A stretch of DNA of 21,718 bases from Amoeboradix gromovi X-113 (lineage: Eukaryota; Fungi; Sanchytriomycota): NCBI GenBank assembly GCA_018985225.1, contig JADGIF010000090.1, forward strand, positions 1 to 21,718, given 5' to 3'. The notes beneath the pieces are model-generated. The model saw nothing but the letters and a program-made list of their open reading frames with translations, searched no databases and had not been told where the DNA came from. This document shows, in pieces, positions 1 to 21,718 of this stretch. Every line of letters starts with the position of its first letter. The stretch's first letter is position 1. A program made the translations under genes and the position numbers.

Positions 1-150
1 ATACAAAGAGTTATCTATTTTCCTTTTATACTCGTCAACTCCGCAACTAGCTGAATGTCCACTCGCCTCTTGAATCCATAAAGTAATAAAGCTGAAATAA
101 TGTTCAAAGTTTTTATAGAAAGTTAGTCCAGTTTTTATATTTGATGTCCC
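1..150 (-). mobile_element. Copy A: left end of a TIR transposon of the Fanzor-carrying family; the element continues beyond the window start
   Basis: 123-150 (ttagtccagtttttatatttgatgtccc) matches the TIR at 8539-8566 with 2 mismatches. Subterminal ~92-122 resembles ~8507-8538. A minus-strand TATAAAAG lies at 23-30, 120 bp from the terminus (118 bp in copy B). Confidence 0.85.
23..30 (-). promoter_or_regulatory. Candidate TATA box (TATAAAAG) in the transposon left end, copy A
   Basis: Same motif at nearly the same distance from the TIR as 8441-8448 in copy B, amid otherwise diverged sequence. Confidence 0.45.
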
Positions 151-359
151 AAATGTAAACATCAAGTAAGAATTCCACCATGAAAACTAGATCTTGTGGA
201 AGCAAGCAAATATTGCTTTACCATTAATTGGATGTGAGACTTCTAGATATCTGTTTTGAGACCTAATGAGTTCTTTCTTCATATTCCTATAGTGCGCTAT
301 CCCGAAGACCAAAGGATAGTACAAAATACAAGGGGTGCACAAGCTCCTTTAAAACATCT

Positions 360-1256
360 ATGACTTCAGACTTTAAGTCCATCCTATTTGAAAACGTAAT
401 TCCTGTAGCGGAATCCAATTTGCGTCCAATTATAAGAGACAAGGCTATTGATACTATGACGAATCAAAAAGAGACAATTGACTTTAATTTACTCAAGTAT
501 ATTAAAGCGGCATTTGAAGAAGCCCAGGAGAAAACGAAAGAAAAATTAAAGGTATTTCACATTCTAGAATCTATTTTGAAGAAAGATGTGCTTGACAAAA
601 TTTTTGGCGAAGAGTCGTATAACAAGGTGTTTAGGCAGGTAGTTCAATTTTATGAAGAGTCTAAACCTGAAGCAGGCGACAAAGCAGCAGATGCTACCAT
701 TGATGCACTTAAAGATTCCATAAACCTCGTTTCTAGAAATGATAAAGATAGTACTATCACAGACAGAAATATATTTTCTGATTTCAAAAATGAAATGAAA
801 TCAGCTCTATCTGATGTTGCTTCTGGTGGCTCAATGTTTAACGAGAAAATAGACCACATTAAAAGCTCGCTTTTAGATAAATTTGATTTGATTGTACAGC
901 AAACTTTGAATGTAGTAAAAGGAAAAATAGACGTAAAAACTCGTGAATATATTGCTGAACATTTCCATGATAGATCTTCAGATTTGATGAACAAACTAGA
1001 TACAACACCCAACAGTGACCGCGGCTTTGACGATGGAATTAAATCTTTTTTTCACAAAGCAGCAGATAAAGTTCATCAGCATGCTCTAGACTTAATTGAT
1101 AATCCGAAAGAAAAGATTGATTCAGTACTGAAAGAGTTGCAGGAAAAGATTGCTACTGAAGTTATGGAGGAGGTGCAGAAAGTGTTAGACTTGATTCGAT
1201 CCAACTCCAAAAGCGAGATTAATGAGTGGTTCACGAATAAATTTCATTTAAAATGA
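360..1256 (+). CDS. Hypothetical 298-aa charged, probably all-alpha-helical protein of unknown function
   Basis: Long ATG-TGA ORF with protein-like K/E/D/L-rich amphipathic composition; no motif recognised. Confidence 0.75.
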   Translation: MTSDFKSILFENVIPVAESNLRPIIRDKAIDTMTNQKETIDFNLLKYIKAAFEEAQEKTKEKLKVFHILESILKKDVLDKIFGEESYNKVFRQVVQFYEESKPEAGDKAADATIDALKDSINLVSRNDKDSTITDRNIFSDFKNEMKSALSDVASGGSMFNEKIDHIKSSLLDKFDLIVQQTLNVVKGKIDVKTREYIAEHFHDRSSDLMNKLDTTPNSDRGFDDGIKSFFHKAADKVHQHALDLIDNPKEKIDSVLKELQEKIATEVMEEVQKVLDLIRSNSKSEINEWFTNKFHLK

Positions 1257-1349
1257 CATCTATCTACTTCCTAACTGCGTCGCACAAGTTGGGGCTGTTT
1301 TGGCAATACCGCACATCGCAATTATCCACATACGAATGATGAAATATAT

Positions 1350-4300
1350 TTATTTACCAACGCTTCCTATATCACATTGCACACACCATCCCTTGTACTG
1401 TTTTCCATATTTACTAAAACAAACATTACACTCGTTGTATTCAATAACAATTTCCATTGTGTCATTGCATATCCAGTTTCCTTCCTTCAGCTCTTGTATA
1501 TCTCCCAAATCAGTCGGATTCATTTCGCACGTCCCAATAATCTTCTTGATCTAAATTAACCACAAGTACCTTGTTTTTACTGTCTTCGTTCTCGCTGATA
1601 TCGTTCAATCTTCTGCTTCCAAGTAAGCACGTTTTGTAATATTTGTTTTTGAAGGAGAGTCCTACCATTGATCGCAGTGCCAATTCCAAATGTTGCGGCT
1701 TTAAGTTACAATTTGTAAAATAAACACTTAGCTGTATTTGTCTATTGATGTCTGTTTCCTCTCTTCTTTTTAATTCTATTCGCAATCCTAACAAGTAACT
1801 TGTACACAAATTCAAATCCTGTGGATCGACAGTTACAAACAAAGTGCATTTCAATATATGCTTAAGGACAGCAATTGCTTGTATAAACTGACCCTGGGTA
1901 GTTAGAGATAGTGCATTACTAATCTGAGTCTTGATAAAATCTGATGTATACACTTGTACATTCAAATGAACAGGAATTGTCCCCAGTATGCTATTATAGC
2001 TGGTATTGTTGGCTGTGTATATTCGAGTCATAGGCTCTTTTAATAGCGGTACATTTATAATTGAATATTTGTTAATCAGCACTTGTATTGCTTCATCAAA
2101 TAGACCGGCAATTATGTAGTCGTTCAACCCCATGACTTGCTCAGGGACATCTGGGATATCTAGATCATCTCCCCAGACAGTGAGATCATCATTGATTGCA
2201 CTAGTGACAGTGTTTGCAGTTGCCGGGACATCGTTACTTGTCGAATTAGTACTTTGGGTAAGTAATTTGTTAGGGACTGATGATGAGTTATCTTCAAGCG
2301 CAACACTTTTGCTGGGAGTAATTGCAGAGTCGTCTAGTTCTGTGTCTTTTAATGGCCAAACATACAAGTCATCATTAGGATTATCAATTCCACCAATACT
2401 AGATGCTGCAGAAGCTGGCAATTGAACAAAATTTTTTGGCGCAAACTGAAGTACTTTGGTCGTGTCCATTTTGTTGTTTAGGCATAACAAGTATGCCAAA
2501 CCATACTGTTTATTATCCATCAATATCTTCAACTTGCTTTCATTGTTACCAACTAGCAGTGCAATGTTATAAAGCCTGTTTGCGTCAGATCTAGTTGAAT
2601 GCAAGTCCATCATTTTATTAAGCTTATTAAGATTTCCATTAATTAAATACAAAAAAGATAACAGATCTAGATCCATACTGGCCTGCAAAGATGATTCAAC
2701 CAGCTTGCTATTCATAAATGACATTGATGTGGTTGCTAGCAGTTGCCAAGTCTCTACATTGTTGATTGTTTTAGCACAATTATAAGCAACATGCAGTTCG
2801 CCACATTGAATGGCCAATTCAAACAATATTAGTGGATCCTTTACAAATTCCAGTGCTATTGTAGCATATCCAGATGACTGCAAATGATTAATAATCGACT
2901 GGCCCATCAAGTTACCATTTTTAATTGTGTTTTGGATAACTACCATGTCTTTGTTAATTAAGGCCAATTTAAAAAGATATTCGGTAGGGTCGATAGGAAT
3001 ACTAATCAGTGTGGACTGCCTAGTTATAGCATGTATTACAACACTGTTATCACTTATAGTGCTAACAGATGCTAGATATAGTGGTTCATGGATAGATTTG
3101 ATAATACCGACATGTCCGTTCAGTAAACTATACTTGATATGGTTTAACGTGGTGTATATCAATATGTTATTAGACCAAATGGATGATTTTATTCTCAGTG
3201 TCTCATGAACTTGAGCTACCACTTTTAACTGATGGTCAAAAATAGTGATTTCATGCTTACCTATCAAGCATATGTGTGGATTGTCGTTTGCTGACGCATT
3301 GACAGTGCTGACATTGGCATATTTAAATTTGTTTGTCTGATGAAAATCGTAAACAATCGAATTGCCAAGAACATTAACTATTTGCACGTTTGAAGGACCT
3401 AGAAGCAGTACATGACCCGGAATATATGAATACAAGTTAGTCGGAGTAATTGCTAACGGGATTGAATTTATAGGATTTGCATTATCTGTTGAGTATATCT
3501 GTAATGTGTTATTGTTCAAGATGCAGCATCTGTTTCTACTGATAAAAACACCGTGGGTACCTGTGAATGATATAGATTGGTTGTTATTAGGATTGATTAG
3601 GTTGACTTCACTCTGACCATTCAAAAGAAAAGACTGCTCAATGTTATTATACTCCATATGCTTGCACTGTACAGATATGGGAATAGCAGTCGATTCTGAT
3701 GAATCAATAGTGTTAAATTGAATTATGGCATTGTTACGAACAGTATAAATCAGATTGTTAAACACACTGATCGGAGGCCTTTCACGTTGCAGTTTAAATA
3801 CTATTACACCGCTATCATGTCCGCAAGCAAACAAAGCTTGATTAGGATGATTAGTGATACACCAGAACCTGTCATTATCCCTTTTAAAGGTGTTAACCAT
3901 GATACGCTTATTTATATCCCATACACGGATCGATTTGTCCTCACTGTTACTAAGGATAAGATCAAGAAATGGGTGAAAACAGCAGGAAGAAACATTATTA
4001 TAATGGCCTCTGAATGAAGAAAGTTCCCATGCGCGAGATTCACCAATTCTCCAAACCTTTACCTGTCTGTCATCAGCTGCGCTTACAATAAGTGGCTGTG
4101 TAGGATGATGCTGCACCCAATTTACCCCTCTATCATGTCCTTCTAGTACAAACTTTACAGTGCAATCCATTTGGAATGAATCTCCAATAACGCCTCCGGA
4201 AGAGCTTTTATTGGTAGTATGCTTTGTTTTCAGAACAGTATAGTCCCAAATACGGATTGTCTGATCCAGCGAGCAACTAATTATGAAATTGTTAAGATTG

Positions 4301-4737
4301 CTCGGAGAAAAGACTGCATGCATGCAATAATGATTATGACCAGTTAGAATTGCGATGCACGTGCGGTTCAAGTAGTTCCATATACGTAGAGTTTGATCAT
4401 CACTAGAGGATATAATCCAAGAGAGCTCGTCATGAAAGTAGACACTTCGAATATAATCCAAATGTCCGATTAAAACAGATGGCTGGTTAGTGGTTTTGTA
4501 GTTGTACAGCTTAATCAAGTAATCATCACCACCACTGACGAATAAGGCTTGCTTCGGATGAAAAGATATGCCTCGAACTGGACCATTATGTGCATAAAAG
4601 GTGTTAATCAAAGTGCCCAACAGATAATTGTATAACTGAACACTTCCGTTGTGTAATGCAATCAGAAGGAGTGGTTGAGTAGGATGGAAAGAACAATTCT
4701 TTACTCTGTTGGATGATGATTGAAATTTAACCAACAT
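1350..4737 (-). CDS. COP1: Coatomer subunit alpha (alpha-COP); exons 4737-1570 and 1550-1350, ~1122 aa
   Basis: N-terminus MLVKFQSSSNRVKNCSFHPTQP (ATG at 4737), WD40 repeats (LEGHDRGVNW, SNSEDKSIRVWD), KLQRERP and IDPTEYLFKLAL. Removing the 19-nt intron restores the Cys-rich alpha-COP tail IKKIIGTCEMNPTD...CNVCFSKY...KGWCVQCDIGSVGK*. Confidence 0.96.
1551..1569 (-). other. 19-nt spliceosomal intron in alpha-COP (GTACTTGTGGTTAATTTAG)
   Basis: GT-AG, phase 0; removal restores the conserved C-terminal domain. Confidence 0.88.
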
Positions 4738-5450
4738 AGAGACTGTAAGAGGGAGTTGCAAAAAATAAACAAGCCCAGCCTGAAGCAGCTAAAGAAATAC
4801 ATTAAATAGAAATTTCAAAGGCGGAAAAGTTACTATTCCAAACAGCATCCTAATTTGAGACTGGTATTGGTAAAGCTAAGGCTTCAAGCATGAAATAAGA
4901 TGATAGAAAAGAAGGAATGATGCATATTTTAAAAACTGAGAATTCCAGAAGATTGCACAAATAAATTGTGGCAAGACACGATTTACTCAAAGAAATGTCG
5001 GATTTGGCAGAGCAAGAAGCTTCGTTTGAATGATACTAAAACTAGCAAATTTGGGTCAGTGTAAATAAATCCGTTTATTAAATATGCCGTCCTAGAGTCA
5101 AACTGTACTAGTTGTCTGATTAATCTGGATTGATCTATTGAGCCGAATTGGTGTTGAGCTTAGATTAATCTTAAGTTACATTTCTAGCTGCTGTTATCTA
5201 GTTTACACTGAGGTGAATATCTGTTAAAAAATTCAGATTATAGAAAGTCTAATAAGTAACAGTCTCTACCTTGTCCAAAAAGCGGAATTGGAAACGAATA
5301 TTCGCCAAAAGCATACGCGATGAAACATGATATACTAACATCAAAATCAGTCGCCTAGTTTTAAAAGTAGCTGTCCCATATCAAGTTTTTTACTGGAAAG
5401 TGATATTGTGTTGGAACATTCTCACTTACGAATTAATTTTGAAACAGGAT

Positions 5451-8089
5451 ATGCTAAATAGCAACTTAATTTGGCTGGTTCTTGGTGTTGTTTTGCACAC
5501 TATATTTGCACTATCGATATTTGACATCTATTTTGTATCTCCTATTGTAGATATTAAGCCTATTCCTTTAAAATATCGTCACTCTAAACGTGTGGTAATT
5601 GCTGTTGCTGATGGTCTTCGCCATGATACCTTTTATAATCCAAAATTCAATAACAATACTGCACTAGTATCCCCGTTTGTATTTTCCAAAGTATTTCAAG
5701 GTGCTTATGGTACCAGTTTGTGCTCTGTTCCTACTGAAAGTAGACCGGGTCATATGTCTTTGTTTTGTGGAATTACCGAGGATCCCAGTGCTGTACTAAA
5801 GGGATGGTCAAAGAATCCTGTTGAAGTTGACTGTATTTTTAATAACACTAATTCTTATTTGTTTGGTGATCTTGGTATTACTCACACGTATGTTCCCCAT
5901 ATTGAGTTGTACCTTGAGAACGGCCATCTAATTGGTTATGATGACAAGCATTATATTGACGGATTTCCTCAATATGACTTTAAGACAGATTATTTAAGAA
6001 TGAACAAATTTGTTAGAGATGGAGTTTTTAATTTATTTGAAAAAGCAAAATCCAACTCAACTTTGCTAAAACAATTGCATGAGCCTAGCATATTCTTTTT
6101 CCATTTTTGCGGTGTAGATAGTGCAGGCCACGCATTCAGACCCCATTCTGTGGAATATGTAAATACTGTTAAACAAGTTGATAAGTATTTGGAAGAAATA
6201 TCAGTCTTGTTCAACTCATTCTATGGCCAGCCTGATGAGTCAGAGACTCAAAACATGGACTCGGATACTACCTGGATATATACTGCTGATCATGGAATGA
6301 GTGATCGTGGTTCTCATGGCGATTCTGATCCAAATAGCGTGAAAACTCCATTTGTAATTTGGGGTCCCAGAATCAAACCGAGCTATCATTCTAACCCTCA
6401 TGAACTGTCAGCATACGAGGATTATTATAAAGAATGGTTGGAAATGAATCGCTTGCAGTATAATATAAAAAACAATCTATTGCCTTCGCCGTTAACCATA
6501 AATCAGATTGATATTGCCTCACTTATATCCGTTAGCATGGGAATTTCTATTCCCAGCAATAATCTCGGTACGATTCCTTGGTTGCTATTAAATCAGGAAT
6601 ATCAATATCCAGCATTATTGTCTAATTACAATCAACTGAGATCATTGATGAGTCACAAAGAACACGAGAAGCAGCTGCAGCATAGATACTGGCGCTTTAC
6701 TCCATTTAATTCTACCACTGATTTTAGAAAGGATAGCATTCCAGATTTACTTAAGACAATTTCAAGTGTGAAACAAGGAATACAGTATTACCAGACTTAT
6801 GACAAGCTATTTGTACAACTCTTGGTCACTAGTGGATACGTGCTGTGGATAGCATGTAGTGCGCTCAAGTTTTTGACAAGCGGTAGAATACGTGGCACCC
6901 AGTCCGATATTAACTTGTCATTGGTGTTGTGGACCACTTCAGTGATTATAGCAGGATTTAGAGCAACTACATGGTCACACGTAGGATACATAATGCTAAA
7001 TACAATACTGCTGACATTGCTAATACCTCTAAGATATGAAATGACGGAGCTCAGCAGAGTCGATAAAATTCTAGAAATACTGTTTTGTCTGCTTTGGACA
7101 AGTGCGCTTTCTCAGTCATTTATTGATGGCACTGTGCTATCATATTTTTATTTTATTGTAGGCCCATTATATTTGCTATTTAGCAGCAAGTTGAACAATT
7201 TGTTATTCTGTATATTTGCCTTATTGCTAGCCTTTTTCCCATATATTCCAATACCAAACGAAGCGCATGTACTAGAATTGTAATTCTAAACTAATTTAGG
7301 ACAGCAAGCGGTTTATTTGCTTGCTTTATTGGTTTTGTTATCAATAATAGGTATATGAAAACCAGGATAGGTAAGTCTTTGGGGTATGTTCTTTTGATAT
7401 GTGCGTTGGGAAGCGTAGTACTTTTGAATGATCAAAAGCAAAACAACTTGACCTGGGGGTTATTGTTACTGCCGGTAATAACAGTACTAACATGTAAAAT
7501 GTCTGATTTATCCCAAAAAGAAAAAATCATCGGTTTGTACCTGGGCTGTTTGCCTCTTTACATAATTCTTAGCTTAAAGTATGAGCCGTTATTTTACTCT
7601 GTTTATTTTGTAGTACTCTTTATGTTTTACTTGATAGAAAAGGATGCATCTCAGCAGGGACCAGGTGTACCATATAAGCTATATCTTAGATTGGGAATGT
7701 TTCTATTGCTATTCATATACACATCGTTCTTTTCAACAGGTAACTTGGCAAGTTTTGGATCCTTTTCACTCGCATCAATTGATAGATTTACAACCAAATT
7801 TGATCCGTTTTTGATGGGAGCACTATTGTTGTTAAAGATATTGATTCCGTTTATATTAACCAGCGCTGTAGTTTACGGTGTAGCAATAACCTGGCATATA
7901 AAACCGGTAATAATCTATTTTACTAGTGTAGCCTTTTCAGATATAATGACGATTCGTTTCTTCTACTCTATAAGAACCCAAGGGTCATGGTTGGAAATGG
8001 GAACTTCGATGACGCGGTATTTAATTGCATCACTTTTTATTGTTATATTGCTGATATTGTTTGGTATAGCAAAGATTGTTATGAACTGA
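5451..8089 (+). CDS. MCD4: GPI ethanolamine-phosphate transferase 1 (PIG-N/Mcd4); exons 5451-7279 and 7300-8089, ~872 aa
   Basis: SIFDIYFVSP, VADGLR, PTESRPGH, DSAGH and YTADHGMSDRGSHG alkaline-phosphatase-superfamily motifs; multi-TM C-terminus with FFSTGNLAS, PFLMGALLLLKILIP and GSWLEMG. The two ORF-track ORFs join in frame across the intron. Confidence 0.95.
7280..7299 (+). other. 20-nt spliceosomal intron in MCD4/PIGN (GTAATTCTAAACTAATTTAG)
   Basis: GT-AG with CTAAT branch motif; removal eliminates the TAA and joins the frame of 7355..8089. Confidence 0.9.
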
Positions 8090-8097
8090 ATAATAAA

Positions 8098-8210
8098 TGA
8101 TTTGATGCTAACCTTTTGGGACACCAAATATAAAAACTAGACTAAGCCGCCTTTAAAGGAGGTGCCCATAAGGAGGAAATACTATTAGTAATAAAAGTAT
8201 TTCTTCTCTC
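8098..8210 (-). ncRNA. Candidate omegaRNA (scaffold ~8210-8118 plus flank-derived guide ~8117-8098), copy B
   Basis: Lies downstream of the Fanzor relic and spans the right end; conserved with copy C; folds into stems GAAAUACU/AGUAUUUC, GGGCACC/GGUGUCC and UAAAGGC/GUUUUUA. Boundaries are inferred. Confidence 0.55.
8118..8145. repeat. Terminal inverted repeat (element right end)
   Basis: gggacaccaaatataaaaactagactaa; identical to 20924-20951. Confidence 0.92.
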
Positions 8211-8412
8211 AAACCAATTTTCTTTCATTAATTCCATTCCCCTCTCTAAATAAAACAAGATGACTCACTATCTCTTTCAAATATATAAGATCTCTGAGTG
8301 TCTAAGCAAAAGGTGCATTATCTACTACTTTACCACTGTTATCTTCCTTTTTCTTTTTCTTCTTACCACATTTCGTACAGCTTATTTTTTGTTTTCTCTT
8401 CTTATTAGTCAT
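8209..8412 (-). pseudogene. Internally deleted Fanzor/TnpB relic
   Basis: ATG at 8412 gives MTNKKRKQKISCTKCGKKKKKK..., then after a frameshift *CTFCLDTQRSYIFERDSESSCFI*RG, which aligns with the zinc-finger/RuvC-III end of copy C (CNFCLDDQRPHIFERDAGSSSFILKRG). Confidence 0.75.
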
Positions 8413-8440
8413 TGTTTCTAAGATTTTGATGGATGAAGAG

Positions 8441-8448
8441 CTTTTATA
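8441..8448 (-). promoter_or_regulatory. Candidate TATA box (TATAAAAG) ~30 nt upstream of the element ATG at 8412
   Basis: Canonical motif, positionally conserved in copy A. Confidence 0.45.
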
Positions 8449-8538
8449 CTAAAATAATTTACTTGAACTAGTCAGATTAATTTAATTTACTATCGGTTAA
8501 CACACGCTTGAAAAAATGATTCAAACTATTTCAGAAAG

Positions 8539-8566
8539 TTAGTCTAGTTTTTATATTTGATCTCCC
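8539..8566. repeat. Terminal inverted repeat (element left end)
   Basis: Reverse complement gggagatcaaatataaaaactagactaa; matches 8118-8145 and 123-150. Confidence 0.92.
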
Positions 8567-8998
8567 TTTTGTTGTTTTTTGTTCTTCAAATAGATGAAGC
8601 CCATTCTAACAAACGTCCACGTTTTCAAGTAGGTGGAACACTTAGAACCACAATAGATTGCTCATTAATTGATCATGCCCTACAAAATAAAATACGAAAA
8701 ATGACACAAAAAGTGCCATTGAAAAAGAGAAAAAAGATGATAATCAACTACTAGAAAGAACATTACAGACAGTAAGGCAGAACATGAAAATGGCTATCGG
8801 TTGAGATATTGCAACAATTCTCCAAGCGCTAACCAGCCAATCTATTTCGAAAAAGATATTCCCAGTGCATCTTTCACATTGAATAAAGCTTAATGGCGTA
8901 TCACGAGATTGAGATATCTTTGCAGGTGTCCTCCGAGTTGGAGTTAAGGACACTTTGTCATGATGGGTCCCAAATAGGATTACAAACATTGTTTTGCA

Positions 8999-11218
8999 AT
9001 GGACGAATTGCTCCCTTTAGTATTCAAGAGTGATTCTGCTAAACTTCAAAAAGCAGTAGATATATACTTGGGAGAAGATTCTGAGCTACCCGATTTCTCG
9101 TTCTCTCTGAACCCACCCCCTCTAGCATTGATTAGTAAGACTACTCAAGATGCTCAAATGTATTCAGAACAATTGCAAGCCATTATCCAACCTATTCAGC
9201 AGCTGCATAACACTAAGGAGCATATAAAGCAATCCATCGAATTCTTCACATATCTCCATGCCTGGGTACAAGATATAAAATTGCTGGAAGTTGGATATGA
9301 ACAGGGTAGCTATCCATTGGAGCCCTTAAAGAATGCTAAAAGGTTGGCTGTATATTTGCGTAGGTATCAAGAAATATCATTAATAAACAAAGGTTTGGCA
9401 GATTACAATGAGTTACAAGATAAGCTTTATAAAAGAGCTAAACAGAATATATTTGATAGCTTTAATCCAACCGGCATATTTATTGGTGAGAAAGAAAAGG
9501 TGAAACAAATGGTTATGTTTGTAACTGAGCTTAACGACAAATATAATGAAATTAACACAATTAGACATGCGATAATTGTGCTTCATTTAAAAGAGTATGA
9601 GGGAATGTTTGCTGTGGATTTTACTCTTGAGAATATTCCTCGCAGATTCGCGTGGTATAAGAAGTTGTTAAAACAAATTGAACCAATTTTGGATATATTT
9701 CCCCCTTCATGGTTGCTTTCCACTTCTGTTGCCACTGAATTCTGTGTAGTTACAAAATTTGCTATGGGCCAAATACTTCAAAAGCAGCAACCGACCACTT
9801 TAAAAGTTGAGGATTTCATAAAAATGTTATTACTTTCAATTGAATATGAAAACCAACTAGCTAAGCTTCACAAAAATGAATCTTTCGTGGGATGTTTAAG
9901 CAATGCGTTCGAACCATTTATGTTTTACTATATCGATTATGAAAAAAAGAAGTTGGCTTTGCTTCTGGAAGATGTAAAGAAGATTCCAATTAAGATTTCT
10001 GACGAAGACAAGTCTATATCTCTATTGTCTAAAATTGTTGTTTGCTTTCAGGAGCTAAGACAAATGATGATTCAATGTTTAAAAATGTCAAATGGTAAAA
10101 CATTCCACGAGATTTGCAAGCTGTTTGATGATTTTATAATTAATGTCGCTGATGCGCTACTAAACAAGTGTCCAAAGCAAGACCTATACAACACCGATGA
10201 CTACATATACACCGCTTATTTAATAAATACCCTCGACTTTATTTCCAACTCCACAGAACAGTTGCAAAAAAAGTGTCAAGAGAGTGCATCCTCCAAGTAT
10301 ACAGCATTGATAAAGTTAGAAAAGGCCAGTGAACATGCTTTCAATTGTATCGCAAAGGTGACAAAGTTATTAATGGATTTGATATTAAATTTTGCTAAAT
10401 CTGAATTCAACAAAGTAGACAAGCGGATATGGTCTACAATTCTAAATACCGGAGACTCCAGTCCATACGCAGTTAATGTTAGTAAACACGTATTAAACTT
10501 CATGCCCTTAATTCGTGAAAATATTAGCAAGCAGCAATTCTTTAAAGTAATCGCTGATAAAATAGTGATAGAGTTCAGCACTTTAGTACACGAGCAGCTT
10601 TGGAAATGGAAACCAATTAGCCAAGTAGGCGCCGAGCAATTATTACTGGATTTACAGTCATTGAAAAATTGTATGAGCAATGGAATCTACCCACCAACAA
10701 ACGATAGCAACTCTGCGAAGTTTCACAGACAAACAGTAGTTAAATGTTTCCAGAAGAGTGAAGTGTTGCTAAAAATAGCTATGAATCATTTAGTAGTCGC
10801 AGATGTATTTGTAGGCTCCTTTGTGATGATGACAGATGTGAGTGCCGAAGGAAATGCAGTTGCGTGTTCCACAGAGGATATCTTTCGAGAAAAGTCAAGA
10901 AAGAAATCTTTGTTACGGCTGTTGGAGTTCAGAGGAGCAAGCAAACAAGAAATAACTAAAATAATTGATAAGTACACTCAGCTCTACAGCGATACAGAAA
11001 CAATAGACATGAATACAGCCACTCCGGAGGACAAGAATGCTCAAGTCAATTGGAAGAAACTCTTTGTAGCCCCTGCGCCTCCAGTTAATCCAACAAGCCC
11101 ACTTACAACGACAATTCCAGTTGAACAGGTGCCACAGCAATCGCAGCCCCAAGCTCTACCAACAGCTACTGCATCATTTATGAACTACTTTAGCACGTTC
11201 AGCGCTAAGAAACAGTAA
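8999..11218 (+). CDS. VPS53: GARP/EARP complex subunit Vps53
   Basis: LENIPRRFAWYKKLL, IFPPSW, EFCVVT, LSNAFEPFM..YIDYE, CLKMSNG, LINTLDF, GDSSPY and KPISQVGAEQLLLDLQSLK motifs typical of Vps53. Confidence 0.92.
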   Translation: MDELLPLVFKSDSAKLQKAVDIYLGEDSELPDFSFSLNPPPLALISKTTQDAQMYSEQLQAIIQPIQQLHNTKEHIKQSIEFFTYLHAWVQDIKLLEVGYEQGSYPLEPLKNAKRLAVYLRRYQEISLINKGLADYNELQDKLYKRAKQNIFDSFNPTGIFIGEKEKVKQMVMFVTELNDKYNEINTIRHAIIVLHLKEYEGMFAVDFTLENIPRRFAWYKKLLKQIEPILDIFPPSWLLSTSVATEFCVVTKFAMGQILQKQQPTTLKVEDFIKMLLLSIEYENQLAKLHKNESFVGCLSNAFEPFMFYYIDYEKKKLALLLEDVKKIPIKISDEDKSISLLSKIVVCFQELRQMMIQCLKMSNGKTFHEICKLFDDFIINVADALLNKCPKQDLYNTDDYIYTAYLINTLDFISNSTEQLQKKCQESASSKYTALIKLEKASEHAFNCIAKVTKLLMDLILNFAKSEFNKVDKRIWSTILNTGDSSPYAVNVSKHVLNFMPLIRENISKQQFFKVIADKIVIEFSTLVHEQLWKWKPISQVGAEQLLLDLQSLKNCMSNGIYPPTNDSNSAKFHRQTVVKCFQKSEVLLKIAMNHLVVADVFVGSFVMMTDVSAEGNAVACSTEDIFREKSRKKSLLRLLEFRGASKQEITKIIDKYTQLYSDTETIDMNTATPEDKNAQVNWKKLFVAPAPPVNPTSPLTTTIPVEQVPQQSQPQALPTATASFMNYFSTFSAKKQ

Positions 11219-11336
11219 ATTAATTTAATTATTATTTTTAAATATGCAGTCTGAGAGTCTAAACTATCAAACTCTTCTATACGCTCTATGGGTATTACGC
11301 GCTTTTCATCCAGCATTTTTGAAACTGTCTTTGAAA

Positions 11337-12431
11337 ATGAACAAATTTCAAGGATGGACCCGTCAAAAACTAATAGACAGGGTAGAAGCTTTGGAGAAAC
11401 AGACAGCTGTAGATAAGTCACTAGTCTCTAATAAGGAGAATAGTGAATGGCAAAAGAAACATTCAAAATTGCAAGGAATAGCTAACAAATTAGAACAAGA
11501 AAAGATAAAACTGCAACAATCCAACACTAACTTGGAATCAAAGTTCAAAGAACTGTATGCTGATTATGAGTCTCACAAAGAAGCGTCTCAAATTAAGCTA
11601 AATAAAGAACAACTTAAGGTAAATGAAAAAATACAAGAAATACACAAGTTGCAAAAGCAGAAGCAGAGAGACGAAAGTGGTTTTGGGGATGTAATTGATG
11701 ATTTACAGAATAGATTGACAAAGTCCCAAAAAGACTTTGAAGGTAGTAGAAATGAAATTTCTCAGCTGAAAACTGAAAGTAAAGAAGAGATCACAAGTCT
11801 TATAGCTAAGCTGGCAGAGAAAGACGATGCAATAATGGATTTACAGAGCCAGATTAAGGAGTTGCAGCAGTTAAATGTGCATGAGTTGGACGATTCCATG
11901 GAAATGTTGGAAATACCGAATAGAACTGAAACCACCACGTTGTACAGTGAACTAGAAGATCAAAGGTTGGATTTGAGTCAGAGATATAACAAGCTTTTAA
12001 GGCAATATAGGTATTTAAGATCGCAACAATCATTATATTCGATGAAATCTAGTCAAGACATATATGATTTGGAAAATAAATTAATTGAATTAACATCATC
12101 GTTGAATGAAGTCAAGCTGGTTAAAGTTAACGAAATGATGGTTTTTAAAAACGATTTGCTCCCGAATGGTGAACTGAATTATCTAAGTAGTGGCTATGGT
12201 CACAAACATGAATTAATTAATCGTACACTTCACAAACAGGTTAATGATCTGATGAGAGAGAACGAAGAGCTAAGAAGGAGGTATTTAAGCTGCCTGAAAA
12301 AATCAAAAGTTGTGAATGATAAAATGCAAGAATTAAATCAGATGATGCAGAATAAAGAGATTTCTAGTTCACCTTCAAAAAGAACAAAGCTTAACCAAGA
12401 ACAAGAGCAGAGCGAATGCAAAACTCAATAA
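11337..12431 (+). CDS. SPDL1: Coiled-coil protein, probable Spindly (kinetochore dynein adaptor); start may be 11244 or 11337
   Basis: Long coiled coil; Spindly-motif-like TTTLYSELEDQR followed by the same Y..L..Q spacing as animal GNSLFAEVEDRR...KYQSLKKQ; C-terminal CaaX box CKTQ*. Confidence 0.7.
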   Translation: MNKFQGWTRQKLIDRVEALEKQTAVDKSLVSNKENSEWQKKHSKLQGIANKLEQEKIKLQQSNTNLESKFKELYADYESHKEASQIKLNKEQLKVNEKIQEIHKLQKQKQRDESGFGDVIDDLQNRLTKSQKDFEGSRNEISQLKTESKEEITSLIAKLAEKDDAIMDLQSQIKELQQLNVHELDDSMEMLEIPNRTETTTLYSELEDQRLDLSQRYNKLLRQYRYLRSQQSLYSMKSSQDIYDLENKLIELTSSLNEVKLVKVNEMMVFKNDLLPNGELNYLSSGYGHKHELINRTLHKQVNDLMRENEELRRRYLSCLKKSKVVNDKMQELNQMMQNKEISSSPSKRTKLNQEQEQSECKTQ

Positions 12432-12460
12432 TAAAGAGCCTTAGTAAAATTTATTTGTAT

Positions 12461-13723
12461 TTAAACGGCTTGCCATATCTTTATTTTATAATCTTCACTT
12501 GTTGTGACAAACATATTAGCAGTGTTAGGTGAAACAACCGTACCAATATTGCTAGTTACACAATTAATAAATTGTTCGTGTGCTTTCTCAATCGTCTTGG
12601 TTTGTTTGCCTGTTCTTAAATCAAATACACGAATAAATCTATCATCTCCAACGCTGATGATACACGAAGGATACTCAAAATCACCCGGAATGTCAGCATA
12701 TTGAATGCATATACTCCTAATCCAGTTTTCGTGCCCGATGAAGTTGTAGAGGCATTCTTTTGTTATCAAATCCCATAGCTTGATAGTTTTGTCGCGACCA
12801 GCCGATATCAGCAAGCTCATGTTCCGTGTGGATTTCACCAGATCTTGGGCATCTTTAGTGCATATCTTGGGGACAAACTTTACAGTCTCTACCACGTGTT
12901 CATGGCCAAACAATTCGACTTCTTCTTGTTTTGTAGACAAGTTCCATATTTTGATAAAGTTATCATTTCCAGCGCTAGCTAAATGACTTTCACTGGTATC
13001 AATACAACGAATCCACTCGTTATGCCCAAAAAGTACATTTTCGCAGTTTCCTGTGACAATATCCCATTCTCTAATGGTACTATCTCTAGAACAACTGTAT
13101 AAATATTTGGATTCCAAGTCGAAAGCCAGCATACTAATAGCCTCGTCATGCCCATAGCAAGTTTTAATGCATTGATAGTTATTATCAGTATCCCAAAACT
13201 TGATTGAGGTATCAGCACTGGCAGAGACCAAAAGCTTCCCACTCTTGGAGTACAATACAAAATTGACTGCCTTTGTGTGTCCCTTACAAGTGCGTTCAAA
13301 ATCACCAGTCTCGTAGTCGTAAATTTTGATGGTAGAATCCTCAGATCCTGTTGCAACCGTAGTGTATATAGGATGTACTGCTGCAGATAACACGCTCCCT
13401 TTGTGGCCTTCTAAAGTATGTTTAGGTGCAGTCTTTGGCAAGGGTGTGAAATCGAAATTCTGTTTTTTACGAAATACATTCTTGTCGATTTCTTTTTGCA
13501 AATCTGAAAGCTCTTTTTCGAGATCCATATTTCTTTTCTGCAGTCTAGAGACAGTTATCCACTTTCGTTCAAGCAAACCATTATGTGCAGTAGTGGGAGT
13601 TAACTGAGATTCTTCTTGCAGAAGTTTAGCACTTGCTACCAGTTGATTCTCATTTAGAAATGCTATTATCGAAAGAATTAAATCACTTTTAGCTTTGTCA
13701 GACAAAATGGACATTTGGGACAT
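12461..13723 (-). CDS. PAC1: LIS1/Pac1/NudF dynein regulator
   Basis: N-terminal LisH, GLLERKWITVSRLQKRNMDLE coiled coil, WD40 repeats (SEDSTIKIYDYETGDFERTCKGHTKAV, GHEHVVE, RDKTIKLWD, GHENWIR). Confidence 0.95.
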   Translation of the reverse strand: MSQMSILSDKAKSDLILSIIAFLNENQLVASAKLLQEESQLTPTTAHNGLLERKWITVSRLQKRNMDLEKELSDLQKEIDKNVFRKKQNFDFTPLPKTAPKHTLEGHKGSVLSAAVHPIYTTVATGSEDSTIKIYDYETGDFERTCKGHTKAVNFVLYSKSGKLLVSASADTSIKFWDTDNNYQCIKTCYGHDEAISMLAFDLESKYLYSCSRDSTIREWDIVTGNCENVLFGHNEWIRCIDTSESHLASAGNDNFIKIWNLSTKQEEVELFGHEHVVETVKFVPKICTKDAQDLVKSTRNMSLLISAGRDKTIKLWDLITKECLYNFIGHENWIRSICIQYADIPGDFEYPSCIISVGDDRFIRVFDLRTGKQTKTIEKAHEQFINCVTSNIGTVVSPNTANMFVTTSEDYKIKIWQAV

Positions 13724-13990
13724 GCACTCTGAAAAGTAGACGGGGGTAAAAACGGATGACGAAAAGAAAAAGAAAGAGTTCCTGATGGTAAAAACCTCTC
13801 AGAAAACACACGAAGTAAGACCTACAGGAATATTGCGTTAACCTAAACCATCTCTAGACGCAGAAAACACAAGCAAGGTAGGCCTGGTGAATAATTCATA
13901 TACCGACAGAAATACAACGCGCCTTCATGATCTTCCGTTCTCGCCCTTGAGAAATTCTCTTTATTTAATTTTACCTATCAAACATCTCCT

Positions 13991-16900
13991 ATGCTTTCAT
14001 TTCAATTGAATCAAAAAATTTATACCAAAGATGCCAATATTATCAAGTTTGATCATAACCATGAGTTACTCTGGGTCGGAGATACCACAGGCTGTCTAAA
14101 ATCCTACAATCAGGGTTCAGTTTACTCTTCCACCGCAGTCAGTCACGATAACGTAGTGGATGTGCACATAGATAGCAATTTAATATATGCTATTGGTCCT
14201 TCTACTTTAAAATGTATAAACCATAGAGGCTTACCTAAACTATTTAGATCCGGTTTACAAGGTTTAAGCTGTTTAACAAAATCTCATAAATATTTACATC
14301 TTGGTGGAGATAGTTTGACGGACATAGATGTAGCCACTAACTCTGTTGTTCACACTAGGAACTACCCAACCACTAGAATTAAATCATATATGAATAATTT
14401 ATACACCAGTGATAAGAATGAATTATACATTATTGATATCAGGAGTGATGAATGCTTGGCAATGACTCATTCTAATGGTTTTGTCACTAACATTGAATGT
14501 TTTGGTAACTATGTTCTTACTACCGGTACAACTTTACAAAATTCCTTGTACACACCTGATCCATTTGTAACAGTGTTTGATATAAGAACTTTAAAGGTGT
14601 TAAAAGTAATACCGTTCTCAGGAGGTGCCGTTCATTTAAAATCGCATCCTCGTGTAAGCAGTGCGTTCTTCATTGGATCTATGGATGGCAACTTGATTTG
14701 CCATGATATTGTTAATAACAGGAGCACTAATTGCAAACCGTTAAATGTAATTACAGCTGAGATCGATATTTCGTTATCTGGTGACTGCGTTGGTGCGATT
14801 GATAATTTTGGAAGTGTTAACATATTTACATCAAACGAAGATGCCAAGTTTAATGTTCCGCATCTATCAATGGAACTAGAATATGCGACTTACGTACCAT
14901 TTCATCCTGTTTTACCAACAGGCTCTTCATTTTCATTAATAGAAAAACCTATACGCGGTCCACTGGGCTTTTTGTCTGACGACATGAGCATTTTCACAAA
15001 CAAGAAGATTGTTCCACCACCGATAGATCCTGCTATACTTAAAGTAGCCAAGTACAATAATTCGATTGGGTATGCTCCCAACTTGAACTTGTTCAAAAGA
15101 AATCAGTATCATTTTGGAAAAGTCGAAAAACAAGATTCTGTTGTATTTCATAGTCAAAAGAAAAATCCAAGGAAAAGGTCTGTCAGTGCAAACTCCAATG
15201 CATCCTCAACAAAGGACTACGAGAATAAAAAACACATTCCAGATCACTATATCAGTAAGCATATCAAATACTCTAAATTTGGCGTAGAGGACTTTGATTT
15301 CACTGTATTTAATCAAACTAAACACCCTGGGTTAGAAAACCATATCAAGAACTGCTATCTAAACTCTTTGTTGCTGCTTTATTACTTTATTCCAGATTTT
15401 AACAACTTTTGTACTAACCATATCCTAGCAGCATGTGACTCATTAAACTGCTTCATATGCGAACTAGGCTTCTTGTTCAAAATGCTGGATACAGCGCAAG
15501 GAGTCAATTGCCAGGCCTCTAATTTCCTTATGGCATTTAGCAACAACCCCAAAACATCACTACTGCACTTGAGTGAACCATTGGATAGCAAAAAATTCCA
15601 CGAAGTCATACAGAAATCGAACAGCTTTATATTAGAGCAGATATATGTAGATTCGTCCCTGAATGAAAAGAAATTGTTTGAGGATTATTTTGGATACAAA
15701 TACGAAATATCAAAAGTTTGTCGGAATTGCATGATCGAAGTTAAAAGCTCCTCGCTAAAATTTGTATTGGATTTGAATTACAAACTTGATAACGATGAGC
15801 AATGTAGTTTTGAGAAAGTGTTGCACAATTCACTGAACAGCGTTGATAAGATTAAGAAGCTATGTAAAGACTGCGGTAAGGCCACAATCCATGAAGTATC
15901 AAAAAATGTGGTAAAACTACCTAACGTGATGCTGATAAACACAAACACAATAAATTTAGCTCATAAATCAATTTATTGGACAAAATTGAACAAATTCCAA
16001 AAGGATATATCGGGTAAGCTTTCTCTTGCATTGAGTTACAGCGGCGTCGAATACGACTTGAAAGGTGTACTATGTCAGATCCTAACCGAAGGAAATAAAG
16101 AACATTTGATCTCGCAACTGCATAAAAACGAATGGGTACATTTTAATGACTTTCTGGTCCAAACAGTTCCTGAATATGAAGTAGTTCAGAATCCTAAAGG
16201 ATGGAAGTCACCATCTATATTTATGTACCGCAAGCATAGATACATAGAATTGCCTATAAACACTCTGGATGAATCGGTGATGATTGAGTTTTTACAGTCT
16301 AGTTCCACATCCATAGCCCCTATACTCTCACCAAGCGTTTATCCTGTTATACCACTGCAAGAGTACGAGAACATTGGAAGTGGTTTTTTATGTGCGTTAG
16401 ATGCAGAATTTGTTAGTCTGCAGGAAGAGCTGGTAGAGTTTAAAAGCGACGGCAGTAAAACCATCAAGAGACCTTGTAGATTGCATCTGGCACGAGTCAG
16501 TATTTTAAGAGGAGAAGGATTTCACGAGAAGAAGCCTTTTATAGATGACTATATAATACCCAAGGAAGAAATACAAGATTACTTAACTCAATTTAGTGGC
16601 ATCAAACCAGGCGATTTAGATCCAAAAACTAGTAGAAAGAGATTGCTGCATTTGAAGACAGTTTATAAAAAGATAAGATGGCTAATAGATCTAGGATGCG
16701 TCTTTGTGGGACACGGATTAAAGAAGGATCTGAGAATCATAAGTATTTGTTCAATAATGTAGATATTCATATACCGAGTGATCAGATTATAGATACTGTG
16801 GAACTCTACCATTTAGAGAGCTACCAGAGATACCTATCCCTAAAATATTTGGCTCACAAAGTTTTGCAAAAGAGCATACAAGTAGAATCACACGATAGCA

Positions 16901-17016
16901 TAGAGGACGCACTAACAGCTCTAGAATTATACAAATACTATCAAACAATAGAGGATGTCCCAGCGTTTCTGAACAGGCTTTATGCAGATGGTAGGAAAAC
17001 CAATTTTAAGATATGA
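13991..17016 (+). CDS. PAN2: PAN2 deadenylase catalytic subunit (WD40-UCH-DEDD exonuclease); exons 13991-16742 and 16763-17016, ~1001 aa
   Basis: IKYSKFGVEDFDF, CELGFLFKML, GVNCQASNF, FNDFLV, ALDAEFV, DYLTQFSGI, FVGHGLKKDLRIIN and HDSIEDA. Confidence 0.96.
16743..16762 (+). other. 20-nt spliceosomal intron in PAN2 (GTATTTGTTCAATAATGTAG)
   Basis: GT-AG; removal gives DLRII-N-IHIPSDQIIDTV, the expected Pan2 exonuclease sequence. Confidence 0.9.
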
Positions 17017-17491
17017 ACACTGCGTTGTAAATTGCCACAGATTGTACATGTTTTACTAGTAAATGCTTCGTAATATTCAAGTAACATTTTTACTACTTCT
17101 TTAATTTGAACTATTATTTCAAAACAGTTCCTGAGAACAGAACAGTGCTTTTTAGAACGTTTTGGTTTCTTTAGATTTGAGATGTTCTGGTTCTAGAATT
17201 TAGGAGAATTTAGGATCGATGAGGTAAGATATCAAGTTTTTATGTAATTATATAGCTGCAAATTATTTTCATCTTGTTTTTTGTATCCCTTAACTACATT
17301 TTCGTTGTCAATTACTCTCTTACACAAGTTTTTTCTACCTTTAGTTCATCTTTCTTAAGTTTTCAGATGTTAATGACAATTTCAGTATTTGCATGTTTGG
17401 TTTGGCTACATTTCAATGGAATTTCAACATCTAATAGGCAACTCTTTTTCTTTCGACATCATTTTAACCCCAAGTTTCCTTTTCATTAAGC

Positions 17492-20400
17492 ATGTCCCAT
17501 TTATTGCCTGAAGTACAGCCTCGGATTATTAATGATAACCAACGTTCTTTAATTCATTGCAATAGCAAGAGATCGTTTTTTGCGAAGGAGCTAATAATCA
17601 GCAAGCCTGAGAAAGCTGGTGAGGACGCATGGATTGTTGAAAGATTGTTAGACTATGATGCCAATAAATATCTTGTTTTATGGCACGGAAATGAACAGTC
17701 TTGGCAGCCTTATCAGGATTTATTTGACTGTCCCGACTTAGTATACCAATTCTGGCAAGAACAGAAGAAAATTAATATCTCTCAGCCAAGTGAAGTTCGT
17801 CATCAGCTCAAGGAAATGCAGATGTATGCTCAAGACAACTCAACTGAGACCGATGAAGCGAACTCTGATGAAGAACCATTTGCACCTGGTAAAACCGGAA
17901 GTCGCAGTAGTGACGAAAGTGGTGTTCAAAAAACTGCTCACGATTTAAAAAGACCTGCATACGACGAGCCCTCTTCTCTTTCTGACGATTACGATGACCT
18001 TAGCGAACTCAGTGCTATTTCATATCACAATCGCAAACGTAAAAAAGCTAAAAGGGCTGAAGAGAATCCAGAGTATTTAGTTCAAGAAATACTGACTTGG
18101 CAAGAGGAGCCTGATGGAACCCGCTCATTTGCCTGTAAATTAGAGGACACTAGTTACCACGACCTTACATGGATTCCCGAATCGGAACTGCAGGTTGTTT
18201 CTGCTGCAAAATATCGAAATTTTATGAAAGCTAGATTTGTTGATCCTCCTATTCCTGTTGAAGACACTTTTGATCCAGCCTATTTAAAAGTGCATAAAGT
18301 CATGATTGTTGAAGAGGATGAACTATTAGATAACACATCAGTGAAATTTTACATGATAAAATGGGAAAATTTAAGCTATCTATATAAGACGTTTGAAACT
18401 GACATTGAAAGTTTGCCCAACTTCCAAAACGCACTGGATAGGTACAATCTATCACTAGAATGTGCTAAAGAGATGTTCAAACGGCCGCCAAAGAAGAGAT
18501 CTTACTCAAAGATAACTGCGCAACCTGATTTCATCCCTAGTCACTTGATATTAAAGACACACCAACTAGACGGTTTGAACAGAATATTATACAACTGGTC
18601 TATTCATAAATCAATGATCTTAGCTGATGAAATGGGCCTTGGAAAAACCATTCAAACTATTGTGTTTATATCGTATTTATACTTCAAATATAGGTTAGCA
18701 CCATTCATAGTTATAGTGCCCAATAGTACTCTTGATAACTGGGAACGTGAATTCCAGAAATGGGCCCCATTCCTGTCTGTTTTATTGTTTGCTGGAGACG
18801 TAGAAGATAGAGAATCGGTGAAATCGTACGAGGCCTTTTTCCAAGGTAACCTTAGGTTTCATGTCTTGATAACCACGTATAGTACTGTTAGATTAGACAC
18901 GTTGTTCATTAAGAAATGTGGTCCATTCGCCTGCTTAATTGTTGATGAAAGTCACAATTTGAAGAACGAGCGTAGTATTCTGTACAATTGCGTAGGGCAG
19001 CTTCAAGTCGATTTTACTTTATTCCTCACCGGTACGCCTGTGCAAAATAAAATCAGAGAATTATTTGCATTATTAAACTTCTTGGATCCAAAAGAATTTG
19101 GAAATATAAATGACCTTGAACAAGAGTATTCCAACCTACATGGACAGTTAGTTATAGATCTTTTGAACAAGCTTAGACCTTACATTCTAAGAAGAACAGT
19201 AAAACATATTGCTAGCGAGTTGCCACTGAAGAAGGAAGTTGTCATTAAATGTGGGATGACGAAACTGCAAAAAGAGCTCTACAAGGATGTTATATCAAAG
19301 AACGCTGCGTTATTGGTAGCGCTGGACCAATCAACAAAAGGAACTAGAACCGATGTATGGATGCAGTTAATGCGCATCAGTATGCACCCCTATGCTGTGG
19401 ATGCAGATATTGAACCAAGGGATTTATCCTCTGCTGAAGAATTACGGTTGCTGATTAATAGCAGTGGAAAATATACCATACTAATTCAAATTATGGATAA
19501 ACTTTATGAAACCAACAAAAAAGATCCAGGCACAGGCAGAGTGATAGTGTTTGCACAACATAAAAGATCTTTAGATATTTTACAAGACATACTATTTAAA
19601 AAGCAATACCCATGTTTTCGAATGGATGGAGATACCAATAGATTAGAAAGACAAAGTATGTTTGATGCATTTAATAATGATCAAGAGTCATTTGCGTTCA
19701 TCATGACAACTAGATGCGGGAGTGAAGGCATCAATTTAACTGCTGCTAGCACTGTAATATTGATGGATATGGACTTTAATCCAACAGTAGATAAGCAAGC
19801 TATTGGTAGGTGTTACAGAATAGGACAGGTAAACAGGGTTTTGGCTATTAAGCTGGTAACTACCAATACTGTTGATGAACGCAGATTAGTGATTGCTACA
19901 AAAAAATCAACATTAAACAGGCTGTTAGTTAAGCCACTAGACAGTGCAGAGGATTTGAACTCTACAGATATAGATGCTATGATTAAGCATGGAAGTAAGC
20001 AGATGTTTGAGAATGTAGAGGATGATGCACATATCAAACTAACCGATGAGGAGTTACGAGAGTGCTTGGATAAAAGTAATATAGAAGCAACAGAGGAGCT
20101 TATTAACGATGAGGAAGATGCATTTAACACCATAACACCAGTCCAAGCCATAAAATTAGATATTGAAGTGAAAGAAAGTGAGCAAATGAAGGAAAAGTTG
20201 GACAGTGGGGACAATGAATTTTGGAATGATTTAATAGTTAAGAAGCTAAAGGAGGAAGAGGAAAAAAGAGCTAAGGAAATGTTAGGAAGAGGCATGAGAA
20301 AAAAGAAAAATCATTTACAGAATCATTTGATAGATGAAACAGAGAATACTAAGGATGGTGACTTTGAATATTTTAGTGATTATGATGACGAAGATGACGA

Positions 20401-20713
20401 ATTGAAGGATATTGTAGAGGAAGAGAAGATGGTTGGAGACTTGCTGAATCAAAACAAAATGGATACGGATAAAAACATAAACAAACTATTAAATGGCATA
20501 CAAGAGCATAGAAATTGCTTGAGAGATAAAGGACTATTGAGGCCAGAAAAGAGCAATGTATTATGCTGGTTATGCAATGATTTTTATCATCATTTAATGA
20601 GCTGTCCAGTTATCAGAGATGTAAAACAGTTGAGATACAAGCTAGTGGAATTTGAAAACAACCCAGGCTTAAAGATGATGATTGAGAGAGTATTGATGAT
20701 TGCGATGTCGTAA
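17492..20713 (+). CDS. CHD-family SNF2 chromatin remodeller, Mi-2/Mit1-like
   Basis: Chromodomains, ILADEMGLGKTIQ, DESH box, TGTPVQN, GINLTAA..VI..D.DFNP..D.QA..R.YRIGQ, LGRGMR, and a C-terminal CxxC...H...CP zinc knuckle. Confidence 0.9.
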   Translation: MSHLLPEVQPRIINDNQRSLIHCNSKRSFFAKELIISKPEKAGEDAWIVERLLDYDANKYLVLWHGNEQSWQPYQDLFDCPDLVYQFWQEQKKINISQPSEVRHQLKEMQMYAQDNSTETDEANSDEEPFAPGKTGSRSSDESGVQKTAHDLKRPAYDEPSSLSDDYDDLSELSAISYHNRKRKKAKRAEENPEYLVQEILTWQEEPDGTRSFACKLEDTSYHDLTWIPESELQVVSAAKYRNFMKARFVDPPIPVEDTFDPAYLKVHKVMIVEEDELLDNTSVKFYMIKWENLSYLYKTFETDIESLPNFQNALDRYNLSLECAKEMFKRPPKKRSYSKITAQPDFIPSHLILKTHQLDGLNRILYNWSIHKSMILADEMGLGKTIQTIVFISYLYFKYRLAPFIVIVPNSTLDNWEREFQKWAPFLSVLLFAGDVEDRESVKSYEAFFQGNLRFHVLITTYSTVRLDTLFIKKCGPFACLIVDESHNLKNERSILYNCVGQLQVDFTLFLTGTPVQNKIRELFALLNFLDPKEFGNINDLEQEYSNLHGQLVIDLLNKLRPYILRRTVKHIASELPLKKEVVIKCGMTKLQKELYKDVISKNAALLVALDQSTKGTRTDVWMQLMRISMHPYAVDADIEPRDLSSAEELRLLINSSGKYTILIQIMDKLYETNKKDPGTGRVIVFAQHKRSLDILQDILFKKQYPCFRMDGDTNRLERQSMFDAFNNDQESFAFIMTTRCGSEGINLTAASTVILMDMDFNPTVDKQAIGRCYRIGQVNRVLAIKLVTTNTVDERRLVIATKKSTLNRLLVKPLDSAEDLNSTDIDAMIKHGSKQMFENVEDDAHIKLTDEELRECLDKSNIEATEELINDEEDAFNTITPVQAIKLDIEVKESEQMKEKLDSGDNEFWNDLIVKKLKEEEEKRAKEMLGRGMRKKKNHLQNHLIDETENTKDGDFEYFSDYDDEDDELKDIVEEEKMVGDLLNQNKMDTDKNINKLLNGIQEHRNCLRDKGLLRPEKSNVLCWLCNDFYHHLMSCPVIRDVKQLRYKLVEFENNPGLKMMIERVLMIAMS

Positions 20714-20903
20714 TAATAAATAAATCATCAATTTAAATATGCTTAATAAGTTTCGACAAAATATCAGTGTCTAGTAGTTAATTCAAGTTGTAGATTTTGA
20801 CTGTTTTACGAAACAGCAGCCTTCAAGAGCCCACCATAACGCACATATAGATATTAATGTCTGTTTAGAGAATTAAAAATTAAATCAGTTTACTTTTCTG
20901 AAG

Positions 20904-21012
20904 TGCAGACCATATAAGCATATGGGACACCAAATATAAAAACTAGACTAACTGGTTTTTAAAGGAGGTGCACCATACGGAGGAAATGCTATTATTAATA
21001 AAAGATCTTCTA
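20904..21012 (-). ncRNA. Candidate omegaRNA (scaffold ~21012-20924 plus guide ~20923-20904, AUAUGCUUAUAUGGUCUGCA), copy C
   Basis: Between the Fanzor stop codon and the element end; stems GCACC/GGUGU and UAAAAAC/GUUUUUA are conserved with copy B. Confidence 0.55.
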
Positions 21013-21360
21013 TTATACCAATTTTCTTTTAATTACTTTCAATCCCCTCTTCAAAATAAAACTAGAAGACCCTGCATCTCGTTCAAATATATGAGGTCTT
21101 TGATCATCTAAGCAAAAGTTGCATTTTCTTAGACGGTACTCTTTCTTTCGATTGGTGATAACACTTAAACACTCGATGGTCGAATATGCCTCGTTTATAA
21201 TAAATAATTTCTGACCATACAATTTACCTTTCTGCGAAAATCTCCTCTTGAAAGTCTAGTGTCCAAGCGACTGCATATCTCGCTTTTGATTCTTTGGTAA
21301 GTTCTGCGTCATTACTTGTGACGCAAATTCAGGAAGCAAGATCACTGGATACTTACGCAA
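20924..21360 (-). mobile_element. Copy C: right end of the same TIR family carrying the 3' part of a Fanzor2 gene; left end not seen
   Basis: TIR 20924-20951 identical to 8118-8145; ~200 bp of homology with copy B; Fanzor coding relic inside. Confidence 0.88.
21013..21360 (-). pseudogene. 5'-truncated Fanzor2 (TnpB-family RNA-guided RuvC endonuclease) with an in-frame TAG at 21258-21256
   Basis: Minus-strand translation: LRKYPVILLPEFASQVMTQNLPKNQKRDMQSLGH*TFKRRFSQKGKLYGQKLFIINEAYSTIECLSVITNRKKEYRLRKCNFCLDDQRPHIFERDAGSSSFILKRGLKVIKRKLV*. This matches in order the Fanzor2 motifs Y..IllP.F...M, sHy.Fk.rl..K, vnEaYTS..C, C..C and DRD.n.a.nIl. Confidence 0.88.
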
Positions 21361-21510
21361 ATGATGTAGAATCAGTTATTGCTGCAGTCAAGGATGAAAG
21401 CGACATCCAACGTTTAGCCAAAAAACTTGGAATTGATGAAGAAATGTCAAATAGTGAGATGAAAAAGACTATCAAGAAAATGAGTCTGGACAACTTGCAC
21501 ATAAAAAAAT

Positions 21511-21718
21511 GGGTTCAACGGCTGGCTGCCACACACCATCTCTGGCGCATCGCGACACCGGAACAGCCTTTCTGTATCCTCAACTGTCGATACTAGCACA
21601 TCACCCCATCCCAGCATGGATTCCGACTTAGAGGCGTTCAACCGTTATCCTACGAGCGTAGCCGAGCTGCCCTAGCTGACCAGCTAACAGCACACACCAG
21701 AGGCTCGAATCAACGGTT
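21511..21718 (-). rRNA. 3' end of a divergent large-subunit (25S/28S) rRNA gene; continues beyond the window, 3' boundary approximate
   Basis: Minus strand reads AACCGTTGATTCG...GGATAACGGTTGAACGCCTCTAAGTCGGAATCCATGCT, matching the eukaryotic LSU sequence just after the sarcin-ricin loop. GC content rises sharply at ~21511. Confidence 0.85.

Follow-up and report, generated by a model that had tools for sequence, protein, structure and literature searches.

The Fanzor relic at positions 20924-21361 of a contig from the fungus Amoeboradix gromovi X-113 is probably a dead genomic mosaic, made of the 3' end of a Fanzor1 element with terminal inverted repeats (TIRs) and a fragment of an unrelated Fanzor2-type gene. 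The locus cannot make any nuclease. It lies on the minus strand near the end of the window, by which we mean the whole stretch of 21,718 nucleotides that was analyzed (contig JADGIF010000090.1). The window is gene-dense with 36% GC, and EukProt contains seven of its proteins with exactly the same sequence. Its genes include a PIGN-like gene (5400-8089) and a PAN2-like gene (13991-17016), each split in two open reading frames (ORFs), probably by short introns, and a 298-aa helical protein (360-1256, plus strand) for which neither Pfam nor NCBIfam gave a convincing match and for which relatives at 90% identity are lacking.

The initial annotation read the relic through one stop codon as about 115 codons of a single Fanzor2 gene. 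The read-through frame contains the following features:

21333-21331, minus strand: Pro at the canonical RuvC-II site (sequence)
21258-21256, minus strand: in-frame TAG (sequence)
21192-21190, minus strand: alternative Glu (sequence)
21123-21112, minus strand: CNFC, the second CxxC (sequence)
21078-21076, minus strand: RuvC-III Asp (ERD) (sequence)
21015-21013, minus strand: terminal stop codon (sequence)

On re-reading of the minus strand, the order and the coordinates of these motifs are all exact. The frame had been described as ending about 90 bp short of a TIR, and the stop is indeed 89 bp from the outer end of the TIR and 61 bp from its inner end. Two properties were missed in that first reading. 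The first CxxC in the read-through frame is without its second Cys (ECLSV), and the two halves of the peptide match two distinct protein families.

The peptide was searched piecewise, with the stop read as X. A match to a TnpB/Fanzor profile, which had been named beforehand as a check, was obtained with Pfam Cas12f1-like_TNB (E 2.2e-4), which covers residues 2-50 of the 80-aa piece that follows the TAG; NCBIfam guided_TnpB matches at E 0.016, and phmmer matches of the 80-aa piece reach E 8e-12 in a search of 1.8 billion proteins. The homology of the read-through to nucleases exceeds chance. The phmmer matches of the 80-aa piece fall into two classes: a protein that we call P0004 matches at residues 1-49, and six others (P0001, P0002, P0003, P0005, P0006 and P0008) match mainly at the C-terminus. 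Searched alone, the 5' segment matches only P0004 (69%, E 1e-22), whereas the 3' segment matches all members of the other family, at up to 77%, but not P0004. Judged from these sequence comparisons, the 115-codon read-through is a mosaic of two dead pieces that come from different, already known nuclease families and lie end to end.

The TIR, the second CxxC and the ERD-type RuvC-III belong to a separate, Gly-type Fanzor1 family. The parts of the window concerned are:

21013-21144, minus strand: Fanzor1 3' coding fragment with the second CxxC (CNFC) and RuvC-III (ERD); 77% and 71% amino acid identity to P0001 and P0002, respectively
20924-20951, minus strand: 28-bp right (3') TIR of the Fanzor1 element family, identical in the L010 right TIR and in L005, L008, L009, L011 and L012
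20920-20923, no strand: 4-bp AT-rich target site ATAT, with its left-end partner outside the window (sequence)

The 3' fragment matches the profile of the Fanzor1 family with an hhalign E of 1e-14, and P0004 hardly matches the same profile. Its DNA is 78% identical to that of a sibling from a soil metagenome (L005), the identity beginning at 21144, and the 28-bp TIR has exact matches in five JGI metagenome loci. A complete element is present at L010 (JACCDU010508025.1, 151-2221). It is 2071 bp long and has a left TIR and an intact 642-aa ORF, the stop codon of which falls within the right TIR. L008, L009 and L011 are right ends of L010-type elements at other insertion sites.

The L010 protein has TDG, DPG, a Gly at RuvC-II, a Glu six residues before the CxxC, and ERD. 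In five full-length members of the family, WG.G at the canonical RuvC-II site, E570 (six residues before the zinc finger) and the DPG at RuvC-I (D357-P358-G359) are invariant; the DPG is absent from the window fragment. The WED-domain motif is TDG in L010 and SDG in the four other full-length members. Full-length members carry ERDxxSA at RuvC-III, so the ERD context that had been called atypical is normal for the family behind the TIR. These features of L010 and its relatives, the DPG included, agree with the published marks of Fanzor1, among them a conserved Gly at RuvC-II with an alternative Glu before the zinc finger (PMC3627910, PMC10711439) and TDG in the WED domain (PMC10711439).

The family is divergent. 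The L010 protein has no Pfam or NCBIfam match, and the only Fanzor matched by the family profile is Guillardia theta Fanzor1 (GtFz1), in a collinear but weak alignment (E 0.024). The homologue searches returned two to four close proteins each, which is too few for a good model or tree, and the structure model of L010 is of low confidence (pLDDT 53). With this model the top seven Foldseek matches are all Fanzor1 (SpuFz, GtFz and PpFz; best E 1.8e-4), and Fanzor2 is absent among the best 50 matches listed.

Further full-length members of the family (515-642 aa) are present on giant-virus-like contigs (L006:9826-11590, L013:9900-11948 and L001:7004-8854). The termini are GAGACAC in L006 and GTG/GGG with an AATT duplication in L013. 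The genes that adjoin the L006, L008 and L013 elements encode VLTF3, D5 primase-helicase and Rif-like proteins, and these neighbors point to giant viruses. With a member in soil metagenome L005, the Fanzor1 TIR family extends beyond the A. gromovi genome. L005 itself has two right ends in opposite orientations within 640 bp (67-146 and 470-640), one of them with the identical TIR.

Two other copies of the element are found in the window:

8118-8566 (8114-8570 with the target-site duplication), minus strand: sister mini-element of 449 bp with both TIRs and a TTTT target-site duplication (TSD); its DNA is 81% identical to the right end across 218 bp
123-150, minus strand: left TIR of a third copy, which runs off the start of the window

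The copy at 20924-21361 has a single TIR within the window; the TIR pair and the TSD are seen in the sister copy. A more divergent Fanzor1 relic lies beside the sister element at 8750-8985 on the plus strand (RLRYC...FEKD; family profile E 4e-8), with a basic, NLS-like start near 8700 and a GGGTCCC end near 8975. Weak TIR look-alikes with six to seven mismatches in 25 are present in promoter regions at 5355-5377, 13717-13770 and 17445-17498; two of them overlap the start codons (ATGTCCC) of LIS1-like and CHD-like genes, and so they may be due to chance.

The 5' piece has a different origin. It occupies the following interval:

about 21136-21361, minus strand: Fanzor2-type fragment with the RuvC-II region, the TAG, the alternative Glu and a broken first CxxC; 67-69% amino acid identity to P0004

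P0004, the closest relative of the 5' piece, is an A. gromovi protein from EukProt. Its best PDB match is the mimivirus Fanzor2 9B0L (E 2.2e-7; the next best is E 1.4e-4), it passed the TnpB profiles, and its C-terminal end has CxxC-x14-CxxC. P0004 fits the alternative-Glu pattern ExxxxxxCxxC-x(12,18)-CxxC-x(4,8)-D, of which the window retains the Glu and the first Cys only. A Pro at the canonical RuvC-II site, as in the window piece, is the Fanzor2 state. Replacement of the canonical RuvC-II Glu by Pro or Gly has been described previously (PMC10530073). With its identity to P0004 and with 9B0L as the best solved relative, the half that carries the Pro and the alternative Glu is Fanzor2-like, as had been proposed. 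The RuvC-I region is missing from both the window fragment and P0004. A DPG at RuvC-I distinguishes Fanzor2 from other rearranged TnpB proteins.

The 5' piece is also frameshifted. One base has been lost near 21163, below which the P0004 homology carries on in a different frame (YHQSKERVPS in place of NHQSKESVHS) and then ends; none of 20,000 random pieces scores as well as this shifted-frame match. Related contigs of sequencing run X1 (about 83%) end at 21354-21361, and one of them, which has the extra base at 21163, follows the window from 21361 down to 21136 before it departs. Plasmid and phage TnpB matches to P0004 are only 29-41% identical and are uninformative. Scans of viral contigs with P0004, the TIR pattern and the Fanzor1-family alignment gave no matches. 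Neither a serine recombinase (TnpA) nor an IS607 left end is present at the 5' piece within the window. We infer that the 5' piece is of IS607 origin.

With both families in hand, a single Fanzor2 gene with an unusual RuvC-III inside a TIR transposon, as proposed initially, is barely credible. The motifs do stand in the right order in one frame with both the Pro and the alternative Glu, and TIR-borne Fanzor2 genes (Fanzor2*) exist (PMC10711439). However, P0004 retains a normal RDINxxxN at RuvC-III, the ERD segment and the TIR are common to full-length Gly-type Fanzor1 proteins such as L010, and the sister copy has the same Fanzor1 3' end without the Fanzor2 piece (no P0004 match). A single atypical Fanzor2 was rejected on the split matches and the frame shift. 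Of the original description of a Fanzor2 relic in a compact, early-diverging fungal genome, the Fanzor relic, the fungal genome and the Fanzor2-like half stand, and the single Fanzor2 gene does not. The TIR was thought to delimit an element carrying Fanzor2; the full-length copies with this TIR (L010) or a related one (L013) encode Fanzor1. The central claim of a Fanzor2 captured by the TIR transposon does not hold: the TIR is part of the Fanzor1 family, onto which the Fanzor2 piece has only been joined. Ownership of the TIRs by a separate element had been named beforehand among the grounds for refutation.

The position of the join and its surroundings near the contig end are as follows:

21131-21144, minus strand: junction, with 9-14 nt that match both families at equivalent zinc-finger spacer positions
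21362-21523, no strand: 162 bp that are neither Fanzor1, Fanzor2 nor a recognizable transposase; 21383-21523 is present in X1 with one difference
21524-21718, minus strand: LSU rRNA piece that forms the last part of the contig (GC 56%; Rfam LSU_rRNA_eukarya at 21600-21718, E 1.1e-14)

The Fanzor2 contig aligns down to 21136 and the P0004 homology reaches about 21131; the Fanzor1 homology begins at 21144. No convincing match to the 162-bp segment was found in Pfam, NCBIfam, PDB or the Fanzor1 profile. A short helical open frame on the plus strand spans 21357-21593 and matches no identified family, and a few related X1 contigs cover 21360-21435. X1 contig 7 departs from the window after 21523, and the join to rRNA at the contig end is a probable chimera. 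A reading of 21597-21716 as a LINE reverse transcriptase was rejected, as the stretch has no Pfam match and is rRNA. The rRNA piece is a divergent eukaryotic LSU, and contigs of two groundwater metatranscriptomes match 21625-21718 with one difference; these two metatranscriptomes may hold a close relative of the organism.

It is also possible, though less likely, that the two families are as described and that the join was made in vitro or in silico, by a template switch during multiple displacement amplification (MDA) or by an assembly error near the contig end. MDA chimeras arise at short matches. For the source genomes, sporangia were the starting material of the MDA and the assembly used 2x100 reads; the A. 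gromovi assembly was 48.7 Mb before cleaning, with 36.3% GC (PMC8371127). There are three joins within 400 bp, the last of them to rRNA. The X1 contigs around the join form two sets, which cover 20919 to about 21145 and 21136-21361, respectively. No X1 contig among those listed bridges the join, and from about 20945 to 21383 none has the exact sequence of the window. Against an artefact, both flanks are nearly unchanged in the same run (20600-20945 with no differences and 21383-21523 with one), and contigs drop rare paths next to very abundant repeats, so that the hole proves nothing. The window copy is not a collapsed consensus because it has private bases (e.g., at 21104) that are absent from all of the contigs compared.

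A further possibility is a real capture, in which recombination at equivalent positions of the two zinc fingers produced a hybrid of Fanzor2 RuvC-II with the Fanzor1 RuvC-III, omegaRNA and TIR, functional at first and decayed since. In its favor, the two families meet in near-homologous register, and a single TAG is all that interrupts the reading frame across the join. However, it is the one-base loss near 21163 that offsets the join and keeps the frame open, for which the chance is one in three, and the same loss takes away a zinc-binding Cys. A single contig lies at 21166, an ordinary copy of Fanzor2; the join was not found a second time among the X1 contigs, nor was there any sign that the joined form was amplified. 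In addition, no match among 1.8 billion representatives closely follows both halves, and the RNA scaffolds differ between Fanzor1 and Fanzor2 (PMC10711439). We consider such a hybrid very improbable. Ownership of the TIR by Fanzor1 holds for a genomic mosaic, an artefactual join and a functional hybrid alike.

If the locus is a genomic mosaic, as we favor, the two elements most likely came to be nested or adjacent, in the same orientation, through insertion of one of them, and were then fused by a deletion between short stretches that match in their zinc-finger regions. The window contains no left TIR for this copy, no IS607 left end or Fanzor2 3' remainder, and with no IS607 end or left TIR upstream of 21361, more than one event is needed. 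A clean insertion of the Fanzor1 element into a Fanzor2 gene was rejected because the join lacks a left TIR and the Fanzor2 gene does not resume beyond 20920.

The ends of the Fanzor1 element allow its type to be considered. TSDs of 4 bp are paired in the sister copy (TTTT/TTTT at 8114/8567) and in L013 (AATT/AATT). The L006 flanks are AAAT/AATT and those of L010 do not match, perhaps because the contig merges copies. Zator elements have a TSD of 3 bp. Harbinger elements have one of 2-3 bp, and Fanzor1 proteins are known in Sola2 elements, which have TIRs and 4-bp AT-rich TSDs (PMC3627910). The 4-bp duplications at two complete elements rule out Harbinger/PIF or Zator ends. The GGG..CCC TIR with a short TSD abutting the Fanzor2-like half is as first described (20924-20951, with a family TSD of 4 bp), and of the three end types suggested for it, Sola2 agrees and the Harbinger and Zator types do not. 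No transposase was found beside the complete elements or in the window (L010, L013, L006 and the window were examined), so that the Sola2 assignment comes from the ends. The 3' element is most likely a non-autonomous, cut-and-paste element with Sola2-type ends, the full form of which carries Fanzor1; a Sola-type transposase would presumably act on it in trans.

The right end may also encode an RNA. Two features are predicted:

20920-20978, minus strand: terminal stem-loop that includes the TIR and the TSD, a candidate 3' omegaRNA scaffold of Fanzor1 type (z -5.8 versus shuffles)
20905-20919, minus strand: predicted guide region of about 15 nt on the outer side of the TSD, if the right end is transcribed as an omegaRNA (by extension from published Fanzor1 RNAs)

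In known Fanzor1 RNAs, the terminal stem of the scaffold takes in the TIR and the TSD, and the RNA extends about 15 nt beyond the TSD (PMC10711439). The hairpin z-scores of the right ends are -5.8 in the window, -4.6 in L005, -3.5 in both L010 and L013 and -3.2 in L006. The TIR forms the 3' arm, and the 5' arms differ among L005, L006, L010 and L013. The stem is predicted in six of the seven right ends (weakly in L004 and the sister copy) and in none of the five left ends with the same TIR. Five G.U pairs in the L010 and L013 hairpins hold on the Fanzor strand only. The window hairpin alone folds about equally on either strand, and the support for the strand comes from L010, L013 and the sister copy. 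A consensus fold of four sequences has zero compensatory pairs, and RNA runs X2 and X3 match only the rRNA tail of the window. In their predicted folds, the right ends match a Fanzor1-type terminal hairpin. For SpuFz1, "ghost" loci have been described in which the gene is absent but the RNA works (PMC10432273). By analogy, the retained right end may yield a "ghost" omegaRNA, which would load into a Fanzor1 produced from another locus and could guide it to the sequence next to the element, in the manner of transposon-restoring homing.

Several known systems resemble parts of the locus. The Sola2 elements DFa-1/2/3 and PPa-1/4/5 (Bao and Jurka 2013, PMC3627910) likewise have Fanzor1 at the 3' end, TIRs, 4-bp AT-rich TSDs and derivatives without a transposase. 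They differ in that their TIRs are 12-21 bp rather than 28 bp and their hosts are amoebozoa, whereas the 28-bp-TIR family has fungal and giant-virus-like hosts; unlike theirs, its protein is very divergent, with no Pfam or NCBIfam match, and a transposase was not found beside its elements. Spu-1/SpuFz1 (Saito 2023, PMC10432273) is, like the 2071-bp L010, a single-ORF element of about 2.1 kb with inverted repeats of about 30 nt; it also has many gene-less derivatives that keep the right end, and its RNA overlaps the 3' end of the gene. SpuFz1 is the top structural match of the L010 model, at about 11% identity. However, outside its left repeat Spu-1 carries a conserved CA, where the 28-bp-TIR family has a 4-bp TSD, and the window copy, unlike Spu-1, carries a foreign Fanzor2 piece.

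The 5' piece resembles the IS607-type Fanzor2 ApmFz2 (9B0L) in having a Pro at RuvC-II and a Glu six residues before the CxxC, but it is only about 75 codons long, and RuvC-I, RuvC-III, a right end and a serine recombinase are all missing from the locus. Fanzor2 captured by TIR transposons has been published (Fanzor2*, PMC10711439; also PMC13565253). The Fanzor2* of Chloropicon and mollusc TIR/TSD transposons (Yoon 2023, PMC10711439) is the type of pairing that the initial annotation took to be possibly undescribed. There, several copies of whole Fanzor2 genes lie between their own TIRs, whereas the window has a Fanzor1 TIR and a single joined Fanzor2 fragment. Fanzor1 in 4-bp-TSD TIR elements, Fanzor1 in giant viruses and fungi, and ghost loci are already known. 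A literature search found no paper on a Fanzor1/Fanzor2 fusion, for which one dead, unconfirmed join is a weak case.

The proposed new Fanzor2-transposon pairing falls, and the locus is a fossil. It also holds a caution: when motifs are strung together in order past a stop codon, two Fanzor families can pass for a single odd-looking protein. The TIR family, in turn, is a divergent Fanzor1 lineage missed by Pfam and NCBIfam, with an intact member (L010), readable ends, a TSD and an RNA hairpin, and the 642-aa protein of L010 is a direct candidate for a cleavage assay. An identical 28-bp TIR in giant-virus-like contigs and in a reduced parasitic fungus fits virus-borne spread. Fanzor1 and Fanzor2 families also occur together, with apparent joins between them, in a genome of 10 Mb, which could serve to test for mutual targeting or recombination of two OMEGA systems.

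It is improbable, but worth noting, that Fanzor1/Fanzor2 joins are recurrent and real in A. gromovi, with the two RNA-guided systems both inserting into and cutting each other and repair at the matching zinc-finger sequences swapping the 3' modules. If so, one could see how a Fanzor2 acquires TIR ends together with an RNA of Fanzor1 type, a step of the Fanzor2-to-Fanzor1 model that so far has been proposed and not observed.
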